Shown here: in pieces, positions 1-64,000 of the stretch
Position numbering within the stretch: the stretch's first letter is position 1
Layout: each line of letters starts with the position of its first letter
Source: Dehalococcoidia bacterium
Lineage (GTDB): Bacteria > Chloroflexota > Dehalococcoidia > Lucifugimonadales > UBA3495
Assembly: GCA_964291335.2 (NCBI GenBank)
Contig: OZ219748.1
Location: 609,479 to 673,478, forward strand
Length of the DNA stretch: 64,000 nt
Reading direction: 5' to 3'
Made by a program: the position numbers and the translations under genes
The notes under the pieces: model-generated
What the model saw: the letters and a program-made list of their open reading frames with translations, nothing else
What the model was told of the DNA's origin: nothing
Database searches by the model: none

Positions 1-868
1 GGCTATGTTCGCTGCGGATAGTGCGTCCGACGCCGCTTATTATGCCGCTGGTTACGCTGAATTGCTGCCCAAAAGGGCTGCCCAGCGCCACGGCCAACTG
101 CCCCACAGCCACCTGATCGCTGTCTCCCAGGGTTACTGCCCGCAGCAATCCATCGGGGTCAGCAACCTTCAGCACCGCCAGGTCGGAATCCGGGTCGGTG
201 CCTGATACTTCGGCCTCCAGCTCGGTCTGGTCCGCCAGGATGACCGTAACCTTGTCTGCATTAACCACTACGTGGTGGTTGGTAACTACGTGCCCCTGCG
301 CATCCCAGACAAAACCTGAACCACCGCTGTAACGGAAAAAGCTGTCCGGCCAATCGGGGTCCAGGTCAGGCTCTTCATCCGGCCCATCCCGGCCTTCCGG
401 CCACGGCCACCGTTCCCTTGCGTCCGGGTCAGACCGGAATTCATCGGACAGGTCATAAGCAACCCGAATGGAAACAACCGAATTGAGGGAAGCGTGGTAA
501 ATGCCATTGATTACCTGTTCATGGGCCGAAACTATCCGGTCTGCCTGCAAATCGTCCAGCCCTGCCGCCTGGGGGTTTGCAAAAGGCCCTTGCAGCCCAT
601 CAATCGACTGCGTCTCAAGGGCAATCGGCAGCTGGGCCAACGCCGAAACCGGCACACCGCCGGCAGCTACCGGCAGCGAAGCTGCCGCCGCCGGCTGCCC
701 CTCTTCAACCGGCTCAAAGTCTGCCGCGTTAGTATCAAACCGCATACAGCCAATAAACAGCGTTGCAGCCATTAAAGCCAGCGCGATATTCAGCGCCGGC
801 CGGCACGGAAAGCCGCCGGCTCGTTTTCGTCGCAGCGCTCCCGGATAACCCCTCGAAAGTCCCTTCAT
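1..868 (-). CDS. Trypsin-like serine protease, HtrA/DegP (S1C) family, N-terminal part; 3' end runs off the window
   Basis: Absent from the ORF track because there is no stop in the window. Manual translation from ATG at 868-866 gives MKGLSRGYPGALRRKRAGG, a hydrophobic segment ALNIALALMAATLFIGC, then GSGFVWDAQGHVVTNHHVV (His context), DSDLAVLKV (Asp context) and GSPFGQQFSVTSGIISG. The frame stays open to position 1. Confidence 0.75.
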   Translation of the reverse strand, partial: MKGLSRGYPGALRRKRAGGFPCRPALNIALALMAATLFIGCMRFDTNAADFEPVEEGQPAAAASLPVAAGGVPVSALAQLPIALETQSIDGLQGPFANPQAAGLDDLQADRIVSAHEQVINGIYHASLNSVVSIRVAYDLSDEFRSDPDARERWPWPEGRDGPDEEPDLDPDWPDSFFRYSGGSGFVWDAQGHVVTNHHVVVNADKVTVILADQTELEAEVSGTDPDSDLAVLKVADPDGLLRAVTLGDSDQVAVGQLAVALGSPFGQQFSVTSGIISGVGRTIRSEHS

Positions 869-1335
869 TCCAAATCCCCTCCTGCAAAATCCTGACCAGA
901 GAGAGCCAACGCTGCGCCTGCGTCATCCGCCGGCTCGCCCACGCCTGGCAGTCCCGAATCCTTGCAGTGATGAACTGCGCGGGTGGCCCTGCTGCCCATC
1001 TTGCCGACTGAATGGTATTCACCGGTTAAAAAACTGCCGGTTAACCGGTCAATGCCAAAGGCGCCGGCCCGGTAGAATTGCCAACAGAGAGCAAGGCGCA
1101 AGTTATAGTCAGCTTCCTCGGTTTCTTACGTTATGGCGCCTCTGCCAGATTTATGCACCCTTTTCTTGCCCGGTTTTCCGACATGCCGGCAGCCGGCATT
1201 GCCATAGTACGGGCCTTCGGCCCGCGCACCGTTATCCCGGACAAACAAAAGTCATTGAAAATACCCTCTATCTATGCTACTTTAGTCGGGCAGTTTTGGC
1301 TACTTGACCACCGGAGAGACCGGCAGGAGCAGGGG

Positions 1336-3150
1336 TTGGCAAGCAGATTGGCAGCGGGCGATTCAGCCGGCCGGGGTCAGGATACAGGGGTCTGCTGGCT
1401 TCCCTGGGGCCCGGCAGCCTTTGACCTGGCCGAAAAGGAAGACCGGCCGATTTTACTCTCCATTTCGGCGGTCTGGTGTTACTGGTGCCACGTTATGGAT
1501 GCCGATACCTACAGCGACGGCGAGGTGGCTCGTTTCATCAACAACCACTTCGTTCCGGTAAAGGTGGATAACGATCATCGGCCCGATATTAACGCCCGCT
1601 ACAACGTTGGCGGATGGCCTACCACCGCCTTCTTAACCCCGCACGGCGGCTATATTGCCGGCGCCACCTACCTGCCGTCGGATCAGCTACTGGCCATGCT
1701 GCTGGAGGTTCGGAGGGCTTACCAGGAAGATAAGGCGAGCCTCTACGACCAGGCGGCCCAGTTGCAGCGGCAAAGGCAGGAGTTTGCTAACCGCGCTGCC
1801 GCCGGGCCGGAACCGGAGCATCGCCTGGTGGACCTGATTGCCCGCCGCATGGCCGGCGCTTATGATCCCCGCAACGGGGGCTTTGGCGAGCAGCCCAAGT
1901 TTCCTTCCGCCCCGATACTTCGGTTTTTGCTGCACCGCTATCGCACCACCGGCGAAGCGTTCTATCGCGCCATGCTGGAAAAAAGCCTGGACGCCATGGC
2001 CGCGGGCGAACTCCGCGACTGCGTGGAAGGGGGGTTCTTCCGGTATTGCGCCCAGGCGGATTGGACCGAGGTTCAGCGGGAAAAACTCCTTGAAGACAAC
2101 GTCCACCTGGCTCGGGTCTATCTTGATGCCGGCTTGCTTTTGGGGCGGAAAGACTACCGCAGCATAGCCGGCCAGACCATTGATTACCTGTTGAAGGTAC
2201 TGTACCACCAGCCGGCTGGCGGCTTTCGGGGCAGTCAGGGGGCTCATTCCGATTATTTTGCTTTGCCGGCGGCGTCCCGGCTTGCCGCCGCTGCGCCAGA
2301 CCCGGACCCATATGCCTACGCCGGCTGGACCGGTCAGGCCGTCTCCCTGCTGCTGGAGGCTTCCTGGAAGCTGCCTCGTCCCTGGCTGGCGCAAACCGCC
2401 GCCGGCATTCTCGATAGCTGCCACGCCATGGCCGCCAGCGGAAGGCTGCCGCATGCTTTCCGTCAGGCGGGAATGCCTTCCCCGCAATTGACCCAACCCG
2501 GCGACCTGTTCTGCGATTGGGCCGCGCTGCTTAATGCTCTGATGGACGCCGGCAATTACTGCCCTGAGCGCCCCGACTTCCTGGCCCATGCAGTAAGCGT
2601 TGCCGAGCAAATGGAGAAGCGTTTTTACGACTCCGTCCGGGGAGGTTTTTTCGATGTGGAAGCGGACCCCGAAGCAAAGGGTTACCTGCGTACCCGGGAA
2701 AAGGCTTTGCCGGATAATTCTCTGGCGGCTGAAGCCCTGCTGAAGTTGCACTACGCCACCCGGGATAACCGCTACCGGCGCTGGGCAGAACGAACTCTCA
2801 GCGCCTTTGTCGAGGCCAACCGGGACCATGGCGAGCACGCCGCCGCCTACGCCGCTGTCGTTGACCAGTACCTCCATCCGCCGGTGGAAATCACCATAGA
2901 AGGCCAGCTGACCGGCGCCGAAACCAGGGCCATGGTTGCAGCGGCAATGGCTATTGATTACCCGAATGTGCTAATCAAGCCGGCGGCAGCCTTGCCCGCA
3001 ACCCCAACCTCGGCCCATGTCTGCATCGACGGCGTCTGCTTCCCGCCAGTTCAGGAACCGTCAGCCTTGGCCGTCGCTGTCGCCGCGGCTTTGGCTGACC
3101 CTGAACCCGGCCCGGTGGGGAACGTTTTCGAGGCATTTACCGGCTTCTGA
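1336..3150 (+). CDS. Thioredoxin-domain protein, DUF255/YyaL family (thioredoxin fold plus six-hairpin glycosidase-like domain)
   Basis: The ORF track gives 1078-3150. The conserved block LLSISAVWCYWCHVMD...VPVKVDNDHRPDINARYN..GGWPTTAFLTPHGG matches the family N-terminus. An in-frame TTG at 1336 is preceded by AGGAG at 1325-1329, so it is the likely true start. The start is uncertain. Confidence 0.8.
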   Translation: MASRLAAGDSAGRGQDTGVCWLPWGPAAFDLAEKEDRPILLSISAVWCYWCHVMDADTYSDGEVARFINNHFVPVKVDNDHRPDINARYNVGGWPTTAFLTPHGGYIAGATYLPSDQLLAMLLEVRRAYQEDKASLYDQAAQLQRQRQEFANRAAAGPEPEHRLVDLIARRMAGAYDPRNGGFGEQPKFPSAPILRFLLHRYRTTGEAFYRAMLEKSLDAMAAGELRDCVEGGFFRYCAQADWTEVQREKLLEDNVHLARVYLDAGLLLGRKDYRSIAGQTIDYLLKVLYHQPAGGFRGSQGAHSDYFALPAASRLAAAAPDPDPYAYAGWTGQAVSLLLEASWKLPRPWLAQTAAGILDSCHAMAASGRLPHAFRQAGMPSPQLTQPGDLFCDWAALLNALMDAGNYCPERPDFLAHAVSVAEQMEKRFYDSVRGGFFDVEADPEAKGYLRTREKALPDNSLAAEALLKLHYATRDNRYRRWAERTLSAFVEANRDHGEHAAAYAAVVDQYLHPPVEITIEGQLTGAETRAMVAAAMAIDYPNVLIKPAAALPATPTSAHVCIDGVCFPPVQEPSALAVAVAAALADPEPGPVGNVFEAFTGF

Positions 3151-3200
3151 ATTCCCTGACCGAACCCGGAAACCGCAAGTTCAACACGGGAGGGTTACCT

Positions 3201-4988
3201 CTGAAGACCGCAAGCTGCAACGACCTTCGCGAAGACCAGATTGACCGCCAGCATACCCTGGCTGGCTGGGTGAGCCGCCGCCGGGACCACGGCGGCATAA
3301 TCTTCGTTGACCTGAGAGACCGATCCGGTCTGATTCAGGTGGTGTTCAACCCGGAATTAGCCCCCGACGCCTGCGCCACTGCGGAGGAACTGCGGGGGGA
3401 ATGGGTCATCGAGGTTCAAGGGAAGGTGGCTCGCCGCCCGACCGGTTCAGAGAACCCGGCTATTCCTACCGGAAACGTGGAGTTTATCGCCCATAAGGTG
3501 AAAGTGCTTAACTCTTCGCTCACGCCGCCTTTCTATATCAGCGACGACGTGGAAGCGGACGAAAGCCTGCGCCTGAAGTACCGTTATCTGGACCTGCGGC
3601 GTCCCCAAATGCAGCGCAACTTGACCCTGCGCCACCGGGTGGTCAAATACATCCGGGATTTTCTCGACGCCCGGGGCTTTCTGGAAATCGAAACCCCGAT
3701 TCTGATTAAGAGTACCCCTGAGGGCGCACGGGATTACCTGGTCCCCAGCCGTTTGCAGAAGGGCAGTTTCTACGCCCTGCCTCAATCTCCCCAGCAGCTT
3801 AAGCAGCTGCTGATGGTTTCCGGGGTGGAAAAGTACTTCCAGATTGCCCGCTGCTTCCGGGACGAGGACTTGCGGGCAGACCGCCAGCCAGAGTTTACCC
3901 AACTGGACCTGGAAATCAGCTTCGTCGAGCAGGAAGACGTCCTGCGGCTCACCGAGGAACTTTATACCGGAATGGTTCAATGCCTGGTTCCGGAAAAGCG
4001 GCTGCTTACGCCCTTCCCCCGTCTGGATTATCAGGAAGTGATAGCCAGCTATGGCAGCGACAAGCCCGATTTGCGCTTCGGCTTGAAGTTGACCGATGTA
4101 TCCGAATTGGCGAAAGAGACCGATTTCAGAGTCTTCCGGTCTGTCATCGCCCAGGGCGGGATAGTGAAGGGATTGGTAGCCCCGGGTCAGGGCCACTACA
4201 CCGGCTCCGATATGCGCCGTCTGGAGGACACCGCCAGGGAGTTCGGGGCCGCCGGGATGAGCCACGTCCGGCTGGGGGCCGCCGATTCACTGTCCAGCCT
4301 GACTGAGGAGCAAATATCGCTGTCCCCCGGTTTGCGGATGCCCCCGGACTGGTCGCTGCGGTTGGCGAAAAGGATGGAGGCTCAACCCGGCGACCTGATT
4401 TTGCTGATGGCGGGGCCGGCTCGTCAAGCTAACCGGTGGCTCAGCGAGATGCGCAACTATATGGCCGACCGGTTGGGCCTGATTGACGATAAAACGCTTT
4501 CTTTTGCCTTCGTTACCGGCTTTCCGCTGTTCGAGTGGGACGAAACCAATCAGCGCTGGGATTCTTCGCATCACCCGTTTACTGCGCCGGTCGAGGGCCA
4601 GGAAGCGCTGCTGGAAGGAACGGATCCGGGCAGCATCAAGTCTCAGGCTTACGACCTGATTTGCAATGGCTCGGAACTGGCCAGCGGCAGCATCCGAATT
4701 CACCGCCGCGAGTTGCAGGAGCGGATTTTCGCCGTTCTGGGCTATAACCAGGAACAGGTTCAGGAACGGTTCGGCCACATACTGGAGGCTTTCGAGTACG
4801 GAGCGCCGCCCCACGGGGGCATTGCTCCAGGGATTGACCGGCTGGTAACCATCCTGGCCGGCGCCAGCTCCATTCGCGATGTTATCGCCTTTCCCAAGAC
4901 CCAGAGCGGCGCAGACCTGCTCTTTGGCGCCCCGGCGCCGGTAGAACCCGGCCAGCTGCGAGACTTGGCATTGCGGCTGGCGGAATAG
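3201..4988 (+). CDS. aspS: Aspartate--tRNA ligase (bacterial type)
   Basis: The track ORF 3270-4988 starts at GTG inside the conserved OB fold. The upstream in-frame sequence LKTASCNDLREDQIDRQHTLAGWVSRRRDHGGIIFVDLRDRSG is colinear residue for residue with the E. coli AspRS N-terminus (MRTEYCGQLR...GWVNRRRD). GGGAGGG at 3188-3194 precedes CTG at 3201. Class II motifs FRDEDLRADRQPEFTQLD and GGIAPGIDR are present. Confidence 0.93.
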   Translation: MKTASCNDLREDQIDRQHTLAGWVSRRRDHGGIIFVDLRDRSGLIQVVFNPELAPDACATAEELRGEWVIEVQGKVARRPTGSENPAIPTGNVEFIAHKVKVLNSSLTPPFYISDDVEADESLRLKYRYLDLRRPQMQRNLTLRHRVVKYIRDFLDARGFLEIETPILIKSTPEGARDYLVPSRLQKGSFYALPQSPQQLKQLLMVSGVEKYFQIARCFRDEDLRADRQPEFTQLDLEISFVEQEDVLRLTEELYTGMVQCLVPEKRLLTPFPRLDYQEVIASYGSDKPDLRFGLKLTDVSELAKETDFRVFRSVIAQGGIVKGLVAPGQGHYTGSDMRRLEDTAREFGAAGMSHVRLGAADSLSSLTEEQISLSPGLRMPPDWSLRLAKRMEAQPGDLILLMAGPARQANRWLSEMRNYMADRLGLIDDKTLSFAFVTGFPLFEWDETNQRWDSSHHPFTAPVEGQEALLEGTDPGSIKSQAYDLICNGSELASGSIRIHRRELQERIFAVLGYNQEQVQERFGHILEAFEYGAPPHGGIAPGIDRLVTILAGASSIRDVIAFPKTQSGADLLFGAPAPVEPGQLRDLALRLAE

Positions 4989-5017
4989 CGAGCGAAAGTT
5001 AAGCAAGGAGGCCGCCA

Positions 5018-6220
5018 ATGTCAACCGCTAACCCTTTCAATTACGAAGGCCTGTATTCAGCGCAATCGGTGTCCGTTGCCCGGGGCGAAAACCGCCACGC
5101 CAAATACGACTTTGCTGTAGCCTACCCGGACCCGGACACCTTGCCTTTGGCGGGGCTGGCCGAAGCCACCCGCCGGGCCCTGGCACGGGAAGGAAAGGGC
5201 TTGGCCCTGTATCCGGTCTCGGCCGGCCTGCCTTCCCTGCGGGAATGGGTGGCCGACAAGCTGGCCCGGGACCGGGAAATGACCGTCAGCCCGGACAACA
5301 TCGTGCTGACTTCCGGTTCCGGAGAAGCTATTGCCATGCTTATCGCTGCCCTTACCGACCCGGGCGACGTGCTGCTTACCGAGGAATACGTTTACCTGGG
5401 CACCTTGCGGGCCATGCAGCGCTTTGGCGCCGACGTCCGCAGCGTCAAGTGCGATGACCAGGGCCTGATCCCCGAGGAGTTGGAAAATACCCTGGCAGCG
5501 GTGGCTGCTGAAGGCAGGAAGGTCAAATTCCTCTACACCATTCCGGTATTCCAGAACCCTCTGGGTTGGACTATGCCGTTGGAACGGCGAGTGAAGACCC
5601 TGGAAATTACACAACGCTACGGTGTTCCGGTCCTGGAAGATGATTGCTACGTGGACTTGCGGTTCGAAGGGGAAGGGGTTACCTCCATGCACTCCCTGGA
5701 CGATACTGGGCGAGTGCTCTACGTGGGGTCTTTCTCCAAAATAGTGGCGCCGGGGATGCGCCTGGGATACCTGGTCGCCCCCGGCGAGGTGCTCCAACGG
5801 GCGATGAGTTTTAAAGGCGGCGGGGGCGTTAATCAGTTCGCGGCGCTGGCGGTTCAGGAATACGCCCGGGAAAATATGGAGCGGCATATTGACGAGCAGA
5901 ACCAATCGCTGCGGCTCAAGCGGGACGCCATGCTGTCGGCTCTGGGAGAGAACTTTGGCAGCGCCGCCCGGTGGAGCAAGCCCGAGGGCGGGCTGTACCT
6001 TTGGCTGGAGCTGCCGGAAGGAACCGACCTGGCCGGCCTGCAAGAGCAAGCCTTCAATGAGGGGGTAGGCTACTATAACGGAACCATGTTCTCTCCGGAA
6101 GGTCGCGGCGCCAACTGCGCTCGCCTGTGCTTTGGCTATCCTGCCGCGGAAACCGTTTCGGAAGGCATAGCGGAACTGGCCCGCATATTTGAGCGGCACG
6201 GGATACTTGGGGGCAAATAG
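5018..6220 (+). CDS. PLP-dependent aminotransferase, class I/II (AAT fold type I)
   Basis: 400-aa ORF with a PLP-lysine context SFSKIVAPGMRLGYLVAP and LTSGSGEAI. AAGGAGG lies upstream of the ATG. Confidence 0.8.
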   Translation: MSTANPFNYEGLYSAQSVSVARGENRHAKYDFAVAYPDPDTLPLAGLAEATRRALAREGKGLALYPVSAGLPSLREWVADKLARDREMTVSPDNIVLTSGSGEAIAMLIAALTDPGDVLLTEEYVYLGTLRAMQRFGADVRSVKCDDQGLIPEELENTLAAVAAEGRKVKFLYTIPVFQNPLGWTMPLERRVKTLEITQRYGVPVLEDDCYVDLRFEGEGVTSMHSLDDTGRVLYVGSFSKIVAPGMRLGYLVAPGEVLQRAMSFKGGGGVNQFAALAVQEYARENMERHIDEQNQSLRLKRDAMLSALGENFGSAARWSKPEGGLYLWLELPEGTDLAGLQEQAFNEGVGYYNGTMFSPEGRGANCARLCFGYPAAETVSEGIAELARIFERHGILGGK

Positions 6221-6319
6221 GCGCTGAGGACGCCGGCAGGCCCGTCCCATCGGCGTCGCCAGGCTTGACCGGCCGGTCGGTTAGTGCGGAACAACGGGTA
6301 GTGGGTACAGATTAAGAAA

Positions 6320-6348
6320 GCCCCGGCCATCAGGCCGGGGCCGTTTTG
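6320..6348. terminator. Bidirectional intrinsic terminator between convergent genes
   Basis: Stem GCCCCGGCC, loop atca, stem GGCCGGGGC, followed by cgTTTTgt on the + strand and preceded by aagaaa (a T-rich tail on the - strand). Confidence 0.6.
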
Positions 6349-6368
6349 TAGCCGAAAATCCTTTAGGG

Positions 6369-7544
6369 CTAATCGTCGCCGCTGGCGGCCTTCTCCGGCA
6401 CGCCGGCCCCGTGTCCATTGCGAAAGGCGAAGCGGGCCACCAGGTCGCCAATGCTCTGGCGAAAGCCGGAATACTCCAACTCGCCATAGGGCAGCATAGC
6501 CGCCCCGGACCAACCCTGCGCCCGCATCTCAATGCCCTTTTGCTGCGCCAGCAGCCGGACATGATCCCAGGACTGGTTGTCGAAAAAGTCAATGCTGGAG
6601 TCGGAGAAAGCGCCGTCGGCTGCAATTGAGAAGCCAACGCAGGAAACCAGGGGCAGACAATACATACCGGTAACCGGGGTGTTAATCGGCACCGGCATCA
6701 ACGGCATTACGTGGGAACCGCGGGCGTCGCCGCCAATGTAATGAGCCTTGGCATAGGGGGAAGTGAGCTCCTCCGGCGCCGGGAAAATACCCTGGTTCCT
6801 GACTACCGCCACCGGATCGTCTTTGCCGGTGTAACTGCCGGCGATGTTATGCAAGCGGGTGGCGGAAATGGCCGCCGCAGTCTCGCCGGAGTGGCGGGAC
6901 ACGATTGAATCGATGCCAAAACGCTCGTTATCCCGCAGCAAGACCGTCAGCCGGTAATAATCTTCCGGGGCATGCAACGAAATCAGACTGTCGCCTTCAG
7001 TATTATCCATGTCGATAATATTGAAAGTGAAGCCCTCGCTCAACCGGGGCAGCATCAGCCCGGCGCAATACATTGGGTCGGCAAAGCCCAGAAACATTGG
7101 CAGGTTATAAGCTCCGGGGCCGCACTTGTCCGCCGCCAGCACAAAGAAAGACTCGGCAGGGCGTATCGAATTGGTTTTTACCGGGTCGTGGTCAAACTCG
7201 ATCTCCGCTACCGCCGGCCCGGCGCCTCGAATATTGCCCGAAGGGGCATCCGCCAGCAAATCCTGTCCGGCGCCATACAGCCCATACTGCCGGGCAAGGT
7301 CGGTAGCTTTCAGAAAAGTGTTCCAGGCAAACTGGTGAACCTCGGTGTCGTCGGGGCCCCGGGTGTGGGTAGTCGTCATGCAAATATCATCGCCAGTATG
7401 TCCTACGTAGCCGTCAATCAGCAGGCCGGAGCTAATCGCCTCGGCCACCGCCTCTTCTACTGCGTTCATCATCCGCTGGGACGGCTTGGTATGGCCGCCA
7501 ATCGACCCAACATCAGCCTTTAATACCGATATAGTGAGCTTCAT
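6369..7544 (-). CDS. fbp: Fructose-1,6-bisphosphate aldolase/phosphatase (class V FBPase, archaeal type)
   Basis: N-terminus MKLTISVLKADVGSIGGHTKP is the family signature. Length is about 391 aa. GAGGAG lies 7 nt upstream of the ATG at 7544. The track start at 7550 is a TTG two codons upstream. Confidence 0.9.
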   Translation of the reverse strand: MKLTISVLKADVGSIGGHTKPSQRMMNAVEEAVAEAISSGLLIDGYVGHTGDDICMTTTHTRGPDDTEVHQFAWNTFLKATDLARQYGLYGAGQDLLADAPSGNIRGAGPAVAEIEFDHDPVKTNSIRPAESFFVLAADKCGPGAYNLPMFLGFADPMYCAGLMLPRLSEGFTFNIIDMDNTEGDSLISLHAPEDYYRLTVLLRDNERFGIDSIVSRHSGETAAAISATRLHNIAGSYTGKDDPVAVVRNQGIFPAPEELTSPYAKAHYIGGDARGSHVMPLMPVPINTPVTGMYCLPLVSCVGFSIAADGAFSDSSIDFFDNQSWDHVRLLAQQKGIEMRAQGWSGAAMLPYGELEYSGFRQSIGDLVARFAFRNGHGAGVPEKAASGDD

Positions 7545-7638
7545 TACCAATCTCCTCGCAATTCCAATGCAGCCGCTCGTATAATTGACCTTCAGCTTGC
7601 CGGCGCCGGCTTGGGCGGCTTTGCTCTGCCGATAGCAG

Positions 7639-7667
7639 ATTATAACAATTTAATGTCTCAAAATCAA
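7639..7667 (-). promoter_or_regulatory. Sigma-70-like promoter for fbp
   Basis: On the - strand: TTGATT, a 17-nt spacer ending in tgt, then TATAAT (extended -10). It sits about 95 nt upstream of the fbp start. Confidence 0.5.
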
Positions 7668-7829
7668 AGAGCCGTTTCACCTTCGGCTATCGGCGCTCCC
7701 CTGTCGGGATACGGCAGGTTGCCCCACTGCCCATTGCAAAATCAGACGCGCGGCGCATGCAGATAGCTTAATCATCAACCAGCCGTTCCTGAAATCACCA
7801 TCCACATACTTTGCGTTGACAACGAGGCA

Positions 7830-7858
7830 TTGTCTAGCCGGCGGCCAACGTGTATATT
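7830..7858 (+). promoter_or_regulatory. Sigma-70-like promoter for the zinc-ribbon/TPR membrane protein gene
   Basis: TTGTCT, a 17-nt spacer, then TATATT. It sits about 95 nt upstream of the ATG at 7952. Confidence 0.35.
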
Positions 7859-7951
7859 CTAAAGAGTAGCTACTCTCCAAAACCATCCCCGACCAATCGT
7901 TCAGGAATCGCCAAATCGAGACAAGGAAGGTCTATTCGGAGGCAGTCCGGT

Positions 7952-8728
7952 ATGAGTATAGCGGATATACTGCTCTTGCTCGCGCTGGCGGTGGTCGTCC
8001 TTTGGACCAGCCGTCTGGCCGGAAACAAGGGGTTGAATTCCTGGATGTGGGGCATTGGGTCGGCGCTGCTGATTCTGGTAGGCTGGAGCTTTTTCCGTCA
8101 ATTTCTGGGTGTCGTGGTAATGGTTCCCCTGGTTTTCCTGCTGTTATACAAGAGCCCGCTCTTCAGCCGGAACCGGCAGCAGGGTTCGCCCCCCTGCCCT
8201 CGCTGCGGCGCGCCGGAAACCGGCGGCTTGAACTTCTGTGTCCAGTGTGGCTGGGATTTAACCAGAGCTTACGGCGAAACCGCCACCGAGGAACCACCGG
8301 CTCCCCCCGCTGCGGAACAGCCTCCGGTACGGGAGCCAGTGGCCCAGCGAGGGGACCGAACAAGGGAGATTATAACCGAACCGGCCAGCGCCGAAGGGCC
8401 GACTGCCGAACCTGATACCGCCGCCGAACCCGTTTCAGCCCAGTCCGACAGCCCGGCCAATGCGCCTCGGGAAAAGGAACCGGCGCCAGCGCCACCAGTT
8501 GCCGCAAAACCGCAACCAAGGCGCATTCCTACCGCAGCCAGTATGACGGAACGGGGAAAGGCTTTGTTCAGTCAAGGCCGGTTCCAGGAAGCCATAGACC
8601 AGTTTACCAAGGCCATTGCCCTGGACCCTGAATACCGGGAGGCGTGGGAGCAGCGGGCGGCGGCATACGGGCGGTTGGGCCGCGCTGAACAGCAAGCCAA
8701 CGACCAGCGCCATCTGGAAGCGATTTAA
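7952..8728 (+). CDS. Membrane protein with zinc-ribbon and C-terminal TPR-like repeat
   Basis: GGAGG lies 8 nt before the ATG at 7952. There are two or three hydrophobic helices (ILLLLALAVVVLW, GIGSALLILVGWSFF, VVVMVPLVFLLLY), a CPRCGAPETGGLNFCVQCG zinc ribbon, an acidic/Pro-rich linker, and a TPR-like segment FQEAIDQFTKAIALDPEYREAWEQRAAAYGRLG. Confidence 0.6.
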   Translation: MSIADILLLLALAVVVLWTSRLAGNKGLNSWMWGIGSALLILVGWSFFRQFLGVVVMVPLVFLLLYKSPLFSRNRQQGSPPCPRCGAPETGGLNFCVQCGWDLTRAYGETATEEPPAPPAAEQPPVREPVAQRGDRTREIITEPASAEGPTAEPDTAAEPVSAQSDSPANAPREKEPAPAPPVAAKPQPRRIPTAASMTERGKALFSQGRFQEAIDQFTKAIALDPEYREAWEQRAAAYGRLGRAEQQANDQRHLEAI

Positions 8729-8752
8729 CCAGCCGGCGGCCACCGGATTGGG

Positions 8753-9526
8753 CTAAACCGCCATAATATGGTAACCGGCGTCCACGGGGATGATGGCGCC
8801 GGTTATTCCGCTGGACATTTCGCTGCACAGAAACAGGGCAGTATGGGCTACCTCATCAGCATTTATGTTGCGTTGCAGGGGCGCCCGCTCAGCGTGGATT
8901 TTTTTCATGTCCAGGAAGCCATGAATGCCCCGGGCTGCCAGGGTATCCAGGGGGCCGGCGGATATGGCATTGACCCGTATGTTATCCCCCCCAAACTCGG
9001 CGGCCAGCTGCCGCACGCTGTGTTCCAGGGCAGCCTTGGCCGTCCCCATAACATTGTAGCCGGGATATACTCTCTGGGCGGCTTGAAAGGTCATGGCGAT
9101 AACACTGCCACCCCCGACCATCAGGGGAGCAGCGTATTTCACCAACGGGATAAGGGAATAGGCGCTCACATCCAAAGCAACGCGGAACCCCTCCCGACCG
9201 GTGTCGGCAAAGCGGCCGGTCAAGTCATCCCGGTTGGCGTAGGCGATGCTGTGCACCAGGAAGGACAAGTCCCCGAACTCACCAGCCGCATCCTCAAACA
9301 AAGCGGCAATCTGCGCATCATCGGCGGCGTCGCAGGGCAAGGTTATCGCCCCGTCCAGCGTATTCGCCAGGCGGGCCACCCGGCCCTTCAGTCGTTCGTT
9401 CTGATAGGTCAAAGCCAGGCGCGCACCCGCCGCCGCCAGCGCGCGGGCTATAGCCCAGGCAATACTGCGGTCGTTGGCCACCCCGAAAACGATGCCTTTT
9501 TTGCCCCTCAGGTCTATGGGGAACAA
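8753..9526 (-). CDS. fabI: Enoyl-[acyl-carrier-protein] reductase (NADH), FabI
   Basis: GKKGIVFGVANDRSIAW glycine-rich motif and the Y-x6-K motif YNVMGTAKAAL. The TTG start at 9526 is preceded by AAGGAGG. The track ORF extends to 9583. Confidence 0.88.
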   Translation of the reverse strand: MFPIDLRGKKGIVFGVANDRSIAWAIARALAAAGARLALTYQNERLKGRVARLANTLDGAITLPCDAADDAQIAALFEDAAGEFGDLSFLVHSIAYANRDDLTGRFADTGREGFRVALDVSAYSLIPLVKYAAPLMVGGGSVIAMTFQAAQRVYPGYNVMGTAKAALEHSVRQLAAEFGGDNIRVNAISAGPLDTLAARGIHGFLDMKKIHAERAPLQRNINADEVAHTALFLCSEMSSGITGAIIPVDAGYHIMAV

Positions 9527-9592
9527 GGAATTACCTCCTTTAGCTTGCTGCCCCGCCCGGTATCGCCGACCGGCAATCGTCAAACTGGCAGC

Positions 9593-10582
9593 CTACCGAA
9601 AAGAAAGGGCCACCCGTTCCAGGAATATTTCCAGTTGCCGCTCCGGCTCGAACGAGGCAAAGCGAACCACCACGGTTTGCGCTCCGGCAGCTACATATTC
9701 GGCTACCCGAAAGGCGACCCGCTCCGGATCGCCAAAAGGCCCCCAGCGGGAACCCCAGATATTGGCTCCATAGTAGCCCAGCAGGTATTCCTCCGCCTCG
9801 GCTTCAGCCCGGGATACATCCGGGTCCATGTTGACCGTCAAATACATGACCGTTGAAAGGGACGCCGGATCCCGGCCGGCAGCGGCGGCCTGTTCCCGCA
9901 CTGCCGCCACTACCTGACGGTATTCTTCAGGGGTATCTGAAATGGATATCAGGCCGTCAGCTAACTGCCCGGCCCGGCGGAACTGGGCCTCCCGCGCTGG
10001 GGAACGCCAGTGGCACGCCAGGTAAATGGGAACCCCGTTGGCCTGTACCGGCTTCGGCGCAACGCTTACTGCATCCAGGCTGAAGTGGCGGCCAGTGAAA
10101 GATAATGGCGCTTCCCGACCTAACCCCTTCACAATTTTGACCATCTCTTCCAGTCGCCCGGCCCGGCGTCGGGCATTAACTCCGGCCGACTGCCATTCCT
10201 GCCGCTGTTCGGCATTAAACGCCCCGCCTGCGCCGGCGGCAATCAGCAGACGGCCCCGGGAGATTAAGTCCACCGTGCCGAGGGTCTGGGCCAGCAGAAC
10301 CGGGCTCCGCAGGGCCATCAGCAGTACCGCCGTGCCCAGACGGACCCGGCTGGTCCGGGCGGCAACCGCGGCCAAAGTGGTCAGCGGCTCCAGGCGTGGC
10401 TTGGCCGTTAGGCTGTCGCCAACCCACACCGAACCCAGGCCCGCCGCTTCTGCCCGGCAGGCCAGGTCAATGATGCGGTCAGCGCTTCCCGGCGGCGAAC
10501 CGGCCAGCAGCAAGCCGCGGGTCGGCAGCAGTATCCCCAGTTCAGCCGCCGGCGAAGCGATTTCAGTTGAAGCTTGAGCCAT
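9593..10582 (-). CDS. LLM-class (luciferase-like) flavin/F420-dependent oxidoreductase
   Basis: 329-aa TIM-barrel LLM pattern (GSVWVGDSL, RLGTAVLLMALRSPVLLAQ). It overlaps the cofC stop, so it appears co-transcribed with the F420 genes. F420 dependence is inferred from context. Confidence 0.7.
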   Translation of the reverse strand: MAQASTEIASPAAELGILLPTRGLLLAGSPPGSADRIIDLACRAEAAGLGSVWVGDSLTAKPRLEPLTTLAAVAARTSRVRLGTAVLLMALRSPVLLAQTLGTVDLISRGRLLIAAGAGGAFNAEQRQEWQSAGVNARRRAGRLEEMVKIVKGLGREAPLSFTGRHFSLDAVSVAPKPVQANGVPIYLACHWRSPAREAQFRRAGQLADGLISISDTPEEYRQVVAAVREQAAAAGRDPASLSTVMYLTVNMDPDVSRAEAEAEEYLLGYYGANIWGSRWGPFGDPERVAFRVAEYVAAGAQTVVVRFASFEPERQLEIFLERVALSFR

Positions 10583-11261
10583 CGTCGCCTCGCTGGCTGG
10601 CCATTTCGGCGGTGTCAGCCGGCTTGACGCCAGGCATCAGTCGTTGCAGCAAATCCGGCTCCTTCTGTCGGAACATTTCCAGGTCTTCCCAGATATCCAG
10701 GTCGTACCCCAGGCCTTCGCTGTAACAAATAGATACCGAGATACCCAGCCTGGCAGCCTGGCTCAGGTGTTTGCTGAAGCTGCGGTTGCCCAATTCCGGC
10801 TTGAACGCCAGTTTTGGTGGAATCAATATCCCGTTAGTGCCGGAATCCCGGCGCGCCGGCGCCAGTACGATGTTCCGACCATGGCCGGCCGAGCGCAGAA
10901 GGGTAGTCAGGTCTCCGGCTTTCAGGAAGGGTAAATCTCCGGGAATATAGAGGGCGCCATAACCCCGCGCCGATGCCCGGTCAAAGGATTTATCCATTGT
11001 ATCGTTCAGGTTGCGCCCCGGGTCTTCCATCCAAAGGCCGTCAAAGTTACGGGTCAGGTTGCGAATCCGCCAATCTCCCCCAACCACCCAGAAGAGTTCC
11101 AGCGAGGCGCCTTTGATTGCCATGATTACCCGGCGCAGCATTCCGAGTACCAGGTCGCCTCGCTCTTCGGCAGTCATGTGGCGAGATAACCGGGTTTTGC
11201 ATTCAGCCAGCGGCTTCATCGGGATAATGGGGATAATGCCACTTTCAACCGGCGACGTCAT
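10563..11261 (-). CDS. cofC: 2-phospho-L-lactate (or PEP) guanylyltransferase CofC/FbiD
   Basis: IIPMKPLAECKTRLS signature near the N-terminus and a nucleotidyltransferase fold length. The start is either 11261 (MTSPV) or 11285. Confidence 0.8.
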   Translation of the reverse strand: MTSPVESGIIPIIPMKPLAECKTRLSRHMTAEERGDLVLGMLRRVIMAIKGASLELFWVVGGDWRIRNLTRNFDGLWMEDPGRNLNDTMDKSFDRASARGYGALYIPGDLPFLKAGDLTTLLRSAGHGRNIVLAPARRDSGTNGILIPPKLAFKPELGNRSFSKHLSQAARLGISVSICYSEGLGYDLDIWEDLEMFRQKEPDLLQRLMPGVKPADTAEMASQRGDDGSSFN

Positions 11262-12216
11262 TGCTGCCTCCCGTTTCCAGGACAATTCGGGCCAGCGCCA
11301 CTTTGTCCGCTTCCCCTCGCATTATAATCGGCGCTGCCATCGGACGAATACCCAGGTTGGCAATCTGCGGCGCCAGAGAACAATCCTGTTCATCCAGGAT
11401 GAATACATCGCAAAGATCCCGATACATTGCCGCCACCCCGACGCTGGTAGCTTCATGCCCCAGTTGAGCCATGAGCCTGGCCGCCGGCCCCTGCACTGCC
11501 TGCCCTCCCACAATGGGGCTGATTGCCACCCGAACCCGGCCGGAGCGGCGCTGCCGCAAAGACTCCCTGACCCCGGACACGGCCAGCATCGGCCCCAGAC
11601 TGAGGATTGGGTTGGATGGACAAAGAACTACCAGGTCCGCTTCAGCGAGGGCGGAGGAAAAACCCGGCGAGGGCTGTGCCGCAACCGCACCCCGGTACTC
11701 TACCTGCCGCGCCGCCGGCTCGCTGCGATGCCGGACAAAATAGTCCTGCATGGCCAGAACGCCGGCTTCCGTGTCAAGAAAAGTACGCACCGGGTCATCG
11801 GACATAGGCATTATCGTATGGACAACCCCCAAAGCCCGGCATAACTCGGCGGTAACGCCGGATAGAGTAGCGCCTTCCTTAAGCAGCTGGGTGCGCCGGA
11901 TATGGGTCGCCAGGTCTCGATCCCCCAGGTTAAACCAGGTTTCCGCGCCGTATCGCCCCAGCATCTCCAGGGCGCGGAAGGTCTCTCCGGCTATCCCCCA
12001 GCCGGTGGCCGGGTTGGCCAACCCGGCCAGAGTGTATAGCATGGTATCCAGGTCCGGAGAAACGTGCAGACCGTGGAAAGTCTCATCGTCTCCGGTATTA
12101 ACCGCAATGGTGAGCCGGCCCGGCGGCAACAACCGGGCCAGCCCCAGGGCCAGCTTGGCGCCGCCGACGCCGCCGGCCAGGGCCAGCACATTATTTGAAT
12201 ACGACGGGTATGACAC
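11245..12216 (-). CDS. cofD: 2-phospho-L-lactate transferase CofD/FbiA
   Basis: VLALAGGVGGAKLALGL N-terminal motif, NTGDD, and CPSNPILSLGP. Confidence 0.88.
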   Translation of the reverse strand: MSYPSYSNNVLALAGGVGGAKLALGLARLLPPGRLTIAVNTGDDETFHGLHVSPDLDTMLYTLAGLANPATGWGIAGETFRALEMLGRYGAETWFNLGDRDLATHIRRTQLLKEGATLSGVTAELCRALGVVHTIMPMSDDPVRTFLDTEAGVLAMQDYFVRHRSEPAARQVEYRGAVAAQPSPGFSSALAEADLVVLCPSNPILSLGPMLAVSGVRESLRQRRSGRVRVAISPIVGGQAVQGPAARLMAQLGHEATSVGVAAMYRDLCDVFILDEQDCSLAPQIANLGIRPMAAPIIMRGEADKVALARIVLETGGSNDVAG

Positions 12217-12233
12217 CGTGCTGCCGCAGCGCC

Positions 12234-13565
12234 TCAGGGACGGCTTTTCGCCGCCGGCTGGGTGGCTTGCCGGGGGTGCTCGAACCGGAAAGTGTCCAGC
12301 TTAACCAAACGCTGGTAAGAACCGAAAATCGCCTCCACATCCTCGCCCACCAGGTCCAGAGGGTCAACCTGGCTGTCATCCTGGCCGAACACCCGCTTAA
12401 CCTGATAGGTGGTATAGCGCTCGGCCGGCACGCGGCCGGCCTGGCGAATCATCTGGCGGAACTCAGCAGGCCGCATCAGCTGCCCATGCCGGGCGCCGGC
12501 CGAAGTAGAAATACTCTCGTTAATCAGGGTGCCACCCAGGTCGTTAACGCCGGCGGTCAGCAGCAACTGAGACATCCGGCTGCCTTCCTTAACCCATGAG
12601 GCCTGAATATTAGGAATCCAGTTGTTCAACATAATGCGCGCTACCGCGTGAACCCTGATAACATCCATTCCGGTGGGGCCGGGCCGCACGTTGGGCGTCA
12701 GGTTCTGCATAAACATAGGGGCTTCGGTGTTGACAAAACTCAGCGGCACAAACTCGGTAAAGCCCCCGGTGTCCTGCTGAATATCACGAAGCAACCCTAT
12801 GTGCCGGGCAATCTGTTCATTGGTTTCCAGGTGCCCGAACATTACCGTAGCGGTGGTGGGAATGCCCAGTTGGTGGGCCGTGGTAATCACCTCTACCCAC
12901 TGGTCAACGCTAATCCGCCCGGGGGATATGCGGTCGCGCAGTTCCTGGTCCAGGATTTCCGCCGAGGTTCCGGGGAGGCTGCCCACGCCCGCCTGCCGCA
13001 AGCCTTGCAGGTACTCGCGGATGGTGCAGCGGGACCGCACTGAGCCATAAAGCACCTCCTCCGGCGAAAAACCGTGAATGTGCATCTCCGGCAGTTCTTC
13101 GGTAATCGCCCGGCACAGCTTTATGTAAAGGCCCCCTTCCATTTGCGGAGGCAAGCCAGCCTGAATACAGACTTCCGTAGCCCCGTACTCCCAGGCCTCC
13201 CGGGCTCGCCGGACAATCTCATCAACCGGCAGAAAATAGCCCTCTTCCTCGCGAAAGTCCCGGCTGAAAGCGCAAAACCCGCAGCGCTTGATGCAAACAT
13301 TGGTAAAGTTAACATTGCGGTTAACCACGTAGGTAACCAAGTCGCCCACAGTACGACGGCGCAACTCGTCGGCCACCATAGTCAAGGCGTTGAACTCCAA
13401 CCCGCCGGCGGCCAGCAAAGCTGACGCGTCGGCAATGGAAACATCCTTGCCGGCCAGAGCGTCATCCAGCGGACGGGCTGCCGTCGGGTTGAGCCGGGAA
13501 AGCAAGGATGAAAGGCTGCTGGCGCTGGCGCGGTCAACAGCCGGCTGGTCAATTCCTTCGGACAT
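12234..13565 (-). CDS. cofH: FO synthase subunit 2 (7,8-didemethyl-8-hydroxy-5-deazariboflavin synthase CofH), radical SAM
   Basis: Radical SAM cluster motif CIKRCGFCAF. Family-typical length of 443 aa. Adjacent to cofG. Confidence 0.88.
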   Translation of the reverse strand: MSEGIDQPAVDRASASSLSSLLSRLNPTAARPLDDALAGKDVSIADASALLAAGGLEFNALTMVADELRRRTVGDLVTYVVNRNVNFTNVCIKRCGFCAFSRDFREEEGYFLPVDEIVRRAREAWEYGATEVCIQAGLPPQMEGGLYIKLCRAITEELPEMHIHGFSPEEVLYGSVRSRCTIREYLQGLRQAGVGSLPGTSAEILDQELRDRISPGRISVDQWVEVITTAHQLGIPTTATVMFGHLETNEQIARHIGLLRDIQQDTGGFTEFVPLSFVNTEAPMFMQNLTPNVRPGPTGMDVIRVHAVARIMLNNWIPNIQASWVKEGSRMSQLLLTAGVNDLGGTLINESISTSAGARHGQLMRPAEFRQMIRQAGRVPAERYTTYQVKRVFGQDDSQVDPLDLVGEDVEAIFGSYQRLVKLDTFRFEHPRQATQPAAKSRP

Positions 13566-14820
13566 ACCGTTCCATTCCTCCCTTTACGTACCCCTGCTCG
13601 TCCGCTCGCGACCTTATCCGCTCTCGCAAGGGGAGCGGAAGCCGGCTTTGCGAACCCATAAAATACTCCGGATAAACCGGCAGCCGAGGACGCAGCTCAA
13701 ACCCTTTTTCAATCGTCTCAGCCTGCAAGTCGGCCAGCCCGGGCCAGGGCGCTTCCGGGTTTACGTAGTCGATGGTCAGCGGGGAAACTCCGCCCCAGTC
13801 ATTGATGCCGGCCAGAAGAGCGGCCGGATAGTCCCGCGCGTTCAAGTTGGGCGGCGCTTGCAGGTTGGCTTCCGGCCCCAGCAGAATACGCGCCACTGCG
13901 GCCGTCCAGAGCAGTTCATCGGCCGGCGCATCGGCAGCTCCGGCCATCGGCGTATCGGGTTTTGCCCGAAAGTTCTGGATAATTACCTCCTGAATGTGCC
14001 CATAAGTTCGGTGCAGACGGCGAATAGCCAACAGGGCTTCAACGCGCTCCTGACGCGTTTCACCGATGCCGATTAACAGCCCGGTAGTGAAGGGAATGCC
14101 CAGTTCGCCGGCCAGCTCCAGCGTGCGCAGCCGCACTCTGGGCCGCTTGCTGGGAGCAAATTCGTGGGGGCCGCCCTTCCCGTACAGCCGCGGGCTGACG
14201 CTTTCCAGCATTAAACCCATCGAGGGATTATACGGCTGCAAGGCCGCCAACTCCCGCCGACTCATCGTTCCCGGGTTGGCATGGGGCAACAGAGATGTCT
14301 CCTCCAGCACCATACGACACATGGCGGACAGGTATTCCAAAGTAGTTGCGTAGCCCCGCCGCCGCAGCCATTCCCGGGCTTCCGGGTAGCGCTGTTCCGG
14401 CCGTTCTCCCAGAGTAAAAAGCGCTTCGGAGCAGCCCAGCCGCTGTCCGGCCCGGGCTACTTTCAACACTTCTTCAGGAGACAAGTATAGTTCAGGGGCA
14501 GTATCCGGGCTTTGACGGAAAGTACAGTAGCCGCAAAAATCCCGACAAAGGCGGGTCAAAGGAATGAACACCTTGGGCGAGAAGGTAACCGTTTTCCCTT
14601 TGCCCCGGTCGCGCAACCCGGCAGCAGCGGCGCACAGGTCAGAAAGGGGAAAGGCTGCCGGGTCAACCAACTGCAAGGCCTGCCGGTCGTCTGTTTCCCT
14701 TTCCGTTGCAAACCTGGCCAACCGGCTTCGGCAAGCCGCAACCGACAGCGCCCCTTCCTTGCTGGCGGAAGTGGAAAGGGCAGTTGCGTCCGAAATCGGG
14801 CCGGTGGCTGGTGCGGTCAA
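13549..14820 (-). CDS. cofG: FO synthase subunit 1 (CofG), radical SAM
   Basis: CRDFCGYCTF radical SAM motif. Overlaps the cofH start by 17 nt. Confidence 0.85.
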   Translation of the reverse strand: MTAPATGPISDATALSTSASKEGALSVAACRSRLARFATERETDDRQALQLVDPAAFPLSDLCAAAAGLRDRGKGKTVTFSPKVFIPLTRLCRDFCGYCTFRQSPDTAPELYLSPEEVLKVARAGQRLGCSEALFTLGERPEQRYPEAREWLRRRGYATTLEYLSAMCRMVLEETSLLPHANPGTMSRRELAALQPYNPSMGLMLESVSPRLYGKGGPHEFAPSKRPRVRLRTLELAGELGIPFTTGLLIGIGETRQERVEALLAIRRLHRTYGHIQEVIIQNFRAKPDTPMAGAADAPADELLWTAAVARILLGPEANLQAPPNLNARDYPAALLAGINDWGGVSPLTIDYVNPEAPWPGLADLQAETIEKGFELRPRLPVYPEYFMGSQSRLPLPLRERIRSRADEQGYVKGGMERYVRRN

Positions 14821-15008
14821 GCTAACCCCGCATTATTAAAGTTCGTGCGCCCTGAATGTAGATGGTCATTTTACTCTCTGCGGATACCTCTAGCAACCGG
14901 AGCTGCGGGCTGACAATTCTCGCCAGAGCGCCCTACCCGGCCAAGGCCGGCGTCCCGGTATGCCCGGGCTAACCCACCTGCTGCCGAGGATTATGCCCCG
15001 GGTATTCA

Positions 15009-15039
15009 CAAAAAATCAGCCCGGCATGCCCGAGCTGAT
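15009..15039 (-). terminator. Intrinsic terminator downstream of the NIPSNAP gene
   Basis: On the - strand: ATCAGCTCGG, a gcat loop, CCGGGCTGAT, followed by TTTTTTG. Confidence 0.6.
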
Positions 15040-15041
15040 CG

Positions 15042-15365
15042 CTACTGCATCGGCGAGTATTCCGTGGGACGCAGAATCATGTTGCGCACCCGGGCATTGA
15101 TGGGGCCATCCTTTTCCGTCTCGGCCCGCACTTGCTGCCAGCCCGGGTCAGCCTGAAAGGCGGCCCACTTGCTTTCCCGGTCAGCCAGGCTGTCGTAGCC
15201 CAACATATAGACCAGCTGGTTGCTGACGCCGATGTCCTCTGTCCAGAAACCGACAACGTGAATGCCGTGCTTCCGGAAGAAATCAAGAGTATGGCTGGCA
15301 AAGCGGGCATTCAAGTCCGGCAGCCGGCCGGGTATCGTTTCGTAGATACGCAATTCGTAAATCAT
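15042..15365 (-). CDS. NIPSNAP family protein
   Basis: MIYELRIYETIPGRLPDLNARF is a typical NIPSNAP N-terminus. GGGAGG lies 4 nt upstream of the ATG at 15365. Confidence 0.75.
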   Translation of the reverse strand: MIYELRIYETIPGRLPDLNARFASHTLDFFRKHGIHVVGFWTEDIGVSNQLVYMLGYDSLADRESKWAAFQADPGWQQVRAETEKDGPINARVRNMILRPTEYSPMQ

Positions 15366-15429
15366 GACGCCTCCCAAAATGGTTGCTGAACAATCTCAAA
15401 AGGACCGCAGCAAAATATGATGCCGGAAA

Positions 15430-16515
15430 TCAAAACCCGGTCAGGCGGCCCTGGTCGCCGGGCTCTTCGGCTCCTTTCCAGAAACGGCCCAGATGCTCGT
15501 AGGCATGGCGGGTAGCCATGCGTCCCCGGGGGGTGCGTTCCAGGAAACCCAGCTGCATCAGATAAGGCTCCCAAACCTCCATCACCGTGTTCGAATCCTC
15601 GCTTATTGAGGAGGCCAGGGTTTCCAGGCCCACCGGCCCGCCATTGAACTTGTCGATAATGTTATTGAGCAGCTTGTGGTCTGCTGCGTCCAGCCCCAAC
15701 TGGTCCACCCGCAACCGATCAAGGGCCTCCTGCGCCACCGCGCCGGTTATCTCGTTATCGGCCAGCACCAGCGCGTAGTCTCTGGTACGCTTAAGCAGCC
15801 GATTGGCAACGCGCGGGGTGCCCCTTGACCGGGCGGCAATCTGGGAGGCCCCCGCAGCATCGGCGGTAACGCCCAGGATAGCCGCCGACCGCTGTACGAC
15901 CAGTTCCATATCCGGCTGGTCGTAGTATTCCAGCCGGAAAACCGAGCCGAAACGGTCGCGAAGGGGCCCGCTAATCAGGGAAAAGCGGGTGGTAGCCCCG
16001 ATTAAAGTGAAGGGGCTGATACGCAGGTTTATGCTGCGCGCCGCCAGCCCTTTCCCGACCATCCAGGAAAGGAAGAAATCCTCCATGGCTGAATAAAGCA
16101 CTTCCTCTACTACCCGGTGCAGCCGATGAATTTCGTCAATAAACAGAATGTCGTCGGGCTGCAACGCAGTAAGGATGGCCGCCATATCGCCGGCGCGCTC
16201 AATGGCCGGGCCGGAGGTTACCTTGATGTTGACGCCCATTTCGTGGGCAATGATATGGGCCAGGGTGGTTTTGCCCAAACCCGGGGGGCCATAAAGTATA
16301 ATATGATCCAGCGGTTCGCCGCGCTGCCTGGCCGCCTGGATGCCAATGCTCAAGTTATCTTTGACCGGAGACTGGCCGACAAACTCGGCGAGCCGCCGCG
16401 GCCGCAGCGAAACGTCCAGCGGGACATCCTCCTGCTGGGCGGCGTCAGAGACTATTCGTTCTTGCGGCGCGGCGTTGCTTTCTAAATCAGCCAAAACGTA
16501 CCTGAAAGGCGCCAA
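15430..16515 (-). CDS. ruvB: Holliday junction branch migration helicase RuvB
   Basis: [12 protein letters not shown], Walker [18 protein letters not shown], and sensor and winged-helix regions typical of RuvB. Confidence 0.95.
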
Positions 16516-16616
16516 TGGGCGGTGGACAACGGCGCCGGAAGGCTTGCGGGCAGGAACTTCCCCTGCGGCTCATTCTAGGGTGGGCCGGTTCAAGCGTCAA
16601 GGAATGCCGCGTCAGG

Positions 16617-16764
16617 GGTATTCCCAATGCGCGTTGGTGTATCGTTCCCCCGCCCACGCGGGGATAGACCGCGAGCGGTATTCCCAATGCGTGTTGGTGT
16701 ATCGCTGCGGAGCGAAGTCCGGGGAGAGCATTAACCGGTATTCCCAATGTGTGTTGGTGTATCC
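16617..16764. repeat. 60-bp-period array: three 28-nt conserved units separated by two unique 32-nt segments (CRISPR-like geometry, no cas genes in window)
   Basis: Units GGTATTCCCAATGCGCGTTGGTGTATCG occur at 16617-16644, 16677-16704 (1 mismatch) and 16737-16764 (3 mismatches). Each has an internal hairpin CCAAT/GTTGG. The unique segments are 16645-16676 and 16705-16736. Confidence 0.7.
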
Positions 16765-16844
16765 CTTTAGGCCGGGAACCGGCCCGGGGACTGCCGGGTC
16801 GCCCGAAGCGTATCGGGCGGAACCCGGCATGCCCACCGGTCAGG

Positions 16845-18890
16845 TCAGGCGGCCTGCCGCCGCCGGTACAGATACACCCCGCCGGCAGCCAGAGCTACCA
16901 CCACCAGCCCAATTACTACCCACAGCAGCCAGTTGATGCCGCCCGGTTCTTCCGGCGGGGCCGGCGGCATCGGCGTCGGCGGTATGGCCGTCGCCGTCGG
17001 GGGCGGTACTGGCGTGGCCGTGGGTTCCACCTCGGCCAGGGCCGGGGCGGCCGTCGTGGCCGTCGACTCCGGGCGCACCGCATCCAGGGCGCGGTCCGGC
17101 AGCAGGGGCGTGGCCGTCGGCGCAGTCGTGGCCGTAGCTGTAGCTGTGGGCCGGCTGGTGGGCATCGCCGTGGCCGTGGGCTGCGCCGGCGTTGTTGCCG
17201 TGGCCGTGGGCGCTGGGGTGGCCGTTGGCGTGCGCATTGCCAACGGCGTCGGCGTCCGGGTGGGTACTGCCCGCCGGGTCGCCGTGGGAGTCCGCAGCAG
17301 CATTTCCGCCGGCAGCATGGTCGGCGTTGGCGTGCCGGTGGGCAGCGCCGGCGCTGTTGCCGTGGGCGTCCACATTGCCACCGTGGGTATGGCCGTGGGC
17401 GTCGCCGTCGGCGTGTTGGTCGGCGACGCCGGCGCGGTGGTGGCCGTCGGCGTGGGCGTGCTGGTGGCCGCTGCCACTACCCGGCGGGTCGGCGTCGGGG
17501 TCGGCATATCCGCCGGGGACGGTAGGTAGCCCTGAACCACTATGGGGTGCGGCGTATTGGTGGCTGTGGGCGTTGGCGTGTTGGTAGCCGTGGGCATTGG
17601 CGTGTCGGTGGGTGTGGGCGTGTCGGTGGCTGTGGGCGTGGGCGTGCTGGTGGCCGTGAGTGTTGGCGTGTCGGTGGGCGTGTTGGTGGCCGTGGGTGTT
17701 GGCGTGTTGGTGGGCGTGCTGGTGGCCGTGGGTGTTGGCGTGTTGGTGGCCGTGAGTGTTGGCGTGTCGGTGGGCGTGTTGGTGGCCGTGAGTGTTGGCG
17801 TGTCGGTGGGCGTGCTGGTAGCCGTGGGCGTGGGCGTGTTGGTGGGCGTGCTGGTGGCCGTGGGTGTTGGCGTGCTGGTAGCCGTGGGCGTGGGCGTGTC
17901 GGTGGGTGTGGGTGTTGGCGTGCTGGTAGCCGTGGGCGTTGGCGTGTCGGTGGGTGTGGGTGTTGGCGTGCTGGTAGCCGTGGGTGTGGGCGTGTCGGTG
18001 GGTGTGGGCGTGGGTGTATCGAAGGGCGTACTAGTCGCATGGACTACGGACCAAGGGCTATTGCCGGCGTCATTGACTGCCCGTAGCCGGAACTGGTAAT
18101 CGACCCCGTTTTCCAGCCCGGTTATAGTGTAGCTGCGGTCGGTCTCCTTGACGGTAACCACCGGGCTGCTGTCGGGCCAGCTTTCGCCCACTTTGCGATA
18201 CTGGAATTCGTACCGGGTTACCCCGGCGGTCAAGGGGACATAATGGACGGTTGCCTGCTTATCCCCGGCGTCCACTCGAGGTAATCGAGGCACCTCCGGA
18301 GGGCTCGGCGTTGAAGTGGGCGTCGGTGTGGGTGTATTTTCATACGTAGTGTCCGAAAGGGATATGGACCAAATGCTATTGCCGCCGTCATTGATCGCAC
18401 GCACCCGGAACTCGTAAGTCGTGCCAGCGTCCAGCCCGGTTATGGTGTAGCTGTTACTAGTGTCCTTGACTGTGACCGTGACGGTGGCGCCGCTGCTGGG
18501 CCAGCTTTCGCCCACTTTGCGATGCTGGAATTCGTACCGGGTTACCCCGCTAAGGACCTCATGATTGATGGTTATCTGCCGATCCCCGGCGACAGTCCCT
18601 TCGAGGGCCGGCTGAGGAGGTGGGGTCAGCGTTCCCGTCGGCGTTGGGGTGGGCGTCGGCGTATCCGTTGGCGTGCTGCCCTGGGCTTGCAGCGGTGTCG
18701 GCGACCCGGTGAAGGACAGGGTCAGTAAAAAAGGCCCGGCCAGCAGGATGACGAGCGACAGGGCCAGCCCCGGCAGGTTTCGGTCAATTCTCCGTAGATA
18801 GCCGTTCAGCCCAGCCCAAACTCGGGGGGGGGGGGGGGGGGGGGGGGTATTCATTCCGGAGCCGGGGCGGTGTCCGCCTTTATCTGCCAT
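16845..18890 (-). CDS. Cell-surface protein: N-terminal leader with poly-Pro, signal/anchor helix, two fibronectin type III domains, Thr/Pro repeat stalk, conserved C-terminal module with TM anchor
   Basis: 681 aa. [25 protein letters not shown], then [18 protein letters not shown]. Two Fn3-like units ([14 protein letters not shown]...[14 protein letters not shown] and [14 protein letters not shown]...[14 protein letters not shown]). [11 protein letters not shown] repeats. C-terminal [36 protein letters not shown] lies 7 nt upstream of the ATG. Confidence 0.85.
17545..18020 (-). repeat. Coding tandem repeat (Thr/Pro-rich, [11 protein letters not shown]-type units)
   Basis: Visible periodic gtgggcgtgttggtggccgtg-type units on the + strand. 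All six frames are open here, which creates spurious track ORFs. Confidence 0.8.
18824..18847 (-). repeat. Homopolymeric tract, G24 on + strand (C24 on coding strand), within the 5' coding region
   Basis: Counted directly: 7+10+7 G across 18824-18847. It encodes T-P7 in the leader of the 16845-18890 gene. Confidence 0.9.
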
Positions 18891-18958
18891 AGCTTACCTC
18901 GTCAGGATATTGGTTTGGTTGAAGCAGCCCTGTTCCCGTCTGCTGGTTGCGGCTATGG

Positions 18959-18991
18959 ATTTTAGCAGAGAAGTTCCGGCGGGGGAATACC
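18959..18991 (-). promoter_or_regulatory. Promoter-like module shared with the paralog: TATTCCC-N15-TGCTAAAAT
   Basis: The - strand reads GGTATTCCCccgccggaacttctcTGCTAAAAT, about 65 nt upstream of the ATG at 18890. The same architecture and spacing occur at 25399-25429. Confidence 0.4.
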
Positions 18992-19204
18992 CTGCGGCCC
19001 GGGCTTTTATTTGCTCCGGCTGGTGGGGACGCCCGGTTCCCGGGACGAAGTGGTAGTGGCGCTGGCCGCAACGGTAAGTCTGCCGGCTGCGGGAGCGTCC
19101 GTATTTGGGCCGCCAGTTGGCGCCGCAGCGGGGGCATTCCGTCCCGGAATGCTCCGGGTTGGGCCATGCTGCTGCCTCCCGGCGGTCTGATTTCACGGCG
19201 AACC

Positions 19205-19249
19205 CGGTTATACACTTTACCAACGCATGTTGGGAATGCCGCGTCAGGC
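19205..19249. repeat. Inverted, diverged copy of the 28-nt array unit plus a 16-nt exact match to 16601-16616
   Basis: TATACACtttaCCAACGCatgTTGGGAATgCC compares with the reverse complement of the array unit, CGATACACCAACGCGCATTGGGAATACC. GGAATGCCGCGTCAGG is identical at 19233-19248 and 16601-16616. Confidence 0.6.
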
Positions 19250-19445
19250 GCTTTCTCCCCGGCGTGGTTAAACGGCAGCGGTTATTTGACACCGACCGGT
19301 GAAACGGGAGAATAATGTAAATCCGGCCAATTTACGCCCGGACGGTCAAGTTGAAAATCTCTCGCCGCCAATTATAATTGGCTTCAGGCGTCTCCGGCCT
19401 GAATCAGGCCCCAGCTTCCAGTTGAACCGCGAGGCGGAATCTATA

Positions 19446-21119
19446 ATGAATGAGCTGCAAGGGAATGAGCTGCAAGGTTATCAGCTCGCCGAATCTCTGG
19501 CCGCCGGGCTCCGCTGCCTGGAAAGATACCGGGATTCCATCAATGCCCTGAACGTCTTTCCCGTGCCCGACGGCGATACCGGCACTAATATGGTGCTTAC
19601 TTTAAGGGCCGGCGTGGAGCAATGCACCCGGTCGGGCGACGTTACTGCCGAACAGGTCGCCCGGCAAGTGGCTGACGGAACTTTCTGGGAGGCCCGGGGC
19701 AACAGCGGCGTGATCCTGTCCCAATTCTTCAAGGGGATTGCGCAGGGGTTGGCCGGGGCTAATCGGGTGGCCGGAACCGATTTAACCCGCTCCTTTCGCG
19801 CCGCTACCGAAGCAGCGTACCAATCGGTGGGCAGCCCGGTGGAAGGAACCATGCTGACGGTAATCCGGCGAGTTGCCGAAGCCCTGGAGGAACGGCAGGG
19901 GCAGGAAGGAAACGATGACGCCCTCGCCGCCTGGGCAATGGCTTACCAGGCCTCCCGGGACGCCCTGGAGAGTACCCCGTCCCTGCTGCCCCGGCTTCGG
20001 GAAGCCGGCGTTGTTGACGCCGGCGGCATGGGCATCGTGGTTATCCTGGGCGGAGCTTATGTTTACCTGACTGGCGGCGCGCCGGACGAGGCGGATTTGA
20101 ACCTGGCTACTACTGCCGGAGCTATCGACCCGGCTCAACCGGCAGCGATTGGCGTGGCAAGCGACTTTCTGGACACCTCCGGAGAACCCGAGTGGGGCTA
20201 CTGTACCCAGTTCCTGATTCAGGGTAGCCAGCTGGATATAGAGCGGGTTCGGGCAGATTTGGCGCAGCGGGCTGAATCGCTGGTCATCGTGGGCGATGAC
20301 CGGTTCATCCGGGTGCACGTTCACCTGGAAGACCCGGGCGCAGCGCTCAGCTACGGGGTTGCTCTGGGGGAACTGTCCCAAATTAAAATCGATAACATGA
20401 ACCTGCAAAATGCGGATTGGGCCGCCGGACACCAGCCGGGCGGCGGCGAGGTCAAGGCCGGCTCCAGGTTGGTGGCGGTAGCCCCCGGAGATGGTCTGGC
20501 CCAACTCTTCCGGGATTCGGGCTGCGCCGTGGTGGTAAGCGGCGGGCAAACCATGAACCCCAGCGTGGCCCAACTGGTCAAGGCAGCCGAGGCTTCGGCC
20601 GGCGCAGAAGTAATCCTGCTGCCCAACAACAAAAACGTAACCATTACCGCCACCCAGGCGGCCGAACGCGGTATCGATGGCCTGTCCCTGCACGTAGTGC
20701 CTACCAACACCGTTGCCCAGGGCATGGCGGCAACCCTGGCTTTTAACCCGGAAGCCGACCTCCAGCAAAATCTGCAAGCCATGCGCGCCGCGGCCAATGC
20801 CGTGATTTCCATTGAGGTTACCCGGTCGGTGCGGGATACTACGCTGGGCGGCGTTGCCGTGAAGGAAGGGGACTATATGGGTCTGCGGGATGGCGATTTG
20901 GCTGCGCTGGCCGATTCCCCGGAAGCTGCCTTGTTAGCTGTGTTGGACGGAATAGGGTTGAGCGAGGAGCATATCGTTACCCTGTTTCGGGGTTCCGACA
21001 GCGACCCCGGTCGGGCTGAGGCGCTTCCGGGCAGGCTGACGGCGAAAACGCCGGGCCTTCAAGTGGATTTGGTTTACGGCGGGCAGCCCCACTATCCCTA
21101 TTTTGCTTCCGTGGAGTAA
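19446..21119 (+). CDS. yloV: DAK2 domain fusion protein YloV
   Basis: INALNVFPVPDGDTGTNM and GNSGVILSQFFKG motifs, about 557 aa. The start is taken at ATG 19446 (MNELQG). The track ORF starts at 19299. Confidence 0.85.
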   Translation: MNELQGNELQGYQLAESLAAGLRCLERYRDSINALNVFPVPDGDTGTNMVLTLRAGVEQCTRSGDVTAEQVARQVADGTFWEARGNSGVILSQFFKGIAQGLAGANRVAGTDLTRSFRAATEAAYQSVGSPVEGTMLTVIRRVAEALEERQGQEGNDDALAAWAMAYQASRDALESTPSLLPRLREAGVVDAGGMGIVVILGGAYVYLTGGAPDEADLNLATTAGAIDPAQPAAIGVASDFLDTSGEPEWGYCTQFLIQGSQLDIERVRADLAQRAESLVIVGDDRFIRVHVHLEDPGAALSYGVALGELSQIKIDNMNLQNADWAAGHQPGGGEVKAGSRLVAVAPGDGLAQLFRDSGCAVVVSGGQTMNPSVAQLVKAAEASAGAEVILLPNNKNVTITATQAAERGIDGLSLHVVPTNTVAQGMAATLAFNPEADLQQNLQAMRAAANAVISIEVTRSVRDTTLGGVAVKEGDYMGLRDGDLAALADSPEAALLAVLDGIGLSEEHIVTLFRGSDSDPGRAEALPGRLTAKTPGLQVDLVYGGQPHYPYFASVE

Positions 21120-21123
21120 GGCA

Positions 21124-21963
21124 TTGGCGATCCGCATCGTTACCGACAGCACCGCAGACCTACCCCCCTCCCTGGCGGCAGAGCTGAATATCACCGTGGT
21201 TCCCGCCAGCGTAATTCTGGACGATGTTGCCTACCGCGACGGCATCGATTTAACGCCCGACCAGTTTTACGCCCAACTGCTTAACGGCAGCCGCCTGCCA
21301 ACCACATCCCAGCCCTCGGTGGGGGACTTCCAGTCGGCCTACCGGGAATTGGCGGAACAGGGCCATTCCATAATCTCGCTCCACATATCCGGCAAGCTGA
21401 GCGGCACGGCAAACTCGGCCGGCCAGGCAAAGGCGGCCCTGGGCGATTCGGCCAGCGTAGAAATAGTTGATACCGGCCTGGCCTCTATTGGCCTGCTTCT
21501 GGTGATTGTGGCGGCCAGTTCACTGGCCGGTCAGTCCGATTCCCTCGCTGCCGTAGCCGGGCAGGTACGGCAAAACCTGGACAAAACCCGCGTCGTGTTC
21601 GCCCTGGATACCCTGGAATACCTGCAAAAGGGCGGGCGTATCGGCAAAGCGCAGGCGTTCGTCGGGTCGCTGCTGAGCGTCAAGCCGGTTCTCACCCTCC
21701 ACGATGGCGAGGTACACCCCCTGGAAAAGCCCCGCAATCACCAGCGGGCCATGGGCCGTCTGGAGGCGCTGACCCGGCAGCGCGCGCCGGCCGCTCGCCT
21801 GGCTATTGCTTACAGCACGGAACAAAGCTGGGCCGAAGAACTGCGGGACCGGCTGAGCGACCTGGTCCCGCCGGAGCAGATTATTATGTCCCGTTTTGGC
21901 CCCAGCCTCGGCGTTTACGTAGGCCCCCGTGCGGTGGGCGTGGCCATTACTTCCGCCGGGTAG
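21124..21963 (+). CDS. DegV family fatty-acid-binding protein
   Basis: IRIVTDSTADLP N-terminus and TSQPS motif. TTG at 21124 is preceded by GGAG. Conserved yloV-degV-recG neighbourhood. Confidence 0.85.
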   Translation: MAIRIVTDSTADLPPSLAAELNITVVPASVILDDVAYRDGIDLTPDQFYAQLLNGSRLPTTSQPSVGDFQSAYRELAEQGHSIISLHISGKLSGTANSAGQAKAALGDSASVEIVDTGLASIGLLLVIVAASSLAGQSDSLAAVAGQVRQNLDKTRVVFALDTLEYLQKGGRIGKAQAFVGSLLSVKPVLTLHDGEVHPLEKPRNHQRAMGRLEALTRQRAPAARLAIAYSTEQSWAEELRDRLSDLVPPEQIIMSRFGPSLGVYVGPRAVGVAITSAG

Positions 21964-22026
21964 CCGGCATCGGCGCCGGCTGCCGCCGCTGCTGATTTTG
22001 ACTTACACCGGTTTGACGCAACGGCT

Positions 22027-24630
22027 ATGACCGACCATACCGATAAATACCGCCGTTGGCTGACGCCCTTTCGCCGCATCCTGGAACTGGAAAAAGCCAA
22101 CGGCTGGCAAAACAAGGCTGTCGTGGGCGGGCTGGACTGCTTTCTCCGCCAGTGGGCCGGCGAGCTGGCCGCTTTTCTGGAGGACGCCCGGGCCAACGGC
22201 GGGCTGGCCCGCCCGGTTTACGCCGCGTTAACCCCGGAACAGCGGCAGGAATGGGCCGCTCGGTGGCGCCCCTTGCTGGAAGGCCGCTCCCCGCCCGAAC
22301 CAGCCCCGGCCGATGAACGCCAGAATTGGGCAGAGCCGTCGCACGCCCCGCCGGAAGGCTGCCCGGCGCCGGCGGCCGCAGCTGCACCGCCACCGCCGGC
22401 GGAAGCCCGGCAAAAGGCTGCCGACCAGCCGGCCCGGCCTGGTTCCCCCGGCAGCGGCGCCGGCAGTCGGGCGCCGGCAGCCGGGCTTTCAGCCGACAAG
22501 GACCTGGAGGCCCCGGTCAAGACCCTGCGGCGGGTTTCCGATAAGCAATCGGCCCAGCTGGCCCGGCTGGGCGTTAACACCATCCGGGACCTGCTGTATT
22601 TCTTCCCCCGCCGCCACATTGACTATTCCCGGAAGGTTAAGGTGGCCGAGCTGACCTACGGTCAGGAGGCAACGGTGCAGGGCCGCCTGCAGCATGTGGC
22701 GGAGACCCGACGCGGGCGGCCGGGGCAGAAAGCTACCGAGGCCCTTTTGTCGGACGAAACCGGCAGCGTTCAGGTAACCTGGTTCAACCAGCCGTACCTG
22801 TCGCGAACCCTGAAACCCGGCATTGCCCTGGCAGTAAGCGGCCGGGTTGAGGCGTACGGCGGCCGGCGGGTGTTTGAATCGCCGGAGTATGAAATCATCT
22901 CCCGGAACCGGGCGGCCATTCACACCGGCCGAATGCTGCCGGTCTATCCCCTGACCGCCGGCCTTTGGGCCAGGACGCTCCGGGGCCTTACCTGGCAGGC
23001 GCTGCGGGATTACCTGCCTCAAGTGGACGAGACGCTGCCGCCAGCGGCCCGGCAGCGGGCGGACCTGTGTCCCTTGCCGGAAGCCATCCGGCAGGCCCAT
23101 TACCCGGACAGCGAGGCGCACTGGGCCGCCGCCCGCCGCCGGCTGGCCTTCGAAGAACTCTTGACCTTGCAGCTGGTGGTGCTCACCTGGCGGCAGCGGG
23201 CCAACGCGGGGGTATCGGGAATCGCCATAACCGGGGACGCCGGCCTGACCGACCGCCTGATTGCTTCCCTCCCCTTTTCGCTGACCGGGGCGCAGCTGCG
23301 GTGCATCCGGGAGATCCTGGCGGACATGCGCCGGGGCACGCCGCCGATGAACCGCCTGCTGCAAGGCGAGGTGGGCAGCGGCAAAACCGTAGTCGCCCTG
23401 GCCGCCCTGCTCTCCGCCATCGGCGCCGGCCGCCAGGGCGCCATTATGGCGCCTACCGAAGTGCTGGCCGAGCAGCACTTTCAGACGGTAACCCGGCTGC
23501 TGGACGGCATGGCCTTTACCCACCAGTCGGACAACCTGCTGACCGCCTCGGTGGGTTCCCTGGGAAGACCGATAACCGTCGGCCTGCTTACCGGAAGCAC
23601 CCGGGCCCGGCCGCGCCGCAAAATTTCCGGCATGGCTTCGGAAGCCAGCCTGAACCTGCTCATCGGCACCAATGCCCTGATTCAGGAGGGGGTGGAACTG
23701 CCCAACCTGGCCCTGGCGGTTATCGATGAACAGCACCGCTTCGGAGTAATGCAGCGCTCCGCCCTGCGGCAGAAGAGCAGCGGGAACCCGCACACTCTGG
23801 TAATGTCGGCCACCCCCATACCACGCACCCTGACCCTGACCCTGTACGGAGACCTGGACCTTTCCAGCCTGGATGAACTCCCACCGGGCCGACCGGAAAC
23901 CCGTACCCGCTGGGCGGAACCGGACCGGCGGGAGGCGGTTTACGAGTTCATCCGCCGCCAGGCGCTCGATGGACGGCAGGCCTTTATCGTCTATCCTCTG
24001 ATTGATGAGTCGGAGGCCATTGATACCAAAGCCGCGGTCGATGGACACCGCCGGCTGTCCGGCGAGGTCTTTCCCGACTTGCGGCTGGGCCTGCTTCACG
24101 GGCGAATGTCGGCGGCGGAAAAGGACCGAACCTTGAGCCGTTTCCGCGACGGCGAACTGGACATTCTGATTACCACGGCGGTGGTTGAAGTCGGCATCGA
24201 CGTGCCTAACGCTACGGTTATGCTGATTGAGGGAGCCGACCGGTTCGGGCTTTCCCAGCTGCACCAGTTCCGCGGACGCGTCGGCCGCGGCCAGCACAAG
24301 AGCTACTGCATCCTTATGTCCGACGACCCCTCTGAAACCGCCAAAGAGCGGTTGGCCGCCCTGGAAAGCACCAGTGACGGGTTTCAACTGGCCGAAGCGG
24401 ACCTGGCGTTGCGGGGGCCGGGCGAATTCTTCGGCACCCGGCAAAGCGGGCTGCCCAGCCTGAAAATGGCTCAACTCGCCGACCGGCAATTGCTGGAACT
24501 GGCCCGGAACGAAGCCCGGCTGATTCTGGACGACGACCCCGGGTTAAGCCGCCCGGAGTATCAGCCTCTGGCGGCCCAGTTAGCCCGTTTCCGGGCTAGG
24601 GGCAGCGCCGCCGGCGCAGAAATCAGCTAG
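22027..24630 (+). CDS. recG: ATP-dependent DNA helicase RecG with about 165-aa N-terminal extension
   Basis: Wedge-domain region, Walker A GEVGSGKTVVA, DEQHRFG, QLHQFRGRVGRG. The extension contains an Ala/Pro-rich low-complexity segment. Confidence 0.93.
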   Translation: MTDHTDKYRRWLTPFRRILELEKANGWQNKAVVGGLDCFLRQWAGELAAFLEDARANGGLARPVYAALTPEQRQEWAARWRPLLEGRSPPEPAPADERQNWAEPSHAPPEGCPAPAAAAAPPPPAEARQKAADQPARPGSPGSGAGSRAPAAGLSADKDLEAPVKTLRRVSDKQSAQLARLGVNTIRDLLYFFPRRHIDYSRKVKVAELTYGQEATVQGRLQHVAETRRGRPGQKATEALLSDETGSVQVTWFNQPYLSRTLKPGIALAVSGRVEAYGGRRVFESPEYEIISRNRAAIHTGRMLPVYPLTAGLWARTLRGLTWQALRDYLPQVDETLPPAARQRADLCPLPEAIRQAHYPDSEAHWAAARRRLAFEELLTLQLVVLTWRQRANAGVSGIAITGDAGLTDRLIASLPFSLTGAQLRCIREILADMRRGTPPMNRLLQGEVGSGKTVVALAALLSAIGAGRQGAIMAPTEVLAEQHFQTVTRLLDGMAFTHQSDNLLTASVGSLGRPITVGLLTGSTRARPRRKISGMASEASLNLLIGTNALIQEGVELPNLALAVIDEQHRFGVMQRSALRQKSSGNPHTLVMSATPIPRTLTLTLYGDLDLSSLDELPPGRPETRTRWAEPDRREAVYEFIRRQALDGRQAFIVYPLIDESEAIDTKAAVDGHRRLSGEVFPDLRLGLLHGRMSAAEKDRTLSRFRDGELDILITTAVVEVGIDVPNATVMLIEGADRFGLSQLHQFRGRVGRGQHKSYCILMSDDPSETAKERLAALESTSDGFQLAEADLALRGPGEFFGTRQSGLPSLKMAQLADRQLLELARNEARLILDDDPGLSRPEYQPLAAQLARFRARGSAAGAEIS

Positions 24631-25381
24631 CCGGCCCGCCATCGGCCGGCGGCCGGAAGCGGTAGCCCACATTCCAGACCGTTTCAACAAAGGAATGGTC
24701 CGGGTCTTCAATTTTGGCGCGCAGCCGCCGCACATGCACATCCACCGTCCGGGTGCCGCCCAGATAATCGTAGCCCCAAACCTGACTTAAGAGAACATCC
24801 CTCGTATAAACCCGCCCCGGGTTAGAGGCCAGCATCACCAGCAACTGAAACTCCTTGTAAGTCAAAGACACCCGCCGCCCGGCCATGCTCACTTCGTAGC
24901 GTTCCAGGTCAATCGCCAAATCGCCCAACTTCAGCAGCTGCCCGCCGGCCGGGCCGCTTACCCGGTAAATCGCCTGCCTGATGCGCGCCGCCAGTTCCCC
25001 TTCCTGCATCGGGCTCAGAATAAACTCATCCGGGTTCAGCGTCGGGTCATACGAAGCCACCAGCTCCCGGGGCACCACGGCCAGCGCCGGCAGGTTCAAC
25101 CGCCGGCAGCCCTCCGCCAGCTCCCGGCACCCGAAAGCATCGAAAGACATCACGTCCAGCAGCACGGCATCCACCGGGGATTGGGCCGAAGAAACCGCAT
25201 CTTCGACCATCGCCATGTCTGAACCAAACCGGCAGGACAACCCCGCCTGGCTGACCGATTCCAGCAGGGGTTGCAGCCCGGCGCCATGCTTTGCCAGAAG
25301 AAAGACGCTGTACAAGGAACCATCCGGCGGGCAGAAAGTGGTTTGCCCGCCCAGTATATTCGATTCGGCCCGACAAACCAA
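24623..25381 (-). CDS. OmpR/PhoB-family winged-helix regulator with degenerate (probably phosphorylation-independent) receiver domain
   Basis: The C-terminus LTYKEFQLLVMLASNPGRVYTRDVLLSQVWGYDY...VDVHVRRLRAKIE...VWNVGYRF is canonical. In the receiver, the acidic pair is replaced (VFLLAKH), the Asp is kept (LLDVM), the Thr position is LAVVPRE and the Lys position is FILSPM. The exact start is uncertain. Confidence 0.8.
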   Translation of the reverse strand: MVCRAESNILGGQTTFCPPDGSLYSVFLLAKHGAGLQPLLESVSQAGLSCRFGSDMAMVEDAVSSAQSPVDAVLLDVMSFDAFGCRELAEGCRRLNLPALAVVPRELVASYDPTLNPDEFILSPMQEGELAARIRQAIYRVSGPAGGQLLKLGDLAIDLERYEVSMAGRRVSLTYKEFQLLVMLASNPGRVYTRDVLLSQVWGYDYLGGTRTVDVHVRRLRAKIEDPDHSFVETVWNVGYRFRPPADGGPAS

Positions 25382-25398
25382 ACTCCGGCCGCCAAAGC

Positions 25399-25429
25399 TA
25401 TTCCCTTATCGGAGCTTTTCTGCTAAAGT
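25399..25429 (+). promoter_or_regulatory. Promoter-like module shared with the paralog: TATTCCC-N15-TGCTAAAGT
   Basis: gcTATTCCCttatcggagcttttcTGCTAAAGT, about 68 nt upstream of the ATG at 25497. It has the same spacing as the module at 18959-18991 (- strand). Confidence 0.4.
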
Positions 25430-25496
25430 TAACAACCGTAGCCCCGCTGACGGAAAATACTCATTGGACCAAGTCTGCAACCTGACGAGGCAACCT

Positions 25497-25565
25497 ATGG
25501 CAGATAAAGGCGGCCACCGCCCCGGCTTTGGAATTACCCCCCCCCCCCCCGAGTTTGGTGGGTAA
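25497..25565 (+). other. 22-codon leader ORF homologous to the N-terminus of the paralog, out of frame with the main ORF; stop overlaps the main ATG (TAATG)
   Basis: ATG at 25497 with GAGG 7 nt upstream, encoding [22 protein letters not shown]. The paralog begins [25 protein letters not shown]. One extra C would read ...[15 protein letters not shown] in frame with 25565-29293. Confidence 0.7.
25537..25550 (+). repeat. Homopolymeric tract C14 in the leader of the second surface-protein gene
   Basis: Counted directly: 4+10 C across 25537-25550. Confidence 0.9.
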
Positions 25566-28500
25566 TGCGAATGCGACACTTGCATAGAATTAACCCAATC
25601 CTGCTTGGGCTGGCCCTCATCGCCCCCCTCATCCTCGCGGTGATGCTCGCCTCCCCCGGACGCGTTGGCGCATCAATCCTCGCCTCCTTCGCCAACCAGT
25701 CCGCCGTCCCGTCCGCCCCAACCGGCTTCAACGCAACTGCCGGCCAAAGCAGGGCAAACCTTTCCTGGACCAACCCCAACAACGACACCATCGACTACTA
25801 CGAATACCAGCAGAAAGTGGGAGACGCCAACTACGGCGCCTGGGCGGAGATTCCCAACTCCCACAAAGACACCACCAGCGCCCGGATAACCGGCCTCGCC
25901 GCCGGCGTCGCCCACAAGTTCAAGATTCGCGCCAGAAACTCCGCCGGCCCCGGCGCCGCGTCCGCAGAGGCAACCGCAACCCCCTCCGCCCCATCGCTAA
26001 GGCTCTTCGTAACCGCCGGCAACGGACAGGCAACCCTCAAATGGGAACTCTCCGGCCCCTACGCAAGTGTTTCGACGTGGAAAATTTGGAGTTACTCCAT
26101 TTTTGAGAATAGGTCGTGGTCCAACGAGATAGAGATATGCGCACAAGTTTCGAATGCGGGATGCCCCAGCCGCAGAACACATACGGTATCCAGCCTCACT
26201 AACGGGCAAGAGTACCAAATCGAAGTCATTCTGACCCCCAGCAACCTCGTCAGCGGGCTTGGAAGCTTCGGTGGGTATTCCAACGCAGTGACCTTCACTC
26301 CTTCGGATTCGGCGCCCGTCCCGTCGGGAACCCCCGCCGCCCCCGCCGGCTTCACCGCCACCGCCGGCGGCAGCAAAGCAACCCTCAGCTGGACCGACCC
26401 AGGCGATGAAACCATCAAAAACTGGCAGTACCGCAGCAAGCGAGGCGGACGCACCTACGGAGACTGGACAGACATCCCCAGCTCCGACAAAGATACGACC
26501 ACCTACGAAGTCGCCGGCCTCGCCAACGGCACGGCGTACGCCTTTCAGGTTCGCGCCGTCAACGGCGCCGGCTACGGCGCCGAACCCGCAGCGCAGAGCG
26601 CCACCCCCGCCGACGCACCGACGCCTACCCACACGCCTACCCACACCCACACGCCGACGGCCACACCTACCGATACCCCCACGCCTACCCACACGCCGAC
26701 GGCAACGCCCACCGACACGCCTACGCCTACCCACACCCCCACGCCTACCCACACGCCGACGGCAACACCTACCGACACGCCCACGCCGACGGCAACACCT
26801 ACCGACACGCCCACGCCGACGGCAACACCTACCGACACGCCCACGCCGACGGCAACACCTACCGACACGCCCACGCCGACGGCAACCCCAACCGATACAC
26901 CCACGCCGACGGCAACACCTACCGATACACCCACGCCGACGGCAACCCCAACCGACACACCCACGCCGACGGCAACACCTACCGATACGCCCACGCCGAC
27001 GGCAACACCTACCGATACGCCCACGCCGACGGCAACACCTACCGACACGCCCACGCCGACGGCAACACCTACCGACACGCCCACGCCGACGGCAACACCT
27101 ACCGATACGCCCACGCCGACGGCAACACCTACCGACACGCCCACGCCGACGGCAACACCTACCGATACGCCCACGCCCACCGCTACACCCACCGACACGC
27201 CCACGCCTACCGCTACACCAACCGATACGCCCACGCCTACCGCCACACCTACTGATACCCCCACGCCTACCGCTACACCCACCGACACACCCACGCCCAC
27301 CGCTACACCCACCGACACACCCACGCCTACCGCTACACCAACCGATACGCCCACGCCTACCGCCACACCTACTGATACCCCCACGCCTACCGCTACACCC
27401 ACCGACACACCCACGCCCACCGCTACACCCACCGACACACCCACGCCTACCGCCACCCCAACCGATACGCCCACGCCTACCGCCACACCTACCGACACGC
27501 CCACGCCTACCGCTACACCAACCGACACCCCCACGCCCACCGCTACACCAACCGATACCCCAACCCCGACGGCAACACCCACGCCCGGAGGCGCACCCAC
27601 CGACACGCCCACGCCTACCGCCACACCTACTGATACCCCCACGCCCACCGCTACACCCACGGATACCCCCACGCCTACCGCTACACCTACCGATACGCCT
27701 ACGCCTACCGCCACACCTACCGATACGCCCACGCCTACCAATACACCAACCGACACCCCCACGCCCACCGCTACACCAACCGATACCCCAACCCCGACGG
27801 CAACACCCACGCCCGGAGGCGCACCCACCGACACGCCCACGCCTACCGCCACACCTACTGATACCCCCACGCCCACCGCTACACCTACCGACACGCCCAC
27901 GCCCACCGCCACACCTACCGATACCCCAACCCCGACGGCAACACCCACGCCCGGAGGCGCACCCACCGACACGCCTACTGATACCCCAACCCCGACGGCA
28001 ACACCCACGCCTACCAACACACCCACCGATACACCCACGCCTACCAGTACGGCCACGCCAACCCCAACGCCGACCGCCACCCATACGCCCACGCCGGACC
28101 CGCAGTCCATCACCAGCGGCGCCGGGACGGAAGCAGACCCGTACATCATCCGGGCGGCGAACCAGGATATCGAGGCGGCGGCGTTTTTCAGGGAACGGGT
28201 GGCCTCTGACGGCGGCCGCCTGGTGGCAACCTGGTTCCGCTTTGACCTGACCGAGCCGATGGCCGGGCGGTTTGGCGCCAGCATAATGACCGACCCGACG
28301 GGCCACAACATCGATACCCATTTCCGGGCGTACAACGCCGCGGACGAGGAGCTGGCGAAGATTTCGTTGGTACGCCCGGAGACGCCGCAGATGCTGAAGA
28401 CCGACGAACTGACCGGGGTGAGCTACCTGACGCTCCGGCTGGAGGACTGGGACCAGCCGAAGATAACCAGCCTGAAGGTGCGTTTCACCACGCAGCCGCC

Positions 28501-29293
28501 GGCGACTCCCACGCCTACACCGACCAACACGCCTACACCGACCAACACGCCCACACCGACGCCTACACCGACCAACACGCCAACGCCAACGCCCACACCG
28601 ACCAATACGCCCACGCCGCCGCCCGGAGTGGTGCGGAGCGCCCCCATTCGGCGGGCGGCGGCAACCCCGACGCCGACCCGCCGGGTGGTGCGGGCAGCAA
28701 CCCGCACGCCGACGCCCACCGCAACCACCACCGCAACCCCGACGGCCACTGCCACCAGCACGCCAACGGCGGCAGACAGGCCCATAGCGGCAATGCGGAC
28801 GCCCACGGCGACCCGGACGGCCCGGCTCGCCGGCGCCGCCACGCCGACCCGGCGGCCGCTGGTCATGCTGCGGACGCCAACCGCCACCTTGCGGGCAATA
28901 CCCACCCGCACCCGGCCCCCGGCAGTAATGCGGACAGCAACGGCCACGCCAGCGCCGACCGCCACCGCCACAGCGATGCCGACCAGGCGGCCCAGCCCGA
29001 CGGCCACCGCCACCGCAACGGCCGTCCCGTTGCTGCCGGACAGCGCCCTGGACGCAGTACGCCCGGAGCCGACGGCCACGACGGCCGCCCCGGCCATGGC
29101 CGCCGCCGAACCGACGGCCACGCCAGTACCCCCGCCCACGGCCACGCCAATACCGCCGACCGCCACGCCGACGCCAGCCACGCCGCCGGAACCCGGAGCC
29201 GGCATCAACTGGCTGCTGTGGGTAATCATCGGGCTGGCGGTAGCCGCGGTAATCGCCGGCGGGGTCTATCTGTACCAGCGGCGGCAGCAGTAG
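25565..29293 (+). CDS. Large cell-surface protein: signal/anchor helix, three Fn3-like domains, about 490-aa Thr/Pro decapeptide repeat stalk, globular beta-sandwich-like domain, conserved C-terminal module with TM anchor
   Basis: 1242 aa as drawn. [25 protein letters not shown]. Fn3-like units ([17 protein letters not shown]...[14 protein letters not shown] and [17 protein letters not shown]...[14 protein letters not shown]). ([10 protein letters not shown])n repeats. Domain [15 protein letters not shown]...LKVRFT. C-terminal [30 protein letters not shown]. The biological start may be 25497, depending on poly(C) length. Confidence 0.85.
26617..28098 (+). repeat. Coding tandem repeat, 30-bp period ([10 protein letters not shown] decapeptide), about 48 units with sub-families and higher-order units
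   Basis: One sub-family, acacctaccgacacgcccacgccgacggca, runs about 26750-27170. A second, acacccaccgacacgcccacgcctaccgct, runs about 27170-27560. The insert ccaaccccgacggcaacacccacgcccggaggcgca (TPGGAP) recurs near 27556, 27786 and 27926. Confidence 0.9.
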
Positions 29294-29344
29294 TCCAGCA
29301 AGGCCGACCCGGCGGCGCTGCCGCCGCGGTTGCAGCGCAACCAA

Positions 29345-29380
29345 CTACGGGCCGGGCGGAAGTATCCGCCCGGCCCGTAG
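29345..29380 (+). terminator. Strong hairpin downstream of the large surface-protein gene (putative terminator)
   Basis: CTACGGGCCGGGCGGA, loop agta, TCCGCCCGGCCCGTAG: a 16-bp perfect stem followed by cTTTaat (weak U tract). Confidence 0.45.
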
Positions 29381-29667
29381 CTTTAATGGCCGGCCCGGTT
29401 CCGCCGCCTCGGCGGCAAAGCGGCCAGCGCAGCTCCCCTGAAGCCGGGCTGGCGAAAGAAGGTAGTGAGTAATGCGCCGAAGACGCTGCCCGGCAAGCCG
29501 GGGCAGCGCGTCCGGGCCGTCCGTAACGGGCCGGATAAAAGGGATCGAAGGGATAGCAGGGTTCAGAGGCCGGAGACTACGGCGTGCCGGGCAATCAGCC
29601 GGTCAAGGGCTGTTCTGCAATTCCGCTATTTACGCTTCCAGCAGTTCGGCTGCGCCGGTATCGCCGG

Positions 29668-29857
29668 CGGCAACGGCAACGGCCATGGCCGAACCCACGG
29701 CGACGCCAGCGCCACTCCCGACGGCCATACCGCCCACCACCCGGCCCCGCCGGCAGAAACCGGCGGCGTCAACTGGCTGCTGTGGGGAATCATCGGGCTG
29801 GCGGTAGCCGCGGTAATCGCCGGCGGGGTCTATCTGTACCAGCGGCGGCAGCAGTAG
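29668..29857 (+). pseudogene. Frameshifted duplicate of the 3' end (C-terminal module plus TM anchor) of the surface-protein gene
   Basis: One frame reads AMAEPTATPAPLPTAIPPTT. Another reads [33 protein letters not shown]. The last roughly 95 nt plus about 20 nt past the stop are identical to 29218-29312. There is no upstream gene body. Confidence 0.7.
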
Positions 29858-29951
29858 TCCAGCAAGGCCGACCCGGCTGACCAGCCGGTCATTGACGGGC
29901 CGGTCAGCCGGCGAATATGATGGCTGCATCATTGCAGTTGCGAGGTTGGCG

Positions 29952-30746
29952 ATGGCTGCGCAGACGCTGCCCCAAACGCCCCTGGATGCCTGGGAGAATA
30001 TCCGCTCCGGCAAATGGCGGGGGGTAACTGCCGGCGCAGCGCCCGGCTATGTGCAGGCCAACCTGGCAATTTTGCCGCGCTGCCTGGCCTTTGACTTTCT
30101 GCTTTTCTGCCAGCGCAACCCCAGGCCCTGCCCCCTGCTGGAAGTGCTGGAACCCGGACAAGTGGAACCGGTTCTAACCGCTCCGGGCGCCGACATTCGC
30201 ACCGATGTACCCGGCTACCGGATCTATCAGGAGGGGGCGTTCACTGCGGCTGTAGATTCGCTGCTGGATGTCTGGCAGGACGACCTGGTTTCCTTTCTGC
30301 TGGGGTGCAGTTTCTCTTTCGAAACGGCCATGTCCGACGCCGGCATCCCCCTGCGGCACCAGGAGATGGGGTGCAACGTCCCGATGTACGTTACCAATAT
30401 CCCCACCAACCCGGCCGGGAGCTTTGCCGGCCCCATGGTAGTCAGTATGCGCCCGGTCAGCCGGGGCCAGGTCGTCAGGGCAGTGCAGGTAACCTCCCGG
30501 TTCCCGGCCACCCATGGCGCCCCGGTCCACATCGGTTCTCCGGAAGCTATCGGCATCCGCGACCTGGCCCGGCCCGACTTTGGCGACCCGGTAGAGTTCC
30601 GCCCCGGCGAGGAACCGGTGTTCTGGGCCTGCGGGGTAACGCCTCAGGCGGTAGCCCTGAACTGCAAGCCTTCCTTGATGATTACCCATGCCCCGGGCCA
30701 TATGTTTGTAACCAGCCGGCGGGATGCCGATTACGCTGTGTTATAA
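29952..30746 (+). CDS. DUF1445 family protein (UPF0317 putative hydro-lyase / D-glutamate cyclase-like)
   Basis: GYVQANLAILPRCLAFDFLLFCQRNPRPCPLLEV is the family signature. The start is taken at ATG 29952. The track ORF starts at 29892. Confidence 0.8.
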   Translation: MAAQTLPQTPLDAWENIRSGKWRGVTAGAAPGYVQANLAILPRCLAFDFLLFCQRNPRPCPLLEVLEPGQVEPVLTAPGADIRTDVPGYRIYQEGAFTAAVDSLLDVWQDDLVSFLLGCSFSFETAMSDAGIPLRHQEMGCNVPMYVTNIPTNPAGSFAGPMVVSMRPVSRGQVVRAVQVTSRFPATHGAPVHIGSPEAIGIRDLARPDFGDPVEFRPGEEPVFWACGVTPQAVALNCKPSLMITHAPGHMFVTSRRDADYAVL

Positions 30747-30818
30747 TCACGCTGCCCAAAGGATTTCGGCCCGGACGGCGATAGCAGCGCCGGGCGGCAG
30801 TATCAGCCCGGAGACTGG

Positions 30819-31682
30819 ATGCAGCGGACGAACCAGACCATTGAGGACATTATACTGGCCAACGATCGGCGCGGGGTGTCGGAACTGCGGCGCTTCCTGC
30901 CGGCGGACTTCTGCCGCCAGGCCGCTCAATATATCCTGGAGCGCCCCGGCCCGGCTGCCATCATCACCGGCTTTTACATTCTCAGCGCCGGACGACACGA
31001 AACTGACGGGCCGCCCGGCGCAATTGCCATCGGCAATGCCTTGCAGTCCCTGGGCCGCCCGGTAACCTATATCACCGACCGGCATACGGCCCCGATGCTG
31101 CAAGCCTGGCTGGGCAGCCGGAACGCGGTAGTGGATTTCCCCATCACTGACATTCCGGCCAGCCGGCAGCGAGCCAGGGAACTGGTGAGGGAGCTGCAAC
31201 CGGCTTTGCTCATCGCCATTGAGCGCTGTGGGCGTACCGCGAATAACCTTTACCTGAATATGCTGTCCCAGGATATTAGCTGCCACACCGCCCGGCTGGA
31301 CTGCCTTTTCGACCACGGTATCCCCTCGGTCGGGGTTGGCGACGGGGGCAATGAAATCGGCATGGGGAACCTGGCCGAGCATATTCCCTCGGTAAACCGG
31401 CTGCCCGACGAGCCGGCGATTACCCCGGTGGACCGTCTGGTTATCGCCAGCGTCTCCAATTGGGGCGGCTATGGTCTGGTAGCCGCATTGTCTCTACTGG
31501 CCGGCCGTAACCTGCTGCCCTCGGTGGCGGAAGACCGCCGCCTGATTAGCCGGATGGTGGCCGATGGGGCAGTGGACGGCGGTTCCGGTCTGAACCGATA
31601 CTACGTGGATAACTTCACGCTGGCAGAAAACGAGGACCTGTTGATGCGCCTGCATCGGCTGGTGGACGCTGAACTGAAGTAA
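30819..31682 (+). CDS. DUF4392 domain protein (glutamate-cyclase-associated domain)
   Basis: 287 aa with ETDGPPGA and IERCG motifs typical of DUF4392. Adjacent to and co-oriented with the DUF1445 gene. Confidence 0.65.
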   Translation: MQRTNQTIEDIILANDRRGVSELRRFLPADFCRQAAQYILERPGPAAIITGFYILSAGRHETDGPPGAIAIGNALQSLGRPVTYITDRHTAPMLQAWLGSRNAVVDFPITDIPASRQRARELVRELQPALLIAIERCGRTANNLYLNMLSQDISCHTARLDCLFDHGIPSVGVGDGGNEIGMGNLAEHIPSVNRLPDEPAITPVDRLVIASVSNWGGYGLVAALSLLAGRNLLPSVAEDRRLISRMVADGAVDGGSGLNRYYVDNFTLAENEDLLMRLHRLVDAELK

Positions 31683-32025
31683 CCGCGCCAACCACTTTCA
31701 CCTCAATCGCCAGAAAAGGAACCGCAATGGGGCCAATGACCGGCTGAGCAGGGGGGCTTCCTCCGCAAGCTAACCGAAGGGGAGCCGCCCGATACCCAGA
31801 TTTTTGGGCGCTTACCCTTCAATCTGCAAAAGTCGGAAAAACCGGTATGGGTTTCTGATGCGGTTGATTAAATGCAGCCGCGCCTGGGCGCATAGCGGTT
31901 AACTAACTACCGATTAGACTATCCGGCAACCCCCGCCTTCGCGAAAATCCTGCGGTTCCCCCGCCAGGGAGGCGGTTGCCGGCTGATCTACTCTCCGCTA
32001 TCCGGCAGCCAGCGGCAGCCCGCAA

Positions 32026-34023
32026 TCAGCCGGACAGGGTGCGTTCCTCCAATGCCAACACTCGACGCAGCTCGAGAATCTCGTCCCGCACCTGGGCGGC
32101 TTTTTCGAACTCCAGGTTGCGCGCCGCCTCTTTCATCTGCGCTTCCAAATCCTTGATTACCCGGAACATATCCTCCCGGGAGAGTTCCTGGCGCATTACC
32201 CGGTAACCGGCCCGGCTCTCTCCAATGGCTTTGATGCCTTCCGTAATGTCATGAACCGCCTTCTGGATGGATTGGGGTTCGATGCTGTTCTCCCGATTGT
32301 GAACATCCTGAATATTGCGGCGGCGGTAGGTTTCATCGATGGCCCGTTTCATGGAATCGGTTACCCGGTCGGCGTACATGATGACGTGGCCTTCGGCGTG
32401 GCGGGCCGCCCGGCCAATGGTCTGAATCAGCGCCGTGGTAGAACGCAAATAGCCTTCTTTATCCGCATCCAGCACTGCCACCAGGCTGACTTCCGGCAAG
32501 TCCAGACCTTCCCGCAGCAAGTTAATGCCCACCACCACGTCATAGACCCCCAGCCTCAAGTCCCGCAGAATCTCCACCCGTTCCAGGGTATGAATGTCCG
32601 AATGAAGGTAGTGGTTGCGAATGCCCATCTCCGAAAGGAAATCGGCCAATTCCTCTGCCATCCGCTTGGTCAACGTAGTAACCAGGCAGCGCTGTTCCCG
32701 CTCCACCCGCAGTTTAATCTGGTGCAGCAGGTCGTCAATCTGCCCCGCTGACGGTTTAACCTCTATCGTAGGGTCCAGCAACCCGGTAGGCCGGATAACC
32801 TGTTCCACCACGGCAGAACAATGCTCCATTTCATAAGGCCCCGGCGTGGCGGAAACATAGATTGCCTGGTTAATGTGCCGCTCGAACTCGCCAAAGTTCA
32901 GGGGCCGGTTATCCAGGGCCGAAGGCAGCCGGAAGCCGTAATCGACCAGCGTCCGCTTCCGGGCCAGGTCGCCATGATACATACCGCGGATTTGGGGCAG
33001 CGTCATGTGGGACTCATCCACCAGCATCAGGTAGTCGTCGGGGAAATAGTCCAACAATGTATGGGGCGGAGTACCCGGCCCGCGACGGGCAAGATGCCGG
33101 GCGTAGTTCTCCACCCCGGCGCAAAAGCCGGTTTCCTGAAGCATTTCCAGGTCGTAGTGGGTCCGGCTTTCCAGCCGGGCCGCCTCCAGCACCTTTTCCT
33201 CGCTTTTCAGTTCAGCCAGCCGCTCGGTCAGTTCATCCCGAATATCGGCGCAGGCCAGGGCCAGCTTCTCCTGACTGGTTACGAAGTGCTTGGCCGGGTA
33301 GATTGCCACCTCCTCCTGCTGCCTCAGCACCTCGCCGGTCAAAGGGTCAAGGGTTGCGATGCGTTCCACCTCATCGCCAAAAAACTGGATTCGAATAGCC
33401 ACTTCTTCGTAGGCCGGCACCAGTTCCAGGGTATCGCCCCGCACCCGAAACTTGCCCCGGGAAAGGTCCAGGTCATTGCGGTCATACTGCATTTCGATCA
33501 GCTGGCGAAGCAGGCGGCTGCGTTCCCGGATTTCGCCAACCCTGACTTGCGCCACCAGGTTAAAGTAGTCCTGCGGATCCCCCAGTCCGTAAATGCAGGA
33601 TACTGAAGCAACAATCAGCACATCCCGCCGGGTCAGCAGGGAGGTAGTCGCTGAAAGGCGCAGCTTATCCAGTTCCTCATTAATGCTGGCATCCTTTTCC
33701 ACGTAGGTATCAGTGCGCGGCACATAGGCTTCGGGCTGATAATAATCGTAGTAGGAAACGAAATACTCCACCGCATTGTTGGGGAAGAACTCCTTAAACT
33801 CGGTAGCCAGTTGAGCCGCCAGGGTTTTGTTGTGGGCGATAACCAGGGTAGGCCGCTGAACTTCCTGGATTATGTTGGCCATAGTAAAAGTCTTGCCGCT
33901 GCCGGTTACCCCCATCAATGCCTGCTGCACCGTGCCCTCTTGCACCCCTTGAGCAAGCCGGGCTACCGCCCGGGGCTGGTCGCCGGTCATCTGAAAATCC
34001 GAGGCTAGCTGGAATGCAGGCAT
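32026..34023 (-). CDS. uvrB: Excinuclease ABC subunit B
   Basis: [13 protein letters not shown] Walker A, DESH box, and a C-terminal UVR domain ([15 protein letters not shown]). Confidence 0.96.
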
Positions 34024-34101
34024 GGCGCAGTTCCCTCATACTTCAACGTTTCGATACCCGGTGAATGCGGATGTTTTTTGCTGAATGAGGTTCCGGCAGG
34101 T

Positions 34102-34683
34102 TTATGCGCTTCCGATATGCAGCAAAGCCTGCCGTATATAATCCTCTACGGTCAGCTCGGGAGAGCGGGGCAGGCTGGCTACAGCCCGGCGCGCCTCGGC
34201 GCTGGAGTAGCCCAGCGCAGTAAGGGCAGCAATAACCTCGCTGTCGCCGCCAATGGGGGCGGCTGCCAGCTTGTCCGGTTCCAGTTCCACCTTGCCTTTA
34301 AGCTCCAGGATAATGCGACTGGCAGTGCGGCGGCCAACCCCGGAAACGCTGCCAAGCGTAGCTGCATCCTCTTCGGCAATGGCCTTTCGCAAACCGGCCG
34401 CTCCAAGGTCAGACAACAGGGACAGGGACATACGGGGGCCCACCCCGGTTACGCCGGTGGTCAGCAGGAACAGATCCAGGGCCGCTTTGCTGGTAAATCC
34501 GTAGAGAACCGGCTGATCATTGAGAAAACGCAGATAGGTAAAGAGATTGACCTGGCTGCCCGTGGAACCCAGGCTGCCAATGTCGGAAGCGGGGATAATA
34601 ATCTGGAGGGTGATGCCACCCACGGCCAGATGGACCCAATCGCTGCCGACGCCGGCCAGGATACCGGTAACGCCGACCAGCAT
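34102..34683 (-). CDS. ruvA: Holliday junction DNA helicase RuvA
   Basis: 193 aa with an OB N-domain, HhH motifs (GVGPRMSLSLLS, VSGVGRRTASRIILELKGK) and C-terminal domain III. Confidence 0.9.
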   Translation of the reverse strand: MLVGVTGILAGVGSDWVHLAVGGITLQIIIPASDIGSLGSTGSQVNLFTYLRFLNDQPVLYGFTSKAALDLFLLTTGVTGVGPRMSLSLLSDLGAAGLRKAIAEEDAATLGSVSGVGRRTASRIILELKGKVELEPDKLAAAPIGGDSEVIAALTALGYSSAEARRAVASLPRSPELTVEDYIRQALLHIGSA

Positions 34684-34686
34684 GCT

Positions 34687-35208
34687 TCAGCGCTCCAGGC
34701 CGGGGGGAATCTCCCGGGTCAATACCGTCCGGGCTCCGCTCTGAATGAGGTGGCACAAGCCTACCGAAAGGGCATCAGCAGCGTCAGAATCGGGCAGATT
34801 CGCCATTCCCAGCGTTGCGGCCACCACCCGCTGCATCTGTTCCTTGGATGCGGCGCCGTAGTCGGCCACCGACCGCTTAACCTCGGCCGGCGTGTAGCGA
34901 TACACCGCCAACCCGGCGCTGGCAGCGGCAATGAGAACCAGCGCCTGGGCCTGGCCTACCGCTATGGCCGGGCCGATGAACTGCCGCTGACCCTTACCGA
35001 CGAAGGGTTCTTCCACCGCAACCGCCTCCGGCTGAAAAATGCTGAGCATGTTCCGGACGTGGGTGAAAAGTTGATAGAGCCGCTCTTCAATGGGCCAGGT
35101 CTTGGGCAAGGCCACCACGCCGTAATCTTCCACTTCCGGGCGCGGCTCGCCCCGGAGCATGCCATAACCCATCTTTACCGTACCCGGATCAATAGCCAGC
35201 ACGCGCAT
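34687..35208 (-). CDS. ruvC: Crossover junction endodeoxyribonuclease RuvC
   Basis: MRVLAIDPGTVKMGYG N-terminus with the catalytic Asp, and DAADALSVGLCH near the C-terminus. Confidence 0.92.
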   Translation of the reverse strand: MRVLAIDPGTVKMGYGMLRGEPRPEVEDYGVVALPKTWPIEERLYQLFTHVRNMLSIFQPEAVAVEEPFVGKGQRQFIGPAIAVGQAQALVLIAAASAGLAVYRYTPAEVKRSVADYGAASKEQMQRVVAATLGMANLPDSDAADALSVGLCHLIQSGARTVLTREIPPGLER

Positions 35209-35246
35209 TGTTACATCACATCAAGACGGAAGCGGAGAAATTAACG

Positions 35247-36014
35247 CTATGAAGCAGCCCCATACCGCTCCAGCACTTCCGGCGGAAAATCGGCATTGGT
35301 ATAAGCCTTCTGCACGTCGGCCAGGTCCTCCAACGAATCCAGCAACCTGAGGGTTTGCTCCGCCGCCCGGTCATCCAAAGCAACCGTGGCCCGGGGCACC
35401 AGGGAAATATCCGAAGAAGCAAGGGTTACCCCCGCTTCGATTAACGCCTGCTGCGCGTCCTGCAAACTTTCCGGAGCGGTATAGATTTCAACCACACCGT
35501 CCTCGATTTTAACGTCTTCAGCGCCGGCATCAATGGCGACCAAACCCAGTTCCTCTGCCTGATTTTCGTCCGCCATTTCAATGGTAAGGACGCCCCTGGT
35601 CTCGAAGTTCCAGGCCACACAGCCGGATTCCCCCAGACTACCGCCCCCTTTGCTGAAAGCCGAGCGCACTTCAGCGGCGGTACGATTGCGATTATCGGTG
35701 AGGGCCTGAAGCAGGATCGCTCCGCCGCCCGGCCCATAACCTTCATAAGTGATTTCAACCAGGCTGACGCCGCTTTCCCCAGACTCGCCAGTACCCCGCT
35801 TGACGGCGCGGGCGATGCTGTCCTGGGGCATATTGTTGGAGCGGGCCTTGTCAATAGCCAAACGCAGCCGGAAATTCATATCCGGGTCCCCGCTGCCGCC
35901 CTGACTGGCCGCCAGCGTGATGTCTCGCGCCAGCCTGGTGAACAAGGCGCCCCGTTTGGCATCCGCTGCGCCTTTAGCCCGCTTAATCGTTGACCATTTG
36001 GAATGTCCTGACAT
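35247..36014 (-). CDS. YebC/PmpR family DNA-binding transcriptional regulator
   Basis: MSGHSKWSTIKRAKGAADAKRG is the canonical N-terminus. The track ORF extends 35 codons upstream to 36119. Confidence 0.9.
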   Translation of the reverse strand: MSGHSKWSTIKRAKGAADAKRGALFTRLARDITLAASQGGSGDPDMNFRLRLAIDKARSNNMPQDSIARAVKRGTGESGESGVSLVEITYEGYGPGGGAILLQALTDNRNRTAAEVRSAFSKGGGSLGESGCVAWNFETRGVLTIEMADENQAEELGLVAIDAGAEDVKIEDGVVEIYTAPESLQDAQQALIEAGVTLASSDISLVPRATVALDDRAAEQTLRLLDSLEDLADVQKAYTNADFPPEVLERYGAAS

Positions 36015-36300
36015 TACGGTTGCCTCCTTAGCAGCACAACGACCAGCACCCGCCGGACCAGGGCCGCTGTCGCAGCATACGCACACCGCCACCGGTAGAT
36101 ACGATTTTAGCACCCGCAACCCGGACGGTCAAAAGGAAAACGGCAAGAAAAATGGCGCAGAACCTGGTTAATCGAGCAACACGGTTCCGGCTTTAAGCAG
36201 CCCGGGTATTGCGTCAAGGAAGCGATTGGCTCCAGCAGCAGGGGTTGACCGGAACATTGCTGCCGGGGAAGGCCGGGTCAGCCGGCCCTTCACGGCGGAA

Positions 36301-36867
36301 TTAACGCAGCCCATCCATTAACCGCACCGTCATGGTTCCTGCCTCCAGGTCAACCGCCCGGATTACCCGGCTCAGGGCTGGAAGCAGAACTTCGCCGGAA
36401 TCTCCGCGAACCAGGTAAACATCATTGCTGCCCGTTTCTATAATTTCGGCAACACGGCCCAGCTCCTCCCCTTCCTCGGTAACCACCCGGAGATTCAGCA
36501 GTTGATAATGATAGAATTCACCCGGTGGAAGACTGGGAGCCGATGCCGTCGGGACGGTAATTTCCTGCCCCTGGTATGCCCGCACTTCCGCCGCCGTCTC
36601 TAGTCCGGACAGCTTCAGAATTACCAGATTGGGCGGCTGAAACGAGGATGCCATTACTTCGCGGGGCAATCCCTGAAGGTAGAGCCGCTGACCGGGGTCA
36701 AATCGCTGCGGAAAGTCGCTGAACGCTTTTGCCCGCAGCTCGCCGGCAACGCCATGGGGGCCAAGGACAACCGCGACAACAACCGGACCTGGTTTGCCGG
36801 GGCCAGGAATGCCATCAACAGCGCTCAAGGGGTGATCGACAAGCTGGAATGTGGAACGTAAACTCAA
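36301..36867 (-). CDS. rimM: Ribosome maturation factor RimM
   Basis: PRC-barrel/RimM pattern (VLGPHGVAGELR, FYHYQL, VLLPAL) and the conserved rpsP-KH-rimM order. Confidence 0.85.
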   Translation of the reverse strand: MSLRSTFQLVDHPLSAVDGIPGPGKPGPVVVAVVLGPHGVAGELRAKAFSDFPQRFDPGQRLYLQGLPREVMASSFQPPNLVILKLSGLETAAEVRAYQGQEITVPTASAPSLPPGEFYHYQLLNLRVVTEEGEELGRVAEIIETGSNDVYLVRGDSGEVLLPALSRVIRAVDLEAGTMTVRLMDGLR

Positions 36868-36894
36868 GTTTGGGTTGGGGTATCTGCCAAAGAG

Positions 36895-37122
36895 CTAGAC
36901 GATTTCCAGAATGGCGCGGGTTCCTTCCTTCACCGCCGCTACCCGCAGCAGCACCCGCATGGCCTGGGCCACGCGTCCCTGACGGCCAATAACTTTGCCT
37001 TTATCCTCCGGAGCCACCTCCAGCCGGAGAACAACCTGGCCGTCTTCCACCGTCTCGGTTACAACCACTGCATCGGGGTTTGAGGCCAGGGAACGGGCAA
37101 TATACTCAATCAACTCTTTCAT
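36895..37122 (-). CDS. KH domain RNA-binding protein (YlqC/UPF0109 family)
   Basis: 75 aa, with GKVIGRQGRVAQAMRVLL as the KH GxxG motif. Overlaps the rpsP stop. Confidence 0.85.
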   Translation of the reverse strand: MKELIEYIARSLASNPDAVVVTETVEDGQVVLRLEVAPEDKGKVIGRQGRVAQAMRVLLRVAAVKEGTRAILEIV

Positions 37123-37403
37123 TCAACCAACTCTGCTTCCGATGCTCCCGCCGAGTTGACCGCATCGTAAATACCCTGCCAGTCAAAGATGCGTTTTACC
37201 GCCTCGGAGGGCTGGGCTCCCCGCTGTAGCCAGGCAACAGCTCGCTCCTTCTTGAGAGTTATCGCCGGCGGATCCACCATCGGGTCGTATTGACCGATCC
37301 ATTCAATAAAGGCGCCATCGCGAGGCGCCAACGCCTCGGCGACCACAATCCGGTATGCGGGACTACCTTTCTTCCCTACCCTTCTCAAACGAATTCGCAG
37401 CAT
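37119..37403 (-). CDS. rpsP: 30S ribosomal protein S16
   Basis: MLRIRLRRVGKKGSPAYRIVVAE is the canonical S16 N-terminus. Confidence 0.95.
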   Translation of the reverse strand: MLRIRLRRVGKKGSPAYRIVVAEALAPRDGAFIEWIGQYDPMVDPPAITLKKERAVAWLQRGAQPSEAVKRIFDWQGIYDAVNSAGASEAELVE

Positions 37404-37518
37404 AGAAACCCCAATAGCCTGACTTTGTCCAGCAGTTTTCCTGGCAGCATTGTACGTTGGCGCAGCCCGGCTGTCAACGTAAACTGATTAACCCTGTGGC
37501 CGGGTTATGACCAATAAA

Positions 37519-37750
37519 GGGCGCCTGTCCTGAAAGAGGATCAATAAGGCCTGAAGCCTTGTTCTGTAGCTGAGGAACTTAAAAGGGTTCGGGCCCAGCC
37601 AATCTGGATGAAGGCGCCCCCCAGGAAAATCAGGGTCTCGGGGGCGATGATAGGCATTGGCCTGGGCCCGACTGACGGGTGCTTAATTCGCGCAAAAGGT
37701 TACGGGAGGTTCACCCCGTCGTGTCCAGACTGATGCCTATCATCGCCCCC
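37519..37750. other. Structured intergenic region: two adjacent closed helices (candidate cis-regulatory or small RNA, family not recognised)
   Basis: Helix 1: GGGCGCC (37519-37525) pairs with GGCGCCC (37613-37619) and encloses sub-hairpin AAGGC-ctga-GCCTT. Helix 2: an 18-bp perfect inverted repeat, GGGGGCGATGATAGGCAT (37640-37657) with ATGCCTATCATCGCCCCC (37733-37750), enclosing 75 nt that can pair further (GACGGGTG with CACCCCGTC). Confidence 0.4.
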
Positions 37751-37964
37751 GCGTACTAAACTATGTTCCATGCCGCATCACCTCCTTTTCTGAATTCCCG
37801 CCCAGCGGTTAGATAATTGATAACATAGACCGTAAACCTTGTCAAGGCCGGAACCGGGCCGGATACGAAACGCTTCGGCCACTGGCGAACCGGCAGTTCC
37901 CGGGTTAAAGGGCTTCCGGTGTTTCCCGCCGGGCAGAATAACCTTGTCAGGTATTAGGAGGATT

Positions 37965-38945
37965 ATGCGCATCGTCTTTATGGGAACCCCGAACTACGCC
38001 GTGCCGGCGCTCCAGGCAATTCTTCAAGCTGAAAACCTGAAGGTGGTGGGCGTTTACACACCACCGGACCGACCACGCGGCCGCGGCCTGCCTCTGGAAA
38101 TGTCTCCCGTCAAGGCCCTGGCCCTGGCCCGCGACCTTCCCGTGTTTCAGCCGCCGTCCTTGCGCCCACAATCAACACAAACAGAACTGGCATCCCTAAA
38201 GCCGGACCTTATTCTGGTGGCAGCTTACGGGAAGCTCTTGCCCCCGGGGGTTTTGACCTTGCCGCCAGCAGGTTGTCTGAACCTGCATCCCTCTCTGCTG
38301 CCCAGGTATCGCGGGCCTTCTCCAGTGGTAGCGGCCATACTCAACGGCGACGAGCAGACTGGCGTTTCCCTGATGCTGCTGGATGCGGGAATGGATACCG
38401 GCCCGGTGTTGAGCCAGCAGAAACTGACCCTTGCCGGCGCCGAAACCGCCGGTACACTGACTGCCGAACTCTTCAGGCTGGGCGCCGACCTGTTCCTCCG
38501 GAGCCTGCCTGATTGGACCGCGGGGAGCCTGAAAGCCGTTCCTCAGGATGAAGCCCTGGCAACCGTTACCCGCAAGCTGACGCGGGCCGACGGCCAGGCC
38601 GACTGGACTTTGCCCGCCACCGATTTGGAACGGCGACTGCGCGCCTTTACTCCCTGGCCCGGCTTGACCACCCACTGGCAAGGAAAGCCCCTGCGCCTCC
38701 TGGCGGCAACTCCTCTCGACGACGCCGGCGCCCTGGTGAAAGCGTCCGGGGGCAAGCCCGGGCAGGTTGTGCCTCTGCCCATCCCGGATCTGCCCATCGG
38801 CGTAGTTGCCGGACGGGGCATCCTGGCGCTGAAAAGGGTGCAAATGGCCGGAAGACGGGCCGCCAATGCCGCTGACTTCCGGCGCGGATACCCGGGCATT
38901 ATTGGCAGTCAGCTGACCGGCGGCCCGGTTGCCGAATCGGCTTGA
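37965..38945 (+). CDS. fmt: Methionyl-tRNA formyltransferase
   Basis: MRIVFMGTPNYAVPAL N-terminus, NLHPSLLPRYRGPSP motif, and TAGGAGG upstream of the ATG at 37965. Confidence 0.93.
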   Translation: MRIVFMGTPNYAVPALQAILQAENLKVVGVYTPPDRPRGRGLPLEMSPVKALALARDLPVFQPPSLRPQSTQTELASLKPDLILVAAYGKLLPPGVLTLPPAGCLNLHPSLLPRYRGPSPVVAAILNGDEQTGVSLMLLDAGMDTGPVLSQQKLTLAGAETAGTLTAELFRLGADLFLRSLPDWTAGSLKAVPQDEALATVTRKLTRADGQADWTLPATDLERRLRAFTPWPGLTTHWQGKPLRLLAATPLDDAGALVKASGGKPGQVVPLPIPDLPIGVVAGRGILALKRVQMAGRRAANAADFRRGYPGIIGSQLTGGPVAESA

Positions 38946-39835
38946 GGCGCCGGCCGCTCCCCTCTGACCCGGCCATCAGGCCGCCACATCCTCAGGCCGG
39001 CGTAGATTAGCGCCGCCGCCACAACCGGCGTCAGAGCCGGAAACAGCAGCGTTTTAAGCAGGTTGGCCGTAAATGCTTCCACCACATCTGAAATCAAGGC
39101 AACTGTGGCGGGCGCCGCCGCCAAATGGTGGCCAGCCGCACCGACAGCCAGAGACGCCAGCCAGCCAGTCAGCAACCAATATGCCAGAGCCAGAAGCGCA
39201 AGGGCGCTTAAGCCGGTGATTAAGGAAACTGTTAGCAGCCAGCGAAGGAACGCCTTTGGACAGCGCCAACAGAACAGCCCCATAAGCGCCGCTGTCAAAG
39301 CCATAACAATCACGCTGCCAAGACGCCCCCGGCGCAAGCCCTGCGTGATTCTGGCGCGGTATTGCCCGGCGGCGCGACGCAGCTCCCCGGCCGTTTTCGC
39401 CCCCGAAATGGTCAGCAGCAAGGGAACCGCATCTACCCTTTGGTTTTCCCCTTGCCGGGGGCCGTCCATAACAAAATAAAGGTCCAGCCGGTCGGTTTCA
39501 CCCTGAAAATAAGCCTCGGCCCTTTGCAGGTTGGCTGCCGTCTGCTCCTCCAGCCATTCCGCAGTCATTGTATCCCGCATCAAGTCAAGCGGCTCGCCCC
39601 GGTAGTCTCCGGCCACCGCCCCCAGCCACCCCCGCAGCCAGGCAGCAACGACCGGGTCTTTCATTGCTTCAGAATGGAAACGCCGGTAAGCGTCCTTTCT
39701 CGCCAGGGCTTCCAGGTAAAGGCCTCGCTCCAGCAACCCGGAAAGCAGCCAGATAAATAGAAAGCAAAAAAAGGCGACCAGGAACCCCGCACCCAGCAGA
39801 ACAGAAAAGAGAGACCTGGCAATCGCAAGAGGCAT
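38909..39835 (-). CDS. Hypothetical multi-pass membrane protein
   Basis: 308 aa with an N-terminal helix (LFSVLLGAGFLVAFFCFLFIWLL), a soluble middle region and 3-4 C-terminal helices. No family recognised. The 3' end overlaps the fmt 3' end (convergent). Confidence 0.5.
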   Translation of the reverse strand: MPLAIARSLFSVLLGAGFLVAFFCFLFIWLLSGLLERGLYLEALARKDAYRRFHSEAMKDPVVAAWLRGWLGAVAGDYRGEPLDLMRDTMTAEWLEEQTAANLQRAEAYFQGETDRLDLYFVMDGPRQGENQRVDAVPLLLTISGAKTAGELRRAAGQYRARITQGLRRGRLGSVIVMALTAALMGLFCWRCPKAFLRWLLTVSLITGLSALALLALAYWLLTGWLASLAVGAAGHHLAAAPATVALISDVVEAFTANLLKTLLFPALTPVVAAALIYAGLRMWRPDGRVRGERPAPQADSATGPPVS

Positions 39836-39999
39836 TTACAATCGGATTTCCGGGCAGCTGACGCCGCGTTTGGCGTGCAGTATAAGGATTTTGCGATGGC
39901 AATGGTAGTTGGCCGCTGTCAGCCATTCGTTGACACCCAAAACCGTTGAGTGCTACATTGCAATGGGTCGAAATCAGTATTTCCTTGCGAGGAACCAGT

Positions 40000-40800
40000 A
40001 TGCCAGCCAGGATTGCCGTACTAGCCAAACAGGTGATTGATCCGGAAATGCCCCTGGCCGCTTTCCAGATTGACGCCAACGCCAGGCGGGTTGTAACGCC
40101 GCCGAGCATTCCCCCGGTGGTAAACGGGTTTGACGAAAACGCGGTGGAGGCTGCGCTGCAGCTCAAAGACGCTCAAGGCGCCCATGTAACCGTAATCTCT
40201 GCCGGGGCTTCCTTTGCCCTGGACGTTATGAAAAAGCCCTTGTCCATGGGCGCCGATGAGTTGGTTCTGCTCCAGGATGCCGCCTTTGATAATACGGTGG
40301 ACAGCTTTTTTACGGCGCAACTGCTGGCGGCGGCTATTCGGAAACTGGAAGGGTTCGACCTGATTATCTGCGGACGGCAGGCGTCCGACTGGGACAATGC
40401 CCAGGTGCCGCTGGGCATCGCCGAACTGCTGGGGCTGTCCTGCGTGGCTCTGGGCAAGAAAGTAAACCTGCAAAACGATAAGGTGGTGGTAGAGCGCCTA
40501 ATTCCCGATGGCTACGAATTAGTCGAAGCTCCCCTGCCGGCGTTGGTAACCGTGAGTAACGAACTGGGGCAGCCCCGCTACCCTACCTTGCGGGGAATAA
40601 TGGCCGCAACCCGCAAGCGTCCCACCATTTGGGGCATTTCGGACCTGGGACCGGAGGCGAGCCAATTGGAACCCCGGCTGACTCTGCACGACCTTTTTGT
40701 GCCGGTCAGCAACGCCGAGTGCGAACTGATTGAAGGCGACGATGAAGTGGATGCCGGACGGCAGTTGGCGCTCCGGCTGCGTGAAGACAAGTTTATTTAG
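40000..40800 (+). CDS. etfB: Electron transfer flavoprotein subunit beta (EtfB/FixA)
   Basis: IAVLAKQVIDPE, VISAG, ICGRQASDWDNAQV and RYPTLRGIMAA motifs. The start is taken at ATG 40000. Confidence 0.88.
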   Translation: MPARIAVLAKQVIDPEMPLAAFQIDANARRVVTPPSIPPVVNGFDENAVEAALQLKDAQGAHVTVISAGASFALDVMKKPLSMGADELVLLQDAAFDNTVDSFFTAQLLAAAIRKLEGFDLIICGRQASDWDNAQVPLGIAELLGLSCVALGKKVNLQNDKVVVERLIPDGYELVEAPLPALVTVSNELGQPRYPTLRGIMAATRKRPTIWGISDLGPEASQLEPRLTLHDLFVPVSNAECELIEGDDEVDAGRQLALRLREDKFI

Positions 40801-40888
40801 ACGCCGGCTGAAATTCAGCCGGCAATTGGCGGTATGCCAGGGCAGCCAGCCCATAATAAACTGAAATAAACTAACCTGGGGAGGCCCT

Positions 40889-41887
40889 ATGGCTGAGGGA
40901 ACAGGAGTACTGGTAATCGGCGAGTTGCAGGAAGGGGAGCTTGGCGCGGCTTCCCGGGAAATGCTGGCCGCTGGCCGAAAGGTAGCCGATGGTCTGAAGC
41001 AGGAATTGGCCATTGGCCTGTTCAGCGACCGGGTGGAAGGCCCGGCCCAAACGGCAATCGCCCACGGGGCTGACCGGGTTTACTCGGTTACCAACCCGTC
41101 TCTGGCCGGCTTTCAGGTTGACTTTTACCTCGCCGCCATGACAACTCTCTGTCAGGAAATTAACCCCGGTATTATCCTGATGGCCCGAACCAACGAAGGC
41201 CGGGAAATCGCCCCCCGCCTGGCTTTTCGCTTGGGTGTAGGCCTGGCCCAGGACTGCCTGGAGGTGTCAGTAGATGCCGCCAGCGGTAAGCTGCTGGCTA
41301 ATCGCCCGGTTTACGGCGGCAATGCCGTAGCAGTAATCAGCTGCAACCACACTCCCCAGGTAGCGGCCATCAGACCAAAGGCTTACCCGCCGCTGGAACC
41401 CGACCCTTCCCGTTCCGGGGAAGTGGTTTCTTTCCCGGTAGATTTAGACCCGTCCCTGGCGCGCAGCCGGGTCGTTGACGTGGTTAAGGAGAAAGCGGAA
41501 GGAGTAAAACTGGAGGAGGCCAGTATTGTGGTTTCCGGAGGCCGGGGGTTGGGCGGGCCGGAACCCTTCGCTCAACTGGAAGAGTTAGCGAACCTGCTGG
41601 GCGGAGCCGTTGGCGCCTCCCGGGCGGCAGTGGATTCAGGCTGGGCGCCAGCCAGCTGCCAGGTAGGGCTCACCGGCAAGACCATAACCCCTGACCTTTA
41701 CATTACCGTGGCCATCTCCGGCGCCAGCCAGCACATGGCCGGTTGTTCCGGCTCCAGAGCCATCGTAGCCATCAACAAGGACGCAGAGGCTAACATTTTC
41801 AAGGAAGCCCGCTACGGCGTCGTCGGCGACTGGGAGAAGGTGCTGACCGGCCTGACCGAAACCATTCGGGAACTGACTCAGGACTAG
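40889..41887 (+). CDS. etfA: Electron transfer flavoprotein subunit alpha (EtfA/FixB)
   Basis: C-terminal FAD-binding signature [12 protein letters not shown]...[28 protein letters not shown]...IVAINKD. Confidence 0.9.
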
Positions 41888-41944
41888 CTTGCGACCCACG
41901 GCCGACAGCGGGGCCGGCTCCGGCCCATTCCGGGAATGGCCGGT

Positions 41945-42799
41945 TCAGTTATCCGCAGAAGGTTGCAGCAGCAGGATATTGTCAATCAGCCGGGTAGAGC
42001 CCAGATGCACTGCCAGCGAGGCCATTGCCGGGGCCTTTACCTGTTGCAGTTCCGCCAAAGTAGCGGCGTCGGCTACACTGACGTAATCTATTCCCCCCAG
42101 CAATGGTTCCCCTGCCAGAACGGCGCGGATGGCCGCTCGCAGGGTTTCGGCATCGGATTCGCCGCGCCGCCACAACTCTTCCGCCCGGGACAAGGCCCGG
42201 AAAATCACCGGCGCCGCTCTCCGCTCCGCGGCCGTCAGGTAAGCGTTGCGACTGCTCAGCGCCAGCCCGTCAGCATCCCGAACCGTTGGCGCCGCCACAA
42301 TTTCCACCCCCAGGTTCAGGTCTCGTTCCAGCTGCCGAATAACCGCCAACTGCTGCCCGTCTTTCTGTCCGAAGTAGGCCCGGTCCGGGCGCAGCACATT
42401 GAACAGCTTGGTTACGACAGTGGCTACCCCCCGAAAGTGGCCCGGGCGCGCCGCACCCTCCAGGCCGGCAGCCAGACTGCCAGGCTCAACCCAGGTGTCA
42501 AAGCCGGGTGGGTAAACCTCCTCCGTCAGCGGCGCATACACCAAATCCACCCCCTCCGTCTCCAGCAGCGCCAGGTCCCGGCCCAGATCCTGCGGATACC
42601 GCGCCAAATCCTCCCGGGGGCCAAACTGGGCGGGGTTAACAAAAATAGAGACGGCCACCCTGACATTCTCCCGCCGCGCCTGCCTTACCAGCGCCAGATG
42701 GCCGGCATGCAGGGCCCCCATGGTTGGCGCCAGACCCAAAGGTCTGGGGCAGCCCCGGACGGCCCGGAGCGTTTCAGCGTTGGTGGTCAGCGTCAGCAT
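41945..42799 (-). CDS. panC: Pantoate--beta-alanine ligase
   Basis: PTMGALHAGHLALV (HIGH-like motif), FGQKDGQQL, and a length of 284 aa. Confidence 0.92.
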   Translation of the reverse strand: MLTLTTNAETLRAVRGCPRPLGLAPTMGALHAGHLALVRQARRENVRVAVSIFVNPAQFGPREDLARYPQDLGRDLALLETEGVDLVYAPLTEEVYPPGFDTWVEPGSLAAGLEGAARPGHFRGVATVVTKLFNVLRPDRAYFGQKDGQQLAVIRQLERDLNLGVEIVAAPTVRDADGLALSSRNAYLTAAERRAAPVIFRALSRAEELWRRGESDAETLRAAIRAVLAGEPLLGGIDYVSVADAATLAELQQVKAPAMASLAVHLGSTRLIDNILLLQPSADN

Positions 42800-42820
42800 C
42801 GGAGAGGCCGCTTGAAGCCT

Positions 42821-44533
42821 TCATTCCGCTGGAAAAAGCTCGTCAATCTCCCGTTCCAGCCGCTCCTTATCTGTTTCGGTCGGGTATGCGTCAACGTCTT
42901 GAACCCCACTGACCCGGCTGGTCAGTTGAGCGTAAGATTCGGATGTGCCATAGTCGCGGGTATGGATTACTACCGGCATGGGTACGGCGTGGCCGAAAAT
43001 CAGGGCTTGCTGTTTGGGGTCCAGGCGGGCCAGGATACCCCGAAGCTGGCGGCTTCCGGCCGCCCCGGATAGCACGGCTTCCACGTCCCGCTCGTTATCC
43101 AGCAGACAGGTTAAGCGCGTACCCAACTGGCTCATCACCTCCGAATCAATTCCGCTGGGGCGTTGGTCCACCACCATAAGGGTAACATTATACTTGCGCA
43201 ATTCCCGCGCAATCGTGCCGAAGGTGGTCTGACCGGCCACATCCTGATTGAGGAATTTGTGCGCCTCCTCGATGACGATTACCAGCGGCCGGGGTTCTCT
43301 GCCCCCTCCTCCCTCCGCCTTTTCTTTCAACTCGACGTAGCGGTCGCGAATACGGCGGGACAGCAGATTGCTGACCAGGATATAGGCGCTTAAATCGTTG
43401 CCCCAACGACCGAATTCCAGCACCACGTGCTTGCCCCGTTCCAGGTGCTGGAGCATGGTCTCAGCCGCATTATGCCGGCTGTTCTGGCCCAGGAAATCAA
43501 AACGGGTGAGCCGGTTCAGCCGGTTATGCAGAGAGCCCAGGGCTGCGCCATTAATTCCCAGTTCCCTGGCCAACTCCCCTCGGCATTCCCCATCCAGTTC
43601 CAGGAAAGAGCCTACCCAATTGTCGCCGAGCTTCTGCTTAAGGTTGTAAGCAGCGGAGGCGGCTACATCGGACAAGTTCAGGGTTTCCTTGAGCAGTTCC
43701 ATATCCTCCGGTTCAATTTCTCTGTACCCGATGCGCACCACCTCATCAGCTGAGGAGCCGCGCCGTCGGGAGCTTTCTTCATCCAGGGTAAAGGTGGACA
43801 CCCGGGCGGGAAAGAGCTGCTTAAGGCCTTTAACCTGCCGGCCGTGGTCTGAGTCCTGACCGCTCCAGCCGTATTCACTGTGCATATCGAACACCAGGGA
43901 GGAGGCGGTATCTCCCTGCAGAATGCCCACCAGCAGCAGCCGAGTCAAAAAGGTCTTGCCGGTGCCGCTTTTCCCGAACACGCCAATGGAACGCTTGACC
44001 AGCTCATCCAGGTCTAAACAAACCCTCGCATCCATATCCAGGGGGGCGCCAATCCAGAAATGGGTCTTATCCTCCTCGCCAAAGACCTTGGCAACATCCT
44101 GCGGGGCAGCAGTAAACACCCGGGAAAAGTGGGCCGGGATGGTCTTGGCGGCCTGCGGAGCTTCCGGGGCGTTCAGCCCCAGCGGCATAGTCAGGCTGGG
44201 CAAAGCCGACACGGCGCCATAAGCCACAGTGCCGGCAACCGCTTGACTAATCAGCGGATCGTCTGTATCCGGCGGCGTATGCCTTAACTGCGGGTCGGAA
44301 CCGTTGAGCTGCAGATCGGTTACCACCCCAAAGAAGCGGTAGCGTTCCCCCTGGATGGTTAGAAATACGCCGACCTTTATATCTTCAATTACCTTTTCCC
44401 CGGAAGGAAGCAGCCGAATATCAATCCCTTGCGCCAGGGAGCCGCCCACCACCAGGCCCCATGGCATCCCCGAGTCAGCCAGGCCACTGGCCAATGCCCC
44501 GTTCTGCTCCAGGTAGGGAAATCCGTTGGTCAT
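42821..44533 (-). CDS. HerA-like ATPase (DUF87 / FtsK-HerA superfamily, COG0433-like) with N-terminal HAS-barrel-like domain
   Basis: Walker A GVFGKSGTGKTFL, Walker B LVIVIEEAHKF, and VTLMVVDQRPSGIDSEVMSQLGTRLTCLLDNERD, which is typical of HerA. The N-terminal barrel-like segment is GLVVGGSLAQGIDIRL...VGVFLTIQGERYRFFGVVTDLQL. Confidence 0.75.
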   Translation of the reverse strand: MTNGFPYLEQNGALASGLADSGMPWGLVVGGSLAQGIDIRLLPSGEKVIEDIKVGVFLTIQGERYRFFGVVTDLQLNGSDPQLRHTPPDTDDPLISQAVAGTVAYGAVSALPSLTMPLGLNAPEAPQAAKTIPAHFSRVFTAAPQDVAKVFGEEDKTHFWIGAPLDMDARVCLDLDELVKRSIGVFGKSGTGKTFLTRLLLVGILQGDTASSLVFDMHSEYGWSGQDSDHGRQVKGLKQLFPARVSTFTLDEESSRRRGSSADEVVRIGYREIEPEDMELLKETLNLSDVAASAAYNLKQKLGDNWVGSFLELDGECRGELARELGINGAALGSLHNRLNRLTRFDFLGQNSRHNAAETMLQHLERGKHVVLEFGRWGNDLSAYILVSNLLSRRIRDRYVELKEKAEGGGGREPRPLVIVIEEAHKFLNQDVAGQTTFGTIARELRKYNVTLMVVDQRPSGIDSEVMSQLGTRLTCLLDNERDVEAVLSGAAGSRQLRGILARLDPKQQALIFGHAVPMPVVIHTRDYGTSESYAQLTSRVSGVQDVDAYPTETDKERLEREIDELFPAE

Positions 44534-45132
44534 AACTTTATCCTCCGCAAGATGACGCCCAGGCGGGCTACATTACTGGGCAACTCCGCCGCCAGGGCCC
44601 GGCCGGCCCGCACCAGGAAAGCCTGCTGGTCCGGGTGGCACAGCGCCGCTTCGCGCAAGCAGGCAACCACCACTTCATCGGCCAGCGACTGGCCGGAGTT
44701 TAACAACAGGCGCAGAAAGTCCATATTGCCGGTAAACTCGGCTACCCTGGCCGGTGAACAGCGGCTCACAAAGTCGTGGATTCGGGGGGGAACCGGCGGC
44801 AGCAGCTGACGACTTTTCCCCTGGCTGGTATGACCCGCCACCAGAGCTTCAAAGCGGGTAGTCAGCAGCCGCTCAATCTGAGGATTATCCTGGTAAACTT
44901 CGTCCACCGTGGCCGCATGCCGGCCTCGGGCCAACACCGGGCGGACGGGATCCAATGGTTCAGTGCGAACCGACTGCACCACCGCATAAACCGCAGATTC
45001 GCTTACTTCCACCAGCGAACCCAGAGGCGGCGCACCGTATAGCTCATAGCATTGAACCTGCAAACAACTCGAATCCGCCCCAATTACTTCCCCCACCCGG
45101 CGGCCAGCATCCTCCGACCGTATCTCTGCCAT
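44530..45132 (-). CDS. Hypothetical protein, translationally coupled partner of the HerA-like ATPase
   Basis: 200 aa. Its stop overlaps the ATG of the ATPase gene (4-nt overlap at 44530-44533). The N-terminal segment RVGEVIGADSSCLQVQC...LGSLVEV...VYAVVQSV resembles a small beta-barrel. GGGAGGAG lies upstream of the ATG at 45132. No family recognised. Confidence 0.55.
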   Translation of the reverse strand: MAEIRSEDAGRRVGEVIGADSSCLQVQCYELYGAPPLGSLVEVSESAVYAVVQSVRTEPLDPVRPVLARGRHAATVDEVYQDNPQIERLLTTRFEALVAGHTSQGKSRQLLPPVPPRIHDFVSRCSPARVAEFTGNMDFLRLLLNSGQSLADEVVVACLREAALCHPDQQAFLVRAGRALAAELPSNVARLGVILRRIKL

Positions 45133-45160
45133 TTCTGTACTCAGACCGCTCCTCCCGGCT

Positions 45161-45266
45161 AACCCGACTGTTTTCGGTGATGACTAATTATAGCCGCTCG
45201 TCCAGCGTCAGCCGGGCTATCCGGCCGGCCGCAACCCAACTGTTTTCGGTGATGACTAATTATAGC
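45161..45266. repeat. 34-bp direct repeat x2 (72-bp period) in a divergent promoter region
   Basis: AACCCGACTGTTTTCGGTGATGACTAATTATAGC at 45161-45194 and the same sequence with one mismatch at 45233-45266. Each copy carries TATAAT when read on the - strand. Confidence 0.8.
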
Positions 45267-45443
45267 GGCAATGAGTTTGCCAGTCAGCAAGCCGCTGGCA
45301 GAAATGCCGGGCTCCGGGCCTCGCTCAACCGCAGCGCCGAGGTTCCCGGCAGGGTACGTTCCCGTTCAGTTCCAAAACGATAACGGCGCCATGCTATAAT
45401 TTCTGGCAGCGACCGACCACAACCTGATACGGAGACCGACTAA

Positions 45444-46337
45444 ATGGAGATAAACACGGTAGCAATTCTCAGTCCCGGCGATATGGGCCACGCAGTAGGG
45501 CAGCGGCTTCGGGAGAATGAACTGGAAGTAATTACCTGCCTGGCGGGAAGAAGCGCGCGAACCCGGAGCCTGGCGGAAAAAGCCGGCATTCAGAATGTAG
45601 CCAGCATGGAAGAACTGGCCGCCCGCTCCGACATTATTATGTCAATGACGGTGTCGGCGGCGGCGCCAGGCCTGTGCCGGCAGGTCGCCGACGCCATACA
45701 GGCTGCCGCCGCAGCCCCTCTTTTTGCTGAGTGCAACGCTATTTCGCCTCAGTTAACCAAAGAAATGGCGCCGATAATTACCCAGGCGGGCGGGCGTTTC
45801 GTCGATGTATCCATTATCGGCGGGCCGCCCAGACCCGGCTACAGCCCCCGCTTCTACACTTCGGGCGATTGCGCCGCCGATTTTGAACAGTTGGGGCAGT
45901 ATGGGCTGGAAGTGCTTCGGCTGGATGGCGCCGTTGGTCAGGCCTCCGGCATCAAAATGTGCTATGCCGCCATGACCAAAGGAACCTCTGCCCTGCACAG
46001 TCAGCTATTAATCGCCGCCGAGTTGATGGGGTTAACCGAGCCGCTGCTGGCTGAGTTTCGCGCCGGTCAGGGCGCATCCGTGGAGCGGATGGAACGCAAT
46101 TTGCCCACTGTTCCCCCCCGCTCCCGCCGCTGGGTTAGCGAAATGGAGGAGATACGCGACACCTTCGCTTACCTGGGTATGACGCCCAACCTGTTCGAAG
46201 GCGTCGCCGATATGTATCGGTTCATTGGCAGCACGCCGCTGGGCGAGGAACTTCCTGAATCCCGCGACCGGGAGCGCACCTTCACCGAGACCGTCAGGCA
46301 ACTGAGCCGGTACGTGCCGCAGCAACAAAAGGACTGA
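45444..46337 (+). CDS. NAD(P)-dependent oxidoreductase (6-phosphogluconate-dehydrogenase-like N-domain, DUF1932-type C-domain)
   Basis: Rossmann motif VAILSPGDMGHAVG at the N-terminus and the C-terminal pattern IKMCYAAMTKGTSAL. Confidence 0.6.
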   Translation: MEINTVAILSPGDMGHAVGQRLRENELEVITCLAGRSARTRSLAEKAGIQNVASMEELAARSDIIMSMTVSAAAPGLCRQVADAIQAAAAAPLFAECNAISPQLTKEMAPIITQAGGRFVDVSIIGGPPRPGYSPRFYTSGDCAADFEQLGQYGLEVLRLDGAVGQASGIKMCYAAMTKGTSALHSQLLIAAELMGLTEPLLAEFRAGQGASVERMERNLPTVPPRSRRWVSEMEEIRDTFAYLGMTPNLFEGVADMYRFIGSTPLGEELPESRDRERTFTETVRQLSRYVPQQQKD

Positions 46338-46446
46338 AACCGCTGCCCGGCAAAAGGGTGCGGTCAGTCCATATTCGTTAAGCAAACCCGGGGCGGCCAG
46401 CCCCGGGGCAATCAGCTTACCCGGCAAGGGGCCGGAACGCCGAAAG

Positions 46447-46812
46447 TTACGGTTCAGTCTGCTCGGTCTGGCTGCCCTTCACCGTAACGGTAATGTGGGC
46501 CATGGCAGTGTCGCCCGGGGCGCCGTGCCAGTGGTTCTCGCCAGCCGGGATAATCACCACGTCGCCGACGGTAATTTCCACCTCTTCGTCATCGGTGGCT
46601 ACCGTGCCGACGCCTTCGGTTACAATAAGGATTTGATCCCCGCTGTGCTTGTGAAACTTGTTACGCGACCCGGCGCTGAAGCTGACCACGCCAAAATTGA
46701 AATTGCTGCTGTCTTCCGGCTGGAAGGGGGCTTGCCGGGTAACCACATTGCCGGTAAAGAGGGCGCTGGTGGCCTCCTCTTTGGCAACATTGCTAATCTT
46801 GACTACCTTCAT
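46447..46812 (-). CDS. Cupin domain protein
   Basis: 121 aa from ATG 46812, preceded by AGGAGGG. Cupin motifs: HKHSGDQILIVTEGVG and GDVVIIPAGENHWHG. Confidence 0.75.
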   Translation of the reverse strand: MKVVKISNVAKEEATSALFTGNVVTRQAPFQPEDSSNFNFGVVSFSAGSRNKFHKHSGDQILIVTEGVGTVATDDEEVEITVGDVVIIPAGENHWHGAPGDTAMAHITVTVKGSQTEQTEP

Positions 46813-47010
46813 CTCGTTCCCTCCTGATTTTTCACTGACCATTAAGACTGGAGCCAGGTTCCACTGACCTTTGACCCAGAGCCCGGCAGCCTGAACCGTC
46901 CGTACCCCAATATACTCGGTTGCCGGCCTCAAGTCCATACCGAAAAACAGGAAGCCTGCCCCTGGCGCCGGTTAACTCCGCCGGCTGCGGTTGCGAAAAC
47001 CCTGCCATCT

Positions 47011-47388
47011 TCAGCCGACGCTGCCCTGCATGGTTTCCAGCAAATCGGCCAGGGTATGGGCCAGGCGGCGGGGACGTTCCGCAAACTCTGGCGCGGGATA
47101 CCATTCATAGTCGAAACTGCGCAGCGCAGCGCCGTCAATGCTGCAACGCAGGCTTGACACAATGACCTTAAAACCAACAATGCCGGAGGCCATTTCCGCC
47201 AGCTGTTCCAGCACCGGGTCCGGGCAATCGTAAATCACCAGGAAGCCCCCCTGTCTTTCCCCATCGGTTACCCGGGCCCGGAAAACCGGCCCCAGCTGGT
47301 CAAGCTCGACTATGGTGAAACCGGTCTCAGGCCGACCGAAATCGGGCCAGCCAATGTGGATGGTATCCCCTACCCGCCGTTGACGCAT
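47011..47388 (-). CDS. Hypothetical protein
   Basis: The ORF is open to 47451. ATG at 47388 is preceded by GGAGAGGAA. No recognisable family. Confidence 0.4.
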   Translation of the reverse strand: MRQRRVGDTIHIGWPDFGRPETGFTIVELDQLGPVFRARVTDGERQGGFLVIYDCPDPVLEQLAEMASGIVGFKVIVSSLRCSIDGAALRSFDYEWYPAPEFAERPRRLAHTLADLLETMQGSVG

Positions 47389-47483
47389 GCGTTCCTCTCC
47401 ACCGGTATAACCCCGGCGCTGCATCCTGCGCCGGCAGCTTAAAGCCGGCAAGTAATCGGTCCCGGCTGCTTAAAAACACCGGG

Positions 47484-49097
47484 TTAACCGTGCGGCCGGC
47501 CGTCCCGCAGCATCAGAAAGGCCAGGGGCGCAGCAGCTACCAGAACCAGCAGCAAGGCCGGGGCCGCCGCCTGGGCAAAAAAGGCTTCTGAGGCGGCGCT
47601 CCAGACGGAAGTCGCCAGCGTGGAAAAGCCGCCAGGCCGCAGCATCAGGGTAGCAGGCAGCTCTTTCATAGACAACAGAAAAACCAGCGCCGCCCCGGAA
47701 ACCAGCCCGGGACGCAGCAGGGGCAAAGTAACCGAAGAGAATACCTGTATCGGCGTCTTGCCCAGGCTTCGCCCGGCCTCCTCCAGCCGGGGAGGCACTT
47801 GCAGCAAAGAGGTTCGGGCGGCGCCCACCGCCGTAGGCAGGAAAAGCACTACGTATGCCAGAACCAGCATGACGATGCTCTGGTAGAAAAACCGGGCGTA
47901 GTTGGCGCCGAAGAAAACCAGACCCAAAGCGACCGCAATGCCGGGCAAGGCAAACCCCACGTAGGTTACTCTTTCCAGTAAAGAGCTGAACAAACCCGGA
48001 TAGCGGACCGAATAGACGGCTACCGGCAGGGCGGCCAATACTGCGGCGCCGGCAGCCAGCCCGGAAACATACAGGGAACTGGCCGCATCTGCCCAGAGCA
48101 GCAGCAACGGTTCGCCAGCCAGAACCCCCCGAATCACCCAGTAAACCAGCACTGAAACCGGCAGGAATAAAGCCGTCAGCGTTACCAGCAGGCAGAAGCC
48201 CACGGCCGGCCACCGCCAAGCTCCCAGGGGAACCTTCCGAGCCGGTCGGGGCGCTCCCTGGTCAACCCGATAATAGCGGGAGCGCCCCCGGGTAAAATAC
48301 TCCAGAAGCAGAAAGCCGACGGCCAGAACCACCAGAACCAGGGAAAAGGCGGCTCCCAGAGTACGGTCCAGCGCAGTCTCGTACTGGACGAATATAGCCC
48401 AGGTAAAGGTCTCGTAACGCAGCAGGGAAACGGCTCCGAAGTCGCTGAGGGTGTAAAGGGCAACCAGCAGCGCTCCCGCCGAAATTGCCGGACGCAGCAG
48501 AGGCAATACCACTTTCCGGAAAGTGGCGCGCCAACCATACCCCAAGCCCAGCGAAGATTCCTCCAGCGAAGGGTCCAGACGCAATAAGGCGCTCCGCACC
48601 GTCAACATCACGTAGGGGTAGCTGAGCAGGGTCAAGGTCATCATCGCTCCCGGGAACCCGTTAATGTCCGGCAGACGCTGCAAACCAACCATGCTTTCCA
48701 GAAAGCCTTGCAGCATACCCCGGGGGCCCAGGGCTACCACCACCGCAAAGCCGGCAACGTAGCTGGGCATTACCAGGGGCAGGGCAGTCACCACCGCCCA
48801 GAAGCGGGCCAGGGGCAAGTCGGTGCGGGCGGTAAGCCAGGCCAGCGGCACCGCCAACCCCACCGAGGCAACGGTAACGGTAACGACCAGCAGCAGAGTC
48901 CGCAGCAGGATTTCCAGCGCCCGGGGCCGCAGCAGAGCGTCCCAGAACTCGTAGCCGGCCCCCAGGGAGCGCAGGGCCAGGTAAACCGGGGACAGCAGAA
49001 GGAGGCCGCCGATTGCCAGGGCCGGCGCCCAGATAATCGGCGGCGGAAGGGTTATAGTATCGTTTCGGTATCTCAACGGGCCGGGAAGTTTCATCAA
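47484..49097 (-). CDS. ABC transporter permease, duplicated two-domain type (FbpB/ThiP-like, iron(III) class)
   Basis: 537 aa with about 12 TM helices and two EAA-like loops (LEESSLGLGYGWRATFRKVVLPLLRP and LEEAGRSLGKTPIQVFSSVTLPLLRP). Confidence 0.85.
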   Translation of the reverse strand: MMKLPGPLRYRNDTITLPPPIIWAPALAIGGLLLLSPVYLALRSLGAGYEFWDALLRPRALEILLRTLLLVVTVTVASVGLAVPLAWLTARTDLPLARFWAVVTALPLVMPSYVAGFAVVVALGPRGMLQGFLESMVGLQRLPDINGFPGAMMTLTLLSYPYVMLTVRSALLRLDPSLEESSLGLGYGWRATFRKVVLPLLRPAISAGALLVALYTLSDFGAVSLLRYETFTWAIFVQYETALDRTLGAAFSLVLVVLAVGFLLLEYFTRGRSRYYRVDQGAPRPARKVPLGAWRWPAVGFCLLVTLTALFLPVSVLVYWVIRGVLAGEPLLLLWADAASSLYVSGLAAGAAVLAALPVAVYSVRYPGLFSSLLERVTYVGFALPGIAVALGLVFFGANYARFFYQSIVMLVLAYVVLFLPTAVGAARTSLLQVPPRLEEAGRSLGKTPIQVFSSVTLPLLRPGLVSGAALVFLLSMKELPATLMLRPGGFSTLATSVWSAASEAFFAQAAAPALLLVLVAAAPLAFLMLRDGRPHG

Positions 49098-49138
49098 GCC
49101 TGATGGCGCCGGAAAGAGTCAACAGGAATTTCCGTCAA

Positions 49139-50260
49139 TTATGGCAGAGCGCCCGCTTCTTGCAAAAGCTCCTGGGTGCCCGACAAATCTACCAGATCAG
49201 CGGCGGTCAGGCCGGGTTTGACGATTTCAGCAAAAGGAACCAGGGTTCGGTGCGTTTTAACGCCTTCTACCAGAGGATACTCATAGGTCTGGCCGGCAAA
49301 GTACTGCTGGGCTACCGGCGACAGCATGAACTCGATAAAACGCCGGGCATTGTCCTGATTCTCGGCGCTGGCCAGAATTCCCGTTCCGGCAACCATTACC
49401 ACCGCCCCGGGCCCGCCGCCTCGAGGATGGTAGTTGCGGGCCGAAAAGTCCTCGCCTTCCTCAGCGATGAAACGGTAGAGGTAATAGTGGTTGACGAACC
49501 CCACGTCAATCTCGCCGGCGGCAGCGGCGGCTACCTGGGGGGTATTCTTGGGATATACCTTGACATCATTGGCGACAATGCCTTCCACCCATTCCCGCGT
49601 CTTTGCCTCTCCCCACGCAGAGCGCATAGCGGTTACCATGGTCTGGAAGGAGGCATTGGTAGGCGCCCAGCCAATACGACCCTTCCACCTGGGTTCGGTA
49701 AAGCCGAACATATCGTCGGGCAGGTCTTCCTCAGTCAGTGTTTCCGAATTATAGACTACCGTGCGGGCGCGCCCGGAAATGCCGACCCACTTCCCCTGCG
49801 GCGACCGGGCCCACTCCGGCGCCCGCTCCAGAACAGGATTGGGCAGCGGGGCAAGCTGGGCTTCCACTGCCCCCAGACCGCCGGGGTCCTGCGCAAAAAA
49901 GACGTCAGCCGGCGAATTGGCGCCCTCCTCCAGAATAGTGGCGGCCAGCTGTCCGGTGCCGGCGTACCTGACTTCTACGTCGATGCCGGTGGCAGCGGCA
50001 AATTGCTGAATTACATCATCCACCAACGACTCGCTGCGTCCGGAATACACAACCAGTTTGCCCGGGTTGACTGACTGAGCCACTTCCTTTTCCACTACCA
50101 CCTCAACCGGAACTTCCTTTTCCACTACCACTTCAACCGGCACTTCCTTCTCCACCACCACCTCAACCGGCACTTCCTTTATTACCTCACGGGTGCACCC
50201 GGTCAATATAAGGGACAATGCGATAAAGGCTACCACGCCCGTGACCAAAGGCAAGTTCAT
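49139..50260 (-). CDS. ABC transporter substrate-binding lipoprotein (FbpA/AfuA-like, iron(III) class) with repeated acidic linker
   Basis: MNLPLVTGVVAFIALSLILTGC lipobox, (EVPVEVVVEK)x3 repeats, then VVYSGRSESLVDDVIQQF...VFFAQDPG, typical of Fe3+ binding proteins. The track ORF extends to 50374. Confidence 0.8.
   Translation of the reverse strand: MNLPLVTGVVAFIALSLILTGCTREVIKEVPVEVVVEKEVPVEVVVEKEVPVEVVVEKEVAQSVNPGKLVVYSGRSESLVDDVIQQFAAATGIDVEVRYAGTGQLAATILEEGANSPADVFFAQDPGGLGAVEAQLAPLPNPVLERAPEWARSPQGKWVGISGRARTVVYNSETLTEEDLPDDMFGFTEPRWKGRIGWAPTNASFQTMVTAMRSAWGEAKTREWVEGIVANDVKVYPKNTPQVAAAAAGEIDVGFVNHYYLYRFIAEEGEDFSARNYHPRGGGPGAVVMVAGTGILASAENQDNARRFIEFMLSPVAQQYFAGQTYEYPLVEGVKTHRTLVPFAEIVKPGLTAADLVDLSGTQELLQEAGALP
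50081..50188 (-). repeat. 30-bp coding tandem repeat x3.6 (EVPVEVVVEK) in the binding-protein linker
   Basis: Units cacttccttttccactaccacctcaaccgg at 50081, 50111 and 50141, plus a partial unit at 50171. Confidence 0.85.
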
Positions 50261-50396
50261 ACGACCGAACAACAACACTGAAAAGCCTCCTGCTGAAATA
50301 ATGGTTTGGCACATGCCAGACGGATACTGACTTGCCCGTCTCCCTATTGCATGGGAGGAGAGCAATAATGGCAAACGAACAAGCCAGCAACAATAC

Positions 50397-50426
50397 TATT
50401 GATTAGTATCTACACTATAATCAATA
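50397..50426. promoter_or_regulatory. Perfect 9-bp inverted repeat in an AT-rich divergent region of the iron-type transporter (candidate metalloregulator operator)
   Basis: TATTGATTA, a 12-nt spacer, then TAATCAATA. ATAATCAATAAT resembles Fur-type hexamer arrays. It lies between the binding-protein gene (-) and the ATPase gene (+). Confidence 0.3.
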
Positions 50427-51018
50427 ATGTCTATACGTCCTCAATAGCTGAATATTATCAGCATGAAAATTATATGTCAACACTCTGGCAAAGCAGGTAT
50501 GCCCGACGCTAAAACGAAGCTGCCCGACTGCCGGGAACAATCAGCCGATCTCCGGTTCCGCCGTGTGTAGCGCATAGCCAGAACAACCCTGTCGGCAAAC
50601 CAGGACTGCCGATACCGGGGGGCGCTGTCCTTTTCACCCTGATAACGTACAGCTTCCCGGGTTATTCTGTTTCAGACACCCGTTTCAACGAGTCGCCTTT
50701 GCGCTTAACCTCCCAATTCGTGGCGGGAGTTATTTTCGGAAACAACAGGTTCTGGCTATTGATTTTGTTCTACACCAGGTTTATTATTGTCAAGGTTTAT
50801 TTTGCCAAACAGAATATACGATTGAATTTCTGTGCCGAGGCAGTGGATGAGGGGAATTGGGGCAAGCAGAGTATAGTCGCCGGTAATTTCTGAATGGAAA
50901 AGTTTAGATGTCAGTAAATACTGAAACGCCCGGTAAACACCTTAAAAAGGCCGCAGCCAGCAGCGCCGCCTCTGCCCGGGAAAGCGGAGCAGCAGCGTTT
51001 CCGGCCCAGGATGGGGTT

Positions 51019-52065
51019 ATGCTGGAGTGCCTGGAAGTGTCCAAGAGCTTTGGCGACGTAAGCGCCGTCAAGGACTTCACCTTCAGCATGCCGCGCGGCC
51101 GGGTTGTCGCCCTTTTGGGACCCAGCGGTTGCGGCAAGACTACGGTTTTGCGCCTGATTGCCGGTTTTATTACCCCGGATGCCGGCGTCATCAGCATCGG
51201 CGGCGAAACGGCCTGCCGCCCTGGTTACAGCGCCCCCCCGGAAAAGCGACGGGTAGGCCTGGTTTTCCAGGAAGGGGCCTTGTTTCCTCATCTAACGGTG
51301 GAACAGAACATTTCCTACGGGCTGCCCCGGGAGCAGCGACGGTCGAAGCGGGTCAGCGAGGTAGCAGCTCTGACCGGCTTGACCGACCTGACCCGGCGAA
51401 TGCCTCACGAACTTTCCGGCGGCCAGCAGCAGCGGGTAGCCCTGGCCCGCGCCCTGGCTCCTCAGCCGGAACTTCTGCTGCTGGATGAACCTTTCTCCAA
51501 CCTGGACCCCGGGCTGCGAGAACAGGTGCGCCGGGACGTAATGGCTATTTTGCGCTCAACCGGCATGACGGCCGTCTTCGTTACCCACGACCAGGAGGAG
51601 GCCCTGGCCGTGGGCGACCGCATTGCGGTTATGAATCGGGGCCGAATTGAACAGCAGGGCGCCCCGGAGGAGATTTTTCACCACCCCAGGACCAGGTTTG
51701 TGGCTGAGTTCATTGGCATGGTGGACTTTATCGCTGCCCGGCAGCAAGGCGATTACCTGATGACCGCCGTGGGGGCGGCGCCCTGGCAGCCCGTAAATGG
51801 AACTATCGGTCAGCTGGAAGCCATGGTTCGCCCCGACTGCCTGGATTGCACTCTTTCCCCGGAGGGCAACGGCACAGTCGTAGAGCGGGAATTCCGCGGC
51901 GCCTTTTACCTGTACCGGGTAAGGCTGGCCTCGGGCGAGGTAGTCCGTTGCCTCCTTTCCCATACTGACGAGTATCCGGTAGGGGCCAGGGTTGCGGTTC
52001 ATGTGCGGGACGGCCATGCCCTCAAGCCGTTTAGCGACGGACAGGCAGTTGCCAATCCTCTTTAG
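51019..52065 (+). CDS. ABC transporter ATP-binding protein (FbpC/PotA-like) with C-terminal TOBE-like domain
   Basis: Walker A GPSGCGKTT, signature LSGGQQQRVALARAL, Walker B LLLLDEPFSNLD. The start is taken at ATG 51019 (MLECLEVSKSFG). The track ORF begins at 50908 with a low-complexity extension. Confidence 0.88.
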   Translation: MLECLEVSKSFGDVSAVKDFTFSMPRGRVVALLGPSGCGKTTVLRLIAGFITPDAGVISIGGETACRPGYSAPPEKRRVGLVFQEGALFPHLTVEQNISYGLPREQRRSKRVSEVAALTGLTDLTRRMPHELSGGQQQRVALARALAPQPELLLLDEPFSNLDPGLREQVRRDVMAILRSTGMTAVFVTHDQEEALAVGDRIAVMNRGRIEQQGAPEEIFHHPRTRFVAEFIGMVDFIAARQQGDYLMTAVGAAPWQPVNGTIGQLEAMVRPDCLDCTLSPEGNGTVVEREFRGAFYLYRVRLASGEVVRCLLSHTDEYPVGARVAVHVRDGHALKPFSDGQAVANPL

Positions 52066-52398
52066 CCCTCTGCTCAACCCACAGCTATAGAGTCCGGTTC
52101 CGGCCAACGCTTTACAGCGGCAACCTCTTCCCCAAACTGCCAGTCCCTCCGGCATATGAACACCCCAACCAGCTCGTTCAGGTCGGCTTGACCCCATACC
52201 GGCCATATGCTTTACTTGAGCCTCGGCGCTGTCCTCCGGTCGGCGAAGGAGTAGAGGATAGGAGTTCGGTACTTTTTGCAGTCTGAACGCCGCGATGGGG
52301 CCAGCCAGTCCGCAGCTTTTCAGGAAGGGTTCGCTTTAGTGGGCGCCGCCGAGAGGTGAGGGTTGAATAAAACATGGCCTTCCGAAGAGAGAAATCTT

Positions 52399-53379
52399 AT
52401 GAGAATTGCCGTTCTGGATGACTACCAGGGAGTGGCGCGGCAAATGGCCGATTGGTCGGACTTGCCGGCCAATGCCCGGGTTGAAGTGTTTCGGGATCAC
52501 CTGGCCGATGAAGCCCGGCTCGCCGCGCGCTTGCAGGGTTTTCAGGCCGTTATCGGGATGCGGGAACGGACACCCTTTCCACGAACCTTGCTGTCAAAAC
52601 TGCCGGATTTGCGCCTGCTGATTACCACCGGGGCCAGAAACGCCTCCTTTGACGTGCCGGCTGCTACTGAACTGGGCATAGTTGTTTGCGGCACCGGCGG
52701 GGCCGGAGAGGGGCCTACCGAGCTGACCTGGGGGCTCATCATCGGGTTGCTGCGGAAGATACCCCAGGAAGACCGTTCAACCCGCGAGGGGCGTTGGCAG
52801 ACCACCATCGGCGTAGGACTGAAAGGCAAGACTTTAGGTTTAATCGGCCTGGGCCATATCGGCGGCCTGATGGCCCGGGTAGGCAATGCCTTCGCTATGA
52901 ACGTCATTGCCTGGAGTCAGAACCTGACGGCTCGACGGGCCGCCGAGTGTCAAGCGACTCTGGTGGATAAGGACACCCTCTTCTGCGCTTCCGACATTGC
53001 TTCAGTTCACCTGCGCCTCAGTGAACGCACCCGTGGCCTGGTAGGCGCGCGGGAAATTGGCTTAATGAAGCCCACCGCTTACCTGGTCAACATCTCCCGC
53101 GGCCCCATAGTGGACGAGGCGTCTCTGGTCAGCGCCCTGCGGAACGACCGCATCGCCGGCGCTGCCCTGGATACTTTCGACACGGAGCCCTTGCCCAAAG
53201 ACCACCCTTTCCTGCAACTGGAGAACACCATCATCGCCCCTCATCTGGGCTACGTTACCGAGGAGGGATACCAGGCCTTTTACGCCGGGGCCATCGAGAA
53301 TATCCGGGCTTACGCCGCCGGCGAGCCGGTTCGGGTAATCAACCCGGAGGTGCTGGGTTCGCCCCAACTGCGCCGCTGA
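52399..53379 (+). CDS. D-isomer-specific 2-hydroxyacid dehydrogenase family protein
   Basis: GKTLGLIGLGHIGG NAD motif, NISRGPIVDE, and TPHLGYVT-like APHLGYVT. The start is taken at ATG 52399. Confidence 0.85.
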   Translation: MRIAVLDDYQGVARQMADWSDLPANARVEVFRDHLADEARLAARLQGFQAVIGMRERTPFPRTLLSKLPDLRLLITTGARNASFDVPAATELGIVVCGTGGAGEGPTELTWGLIIGLLRKIPQEDRSTREGRWQTTIGVGLKGKTLGLIGLGHIGGLMARVGNAFAMNVIAWSQNLTARRAAECQATLVDKDTLFCASDIASVHLRLSERTRGLVGAREIGLMKPTAYLVNISRGPIVDEASLVSALRNDRIAGAALDTFDTEPLPKDHPFLQLENTIIAPHLGYVTEEGYQAFYAGAIENIRAYAAGEPVRVINPEVLGSPQLRR

Positions 53380-53505
53380 AACAGCATGCAGGGCCGCCGC
53401 CGCCTTCCTCCCTGCGGCAGCCGTGAGACCGGTAGGCCGCCGCCGCTGCCTGACGGAAGACCCAGCCCAAAGAATACACTTGCCAGCTTTGCCAGGAGTT
53501 AGCGG

Positions 53506-54471
53506 ATGAAAGCAGTCAGACTGGAACAGTTCGGCGGCCCCGAAGTTCTGCAATGGAAGGACGTTCCGGAACCCGTGCCCCGGCCCAACCAGGCGCTGAT
53601 TAAGGTGGACTCTTCCGGGGTTAACTACGCCGACATTATGCGGCGTCAGGGCAACTACCCTGGCCCGGACCTGCCGGCCACCCTCGGACTGGAAGCCGCC
53701 GGCGTTATTATCGGACTGGGCGCCGAGGTAACCGGCCTCAGCGTAGGGCAGCGGGTAATGGCCATGGGGCCTCAGGGCAACGCCGAATACGTGGCGGTCA
53801 ACGCCAGCTTCGTTTTTCCCTACCCGGAAACGGTGGATCCGGTGCAGGCCGGCGGCATGCCCATCGTTTTCCTGACCGCCTATCATCTGCTTAAAACCCG
53901 GGGGCAGGTGCAGCCGGGGGATACGGTGTTGATTCAGGCCGGGGCATCGGGCGTAGGCACTGTAGCTATTCAGTTGGCCAAGTCCTTTGGCGCCCGGGTA
54001 ATCACTACCGCTTCCTCGGCAGAAAAGCTGGACCTGACGCGAACCCTGGGCGCCGACGAGACGATTAACTACGCCGCTCAGGATTTTGAGGAAGCGGTAA
54101 GGGAACTGACCGGCGGCAACGGCGTTGAACTGGTTCTGGAATGCGTCGGCGGGCCGGTACTGGAAAAGAGCGTCCGCTGCGTAGCCTCCTACGGCAAGCT
54201 AATCTCTTATGGAAATGCCTCGGGTACTGCCGCAGCCCTGGCCGCCGCAGATATTTTCGCCGCCAACCGCACGGTTATCGGCTTCAGTATGGGCCGGTCT
54301 CCCGCAGGCCGACTGGATCATTCGGCGGCTATGGCCGAACTCTTTCCCCTGCTGGCCGGCGGGCAGTTAAGGCTGGTAGTGGACCGGGTCCTGCCTATGG
54401 CGGAAGTTGCCCAGGCCCACCAACATCTGTCAAATCGTGGCAGCCACGGCAAGGTAATTCTCACCCCCTAG
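53506..54471 (+). CDS. NADPH:quinone oxidoreductase / zeta-crystallin-like MDR family
   Basis: MKAVRLEQFGGPEVLQWKDVPEP, GVNYADIMRRQGNYP, AGASGVGTVAIQLAK. Confidence 0.85.
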   Translation: MKAVRLEQFGGPEVLQWKDVPEPVPRPNQALIKVDSSGVNYADIMRRQGNYPGPDLPATLGLEAAGVIIGLGAEVTGLSVGQRVMAMGPQGNAEYVAVNASFVFPYPETVDPVQAGGMPIVFLTAYHLLKTRGQVQPGDTVLIQAGASGVGTVAIQLAKSFGARVITTASSAEKLDLTRTLGADETINYAAQDFEEAVRELTGGNGVELVLECVGGPVLEKSVRCVASYGKLISYGNASGTAAALAAADIFAANRTVIGFSMGRSPAGRLDHSAAMAELFPLLAGGQLRLVVDRVLPMAEVAQAHQHLSNRGSHGKVILTP

Positions 54472-54513
54472 TTGCTACAATGACGGCAAACGCAGCAAAC
54501 AGGGGGCTACACC

Positions 54514-55647
54514 ATGGCTTTGGGAGCGCCAGCCAGACCGGGAGACCTGATACTCCTGGCCGGCACCCGCAAGGGAGCATTCATACTGACCGGGGATTCC
54601 ACCCGAAATAACTGGCATACCAGCGGGCCTTTCTGTCCGGGAAGCGACGTCTTCCACCTGGTTTACGACCATCGGAATGGCGGTCAAGTGCTGGCCGCCG
54701 CCAACCATGTCATCTGGGGACCTCAGGTTGAGTATAGCCGGGACCTGGGACAAACTTGGGCACAAGCAGCGGAACAGCCCCGGTTCACCGGCGAAGGCGG
54801 GGCCACGGTAAACCGAATCTGGCATATTGAGCCGGGCCGGGAAACCGAGCCGGGCGCCCTTTACCTGGGCGTCGAGCCGGCAGCGCTGTTTCGGTCCCGG
54901 GACGGCGGCGACACCTGGCATGAAGTAACTGGCCTGTCCAACCACCCCACGCGGACGGAATGGAACCCGGGGTTTGGCGGGTTATGCCTCCACAGCATTG
55001 GCCTGGATCCGCAGAATGCCGACCGAATGTGGGTCGGCATTTCCGCCGCCGGGGTGTTCCGAACCGATGACGGGGGGCAGCGCTGGCGACCGGCCAACCG
55101 GGGCGTGCGAGCCGATTTTGACCCGGCCAATCCCTTGCCGGAATGGGGCCAATGCCCCCACAAGATGCTGCCCCATCCCGGAGCGCCCGGCCTGCTGTAC
55201 CAGCAAAACCATTGCGGCGTTTACCGCAGCAGCGACTACGGCGACAGTTGGCAGGACTTGTCCGAAGGGCTTCCCTCCCGCTTCGGTTTTGTCCTCGGGC
55301 TGCACCCCACCGAGCCAGACACCCTGTACGTCCTGCCCGAGGACGAGGCCATCGGAACCGACGTGGGCGGAATGCTGCGGTACGTTTCCGGGGCTAAATG
55401 CCGCGTCTTTCGCAGCCGCAACGGCGGCAGGAAGTGGGAACCTTTGACCCAGGGGCTGCCCCAGCAAAACGCCTACCTGCATACCTTGAGAGAAGGCATG
55501 GCTACCGACTGCCTGGAGCCGTTGGGCATCTACTTCGGCACGGTTAACGGCCAGATTTTCCACAGCCGCGATGACGGCGACCATTGGCGGCTGTTAGTGG
55601 AACACCTGCCGCCCATAAACTCGGTGGAAGTCGCCACGGTAGTCTAA
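54514..55647 (+). CDS. BNR/Asp-box repeat beta-propeller protein (sialidase-fold or Ycf48-like)
   Basis: Five Asp-box motifs: SRDGGDTW, TDDGGQRW, SSDYGDSW, SRNGGRKW, SRDDGDHW. Confidence 0.75.
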   Translation: MALGAPARPGDLILLAGTRKGAFILTGDSTRNNWHTSGPFCPGSDVFHLVYDHRNGGQVLAAANHVIWGPQVEYSRDLGQTWAQAAEQPRFTGEGGATVNRIWHIEPGRETEPGALYLGVEPAALFRSRDGGDTWHEVTGLSNHPTRTEWNPGFGGLCLHSIGLDPQNADRMWVGISAAGVFRTDDGGQRWRPANRGVRADFDPANPLPEWGQCPHKMLPHPGAPGLLYQQNHCGVYRSSDYGDSWQDLSEGLPSRFGFVLGLHPTEPDTLYVLPEDEAIGTDVGGMLRYVSGAKCRVFRSRNGGRKWEPLTQGLPQQNAYLHTLREGMATDCLEPLGIYFGTVNGQIFHSRDDGDHWRLLVEHLPPINSVEVATVV

Positions 55648-55772
55648 CCCCGGGGTTTTTGACCCGGAATGCCGGCCAGCGGAAAGGGCGGGGCAATAAG
55701 TCCTGCCCTTAAACTTTTACAACCGTGGGCAGTCGGCTGATTCAGCGAACTGACTTTCTGGCGGCCTTGCCG

Positions 55773-56012
55773 TCAGCTGCCGGGCATTTCCTGTTTCAAG
55801 TAACTCAACAAGCGCCAAAAATGGCGCCAAACCAGCCGGCGCTCGGAATCGGTTAAGGGGCGTCCCAACTGCCGCCGCCAGGCCAACACTCCCTGGCCGG
55901 CCAGGTAACCCCAACTGCCTGGTTCATCCCTGAGCCAGGCCCTCACCTGGTCGCGACGTTCCTCCATAACCGCAATCAGGAGGGTATCCAGCGATTGGAC
56001 GGCGTCTTTCAT
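55773..56012 (-). CDS. Hypothetical 79-aa protein, last gene of the thi operon
   Basis: The ATG overlaps the thiS stop (4-nt overlap at 56009-56012). Trp/Arg-rich and helical. No family recognised. Confidence 0.4.
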   Translation of the reverse strand: MKDAVQSLDTLLIAVMEERRDQVRAWLRDEPGSWGYLAGQGVLAWRRQLGRPLTDSERRLVWRHFWRLLSYLKQEMPGS

Positions 56013-56221
56013 CCACCGCCCACCGGCCGGACAATTTCCAGGGTATCGCCCTCGCGCAGCACTACCTCGGCAAAAGACTCCTTCTTGATAACTTCGCCGT
56101 TATAACCGACTGCTATGAACTGGAGGTTAAGGTCAAAGGCAGCCAGATAGGTTGCCAAATCGGTATCCTCGGCAACTTCCCTTCGCTTGCCGTTTACCGT
56201 CAAGTTTATCGTATCGGCCAT
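56009..56221 (-). CDS. thiS: Sulfur carrier protein ThiS
   Basis: MADTINLTVNGKRREV...GDTLEIVRPVGGG with a C-terminal Gly-Gly. The alternative TTG start at 56257 overlaps the thiE stop. Confidence 0.85.
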   Translation of the reverse strand: MADTINLTVNGKRREVAEDTDLATYLAAFDLNLQFIAVGYNGEVIKKESFAEVVLREGDTLEIVRPVGGG

Positions 56222-56253
56222 GTCGCTATTGACTCCCGCCGGGTAATACAGTA

Positions 56254-56934
56254 TCAAGTCTCGCTAACGAAAGGCTCACACCAAACCGGCCGGTCGTCCA
56301 CGGACGCAGCGGCCAGAATTGTCTCCTTAAGGCGTCGCGCCGCCTCACCCGGGTCGGGGTCGGCCAGAATATCGGTGATGACCGCCACGCCCTTGGCCCC
56401 GGCTGCGATAACCTCCCCGGCGTTAGCGGCGGTGATTCCCCCAATGGCAATGATGGGCAGCGGGCAGCGGGCCGCTATCCGGCGCGCCAGGCCCGGCCCG
56501 GCCGGGACTTCTCCAGGGTGCGAGCGGCTGGCGTACATAGCGCCAACCACCAGGAAATCCGCCCCGGCCGCCGCCGCTTCCTCGGCGCCGGCCACGGAAT
56601 GTACCGACCGCCCAATCAAGTGAGCCTCCCCCAGAATCCGGCGCGCCGCCGCTACCGGAAGCGCCCCTTCGCCCAGCTGAACCCCGTCGGCTGGCAAGGC
56701 GGCGGCCACGTCAACCCGCTCGTTGATTACCAGCAATGCCCGGCTGCCGACAGCTTCCCGCAAGCGCGCCGCCAGGTCGAGTAAATCCGCCCCGCTCAAG
56801 TCCTTCTCCCGCACTTGCACCAGGTCAACGCCGCCAGCGGCGGCCGCGGCAACCCGGCCCACCAGGGCAGCCGCATCGCCAACCCGACGGTCGGTAACCA
56901 GGCAAAGGCAGGGGTTCGGCAACATCCGAAGCAA
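56254..56934 (-). CDS. thiE: Thiamine-phosphate synthase ThiE
   Basis: LCLVTDR, VQVREKD, IGRSVHS and IAIGGI motifs. Confidence 0.88.
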   Translation of the reverse strand: MLRMLPNPCLCLVTDRRVGDAAALVGRVAAAAAGGVDLVQVREKDLSGADLLDLAARLREAVGSRALLVINERVDVAAALPADGVQLGEGALPVAAARRILGEAHLIGRSVHSVAGAEEAAAAGADFLVVGAMYASRSHPGEVPAGPGLARRIAARCPLPIIAIGGITAANAGEVIAAGAKGVAVITDILADPDPGEAARRLKETILAAASVDDRPVWCEPFVSET

Positions 56935-56942
56935 AGAACCCC

Positions 56943-57734
56943 CTAGCCGCCGGTCACAACCGGCTGAGGCACATCGGCAGTAGGGCTGCTGGCAGCGGCA
57001 TAGGCGCGTACCGGAATACGCCCGGCCAGATAGGCTTTGCGGCCGGCTTCAACCCCCAGCTTGAAGGCCGCCGCCATCTGCGCCGGGTCTTCCGCCTGGG
57101 CGATGGCCGTGTTAACCAAAACCGCCGAGGCCCCCATCTCCAGAGCCCTGGCGGCATCGGAAGGCACGGCCAACCCGGCATCCACCACCACCGGCACGTT
57201 AGCCTGCTCAATAATTATGCGCACCTCTTCCGCCGTGTGAATACCCTGACCGGAACCAATGGCCGAACCCAGCGGCATCACCGTAGCGCAGCCCGCCTCC
57301 TCCAGGCGCCGCGCCAGCACCGGGTCAGCGTGAATATAAGGCAGTACGATGAAGCCTTCCTGTATCAGCCGGCGCGCCGCTTCCAGAGTGGCCGCCGGGT
57401 CGGGGAACAGGTACTTGGGGTCGGGAATAACTTCCAGCTTCACGAAGTCGGTCCTGGCTACCTCCCGTCCCAGGCGGGCCACGAACAGGGCCTCCTCTAC
57501 TGTGGCGCAGCCGGCGGTGTTGGGCAGAATGTTATATTTGCTCCAGTCAATATAATCCAGAATCGTCTTTTCCGTGGGGTCTTCCAGGTTCAGCCGGCGG
57601 ATAGCCACGGTAACCATGTCGGCGCCTGACGCGGCAATGGCCTCAACCATATCTTCGTTAGTGCGGTAACGTCCTGTACCCACAATCAAGCGAGAATTAA
57701 AGGGCTTGCCTGCGATTACCAGGTTATCGGACAT
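56943..57734 (-). CDS. thiG: Thiazole synthase ThiG
   Basis: [46 protein letters not shown] lies 7 nt upstream of the ATG at 57734. Confidence 0.93.
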
Positions 57735-57757
57735 CGTTGACGCTCCTTGCAAAGGAA

Positions 57758-57795
57758 TAAAAAAAGAGCAACCGCTGCGGCTATTTGGCGGTTGC
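57758..57795 (-). terminator. Intrinsic terminator acting as the riboswitch expression platform
   Basis: On the - strand: GCAACCGC, a 12-nt loop, GCGGTTGC, followed by TCTTTTTTTATT. It lies between the TPP aptamer and the thiG start. Confidence 0.7.
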
Positions 57796-57807
57796 TACCG
57801 GTTGACG

Positions 57808-57905
57808 TCTTTTCCCTACGCCGGCATTACCCGGATCAGGTATAGACGGTCGGCGGCGACTTTCGGCCACCCTCTCAGCCTGGCTTGCCCAAGCTCCCGC
57901 CAGAA
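57808..57905 (-). promoter_or_regulatory. TPP (THI-box) riboswitch aptamer
   Basis: The - strand reads ...CTGAGAgggtggccgaaagtcgccgccgaccgtctatACCTGATCCGGGTAATGCCGGCGTAGGGAaaag. This matches the conserved CUGAGA and ACCUGAUCUGGAUAAUGCCAGCGUAGGGA cores, upstream of thiG. Confidence 0.88.
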
Positions 57906-58003
57906 CAACTATATGCTCAGTCTTGGTAATACTCTAGCACGGCGAGGAACAGTTCGTCAAACCGCCGGGCGCCGGCGCCCGGCGGTAAGTCAGCCCCCGA
58001 TTT

Positions 58004-58678
58004 TCAGAGTTCATACTCCTTCAAATCGGGGGAGGCGACCAGCGGCGCCCCGGTGAGTTCCTGAACCTCTTCCACCGTCCACCCGGGAGCAATCTCTTGC
58101 AGCAGCAACCCCTTCGGCGCCGGCTGCATTACCGCCAGGTCAGTAACAATCAGGGACACACAGGCCTTGCCGGTAATGGGGTAAGTGCATTGTTGAACGA
58201 CTTTTGGCCGGTTCTGGCGATCCGTATGCTCCATGGCAACTATGACCTGCCTGGCCCCGGCCGCCAGGTCCATTGCGCCTCCAATGTTGCCGACCCCTCG
58301 TTCCGGAAGCATCCAGTTGGCCAGGTCTCCCGTGGCCGAGACCTGATGGGCGCCCAGAACGGTTACATCCACGTGGCCGCCCCGAATCATGGCGAACCCT
58401 TCCACCGTACTGAAGTAGGCCATGCCGGGAACCGGCAGCAGAAACTGCCCCCCGGCATTAATCAGGTCAATATCCTGGTCAGCTTCAGTTTCGGCCAAAG
58501 GGCCGCAGTTAAGCACGCCGCTTTCGCTGTGATAGAAGACCATGCGGCCTTCGGGTATGAAAGTGGAAACCAGCGTCGGAATGCCAATGCCCAGGTTGAC
58601 GAAGCCACCATCAGGCAGTTCCCTGGCCACGCGCATGGCGATTACTTCCCGGCTCAGCCGTTCCTTTTCCGATACCAT
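58004..58678 (-). CDS. CoA transferase subunit B (3-oxoacid CoA-transferase family I)
   Basis: REVIAMRVARELPDGGFVNLGIGIPTLV and SESGVL (catalytic Glu context). The start is taken at ATG 58678. The track ORF extends to 58747. Confidence 0.85.
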   Translation of the reverse strand: MVSEKERLSREVIAMRVARELPDGGFVNLGIGIPTLVSTFIPEGRMVFYHSESGVLNCGPLAETEADQDIDLINAGGQFLLPVPGMAYFSTVEGFAMIRGGHVDVTVLGAHQVSATGDLANWMLPERGVGNIGGAMDLAAGARQVIVAMEHTDRQNRPKVVQQCTYPITGKACVSLIVTDLAVMQPAPKGLLLQEIAPGWTVEEVQELTGAPLVASPDLKEYEL

Positions 58679-58763
58679 CAACCCCGGCACCTCACAATTA
58701 GAGTTGCGCCCTCGGCCAATCAAACCCGCCCGGCCGGCCCGGCTCAAAGCCTTTCCGGGGCGG

Positions 58764-60140
58764 TTACTCGTAGGCGGAAAAACCCTCCGGTCGGACCACT
58801 ATACGATCAATATAAACGCCCGGGGTAACGATAAGTTCCGGGTCCAGGGCGCCGGCTGGCAGAACTTCGTCCACTTCCACCACCGTAACCCGGGCTGCCG
58901 GGGCCATGACCGCATTGAAATTGCGCGACGTACCCCGGTAAACCACGTTGCCCAGGGTATCGGCCTGCTGCCCGCGAATCAGACAGAAGTCGGCGGTAAG
59001 CGCTTCCTCCAGGATATATTCCCGGCCGTCAATAACCCGCCGTTCCTTCCCTTCAGCAACCAGTGTGCCGACGCCGGTAGGCGTGTAAAAGGCTGCAATG
59101 CCGGCCCCACCGGCCCTGAGCCGTTCCGCCAAAGTACCCTGAGGCACCAGTTCCAGGGCCACTTCACCCCGGCGGTAGGCCAGCTCAAAGGAACTGGGAC
59201 GGGAAGCGGACGGAGATACCGGGTAGGTGGCAATGGCCCTGGCCACCTGGCCGTTATCAATCAGGATGGAATGGTCAATCGCCAGCCGGCCCGGGGGAGT
59301 GCCAAAGTTTACCGCGCGGGCAATTCCGGCTGTGTTGCTGATGATGGTAAGCCCTCCGATTCCCAGATCCCGCAGAGTTACCAGCAAATAATGCGCCATG
59401 CCGCCAGGCCCGCCAAACCCGTCAATCATCACCGTGGCCCCTTCCGGCAAGTCTTCTATCGCCGTCCGCCCGTCGGGGTAAAGTTTGTTGGGTCGCTCCC
59501 CGCCCGATGGCGAGGCATTCGGGTTAATTTCCTTCAATGCCGGGGCAATGCTTACCGGAGCGCCGGTAAGCGCAACTACATCCCCGGCGCGCCAGCCGGG
59601 GGCCACTTCGGTCAAAACCAGGCCTAGGGGGGAAACCTCCAGCACTGCCAGGTCGGTAACGATTAAATCCACGCAACGGCAGCCATCAACCAGGGGCAGG
59701 GCATCGGCTACCAGGTTAGGCCGGTCGTCGTGTCCAGTGTGGGACAGCATGGCAATCACCCGCCCGGCGGAGGCCAGGTTCACCGCCGAACCGGGGGCGA
59801 ATACGCCGGGGGTTCCCGCAGTAGTCCAGCCGGTAAAATCGCCGCGGCCGTTAACCCGGGCAGGCTGAATCACCGCCACGTCCACGTGACCGCCTCGCCA
59901 CATTCCGGCGACATCGGCCAAGCCGGCAATGAAAGCCCCCGGCGTCAGAACCGGCGCACCCGAGCTCCCGATTCGGTAGCCCAAAGCGCCGCTTGCGGAG
60001 AGCAGCTGATATGCCGCGGACGGGGACGTTACCTGCGCCACCCCGTCGGGCAGGCCCTCACCCAGCGCCACCACCGCGCCAGGGGGCAATTCGGCGACCA
60101 CCCGCCGGGACATCTCCAGCACGTCCAGTTTAGCCGGCAT
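58764..60140 (-). CDS. Fused CoA transferase: subunit-B-like N-terminal half joined to subunit-A C-terminal half
   Basis: Residues about 1-215 resemble subunit B (IVTDLAVLEVSPLGLVLTEVAPGW compared with IVTDLAVMQPAPKGLLLQEIAPGW in the 58004 gene), but the SESG Glu context is not evident. Residues about 225-458 are subunit A (MIDGFGGPGGMAHYL...TLAERLRAGGAGIAAFYTPTG). Confidence 0.7.
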   Translation of the reverse strand: MPAKLDVLEMSRRVVAELPPGAVVALGEGLPDGVAQVTSPSAAYQLLSASGALGYRIGSSGAPVLTPGAFIAGLADVAGMWRGGHVDVAVIQPARVNGRGDFTGWTTAGTPGVFAPGSAVNLASAGRVIAMLSHTGHDDRPNLVADALPLVDGCRCVDLIVTDLAVLEVSPLGLVLTEVAPGWRAGDVVALTGAPVSIAPALKEINPNASPSGGERPNKLYPDGRTAIEDLPEGATVMIDGFGGPGGMAHYLLVTLRDLGIGGLTIISNTAGIARAVNFGTPPGRLAIDHSILIDNGQVARAIATYPVSPSASRPSSFELAYRRGEVALELVPQGTLAERLRAGGAGIAAFYTPTGVGTLVAEGKERRVIDGREYILEEALTADFCLIRGQQADTLGNVVYRGTSRNFNAVMAPAARVTVVEVDEVLPAGALDPELIVTPGVYIDRIVVRPEGFSAYE

Positions 60141-60186
60141 TCTGACCGCACATGCTCCAAAAAAACGCAGCGACCAAGCAAGGCCG

Positions 60187-60888
60187 CTACCCGCTGGCTA
60201 CTACCCGATTGACAAAAATGCCCGGAGTTATAACAGCCTCCGGGTTCAAGCCACCCGGCGGCACCACCTGATCCGCCTCGGCTATGGTAAGTTTGGCCGC
60301 CATAGCCATCACCGGCCCCCAATTCCGGCCAACGCTTTGATATATCAGGTTGCCCAGGGTATCGGCAACGGCTGCTTTAATCAGCGCCAGGTCGGCCTTT
60401 AAGGGCAGCTCCAGCAGGGCTTCCCGGTTACCGAATGTTCGCTTTTCCCGGCCCGCCGCAAAGCGAGTGCCGACAGCGTCAGGCAGGAAAACCCCGCCAA
60501 TGCCGGCTCCGCCGGCTCTGAGCCTTTCCGCCAGAACGCCCATGGGAACCACTTCAACTTCCAGTTCGCCCGACTGCCAGCGTTCCTCGATGACACCGCC
60601 CGGCCCGGGGAGCCACGGCAACGGGGAAATCAGCTTTCTGACTTGCCCGTTGGCTACCAGCCGGGCTACGCCGCCGGTGGAATCCGCCGAACAAACACAG
60701 GTCAACCGGCCAATACCGCTATCTGCCAGAGCCTGCAAAAGACGCCGGGGCGCTCCGGCTCCGGCAAAGCCGGCAACCAGCACCGTCGCTTCATCAGAGA
60801 CGCCGGACAAGGCGGATTCGGCTGAAGGGTAAACTTTCCCTGGGCCCAACGCTGCCTCCCTAAAGAGTTTCGAGTATTTTACCAGCAA
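60187..60888 (-). CDS. CoA transferase subunit A
   Basis: VLVAGFAGAGAPRRLL...VLAERLRAGGAGIGGVFLP...LIKAAVADTLGNLIY are typical subunit-A motifs. Confidence 0.8.
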   Translation of the reverse strand: MLVKYSKLFREAALGPGKVYPSAESALSGVSDEATVLVAGFAGAGAPRRLLQALADSGIGRLTCVCSADSTGGVARLVANGQVRKLISPLPWLPGPGGVIEERWQSGELEVEVVPMGVLAERLRAGGAGIGGVFLPDAVGTRFAAGREKRTFGNREALLELPLKADLALIKAAVADTLGNLIYQSVGRNWGPVMAMAAKLTIAEADQVVPPGGLNPEAVITPGIFVNRVVASG

Positions 60889-61013
60889 TCGGGTCGGCCG
60901 TCATTTTGGCAAACGGTATTGCGGACTTTCAACTGGCCGATTCGCTGCTGCATTACCGGCAACATCCGCTGCTAAAACACTGTGCCGGAAACCGGCCTGC
61001 GCTGCCGGGCGGC

Positions 61014-61049
61014 GGCAAAATACTACCGCCCCGACAATTCGGGGCGGTA
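61014..61049 (-). terminator. Intrinsic terminator downstream of groEL
   Basis: On the - strand: TACCGCCCCGA, loop attg, TCGGGGCGGTA, followed by GTATTTTG. Confidence 0.65.
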
Positions 61050-61080
61050 ATCAGAGGTTGCCGGCAAAGGTATGCCCGGG

Positions 61081-62739
<1,659 letters not shown>

Positions 62740-62790
62740 CTATGGATAAGCCCTGCCAACCGCGTGGCAAGGGCTGGCCGGCGGTTCCGG

Positions 62791-63081
62791 TCAGGAAACC
62801 CTGGCGAGAACGTCGCTCTCCCGCATAATCAGGTACTCGTCGTCGCCGTCCTTATACTCGGTGCCGGCAAACTTGGAATAGATGACCCGGTCGCCCACGC
62901 TCAACTCCATGGGAATCCGGCTGCCATCATCGGTGGCCCGGCCCGGCCCTACGGCAATAACTTCCCCTTCCTGGGGCTTCTCTTTGGCGGTATCGGGCAG
63001 GAAAATACCGCCCCGGGTGGTCTGTTCCTGTTCAATGGGCTTGATTATGATCCGCTCCCCTAATGGAGCAAAATTAGACAT
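62791..63081 (-). CDS. groES: Co-chaperonin GroES
   Basis: [42 protein letters not shown]. Confidence 0.95.
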
Positions 63082-63136
63082 GGTATCTACTTAATCCCTC
63101 CTTTGTTTATCTGATTTCCCCGTCGATTACATCGGT

Positions 63137-63163
63137 TTAGCAGTCGCAACTGGAGACTGCTAA
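63137..63163. promoter_or_regulatory. CIRCE operator (HrcA binding site) upstream of groES-groEL
   Basis: TTAGCAGTC-N9-GACTGCTAA compares with the consensus TTAGCACTC-N9-GAGTGCTAA. It is a perfect 9-bp inverted repeat 56 nt upstream of groES. Confidence 0.85.
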
Positions 63164-63262
63164 TTCATCCTAATCAAGGTTCAGCCGCTTGTCAAGAGAC
63201 GGGCTGCCACTTACCATGTAGCCGAGCAGCTGACTCCAGGCCTCCCGGCGAAGGTGGAACCC

Positions 63263-64000
63263 GTGTTCGTTACGCCTCCATACCGGTTCATTTCCTGCAC
63301 GCTGCCCTCTGCGGGCCGCGGGACCGCTACCCTTACCCTGAACCGACCGGAAACCGGCAACGCTATCGATGCGGAACTGGCCGAGGAGTTTCGCCATTCC
63401 TGCGGGCTGCTTAACGAAACCGACCGCTGCCGGCTGCTGGTGGTTGCCGCTGCCGGAAACTGCTTTTCGGTAGGCCGGCAGCCATTGGGCAACATTGATC
63501 CGGCAGCGCCTGGAGAGTTCTCCACGACCGGGGCCGCTGACGCTATGCGCCCGCTCCAGGTGGCCGACGCCCTGGCCGCCCTGAATATACCGGTAATCGT
63601 GGCGCTGAACGGCGATGCCATCGGCCACGGCCTGGAACTGGCCCTGGCCGGCGACTTGCGAATCGCGGCAACCAATGCCCGTTTTGCTCTGTCCGGCCCG
63701 GGTATGCCGGCCTTCCCCTGGGACGGCGGCACGCAGCGGCTGCCCCGCCTCATTGGCCCCGCCTGGGCCCTGGACCTGGCCTTGACCGGCCGGGCCGTGG
63801 CTGCGGAGCCGGCCTTGACCCTGGGGCTGGTCAACCGGGTCGTGCCGCCGGACTTGCTGCTGGAAGAAACCGAGAGGCTGGCCGATTCCATCCTGGCCGG
63901 TGGGCCTATCGCTGCCCGCTACGTCAAGGAAGCGGTCAACCACGGTCTGGACTTAACCTTGCACCAGGGCCTGCAACTGGAGGCCGACCTGAGTCTTTTG
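63263..64000 (+). CDS. Enoyl-CoA hydratase/isomerase (crotonase) family protein; 3' end runs off the window
   Basis: Absent from the ORF track because there is no stop in the window. Manual translation from GTG 63263 (GAAGGTGG upstream) gives ...TLTLNRPETGNAIDAELAEEF...IVALNGDAIGHGLELALAGDLRIAATNARF...GGTQRLPRLIGPAWALDLALTGR. The frame is open to 64000. The two listed minus-strand ORFs here are antisense artefacts. Confidence 0.8.
   Translation, partial: MFVTPPYRFISCTLPSAGRGTATLTLNRPETGNAIDAELAEEFRHSCGLLNETDRCRLLVVAAAGNCFSVGRQPLGNIDPAAPGEFSTTGAADAMRPLQVADALAALNIPVIVALNGDAIGHGLELALAGDLRIAATNARFALSGPGMPAFPWDGGTQRLPRLIGPAWALDLALTGRAVAAEPALTLGLVNRVVPPDLLLEETERLADSILAGGPIAARYVKEAVNHGLDLTLHQGLQLEADLSLL

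What the first reader, a model, noticed from the sequence alone, without database searches (positions are those of the whole stretch)
16588..16764. CRISPR-like mini-array (28-nt units, 32-nt unique segments) whose first unique segment is itself a near-consensus type I-E CRISPR repeat
Three copies of GGTATTCCCAATGCGCGTTGGTGTATCG occur at exactly 60-bp spacing, separated by two unrelated 32-nt segments. This is the 28/32 geometry of class 1 CRISPR arrays. Each unit has a small hairpin (CCAAT-gcgc-GTTGG). The first unique segment with its flank reads GTTCCCCCGCCCACGCGGGGATAGACCG (16644-16671). That strongly resembles type I-E repeats (E. coli: GAGTTCCCCGCGCCAGCGGGGATAAACCG), including the CCCCGC/GCGGGG stem and the GGGGAT-A-ACCG tail. 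There are therefore two readings. One is a decayed I-E array in which one spacer-repeat unit was duplicated. The other is a REP/BIME-like palindromic element array that captured an I-E repeat. A degenerate inverted half-copy precedes the array (16588-16616) and forms an 8-bp hairpin with unit 1 (GGAATGCC with GGTATTCC). No cas genes are present in the window. The array lies between the surface-protein gene stop and the ruvB start.
Basis: partly seen in the sequence, partly recalled or inferred. Interest (0 to 1): 0.62.

Follow-up and report, generated by a model that had tools for sequence, protein, structure and literature searches.

The report
Stray CRISPR spacer insertions upstream of ruvB
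The CRISPR-like mini-array in front of ruvB is most likely a fossil of the bacterium's own spacer-inserting enzyme hitting the end of a transposable element twice instead of the real CRISPR array, and about 40 similar single scars elsewhere in the genome suggest such misfires are common here.

Summary

- **The unit.** It is not a CRISPR repeat. It is the terminal inverted repeat of a decayed IS1-like element family with 83 copies in the genome. Four paralogous loci carry a single copy in the same context.
- **The CRISPR system.** The genome has an apparently complete type I-E cas operon and a 467-repeat array (28-nt repeat plus 33-nt spacer) about 372 kb away.
- **Insert 1.** It is 27 nt of that exact repeat plus 6 nt.
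- **Insert 2.** It is a 32/33 copy of the 3' end of a chromosomal NIPSNAP gene, and the homology stops exactly at both insert ends.
- **Genome-wide scars.** Isolated duplications with unrelated inserts pile up only at the periods of the genome's two CRISPR systems. About 18 other I-E-type loci sit at 60-62 nt and 22 I-C-type loci at 71-75 nt. Several inserts are traceable to other genomic sites. The duplicated I-E targets resemble the true repeat in register.

Best reading (about 0.88): two successive off-target Cas1-Cas2 integrations, a natural "neo-CRISPR". A current function is unlikely. Orientation, activity and transcription remain untested.

The parts
15430..16515 (-). ruvB (Holliday-junction helicase), the gene downstream of the mini-array on the minus strand
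   Evidence: Pfam RuvB_N 1.3e-75, AAA_lid_4 and RuvB_C.
16572..16600 (-). Sigma-70-type promoter of ruvB: -35 TTGACG (16600-16595), 17-nt spacer, -10 TAGAAT (16577-16572)
   Evidence: It is the only promoter-like site in 16350-16950, with 10/12 matches; shuffles give a mean of 0.2 sites. Function is inferred, not shown.
16601..16608 (.). GGAATGCC, an 8-nt remnant identical to the outermost 8 nt of the inverted IS end at 19233-19240.
   Evidence: Read directly. Similar abutted inverted end fragments sit next to other copies of the unit.
16609..16616 (.). GCGTCAGG, the left copy of the 8-bp target-site duplication of the IS1-derived cargo element 16617-19240
   Evidence: The identical 8-mer lies directly outside the other inverted end at 19241-19248.
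16617..16643 (+). Unit 1 (GGTATTCCCAATGCGCGTTGGTGTATC), a duplicated copy of the IS1-type terminal inverted repeat that served as pseudo-repeat
   Evidence: It folds as an inner 5-bp stem with a tetraloop plus an outer 5-bp stem, the same overall layout as the I-E repeat.
16644..16676 (+). Insert 1 (33 nt): positions 2-28 of the genome's I-E repeat (16644-16670) plus GCGAGC. A spacer-sized piece taken from the CRISPR array itself.
   Evidence: The repeat part matches exactly. The best present-day sources match 32/33, at C1:987095-987127 and C1:981423-981455.
16677..16703 (+). Unit 2 (GGTATTCCCAATGCGTGTTGGTGTATC)
   Evidence: Its loop variant GCGT is the one found in two single-copy paralogues.
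16704..16736 (+). Insert 2 (33 nt, GCTGCGGAGCGAAGTCCGGGGAGAGCATTAACC): a copy of the 3' end of a chromosomal NIPSNAP gene
   Evidence: It matches C1:1857144-1857176 (minus strand) at 32/33, E = 2e-10. The homology ends exactly at both ends of the 33 nt. The source lies in a NIPSNAP ORF, Pfam 1.2e-22.
16737..16763 (+). Unit 3 (GGTATTCCCAATGTGTGTTGGTGTATC): the copy still joined to the original inner context (CCTTTAG...), that is, the right end of the cargo element
   Evidence: It aligns with the single unit of four paralogous loci, which share the downstream sequence.
16764..16844 (-). 3' untranslated hairpin-rich region of the surface-protein gene, shared with paralogues
   Evidence: It is 86-92% identical to at least 10 paralogous loci. 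No canonical terminator was called.
16845..18890 (-). Fn3 / Thr-Pro-repeat surface-protein gene, the cargo between the two inverted IS ends
   Evidence: Pfam fn3 9e-23. Paralogous cassettes with the same end arrangement lie at C1:1308134-1310814 and C1:1701121-1705598.
19219..19240 (-). Inverted IS1-type end (GGCATTCCCAACATGCGTTGGT on the minus strand), followed inward by the IS1 5' relic
   Evidence: The IS1 assignment rests on NF033558 at E = 6e-12 on a stitched N-terminal translation and on PF03400 at E = 0.005, both below the curated cut-offs.
19241..19248 (.). GCGTCAGG, the right copy of the 8-bp target-site duplication

Best explanation
The locus is a natural 'neo-CRISPR'. The Cas1-Cas2 integrase of the genome's own type I-E system twice inserted a 33-bp prespacer into a site that is not a CRISPR repeat.

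The site is the 27-bp terminal inverted repeat of an IS1-derived element that sits just upstream of the ruvB promoter. Each event made staggered nicks at the two ends of the 27-bp segment and joined the prespacer there. Gap repair then duplicated the 27 bp. One unit became two and then three, at a period of 60.

Both prespacers came from the cell's own DNA. One came from the CRISPR array itself (27 nt of a repeat plus 6 nt of a spacer). The other came from the 3' end of a NIPSNAP gene.

**Shown**
- The duplication-plus-insert geometry.
- The single-unit state at paralogous loci.
- The two sources, with homology confined to 33 nt for insert 2.
- Open cas1 and cas2 reading frames next to a 467-repeat array.
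- Many sister scars elsewhere in the genome.

**Inferred**
- That Cas1-Cas2 was the agent.
- The order and orientation of the two events.
- That the locus is now a neutral scar. No plus-strand promoter was found, and the units are unlikely substrates for Cas6e.
For: 1. **Geometry.** Units of 27 nt and inserts of 33 nt. The canonical array has 28-nt repeats and 33-nt spacers: 462 of 466 spacers are 33 nt.
2. **Insert 2.** It matches C1:1857144-1857176 at 32/33, and the match ends exactly at both insert boundaries.
3. **Insert 1.** It is an exact 27-nt copy of the genome's own I-E repeat plus 6 nt, 33 nt in all.
4. **Ancestral state.** Four paralogous loci have one unit in the same inner context. 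The 8-bp target-site duplication GCGTCAGG shows that the unit was the element's terminus.
5. **Machinery.** cas3, cse2, cas7, cas5, cas6e, cas1 and cas2 lie next to the leader of the 467-repeat array. The cas1 frame is open.
6. **Distance histogram.** Among isolated direct-repeat pairs with unrelated surroundings at distances 40-89 nt, most distances hold 0-3 pairs. Distance 61 holds 15 and distance 60 holds 6. After arrays are removed, distances 71-75 hold 28 pairs. These are the periods of the I-E and I-C arrays.
7. **Traceable inserts.** Five other I-E-type inserts and three I-C-type inserts also have a spacer-length copy elsewhere in the genome. One example is C1:459930-459962, which matches C1:1959669-1959701 at 33/33.
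8. **Repeat-like targets.** The duplicated I-E-type targets resemble the true repeat in register. Mean identity is 14.85/28, against 10.98 +/- 1.84 for random sites. 18 of 20 reach 14 or more, against 8.6% of controls.
9. **Shape.** The unit and the I-E repeat share a length of 27-28 nt, a central stem with a 4-nt loop, terminal pairing and a GGT start.
Against: - No orthologous empty site or polymorphic allele could be found. The intergenic region is not conserved in 40 relatives, and two metagenome scans found nothing.
- The duplication is 27 bp, not the canonical 28.
- In the plus orientation the unit shares only 9/27 positions with the repeat by direct comparison of the two sequences. It shares 14/28 in the minus orientation, so the orientation is unresolved.
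- The flanks do not resemble the leader (p = 0.21).
- The traced sources share no consistent PAM.
- Only this one of 83 copies of the unit was hit, and it was hit twice. That is unexplained.
- Cas1-Cas2 activity has not been shown experimentally for this organism.
Confidence: 0.88

Rival explanations
1. The locus is a remnant of a genuine type I-E array. The one I-E repeat at 16644-16670 would be the last survivor, and the IS-like units would be spacers or later duplications.
For: A perfect 27/28 I-E repeat is present. It is followed by exactly 33 nt (GCGAGC plus unit 2) before the next segment begins.
Against: - The segment that should be the next repeat (16704-16736) is a 32/33 copy of a NIPSNAP gene, not a degenerate repeat.
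- The three units are near-identical to each other and to a family of 83 copies.
- Unit 3 continues into a context shared with single-unit paralogues.
- The flanks show no leader similarity.
Confidence: 0.02
2. The locus is a cluster of IS1 or REP-type ends made by the transposase or by recombination, for example abortive or one-ended transposition or IS-junction formation, with filler DNA captured between the ends.
For: - The unit is an IS end.
- The left boundary of the duplication coincides exactly with the IS terminus.
- An abutted inverted end fragment lies 8 bp away.
- Such abutted ends recur at other copies.
Against: - Transposase products have inverted ends, not direct ones.
- Nothing in IS1 biology predicts two fillers of exactly 33 nt, the I-E spacer length.
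- Nothing predicts that one filler would be the I-E repeat itself.
- About 18 other scars at periods 60-62 lie on unrelated, non-IS sequences that resemble the I-E repeat.
- None of the other 80 or so copies of the unit shows such a structure.
Confidence: 0.05
3. The locus is a functional mini-array or solitary-repeat unit. A plus-strand transcript would be cut by Cas6e at the embedded genuine I-E repeat. The result would be a crRNA-like guide (GCGAGC plus unit 2) that directs Cascade to IS1-type ends or to the promoters next to them.
For: - The embedded repeat keeps the full hairpin and the 3' handle.
- Copies of the unit lie in fixed register 14-16 nt upstream of at least 24 promoter-like sites.
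Against: - No plus-strand promoter was found. The only promoter-like site points away on the minus strand.
- There is no second genuine repeat to form the 3' hairpin of a crRNA.
- The first 6 nt of the would-be guide (the seed) are locus-specific and would not match other copies of the unit.
- There is no Rfam match.
- No RNA data could be obtained.
Confidence: 0.05

Closest known systems
Non-canonical (off-target) spacer integration that generates 'neo-CRISPR' loci (Nivala, Shipman and Church 2018, Nat Microbiol 3:310). The paper is not held here; it is cited as summarised in bioRxiv 10.1101/148544, PMC7054753 and PMC6698737.
   Same: - A spacer-length insert is flanked by a repeat-length duplication of a non-CRISPR site.
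- It depends on a resident Cas1-Cas2.
- The same site can be hit again, so a new array starts to grow.
   Different: - The published case was seen in E. coli that over-produced Cas1-Cas2. Natural evidence was described only as circumstantial, in two other species.
- Here the events are fixed in a wild genome.
- The pseudo-repeat is a transposon end.
- One spacer is the CRISPR repeat itself.
- The duplication is 27 bp, not 28.
- About 40 sister scars from two different CRISPR subtypes occur in one genome.
Canonical type I-E CRISPR array (this genome's 467-repeat array; E. coli K-12 CRISPR as the model)
   Same: - Inserts of 33 nt.
- A repeat-length unit of 27-28 nt with a central palindrome.
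- Direct orientation at regular spacing.
   Different: - The units are not the I-E repeat (9-14 of 28 positions shared).
- There is no leader and no adjacent cas genes; the cas operon is about 372 kb away.
- Both inserts derive from the cell's own DNA.
- Processing by Cas6e is unlikely.
REP/BIME elements (repetitive extragenic palindromes and their clusters)
   Different: - BIME clusters alternate in orientation and have variable linkers.
- Here three direct copies are spaced exactly 60 bp apart, with inserts copied from elsewhere.
- The family is associated with IS1-like transposase remnants, not with a RAYT gene.
IS1-family terminal inverted repeats and 8-9-bp target-site duplications (the duplication length is established knowledge of the family, from my own knowledge)
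   Same: - The unit occurs in inverted pairs 500-900 bp apart around remnants of an IS1-like transposase.
- The element at 16617-19240 has an 8-bp target-site duplication.
   Different: - The copies are decayed, and the family assignment rests on sub-threshold HMM matches.
- The element in the window carries a surface-protein gene instead of a transposase.
Casposon-origin hypothesis for CRISPR repeats (Krupovic, Koonin and colleagues; from my own knowledge, not checked here)
   Same: A transposon terminal sequence serves as the repeated unit at which a Cas1-type integrase inserts DNA.
   Different: This is only an analogy. The IS1-type end is unrelated to casposon ends, and the integrase belongs to a fully evolved I-E system.

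Membership tests
Off-target Cas1-Cas2 integration scar ('neo-CRISPR') | A spacer-length insert flanked by a direct duplication of repeat length | tested here: met
   The locus has 27-nt units and 33-nt inserts, twice. The canonical array has 28 + 33.
Off-target Cas1-Cas2 integration scar ('neo-CRISPR') | The target exists as a single undisrupted copy before integration (empty site) | tested here: inconclusive
   Four paralogous loci carry one unit in the same inner context, and the target-site duplication marks the unit as the element's end. No orthologous empty site was found.
Off-target Cas1-Cas2 integration scar ('neo-CRISPR') | The insert is traceable to a protospacer, with homology confined to spacer length | tested here: met
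   Insert 2 matches at 32/33, and the match ends exactly at both insert ends. Insert 1 is 27 nt of the I-E repeat plus 6 nt.
Off-target Cas1-Cas2 integration scar ('neo-CRISPR') | A matching adaptation module is present in the same genome | tested here: met
   I-E cas1 (open frame) and cas2 lie next to the leader of a 467-repeat array. Enzymatic activity was not tested.
Off-target Cas1-Cas2 integration scar ('neo-CRISPR') | The event is part of a population of scars whose period equals that of the array | tested here: met
   The histogram peaks at 61 (15 pairs) and at 71-75 (28 isolated pairs), against 0-3 at most other distances.
Off-target Cas1-Cas2 integration scar ('neo-CRISPR') | Cas1-Cas2 is shown to integrate at this site | not testable with these tools
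   This needs an in vitro or in vivo integration assay.
Canonical type I-E CRISPR array | The repeats equal the system's consensus repeat | tested here: not met
   The unit shares 9/27 positions with the repeat in the plus orientation (direct comparison of the two sequences) and 14/28 in the minus orientation. It belongs to an IS-end family of 83 copies.
Canonical type I-E CRISPR array | A leader and/or cas genes are adjacent | tested here: not met
   The flanks show no leader similarity (p = 0.21). The cas genes lie about 372 kb away.
Canonical type I-E CRISPR array | Transcription, and processing by Cas6e into crRNAs | not testable with these tools
No plus-strand promoter was found.
REP/BIME | A dispersed short palindromic unit, mainly intergenic | tested here: met
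   There are 83 copies at 3 or fewer mismatches of the 21-nt core.
REP/BIME | Clusters of units in alternating orientation with family-typical linkers, and an associated RAYT transposase | tested here: not met
   The units are in direct orientation at exactly 60-bp spacing, with inserts copied from elsewhere. The associated coding remnants are IS1-like. A dedicated search for a RAYT gene was not run.
IS1 family (identity of the unit) | Inverted terminal repeats that bracket an IS1-type transposase gene | tested here: inconclusive
   Inverted pairs lie 500-900 bp apart around frameshifted remnants. NF033558 gives E = 6e-12 (45.8 bits, cut-off 100) on a stitched translation, and PF03400 gives E = 0.005, below its cut-off. 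Pfam found nothing on short fragments.
IS1 family (identity of the unit) | A target-site duplication of 8-9 bp | tested here: met
   GCGTCAGG occurs at 16609-16616 and 19241-19248.
Solitary-repeat / crRNA-like regulatory RNA | A genuine repeat followed by a guide that matches a promoter next to a PAM | tested here: not met
   The guide would be GCGAGC plus unit 2. Its seed is locus-specific, and no second target with a matching seed was seen among the copies of the unit. Expression was not tested.

The most novel reading that the evidence does not exclude
The locus is a CRISPR array being born on a transposon end. The IS1-type inverted repeat upstream of ruvB would be a preferred pseudo-repeat that still accepts spacers. 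The array has reached the two-spacer stage. The embedded genuine I-E repeat could already allow Cas6e to cut a transcript. Together with about 40 single-insert scars from two CRISPR subtypes, this would make off-target integration a regular mutational force and a realistic route to new arrays with new repeats in nature.
Probability: 0.12. Interest if true: 0.85.

Novelty: new member of a known kind. Interest (0 to 1): 0.68.

Why it matters
Off-target spacer integration has been demonstrated in E. coli that over-produced Cas1-Cas2. For natural genomes the papers I could read describe only circumstantial evidence.

This genome offers a fixed natural record:
- one site hit twice, on a transposon end, with one spacer taken from the CRISPR array itself;
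- about 40 single scars left by two co-resident systems (type I-E and type I-C);
- ten inserts in all (seven I-E-type, three I-C-type) with an identifiable source inside the same genome.

What the record allows:
- It gives an experiment-free data set on what Cas1-Cas2 accepts as a target. Resemblance to the repeat in register matters; resemblance to the leader does not.
- It gives a concrete example of how a new array could start.
- It suggests a simple period-scan that could measure the genomic cost of adaptation across prokaryotes.

For annotation, it warns that short 'orphan arrays' with odd repeats may be integration scars.

Tried and rejected
- **Rfam.** A scan of 15000-19000 at E <= 1 found no match.
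- **Tandem Repeats Finder.** It does not report the locus, because the inserts differ. This argues against simple tandem duplication.
- **Leader similarity.** For the window locus p = 0.21, and the 20 I-E-type sites show no general enrichment. I dropped the idea that a leader-like flank directs integration.
- **PAM.** The traced sources share no consistent motif. The bases before the sources are AG|G for insert 2 and for one candidate source of insert 1, but TC|C, AA|T and others elsewhere.
- **Orientation of the mini-array.** It is unresolved. Both inserts begin with G on either strand. The GGT start and the AGG|GGT junction favour the plus strand, and in-register identity favours the minus strand.
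- **Orthologous empty site.** The 40 relatives match the window only in ruvB coding sequence and in I-E repeats. Two metagenome pattern scans gave 0 hits. The output warns that records of very near genomes may be left out.
- **Literature.** The paper of Nivala et al. 2018 (PMC5832444) is not held. I used secondary descriptions of it.
- **IS1 assignment.** Pfam found nothing on short IS fragments. The assignment rests on sub-threshold matches.
- **Restoring reading frames.** Removing the scars in silico mostly produced spurious high-GC frames. Only C2:106844 clearly sits at the 3' end of a real gene, a methyltransferase-like one.
- **The array as a source for its own spacers.** The main array's spacers do not themselves contain repeat sequence.

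Full report
**1. What is in the sequence**

The window is C1:609479-673478 of a 3.04-Mb, two-contig genome. Earlier notes of this scan call the organism an uncultured Dehalococcoidia bacterium.

Between the start of ruvB (15430-16515, minus strand) and the stop of an Fn3 / Thr-Pro-repeat surface-protein gene (16845-18890, minus strand) lie three copies of GGTATTCCCAATG[C/T]G[C/T]GTTGGTGTATC. They start at 16617, 16677 and 16737, exactly 60 bp apart.

- The 28th base is G, G, C.
- The C is what four single-copy paralogues also have.
- Each G is therefore the first base of a 33-nt insert.

Tandem Repeats Finder does not call the locus, because the two inserts are unrelated to each other. Simple tandem duplication is therefore excluded.

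**2. What the unit is**

The core of the unit occurs 83 times in the genome at 3 or fewer mismatches.
- Many copies form inverted pairs 500-900 bp apart. These pairs enclose frameshifted remnants of an IS1-like transposase: a zinc-ribbon N-terminus and a C-terminal block ending '...KGYSKS...GLI'.
- NCBIfam 'IS1 family transposase' matches a stitched N-terminal translation at E = 6e-12. Pfam DDE_Tnp_IS1 matches at E = 0.005. Both are below the curated cut-offs, so 'IS1-like' is probable but not proven.
- In the window, unit 3 is the right end of a 2.6-kb derivative that carries the surface-protein gene. The inverted left end is at 19219-19240. The element is flanked by the 8-bp direct repeat GCGTCAGG (16609-16616 and 19241-19248), a target-site duplication.
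It belongs to the history of the transposable element, not to the array.
- Four paralogous cassettes end in a single unit followed by the same CCTTTA... sequence. The ancestral state here was therefore one unit, and 120 bp (two units plus two inserts) were added.

**3. What the inserts are**

The genome has a 467-repeat type I-E array at C1:969779-998229 on the minus strand.
- The repeat is GGTTCCCCCGCCCACGCGGGGATAGACC, and 462 of 466 spacers are 33 nt, giving a period of 61.
- The leader abuts cas2, upstream of which lie cas1, cas6e, cas5, cas7, cse2, a 573-aa ORF in the cse1 position with no Pfam match, and cas3. The cas1 frame is open.

Insert 1 (16644-16676) is positions 2-28 of that repeat, copied exactly, plus GCGAGC. 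It is a 33-nt piece of the array itself. Two present-day repeat-spacer junctions match it at 32/33.

Insert 2 (16704-16736) matches C1:1857144-1857176 at 32/33 (E = 2e-10). The match stops exactly at both ends of the 33 nt. The source is the 3' end of a NIPSNAP-family gene.

Two unrelated inserts of exactly spacer length, each accompanied by one more copy of the 27-nt unit, are the product expected from Cas1-Cas2 integration: staggered joining at both ends of a repeat-length target, followed by gap repair. That mechanism is established knowledge of CRISPR adaptation.

**4. The locus is one of many**

I scanned the whole genome for isolated direct repeats (at least 23 of 24 nt identical, unrelated surroundings) at every distance from 40 to 89 nt, outside the main I-E array.
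- Most distances hold 0-3 pairs.
- Distance 61 holds 15 pairs, distance 60 holds 6 and distance 62 holds 2.
- After the type I-C arrays are removed, distances 71-75 hold 28 isolated pairs. Curation leaves 22 scars, with duplications of about 35-38 nt and inserts of about 34-38 nt.
- These are the periods of the two CRISPR systems. The I-C array periods are 72 (74 times), 73 (63), 74 (20) and 71 (18).

After low-complexity hits are dropped, 20 period-60 to 62 repeat pairs remain. They include the window locus, which is counted once by its first pair, and a degenerate I-E-like pair on C2. That leaves about 18 other loci. Where boundaries are unambiguous, the typical geometry is 28 + 33.

Five of their inserts have a second copy elsewhere in the genome, confined to about spacer length. 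One example is C1:459930-459962, which matches C1:1959669-1959701 at 33/33. Three I-C-type inserts do as well.

The duplicated I-E-type targets resemble the true repeat in register.
- Mean identity is 14.85/28, against 10.98 +/- 1.84 for random sites scored the same way.
- 18 of 20 reach 14 or more, against 8.6% of controls.
- The I-C scars show a weaker excess, 15.3 against 13.9 +/- 1.8.

The flanks do not resemble the leader. The window locus is the only site in the genome with two inserts.

An earlier agent of this scan had described three I-C-type scars near the I-C cas operon (note e1-3016262). My scan recovers its main example independently at C1:709523.

**5. How it most likely came about**

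The I-E integrase twice used the IS end as a pseudo-repeat.

The unit and the repeat share several features:
- a length of 27-28 nt;
- a GGT start;
- a central stem with a 4-nt loop;
- pairing between the two ends.

The junction AGG|GGT at 16614-16619 equals the canonical leader-repeat junction GAAGG|GGTTCC. That favours the plus orientation, with the ruvB side as 'leader'. In-register identity is higher in the minus orientation, 14/28, against 9/27 in the plus orientation by direct comparison of the two sequences. I leave the orientation open.

The three units differ at one or two loop positions, and insert 2 differs from its source at one base. The events are therefore not very recent.

On function, the only promoter-like site is the ruvB promoter on the minus strand, and it points away from the array. 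The units are not I-E repeats, and Rfam finds nothing. I infer a neutral scar. Its one live possibility is that the embedded genuine repeat could be cut by Cas6e if the plus strand were ever transcribed.

**6. Rivals**

- **A decayed I-E array.** This is contradicted by the origin of insert 2 and by the single-unit paralogues.
- **A transposase-made cluster of IS ends.** This fits the coincidence of the duplication boundary with the IS terminus. It does not explain direct orientation, two fillers of exactly 33 nt, a filler that is the CRISPR repeat, or the roughly 18 sister scars on non-IS sequences.
- **A functional crRNA-like unit.** It lacks a promoter, a second repeat and any seed-matching target.

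**7. Comparison with what is known, and limits**

The closest known phenomenon is non-canonical spacer integration in E. coli that over-produced Cas1-Cas2 (Nivala et al. 2018). According to a later preprint, that work offered only circumstantial evidence for two other species. The original paper is not held.

This locus is a natural member of that kind, with three unusual features: a transposon end serves as pseudo-repeat, the CRISPR repeat itself is a spacer, and the duplication is 27 bp.

Not obtained:
- an orthologous empty site;
- a PAM;
- any direct evidence of enzymatic activity.

Noticed in passing
window 45161-45266: A type I-C-type off-target scar. A 34-nt duplication (AACCC[G/A]ACTGTTTTCGGTGATGACTAATTATAGC) flanks a 38-nt unrelated insert, at period 72. 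It lies in the intergenic region between the ORFs at 44530-45132 (minus strand) and 45444-46337 (plus strand).
   Followed up: partly
whole genome; in the window 16572-16643: The 21-nt core of the unit lies in fixed register with an outward-facing sigma-70-like promoter. 29 of 83 copies have such a site within 60 nt, against 0.8% of random sites. The -35 box starts 15 nt from the core in 19 cases and 14 nt in 4. The spacers between the hexamers are unrelated between copies. The downstream genes look like real ones: their N-termini read like rplU, lexA and a universal stress protein (assigned by eye), and ruvB follows in the window. Either these elements insert about 15 nt upstream of -35 boxes, or the motif is a promoter-upstream element. 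Unexplained.
   Followed up: partly
window 16617-19248: The surface-protein gene is cargo of an IS1-derived element. It is bracketed by inverted IS ends and by an 8-bp target-site duplication, GCGTCAGG. Paralogous cassettes with the same ends lie at C1:1308134-1310814 and C1:1701121-1705598.
   Followed up: partly
C1:969779-998229 compared with C1:694000-707100 (outside the window): At least 10 spacers of the I-E array overlap spacers of the I-C array. For example, 25 nt of I-E spacer 133 match C1:707001-707025. The two systems seem to have sampled the same invaders.
   Followed up: no
C1:969779-998229 (outside the window): The I-E array carries perfect 33/33 self-matching spacers. Spacer 323 matches C1:1940258. 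Spacer 398 matches C1:2066076. Spacer 465 matches a multi-copy element on C1 and C2 whose protospacer is preceded by AA|G.
   Followed up: no
C2:223006-223096 and C1:2715880-2715947 (outside the window): Two degenerate two-repeat I-E-like remnants. The repeat on C2 is AGTTTCCCCGCAGGCGCGGGGGCAGACC, 21/28 identical to the main repeat, with a 33-nt insert.
   Followed up: no
C2:106844-106933 (outside the window): An I-E-type scar at the extreme 3' end of a methyltransferase-like gene (assigned by eye). It replaces the last codons. Its insert is a 30/32 copy of C1:90860-90891.
   Followed up: partly

Follow-up and report, generated by a model that had tools for sequence, protein, structure and literature searches.

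In this uncultured Dehalococcoidia lineage, two long cytosine tracts, C24 and C14, probably serve as hypermutable slipped-strand switches of the contingency-locus kind for two paralogous, lineage-specific genes that encode FN3 surface proteins, here named gene 1 and gene 2. Switches of this kind are already known from pathogens such as Neisseria, and the arrangement of the tracts suggests that the Dehalococcoidia case joins them. The positions of the tracts and of the features around them are listed in Table 1, and they refer to the window, which is the whole 64-kb stretch of DNA that was analysed.

Tracts, leaders and gene products

A run-length census of the 64 kb identified C24 and C14 as the only homopolymers of 8 bases or more in the window, the next longest C or G run being 7. 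The genome has a GC content of 62% and C runs of this length are not expected by chance; dinucleotide-preserving shuffles gave an expectation of 0.03 for the C14 word, against 12 overlapping occurrences at both tract sites. The tracts occupy homologous positions at the 5' ends of two paralogs encoded on opposite strands, and they count as a single evolutionary origin because the genes are paralogous. The leader that contains the tract is the best conserved segment of the pair, with 86% identity versus 60-70% in the flanks, and a small hairpin (GGCGG-NNN-CCGCC) is kept in both leaders and ends 18 nt before the tract. Tract lengths differ between the paralogs (24 vs 14, values that depend on homopolymer calling in the assembly and could be wrong by at least one base), and the flanks are conserved on both sides.

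Table 1 Features of the two paralogous genes in the window
Feature	Position	Strand	Remarks
Gene 1, 681 aa	16845..18890	-	Leader, signal/anchor helix, two FN3 domains, Pro/Thr-rich stalk, C-terminal TM anchor
Gene 1 signal/anchor helix	about 18711-18767	-	
Gene 1 homopolymer, C24 (G24 on the + strand)	18824..18847	-	In leader codons; encodes T-P7
Gene 1 leader coding sequence	18848..18890	-	ATG 18888-18890; hairpin GGCGG-ACA-CCGCC inside
Gene 1 conserved 5' cassette	18891..18985	-	From alignment with gene 2 upstream region
Gene 1 Shine-Dalgarno GAGG	18897-18900	-	Within conserved 5' cassette
Gene 1 putative extended -10, TGCTAAAAT	18959-18967	-	Promoter assignment tentative
Gene 2 conserved 5' cassette	25400..25496	+	
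Gene 2 putative extended -10, TGCTAAAGT	25421-25429	+	
Gene 2 Shine-Dalgarno GAGG	25487-25490	+	
Gene 2 leader ORF	25497..25565	+	TAA 25563-25565 overlaps main-ORF ATG 25565-25567 (TAATG, 25563-25567)
Gene 2 homopolymer, C14	25537..25550	+	In leader ORF
Gene 2 main ORF, 1242 aa	25565..29293	+	Intact; signal peptide, FN3 domains, very long PT repeats, further domain
Orphan 3' end of the family	29650..29858	+	TM anchor and stop; internally frameshifted; near-identical to gene 2 3' end

The products of both genes are of surface type: an N-terminal signal/anchor helix precedes FN3 domains (Pfam E 1e-23) and a Pro/Thr stalk, and the C-terminal end holds a TM anchor, which is the same in gene 1 and gene 2 and is closed in gene 1 by an RRRQ tail. 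A lipoprotein signal is absent from both products. Their bodies are highly variable and repeat-rich, with PT repeats and differing numbers of FN3 domains. The near-identity of the orphan 3' copy to the 3' end of gene 2 points to recombination or duplication within the family.

On the coding (minus) strand gene 1 reads ...ATGGCAGATAAAGGCGGACACCGCCCCGGCTCCGGAATGAATA-C24-GAGTTTGGG..., and the tract begins 43 nt past the A of the ATG (18890). The sole two in-frame start codons of the leader, codons 1 and 13, both lie upstream of C24, and no in-frame ATG, GTG or TTG is present between the tract and the helix, so that gene 1 needs both the leader ATG and a tract length divisible by 3. When the tract length was altered in silico, C21, C24 and C27 gave products of 680-682 aa, and C23 or C26 gave a product ending EFGLG-stop; in the wrong frames the stop is reached 5 (C23/C26) or 13 (C22/C25) codons after the tract, and every truncated product terminates ahead of the hydrophobic helix. 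The seven prolines of the tract are all encoded by CCC, which makes up only 35-44% of Pro codons here, and the other P-runs within gene 1 and gene 2 have mixed codons. Given its all-CCC prolines, the gene 1 tract is a nucleotide-level feature.

These observations agree with a preliminary description of the same DNA, which had reported, within a 681-aa ORF, a G24 run that reads C24 in the coding direction, starts about 43 nt after the ATG and encodes T-P7, had assigned the ORF to a surface protein, and had predicted that a change of one or two bases would truncate it before the helix; the last point was borne out in silico for C22, C23, C25 and C26. It had also recorded a paralog with the same leader, a C14 tract and an out-of-frame state, all of which holds, but had missed that the leader TAA overlaps the ATG of an intact main ORF.

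In gene 2 the tract sits 40 nt downstream of the leader ATG, and at C14 the leader is out of frame with the main ORF; C12, C15 and C18 would fuse the two. With its leader out of frame gene 2 is not plainly OFF, and termination-reinitiation may still yield expression. Because the main ORF owns an ATG, control by the tract is perhaps not strict. Gene 1 shows four of the marks of a translational contingency locus, namely a repeat beyond chance, a 5' position without a rescue start, length polymorphism and a surface product, and in gene 2 truncation without a rescue start is present in part, its own ATG overlapping the leader stop.

A consensus promoter scan passed over the conserved TGCTAAAAT/TGCTAAAGT element because a good -35 is missing. 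No Rfam match was obtained at E<=1 in 16400-19400, nor any at gathering threshold near either leader, and fold z-scores of +2.5, +0.7, +0.6 and -0.7 gave no significant mRNA structure at the 5'UTR and leader; a structured RNA or riboswitch in this region was ruled out on these two grounds. A promoter-spacer switch in the window was also rejected, as both tracts come after the ATG, by 43 nt in gene 1 and by 40 nt in gene 2.

Related genomes and metagenome contigs

Gene 1 and gene 2 are both missing from eleven related genomes. In these genomes ruvB and fakA are adjacent, as are RR and the gene that follows it; the gaps measure about 240-570 bp in most genomes and about 1.1 kb after RR in L002. 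The exact insertion sites of gene 1 and gene 2 in the window are the ruvB|fakA gap and the gap between RR and the next gene. By this synteny the two are accessory, lineage-specific surface genes. No C/G run >7 is present in the syntenic loci of these related Dehalococcoidia (368,572 bases), and 80 loci (1.27 Mb) hold zero C/G runs of 10 or more. Long runs are thus missing in relatives, and the tracts are not a compositional habit of the clade.

A protein from another genome, P0007, has an identical leader and identical residues after the tract, with 3 prolines where gene 1 has 7 and gene 2 has 4, and is still an in-frame fusion. Its tract probably differs in length from that of gene 1, the PPP in the protein pointing to C12. 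Comparison of tract lengths among related genomes, proposed in the preliminary description along with the claim that the length really does vary, gave 24 versus 14 between the paralogs, probably a third length in P0007 (P3 vs P7), and 11 syntenic relatives without either gene. P0007 is the sole homologue found that carries the leader, in a search in which gene calling skews discovery toward in-frame copies. It is 107 aa in length and shares one 2.75-Mb contig with P0001, so that the homologue looks fragmented and may be a pseudogene or the product of an error-prone assembly. The leader DNA pattern ATGGCNGAYAARGGNGGNCAYCGNCCNGG had 0 matches in the genome, metagenome and viral contig collections, which indicates that the leader is rare or that its carriers lie outside these collections. 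A protein-based locus search of JGI metagenomes with alignment A3 returned no relative, exact-protein look-ups of gene 1, RecG, P0001 and P0007 returned no record, and those for window genes returned no other assemblies.

A second arrangement was found on metagenome contig L081, which is tied to the window by protein similarity alone: its proteins are 57-70% identical to gene 2 across the signal peptide and the first FN3 domain, and the family there has a TM-anchor tail of the same kind as in the window genes. Two identical cassettes, TTGACA-A-G17-TG-GATAAT, lie upstream of two tandem family members, and the spacer measures 20 nt at G17 and would measure 17 nt at G14. Judged by the boxes that flank them, the G17 tracts are a classical promoter-spacer design, workable solely via a change in DNA length. 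A leader-ORF reading of the L081 tract was rejected and the promoter-spacer reading preferred, because translation from the upstream ATG does not run into the main ORF in any frame; the promoter cassettes of L081 and of the window were also compared for homology, and their alignment was weak and unconvincing. The promoter pattern had 0 matches in viral contigs. Contig L082, which comes from the same sample and assembly as L081, carries a C18 tract within a clearly decayed FN3 paralog, and L083 and L084, weaker FN3 homologues from other samples, carry no tracts.

Proposed switch and competing explanations

Slippage rate climbs with tract length, and homopolymers at the 5' end lead to reversible inactivation (PMC2831843; PMC5953494). 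In the proposed mechanism, the conserved promoter and 5'UTR cassette would transcribe both genes, and ribosomes would initiate at the conserved SD-ATG of the short leader and then traverse the C tract. In gene 1 the leader would be joined to the signal peptide, and the full protein made, only at tract lengths that are multiples of 3, so that strand slippage during replication, by adding or dropping C's at a presumably high rate, would turn expression of gene 1 ON and OFF in a heritable and reversible manner. Three outcomes are predicted for gene 2: fusion of leader and main ORF in frame 1 (C12, C15, C18); a leader stop overlapping the main ATG in frame 2 (C14, the present state), from which termination-reinitiation may follow if the two ORFs are coupled; and, in frame 3, a leader running 33 nt beyond the main ATG and probably occluding that start. 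Signal-peptide cleavage is predicted downstream of the leader and its prolines, and would leave both of them out of the mature protein.

RNA polymerase slips on long homopolymers, for example in Thermus dnaX and IS elements, and on so long a run such slippage could blur the ON and OFF states. As the operative process it would produce mixed mRNAs at any DNA length, with a roughly constant in-frame fraction and low, non-heritable expression; this would account for the intact 1242-aa ORF of gene 2 behind an out-of-frame leader, and the hairpin in both leaders could be taken as a further sign of it. We nevertheless consider it unlikely. Programmed slippage sites are usually short and conserved in length, whereas the tracts here have lengths of 24, 14 and probably 12 in differing frame states, and the hairpin, 18 nt before the tract, is too distant for the RNA:DNA hybrid at the tract start. 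Transcriptional slippage is best documented on A/T runs and less so on C/G runs, the G17 promoter-spacer tracts of the related family cannot act in this way, and slippage at the DNA level would happen regardless.

It is similarly improbable that the tracts are unstable but non-adaptive, the outcome of runaway slippage on a recently duplicated or laterally acquired cassette that leads to random inactivation and decay. Signs of decay do exist: the leader of gene 2 stands out of frame, downstream of that gene lies an orphan 3' fragment with a frameshift, the homologue in another genome appears fragmented, L082 has its C18 in a decayed paralog, and both window tracts are of single origin. Against this, the 681-aa and 1242-aa ORFs are both intact, no other part is as conserved as the leader with its SD and ATG, and the frame layout makes expression of gene 1 dependent on the tract. 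The window and its relatives are without other long tracts, which argues against a general repair deficiency, and the L081 G17 run is placed precisely between perfect promoter boxes, twice, and looks selected.

The preliminary description had raised a translational role for the prolines through EF-P, and ribosomes do stall on runs of at least three prolines when EF-P is absent. Under that explanation the leader would be regulatory, acting through ribosome stalling, EF-P dependence or an arrest peptide, and the C run would be incidental coding. Proline is encoded in all three frames of the tract, and the gene 2 leader is a separate upstream ORF that abuts the main start, both of which would suit a stalling leader. 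The evidence on balance disfavours it, and we give it even less weight than the two preceding explanations: the CCC-only codons (7/7, vs 35-44% usage and mixed codons in other P-runs) and the unconserved number of prolines (7, 4, 3) tell against it, the z-scores given above (+2.5, +0.7, +0.6, -0.7) leave no significant mRNA structure for a stalled ribosome to remodel, and the L081 promoter tracts are left unexplained. Those tracts make sense only by a change in DNA length and for that reason favour the slipped-strand switch over poly-proline or EF-P. Stalling is more likely a side effect that reduces ON-state output as the tract lengthens.

Spurious insertion of poly-G or poly-C during sequencing or assembly is very unlikely, for although long homopolymers are error-prone across platforms, L081 and L082 come from one assembly and the names of the related contigs are, we presume, typical of long-read metagenome assemblers, the tracts lie inside coherent sequence at homologous sites in opposite-strand paralogs with conserved flanks, the prolines stand at the same place in a protein from an independent assembly, and the L081 tracts fall exactly between the -35 and -10 boxes. 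The exact length of the tracts is doubtful; their existence is not.

Comparison with known systems and implications

Neisseria pilC poly-G/C and opa CTTCT repeats lie in the signal-peptide coding region and cause translational phase variation. The slipped-strand switch proposed here resembles them in having a 5' coding repeat, placed before or inside the export signal of a surface or adhesion protein, at which a change of length shifts the frame and cuts the product short, and in the presence of several paralogs per genome in different frame states. It differs in phylum and lifestyle, belonging to an uncultured Dehalococcoidia and not to a human pathogen, in the position of the tract within a conserved leader of its own that precedes the signal peptide, and in the out-of-frame leader of gene 2, whose stop falls on the ATG of an ORF that can be started independently. 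C24 is at or above the top of the range in Neisseria, for which genic G/C tracts of 9-21 are recorded (PMC5953494).

The L081 arrangement has its counterparts among promoter-spacer switches, such as porA poly-G, Bordetella fim poly-C and Mycoplasma hyorhinis vlp poly-A. The poly-C tract of Neisseria opc is described as a homopolymer switch of this type (Sarkari 1994, as cited in PMC3960869). Like the opc-type switches, the L081 G17 tracts occupy the promoter spacer, in L081 flanked by perfect TTGACA and GATAAT boxes, whereas the window tracts lie downstream of the start codon.

The Mycoplasma Vlp, Vsa and Vsp systems are families of variable surface proteins with conserved 5' cassettes and repetitive bodies. 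The family in the window similarly combines a conserved leader, signal region, C-terminal end and putative promoter with variable, repeat-rich bodies, and the orphan partial copy in the window and the tandem array in L081 extend the likeness. Unlike the Mycoplasma proteins, its members are anchored by a C-terminal TM helix and have no lipoprotein signal, and site-specific inversion or cassette exchange is not evidenced in the window family.

In Listeria monocytogenes a 5' poly-A tract in inlA causes reversible truncation of a surface adhesin, a process proposed to be general in prokaryotes, in which 5'-biased homopolymers are found generally (PMC2831843). The window genes share with inlA a 5' homopolymer on a surface-protein gene, and differ from its short A/T runs in having very long C runs.

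More tentatively, and with somewhat less than even confidence, homopolymer switching may be a family-wide means of controlling laterally mobile adhesins of the FN3 type in Chloroflexota that are uncultured and probably host-associated, with at least two architectures, which would be the promoter-spacer G tract and the leader-ORF C tract. If so, the leader version would be a three-state device (signal-peptide fusion, coupled upstream ORF or occluding upstream ORF), and strong fluctuating selection would be expected on the symbiont cell surface, for example from host recognition, phagocytosis or phage. It would also be the first contingency-locus system described in Chloroflexota: a literature search brought up no paper that describes phase variation by homopolymers in Chloroflexota or in sponge symbionts, in keeping with the earlier remark that the design was not known to have been described in Chloroflexota-like lineages.

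Contingency loci are a hallmark of bacteria in unpredictable and discriminating environments, such as those shaped by host immunity and phage, and to our knowledge they have been studied almost solely in pathogens and commensals that grow in culture. That FN3 surface proteins show this design, with very long tracts, paralogs in different frame states and a promoter-type version in a related family, suggests that this uncultured Dehalococcoidia lineage hedges its surface display. A less likely additional role for G24/C24 is that, as a G-quadruplex or i-motif, it also stimulates recombination among paralog cassettes, as the Neisseria pilE G4 stimulates recombination. In sponge-associated Chloroflexota, genes with FN3 domains are reported to be enriched and laterally exchanged (PMC8163846). 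If the organism is host-associated, gene 1 and gene 2 would offer concrete genes for the study of symbiont-host recognition, and no cultivation would be needed to obtain their tract-length spectra, which can be read directly in long-read metagenomes. Depending on a base count that assemblers get wrong, gene callers will annotate such genes incorrectly, as truncated, as mis-started or as pseudogenes.

C tracts, leader and reading frames of gene 1 and gene 2

The preliminary description had reported a G24 run, C24 on the coding strand, within a 681-aa ORF and about 43 nt after its ATG. Both points were confirmed in gene 1, which encodes an FN3 surface protein: the minus strand of window positions 18600-19100 reads ATGGCAGATAAAGGCGGACACCGCCCCGGCTCCGGAATGAATA, 24 C and GAGTTTGGGCTGGGCTGAACGG, and the distance measured on that strand is 43 nt. 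A census of all homopolymers in the 64-kb window (61.7 % GC) returned only two of at least 8 nt, this tract and the C14 of the paralogous gene 2, the next longest C or G run being 7, and dinucleotide-preserving shuffles of the window gave an expectation of 0.03 for the C14 word. The long C tracts of the window are far beyond chance, and at 24 bases that of gene 1 should be extremely unstable. Slippage becomes steeply more frequent as a tract lengthens, and homopolymers at the 5' end inactivate genes reversibly (PMC2831843; PMC5953494); the genic G/C tracts recorded in Neisseria measure 9 to 21 (PMC5953494).

Features of the window and of two metagenome contigs carrying long tracts
Sequence	Feature	Position	Strand	Remarks
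Window	Direct repeats, 27 nt	16617-16763	-	three copies of GATACACCAACRCRCATTGGGAATACC; exact 60-nt period, 33-nt spacers
Window	Gene 1	16845-18890	-	681 aa
Window	Gene 1 tract	18824-18847	-	C24 (G24 on plus strand); codes Thr-Pro7; ATG at 18890
Window	ORF upstream of gene 1	18894-19292	-	CPRCG...YRCGQRHYHF motif
Window	Gene 2 leader ORF	from 25497	+	
Window	Gene 2 tract	25537-25550	+	C14
Window	Gene 2 main ORF	25565-29293	+	1242 aa
Window	Gene 2 non-repetitive domain	~28150-28500	+	residues ~870-1010; ~135 aa
Window	Orphan 3' fragment	29650-29858	+	360 nt downstream of gene 2
Window	TPP riboswitch	57795-57910	-	RF00059, 61.5 bits, above gathering threshold
L081	Promoter-type tracts	1884-1900; 7726-7742		G17 each
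L082	FN3 linker tract	6159-6176		C18

The products of both genes contain FN3 domains (Pfam E about 1e-23) and long Pro/Thr repeats, have near-identical C-terminal ends, and start with a charged and then hydrophobic segment followed by LQA-QG (gene 1) or VGA-S (gene 2), which is predicted to be a cleavable signal peptide. On account of these common features they are type-I surface proteins and paralogs of each other, whose ends are conserved and whose bodies vary. The non-repetitive domain of gene 2, which is flanked by PT-repeat blocks, had no match in Pfam or NCBIfam.

The C14 of gene 2 is preceded by the same leader, a short conserved coding stretch, as the C24 of gene 1; the leader pattern ATGGCAGATAAAGGCGG[A/C]CACCGCCCCGG has exactly two matches in the window and none in shuffles. 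The alignment of the two loci begins ~95 nt upstream of the ATG, spans the tract and reaches into GAGTTTGG and the hydrophobic helix, with the leader as the best conserved segment (86 % versus 60-70 % for the flanks). Common to both are the Shine-Dalgarno CCTGACGAGG, located 6 nt before the ATG, and an upstream element, TGCTAAAAT/TGCTAAAGT, a putative extended -10 that was not called by consensus promoter scans. Besides a 5-bp hairpin (GGCGG-NNN-CCGCC), folding of the 5'UTR and leader RNA gave no stability beyond shuffles (z -0.7 to +2.5), and an Rfam search of these regions gave no match.

Frame outcomes were computed by varying tract length in silico. Within the first 110 codons of gene 1, ATG, GTG or TTG in the main frame is found only at codons 1 and 13, both before the tract, and therefore no gene 1 product arises without in-frame reading of the tract. 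Both other frames of gene 1 truncate, as had been anticipated for a change of one or two bases, and the paralog was rightly described as out of frame at C14. The TAATG arrangement of gene 2 may allow termination-reinitiation, which would leave this gene low rather than off.

Outcome of tract-length changes in silico
Gene	Tract lengths	Outcome
Gene 1	C21, C24, C27	full protein, 680-682 aa
Gene 1	C20, C23, C26	product ends ..EFGLG-stop
Gene 1	C22, C25, C28	truncated product, second wrong frame
Gene 2	C12, C15, C18	leader-main ORF fusion, 1264-1266 aa
Gene 2	C11, C14, C17	leader ends ..EFGG-stop; TAA overlaps ATG of main ORF (TAATG)
Gene 2	C10, C13, C16	leader runs 33 nt beyond main-ORF ATG

Homologues and tracts on other contigs

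The degenerate leader DNA pattern was matched in none of the collections of genomes, metagenomes and viruses. With residues 1-75 of gene 1 as the query, an exhaustive HMMER search gave a single true relative, protein P0007 of another genome (E 7.5e-28); its 2,751,835-bp NCBI/ENA contig also encodes an FN3 fragment, P0001. A comparison of tract lengths in related genomes had been proposed earlier, and here P0007 agrees with gene 1 at every leader and post-tract residue and is still fused in frame, with three prolines versus seven, a difference to be read with the bias of gene calling towards in-frame copies and the seemingly fragmented state of the homologue. If its prolines are encoded as in the window, the tract would be C12. 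Gene calling split the homologue into at least two pieces, P0007 (N-terminus, 107 aa) and P0001 (FN3 part, 347 aa, with near-identical repeats of 95 aa), and it represents either a pseudogene or indel errors in a repeat-rich gene, which bears on the trust placed in homopolymer lengths of such assemblies.

The N-terminus of gene 2 retrieved P0011 (73 % identity) on ENA contig ERZ24894574:ctg4038l (L081), on which two or more members of the family lie in tandem; they have the signal peptide, FN3 domains and PT stalk of gene 2 and end in the tail ..AGGYGYYIYRQRQPRRS-stop. Each tandem FN3/PT/TM-anchor gene has one G17 tract, placed ~70 nt upstream of the ATG in identical cassettes (..CCCC-TTGACA-A-G17-TG-GATAAT-AAGCC..), and the repeat unit, cassette included, is 91 % identical over 1.48 kb. 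The tracts sit exactly between a perfect TTGACA and GATAAT; with G17 the spacer measures 20 nt, and G14 would bring it to the optimal 17 nt. The layout is that of textbook promoter-spacer phase variation, as described for the poly-C of Neisseria opc (PMC3960869). A leader-ORF type of tract was rejected for L081, as no upstream ORF through the tract reaches the main frame.

On a further contig of this sample (L082, ENA ERZ24894574:ctg5585l), a C18 forms part of the linker between two FN3 domains in a decayed (frameshifted, stop-containing) paralog of an FN3-rich autotransporter. This autotransporter (beta-barrel C-terminus) and a nearby T6SS gene (VipB) suggest that L082 is apparently from a different organism than L081. 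Between L082 and gene 2 the FN3 domains share 42 % identity, which hints at lateral exchange of the FN3 module. All 5 of the 5 long tracts are attached to FN3 surface-protein genes, with none elsewhere in about 1.4 Mb examined.

Probable slipped-strand switching and alternative explanations

The C tracts are probably slipped-strand contingency switches, the best-supported reading of the sequence and the one first proposed, which agrees with the frames, with the lack of start codons that could rescue translation, with tract lengths that differ from copy to copy and with the promoter-type tract in the related family. Replication slippage would change tract length, and the conserved SD-ATG leader of gene 1 would be joined to the signal peptide only when the number of C is divisible by three, with switching rate and expression states as predictions. 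The leader and prolines would be lost with the signal peptide, so that the tract would be free to vary and the mature protein would be unchanged. When mRNA is left untranslated, an exposed poly(C) offers Rho an excellent place to load, and OFF frames might also be transcriptionally polar via Rho.

By analogy, gene 1 and gene 2 would be functionally of the Neisseria pilC/opa type, in which a coding-region repeat lies ahead of or within an adhesin export signal and paralogs are in different frame states; the related contig L081 has the opc/porA/fim design. The features of a translational contingency locus found here are a hypermutable repeat, length polymorphism with conserved flanks, a surface-exposed dispensable product (predicted), and a 5' repeat with truncation in other frames, complete in gene 1 and partial in gene 2. 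No report of homopolymer phase variation in Chloroflexota was found in the literature, in line with the preliminary description, and the phylum, the tract length, the dedicated leader and the TAATG arrangement of gene 2 are the notable aspects.

RNA-polymerase slippage, which may coexist with a DNA switch, is improbable, as it fits neither the variable lengths nor the promoter tracts; those of L081 cannot be explained by transcript slippage or by poly-proline. A non-adaptive runaway tract on decaying genes would accommodate the orphan 3' fragment and the fragmented homologue, but is just as improbable, since both large ORFs are intact, the leader is conserved and gene 1 is built to depend on its tract. 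Still less probable is a poly-proline leader acting through EF-P-dependent stalling, the translational alternative raised earlier, which is contradicted by codon homogeneity and variable proline number: the gene 1 prolines use CCC in 7 of 7 codons, ten housekeeping genes from the window encode 35 % of their prolines by CCC and the two FN3 genes 40-44 %, all other Pro runs of gene 1 and gene 2 have mixed codons, and the proline count varies by copy (7, 4 and 3). These all-CCC codons and variable counts, together with the lack of a stable fold or Rfam match, argue for selection on the homopolymer as DNA rather than on a poly-proline or structured-RNA device, and any stalling of ribosomes at the prolines is probably incidental. 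An artefact is highly implausible, since the tracts are on opposite strands, their flanks are conserved and prolines occupy this position in an independent assembly too, all of which places their existence beyond doubt and leaves exact length open to error.

Genomic setting

The best relatives of the window RecG are from Dehalococcoidia MAGs (57-67 % identity), and the regions of gene 1 (16845-18890) and gene 2 (25497-29293) were compared with loci L001-L015 and L036, where 11 related Dehalococcoidia MAGs share a syntenic block. The gene order in the eleven relatives is ruvB(-), fakA degV recG(+), response regulator(-) and two conserved genes(+), and both intergenic gaps measure ~240-570 bp in most of them; in L002 the one behind the response regulator reaches ~1.1 kb. 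Of the two window genes, gene 1 occupies the ruvB-fakA gap and gene 2 the gap following the response regulator. No C or G homopolymer of 10 or more was present in 80 fetched loci (1.27 Mb), and 19 Dehalococcoidia loci (368,572 bases) had no C/G homopolymer above 7, no FN3 relative and no leader. Gene 1 and gene 2 are therefore lineage-specific accessory insertions, and the tracts are neither a clade-wide habit nor a sign of general repair deficiency.

The orphan fragment repeats the final ~70 codons of the family with an internal frameshift and takes in the TM anchor, the stop and ~25 nt of the 3' flank. Its last ~110 nt match the end of gene 2 almost perfectly, and it is a third-paralog remnant or recombination scar. 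The 27-nt direct repeats lie in the interval from the stop codon of gene 1 to the ruvB promoter, are absent from the loci of the relatives, and resemble a CRISPR array or iteron set in their spacing. The TPP riboswitch is unrelated to the tracts. Adjoining the gene 1 promoter on its upstream side is an ORF that shows sub-threshold similarity to the N-terminal zinc-binding domain of IS1/IS1595 transposases (E 0.011, below cut-off) and may be a relic of an element that delivered gene 1 into the ruvB-fakA gap.

Follow-up and report, generated by a model that had tools for sequence, protein, structure and literature searches.

A variable poly(C) tract in the predicted coding leader of a putative surface-protein gene of an uncultured Dehalococcoidia bacterium

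Phase variation through homopolymer tracts is a textbook phenomenon in host-adapted pathogens such as Neisseria, Haemophilus, Campylobacter, Bordetella and Treponema. In some systems the repeat lies in the 5' part of the coding sequence and acts as a strict ON/OFF switch, as with the poly-G run in the signal-peptide coding region of Neisseria pilC and the CTCTT repeats in the leader of opa. In others a homopolymer sits in the promoter spacer, as in Bordetella fim (poly-C), Neisseria porA and opc, Mycoplasma vlp and Treponema pallidum tpr (poly-G). The sabA rheostat of H. pylori belongs to the same promoter-spacer class (PMC4081817). In the surface-protein gene nanH3 of Gardnerella, a run of 8-14 C residues some 100 nt inside the ORF varies in length within cultures, and out-of-frame lengths prompt the annotation of a downstream alternative start (bioRxiv 10.1101/2020.09.16.300947). 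The number of repeats in the (CAAT)n tract of Haemophilus influenzae licA (lic1) selects the in-frame start among several, giving more than two expression states (PMC2212159). A full-text literature search found no paper on homopolymer phase variation in Chloroflexi/Chloroflexota or Dehalococcoidia.

The gene considered here, gene B, lies in a 64-kb window, that is, the whole stretch of DNA that was analysed. Like nanH3, it has a C run near the 5' end, and its product would start with a signal peptide and end with a transmembrane (TM) anchor. The nanH3 tract, however, is located 3' of the signal peptide, so that a loss of frame truncates the peptide (ON/OFF), whereas that of gene B is located 5' of the predicted signal peptide. 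With the tract in this position, and with a conserved internal ATG and its Shine-Dalgarno (SD)-like site still downstream, the out-of-frame states of gene B need not be OFF. Length variation of nanH3 was seen within cultures, whereas that of gene B is known from comparison of paralogs and orthologs. As in licA, repeat length would set the relation between start and ORF, with more than two states; licA differs in having a tetranucleotide repeat and alternative starts that are all upstream, whereas gene B has a homopolymer with one start upstream and one downstream, and one of its frames puts a stop on the downstream ATG. With pilC and opa, gene B shares a slippage tract in a 5' coding leader and membership of a multigene family of surface-protein genes. 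Unlike them, it retains a downstream start and belongs to a different phylum, the bacteria carrying pilC and opa being host-restricted pathogens. The window tracts also differ from those of fim, porA and vlp in lying 3' of the leader ATG, outside a promoter spacer.

The poly(C) tracts and their leaders

The only homopolymers of at least eight bases in the window are the C14 tract of gene B and the C24 tract of its paralog, gene A. All 22 matches to C9 fall within these two tracts, against 6.6 +/- 3.2 in shuffled sequences, and none of 100 shuffles attained 22. Since they are the sole long homopolymers, exceed the shuffled expectation and occupy homologous positions in two paralogous leaders, the tracts are not explained by chance.

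Gene B (25565..29293, plus strand) encodes 1242 aa. The leader ORF upstream of it begins at ATG 25497, 6 nt after a GAGG (25487..25490) that would act as its SD, with a predicted duplex of -5.9 kcal/mol on an assumed anti-SD. As assembled, it spans 22 codons plus stop (25497..25565) and reads as Pro codons through exactly 14 C residues (25537..25550), the variable element, which lies within the predicted leader and 14 nt 5' of the main ATG. The leader stop, TAA at 25563-25565, shares its last A with the main ATG 25565, forming TAATG (25563..25567). The earlier note on this DNA had described the GAGG-ATG spacing as that of the paralog and the uORF as ending through C14 on the main start, and every one of these elements is in place. 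It was also right that C15 would fuse the leader to 25565-29293, with a junction equal to the PPPRVW of the paralog at 16845-18890 on the minus strand. Frame translation adds a point that the note had missed: at C13 or C16 the leader ORF continues beyond the main ATG as far as a TAG at 25585..25587, an overlap of some 20 nt.

Downstream of the tract, an SD-like GGTGGG (25557..25562) stands 2 nt before ATG 25565 and 8 nt before a second in-frame ATG (M3, 25571..25573), for which its spacing is better. Its predicted duplex with the CACC of the assumed 16S tail, at -6.0 kcal/mol, matches that of the leader SD. A candidate extended -10 element, TGCTAAAGT (25421..25429, plus strand), with the hexamer TAAAGT at 25424-25429, is found about 68 nt 5' of the leader ATG and may have a promoter role; in this upstream region the scan tool called TTAACA-18-GAAAAT at 25429-25458 instead.

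Paralog A (16845..18890, minus strand; 681 aa) has the same GAGG-6 nt-ATG arrangement, and its C24 tract (18824..18847, minus strand; G24 on the plus strand) keeps the leader fused in frame. The leaders of the two genes can be aligned over a region that starts near -100 and includes the tract. Paralog A lacks the internal ATG, with CTG AAC in the place of the CTG ATG of other loci. Its candidate extended -10, TGCTAAAAT (18959..18967, minus strand), is conserved also in the related locus L006; for the promoter assignment in paralog A the scan tool gives no confirmation. At L006 the same tool calls CTGACA-17-TAAAAT with TG, and the tract-free promoters of leader-type loci have 17-nt spacers. A role of the window tracts as promoter spacers, on either strand, was considered and rejected: inspection and the scan tool found no flanking -35/-10, and the tract is 3' of an SD and ATG.

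The products of both genes match Pfam fn3 (gene B, 1.2e-23; paralog A, 9.2e-23). Besides a signal-peptide-like N-terminus, FN3 domains and the C-terminal TM anchor, that of gene B has a very long Pro-Thr repeat region made of tandem repeats and a further domain, with which a family search gave no match. When sorting signals were sought in genes A and B with NCBIfam and Pfam, FN3 was the sole match. Reading of the sequence predicts a signal peptide at 25565..25672 (plus strand), with n- and h-regions and a c-region ASPGRVGA/S, the slash marking the putative cleavage site. A GAS motif 3' of the hydrophobic segment is kept in homologs (site [VA]GA/S), which suggests that long and short precursors would be cleaved to one common mature protein; the distinction between two isoforms drawn in the earlier note is then probably moot.

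Leader-type and promoter-type loci in related genomes

Relatives were compared in three 'Dehalococcoidia bacterium' MAG chromosomes and in an independent ENA contig, and the tract loci among them are named L003-L006 and L012. At the DNA level, the 5' part of the gene B leader shows homology to sequence that encodes real N-termini (MADKDDFRSGSVMSPFP/MADKDDFRSGSVMS) in tract-less paralogs of OZ220477.1, the poly(C) tract occupying the place of TCCCCCTTCCCC. ATG 25565/25571, in an alignment with orthologs that have no leader, falls on their start codon. Both starts of gene B therefore look real.

Tract lengths at leader-type loci of the relatives are C15, C16, C16, C19 and C21: three tandem copies at L004 have C16, C19 and C16 (L004a-c), a fourth copy, L004d, has C15, and L006 has C21. 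Length thus varies among paralogs and orthologs with conserved flanks, not only between the window genes (C24 vs C14) but also between L004b (C19) and L004c (C16), whose flanks differ at 3/105 bases (1/45 + 2/60). With the window genes (winA and winB), the leader-type set comprises seven loci (winA, winB, L004a-d and L006), some of them recent duplicates, for which reason the following statistics on frame and SD are weak: the fused frame is found in the four that lack an independent start, namely winA, which has no ATG, and L004a-c (SD duplexes -3.5 to -4.9), while the remaining three are non-fused and each has its own SD and ATG (winB -6.0, L004d -7.0, L006 -9.5). At L004d a stop precedes the ATG in every frame, the fused frame being closed by a TAG two codons upstream, so the leader can be fully decoupled, a situation that fits decay as well as regulation.

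Overlapping stop and start codons, such as ATGA, TAATG and TGATG junctions, couple translation in operons. Gene B resembles these cases in the good SD of its upstream ORF and in the position of the leader stop, on top of the main ATG; unlike them, it would be coupled at one tract-length class only, and its downstream start has an SD-like site of its own. A T[AG]ATG overlap occurs in 4/4 of the lineages that retain an internal ATG, compared with a background of 13.7% of ATGs, as TAATG in gene B and as TGATG, in one frame, at L006, L004a-c and L004d. It may have been inherited with the codons CTG-ATG rather than selected. Of the termination-reinitiation put forward in the earlier note, the TAATG geometry stands and recurs in relatives, but reinitiation is not required, since the SD-like site of the internal start (-6.0 kcal/mol) is as strong as that of the leader. 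With this site, the downstream start need not depend on leader translation, and independent initiation there is plausible from the sequence.

Orthologs and paralogs of the same family occur in OZ220477.1 and in the independent ENA contig with a second arrangement, in which G15-G17 lies between TTGACA and TAnAnT (TTGACA-N1-4-G15-17-TAnAnT, spacers of 18-20); the relatives in OZ220477.1 and L003 resemble fim, porA and vlp in this respect. Lengths differ between L003 (G17) and L012 (G15); the orthologous L003 and L005, from independent assemblies and 96% identical, both have G17. Given poly-G promoter spacers and poly(C) leader ORFs, the family would be under homopolymer control at two levels. 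One 2.4-Mb genome has at least 17 tracts within about 95 kb.

No synteny was found between the window flanks and related loci. Protein searches returned a single close relative of gene B (P0001), and a gene-A-like protein (P0002) is encoded on a 2.75-Mb contig. The leader pattern ATGGCAGATAAAGGCGGNCACCG had zero matches in genome_contigs and two in metagenome_contigs, both chance matches inside an unrelated gene. Exact look-ups with RecG, genes A and B, the GLUCM-like protein and DegV, made for variants with other tract lengths, found none on record.

Frame states of gene B and rival explanations

Gene B has sequence features expected of a contingency locus: an overlong tract, a 5' coding position before a surface-type product, and length variation with conserved flanks. 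In our view it is a contingency locus of the slipped-strand type that has three frame states and probably tunes the amount of one mature protein, and we give this reading a probability of about 0.6. From these features we infer that the tract slips within the population, that each start is used, that the signal peptide is cleaved and that expression is affected.

In this proposal, the products of genes A and B would be FN3/Pro-Thr-repeat proteins anchored in the membrane at the surface of an uncultured Chloroflexota bacterium, and both genes would stand behind a common 5' module of promoter, SD-ATG, short coding leader, long poly(C), short linker and signal peptide. Slipped-strand mispairing at replication would alter the length of the poly(C), and length modulo 3 would set the relation between leader and main ORF. 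At C12/15/18 the leader would be joined to the signal peptide and translation driven by the leader SD and ATG, probably the ancestral reading. At C14/17, C14 being the assembled state, the leader would stop at the TAA that overlaps ATG 25565, and terminating leader ribosomes might add to initiation there. At C13/16 the leader ORF would pass the start by about 20 nt, down to the TAG at 25585-25587. With this overlapping uORF there are three frame states, one more than in the toggle of the earlier note between a fused long form and a uORF-coupled short one. As the ancestral internal ATG and the SD-like GGTGGG are retained, C14 gene B is most likely still translated, as a short precursor. If the signal peptide is cleaved after VGA, as is probable, the states would differ in the amount and not in the sequence of the mature protein, and gene B would act as a graded switch. 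In paralog A, where the internal ATG has been lost, the tract would simply turn expression ON (C24, in frame) or OFF.

The assembled C14 could also stem from an error in the consensus or the assembly. The most frequent length would then really be C15, gene B an ordinary fused ORF like paralog A, and the uORF and TAATG artefacts of one missing base. No sites are harder for any platform than homopolymers of 14 or more, a one-base error at a 14-mer is plausible, and the records of the relatives come from long-read assembly of MAGs (contig name ctg4038l); in addition, 4/7 leader-type loci are fused and the C15 junction would be identical to that of paralog A. We nevertheless find such an error unlikely. 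Non-fused states also occur in other genomes (L006, C21; L004d, C15), random length errors would not make the non-fused loci exactly those with their own SD and ATG, and L004d is unable to fuse at any length. Moreover, the tract would stay slippage-prone even with C15 as the mode.

It is rather unlikely as well that the leader is vestigial, with gene B expressed constitutively from the SD-like site and ATG 25565/25571, and leader and tract a decaying remnant of recombination without regulatory role. Neutral homopolymer tracts gather interruptions quickly, and a pure C14 would hardly last without selection. From its SD through its ATG and the first 13 codons, the gene B leader is also intact and about 90% identical to that of paralog A. 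This has to be set against the alignment of the internal start with that of leaderless orthologs, the equal strength of the two SD sites, and L004d, whose TAG two codons before the ATG indicates that decoupling does happen. When a uORF that ends at or past the main ATG is translated, initiation downstream is normally affected.

A homopolymer that exceeds the RNA:DNA hybrid in length can realign without mismatch, and the C run of gene B is longer than the hybrid. Slippage of RNA polymerase, or of tRNA-Pro, could thus produce a mixture of frames in each cell, and fused protein from a C14 allele, with no heritable change; CCC-C sites, such as the tract contains, are known for tRNA-Pro frameshifting (PMC7577736). 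We regard non-heritable slippage as improbable. A shift of -1 would be required to reach the fused frame, but tRNA-Pro is documented to shift by +1, and a genome-wide transcript survey of E. coli and Buchnera found transcriptional insertions mostly in A and T runs (PMC5574713). Recoding sites hold a fixed out-of-frame arrangement, whereas here lengths and frames vary and 4/7 loci are already in frame. Programmed recoding was rejected, as the out-of-frame arrangement is not conserved and L004d fuses in no frame.

Regulation of transcription by the G/C run as a G-quadruplex or i-motif, regardless of frame, is very improbable: G15-G17 would suffice for a three-tetrad quadruplex and promoter-type lengths are tightly clustered (15-17), but those tracts exactly fill the -35/-10 spacer, the leader-type tract lies in a presumably translated ORF with a frame status that correlates with an independent start, and spacing and frame account for both locus types, the present tests giving structure no support. 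A structured RNA element is likewise unlikely, since an Rfam search of the leader RNA (E <= 1) gave no relevant match and its folding was not more stable than that of shuffled sequences (z = +0.46 and +1.82).

Probable surface variation in Dehalococcoidia

Judged from sequence, poly-C/G runs most likely vary the expression of surface proteins at random in this family, with slipped-strand switching of gene B as one instance. Such tracts will cause systematic mis-annotation in long-read MAGs, where the genes will appear truncated or 'frameshifted', and they offer a direct handle on population heterogeneity, which could be measured in reads already at hand. Should the stop-on-start geometry prove functional, it would represent a compact three-level translational switch. 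It is tempting, although for now quite tentative, to picture a large Dehalococcoidia 'phasome', which would be the first system of contingency loci described for the Chloroflexota, with dozens of FN3/Pro-Thr genes each behind one of two interchangeable cassettes and the poly-C leader as a selected three-level rheostat. Two levels of control in one surface-protein family would point to strong and recurrent selection for stochastic surface variation, for which phage receptors and recognition by hosts or grazers are candidate forces.

The leader of gene B and its paralog

In our reading of positions 25200-25800, the leader of gene B (ORF 25565-29293, +) carries an SD motif GAGG (25487-25490) followed, after 6 nt, by ATG 25497, an uninterrupted C14 tract (25537-25550) and a TAA stop (25563-25565) whose last base is shared with ATG 25565, all on the plus strand. 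As assembled, the leader ORF runs for 22 codons up to this stop, and ATG 25565 opens an ORF of 1242 codons. All elements of the leader anatomy described in the earlier note (GAGG spacing, C14, 22-codon uORF, TAATG) were found at 25487-25567, which confirms the observation. The fusion it predicted for C15 also holds, as one added C makes the leader frame continue directly into the main ORF. Its interpretation is partly supported: the fused and stop-on-ATG frames of its two-state switch are present, but a third was missed. At C13 or C16, the leader reading passes the main ATG and ends at TAG 25585-25587, and gene B therefore has three frame states.

The C14 tract and a C24 tract are the sole homopolymers of at least 8 nt in the 64-kb window, and all 22 C9 matches come from them (shuffles, 6.6 ± 3.2). 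The C24 tract was read at 18824-18847 (-), in frame, in the leader of paralog A (ORF 16845-18890, -). Its GAGG-6 nt-ATG and first ten leader codons are identical to those of gene B, and the alignment of the two 5' regions begins some 100 nt before the ATG and extends across the tract and GAGTTTGG. Paralog A alone has lost the internal ATG, with CTG AAC where the others have CTG ATG. Immediately upstream of its leader lies a 132-codon ORF (18894-19292, -) with a CxxC...CxxxH zinc-ribbon-like segment (ECPRCGANW...YRCGQRHYHF) and only sub-threshold Pfam matches, to transposase/recombinase zinc ribbons (E 0.017-0.038), possibly a mobile-element remnant beside the duplicated 5' module.

Relatives with leader and promoter tracts

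The leader DNA pattern had no match in the genome collection and only chance matches in the metagenome collection, and the exact window proteins looked up (gene A, gene B, RecG, a GLUCM-like protein and DegV) are not on record. A protein search gave one close relative of gene B, P0001, on ENA contig L003. A profile scan covering one genome per species added nine loci in three complete Dehalococcoidia bacterium MAG chromosomes, 49-77% identical to the N-terminal 246 residues of gene B: L004 on OZ220473.1, L006 on OZ220464.1, and L005 and L007-L012 on OZ220477.1.

We found the leader-type layout (SD-ATG, short leader, poly-C, 14-32 nt linker, ATG at the signal-peptide n-region) at genes A and B, at four copies within L004 (a-d) and at L006. 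As assembled, gene A (C24) and L004a, b and c (C16, C19 and C16; MTPDKFRRSRADKSPGSTPPPPPQHYGPGAAMMGILRGIDRKL...) are fused, and gene B (C14) places its stop on the ATG. L004d (C15; L004 1123-1137, minus strand), whose main ATG has its own GAGG, carries a TAG 4 nt before that ATG, with all three frames stopped, and is a fully decoupled uORF form of the module. L006 (C21) is out of frame and passes through the ATG; a tract of C20 or C23 would fuse it, and one of C19 or C22 would create TGATG. The flanks of L004b and L004c differ at 3 of 105 bases, and their tract lengths are 3 apart. Promoters at L006 (CTGACA-17-TAAAAT with TG) and L004a (TTGACT-17-TATACT) are tract-free and sigma-70-like, with 17-nt spacers. 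A TGCTAAA[A/G]T element common to the window leaders and L006 is a candidate extended -10, which a promoter scan of the window leaders did not call as a -10.

A second type, with poly-G in the -35/-10 spacer, accounts for at least 17 distinct tracts in L003 and OZ220477.1 (about 95 kb fetched), in the order TTGACA, 1-4 nt, G15-G17, TAnAnT or TGGATAAT. All spacers are 18-20 nt, none 17, and the genes start MKSLIARYHGNR... without a leader. This arrangement resembles the Bordetella fim, Neisseria porA and Treponema tpr switches. The tracts, upstream of FN3/Pro-Thr surface-protein genes, cluster around both ends of the 2.39-Mb chromosome (in L008, for example, at 123-139, 2162-2176, 5837-5852 and 9683-9698), and a GAAAT...CCCGAAAT motif is conserved directly upstream of the -35. 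L003 and L005, orthologous and 96% identical in independent assemblies, both have G17, and L003:1884 (G17) matches L012:5819 (G15) at 87% identity. The tracts are therefore reproducible features and not random assembly noise, with lengths that are not dependable to within one base.

Other tracts and frame breaks were observed in these loci. In L007, C8 (3458-3465) and C15 (3751-3765) lie in the coding sequence of a family member (ORF 2208-3800) whose frame looks broken around them and whose end is nonsense-like; possible readings are a pseudogene or a frameshift switch within the gene. In L011, G16 (3455-3470, -) lies directly against the start codon of an unrelated ORF (MLGLSCRAGIVAVKF...AIIDADAHVVESE), so long tracts in OZ220477.1 are not strictly limited to the FN3 family. 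The gene-B ortholog at L003 7812-8336 is called as 174 aa, its frame breaking past the first FN3 (...ASAEENRNPHRPVAKAL...), because of an indel introduced in assembly or a genuine frameshift.

Two starts and the alternatives to a switch

Both starts of gene B have counterparts among its relatives. The leader DNA (GAGG-N6-ATGGCAG[A/G][T/C]AAAG...GGCTCCG[G/T]AATG) has clear homology to the 5' ends of genes in OZ220477.1 whose proteins start MADKDDFRSGSVMSPFPVAKTAIAAIAALALV... and MAGKDDFRSGSVMSAPIAKVAAAAL..., the N-terminus leading directly into the membrane helix, and the poly-C stands exactly at the position of TCCCCCTTCCCC. By this homology the leader appears to be genuine N-terminal coding sequence, with fusion as the ancestral state. 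From the internal start, kept in L004 and L006, gene B aligns with MKSLIARYHGNRxLSWIIPLAAAL..., the N-terminus of leaderless orthologs. With an assumed anti-SD CACCUCCUUU, predicted SD duplexes in gene B reach -5.9 kcal/mol for the leader start and -6.0 for the internal start (GGTGGG, 25557-25562); internal starts elsewhere give -9.5 (L006), -7.0 (L004d) and -3.5 to -4.9 (L004a-c).

Genes without an effective independent start (A, L004a-c) are all fused, whereas those with one (B, L006, L004d) are non-fused (n=7, some recent duplicates). This correlation is only suggestive; assembled states that carry biological meaning and are, for the most part, 'expressed' would be expected to produce it. 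A one-base consensus error in the gene B tract, its true length being C15, is an improbable alternative. A vestigial leader, with which the TAG closing the fused frame of L004d is compatible, appears slightly less probable still. Programmed recoding is disfavoured, as frames differ among homologs, and so is a structured RNA leader, with no relevant Rfam match and folding no better than in shuffles.

In every lineage keeping the internal ATG, one frame can bring a stop onto it: TAATG arises from GTA-ATG in gene B, and TGATG from CTG-ATG (L006, L004d) or ATG-ATG (L004a-c). TA or TG precedes 13.7% of all ATGs in the window, L004 and L006, so that overlap in 4 of 4 lineages has p = 3.5e-4 if these are independent, which they are not fully. 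The termination-reinitiation geometry suggested earlier is thus moderately supported as a non-accidental overlap, but reinitiation is not required for gene B expression because the internal start has its own SD-like site. Based on these sequences, a three-state geometry with the stop on the start is plausible.

A putative contingency locus for surface proteins

We propose that the poly-C is a slipped-strand contingency tract. Gene B would be translated from the leader ATG in the fused length class; in the assembled class the uORF would end on the main ATG, and in the third it would overlap the main start. Paralog A would be a plain ON/OFF version. A ...[VA]GA|S motif, conserved across the family past the hydrophobic segment, is read as a predicted signal-peptidase site; if cleaved there, long and short precursors would yield the same mature protein, and the switch would therefore set amount, not isoform. 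Poly-proline stalling, tRNA-Pro slippage, which is documented (PMC7577736), and transcriptional slippage may blur these states; in an E. coli and Buchnera survey, transcriptional insertions occur mainly at A/T runs (PMC5574713).

Proteins A and B have a basic, then hydrophobic N-terminus, FN3 domains (Pfam fn3, 1e-23), very long Pro-Thr repeat regions and, at the C-terminus, a hydrophobic stretch with YLYQRRQQ or YLYRRRQAA after it; this is a predicted secreted, membrane-tethered surface protein architecture. About 42 near-perfect 30-nt tandem repeats lie inside gene B (26687-27945, +), with a similar, less regular array in paralog A (17543-18029); besides the homopolymers, these repeats offer both proteins another, in-frame way to vary in length. 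Divergent from gene B is an OmpR-type regulator gene (24623-25381, -) with a clear Trans_reg_C domain, no significant Response_reg match and NCBIfam alignments beginning near model position 44; its receiver domain looks degenerate, as in an atypical or orphan regulator.

Judged by its sequence, the gene B tract falls into an established class, the homopolymer contingency loci. Among documented cases the nearest is the poly-C tract of Gardnerella nanH3, of 8-14 C and variable within cultures, which leads to alternative-start annotation of a surface protein that has both a signal peptide and a TM anchor at its C-terminus (10.1101/2020.09.16.300947), and the multi-start logic resembles that of H. 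influenzae licA (PMC2212159). Our literature search found no description of phase variation in Chloroflexi/Chloroflexota or Dehalococcoidia. The novelty thus lies in the phylum and the gene family, where homopolymer contingency loci had not previously been described in the literature searched.
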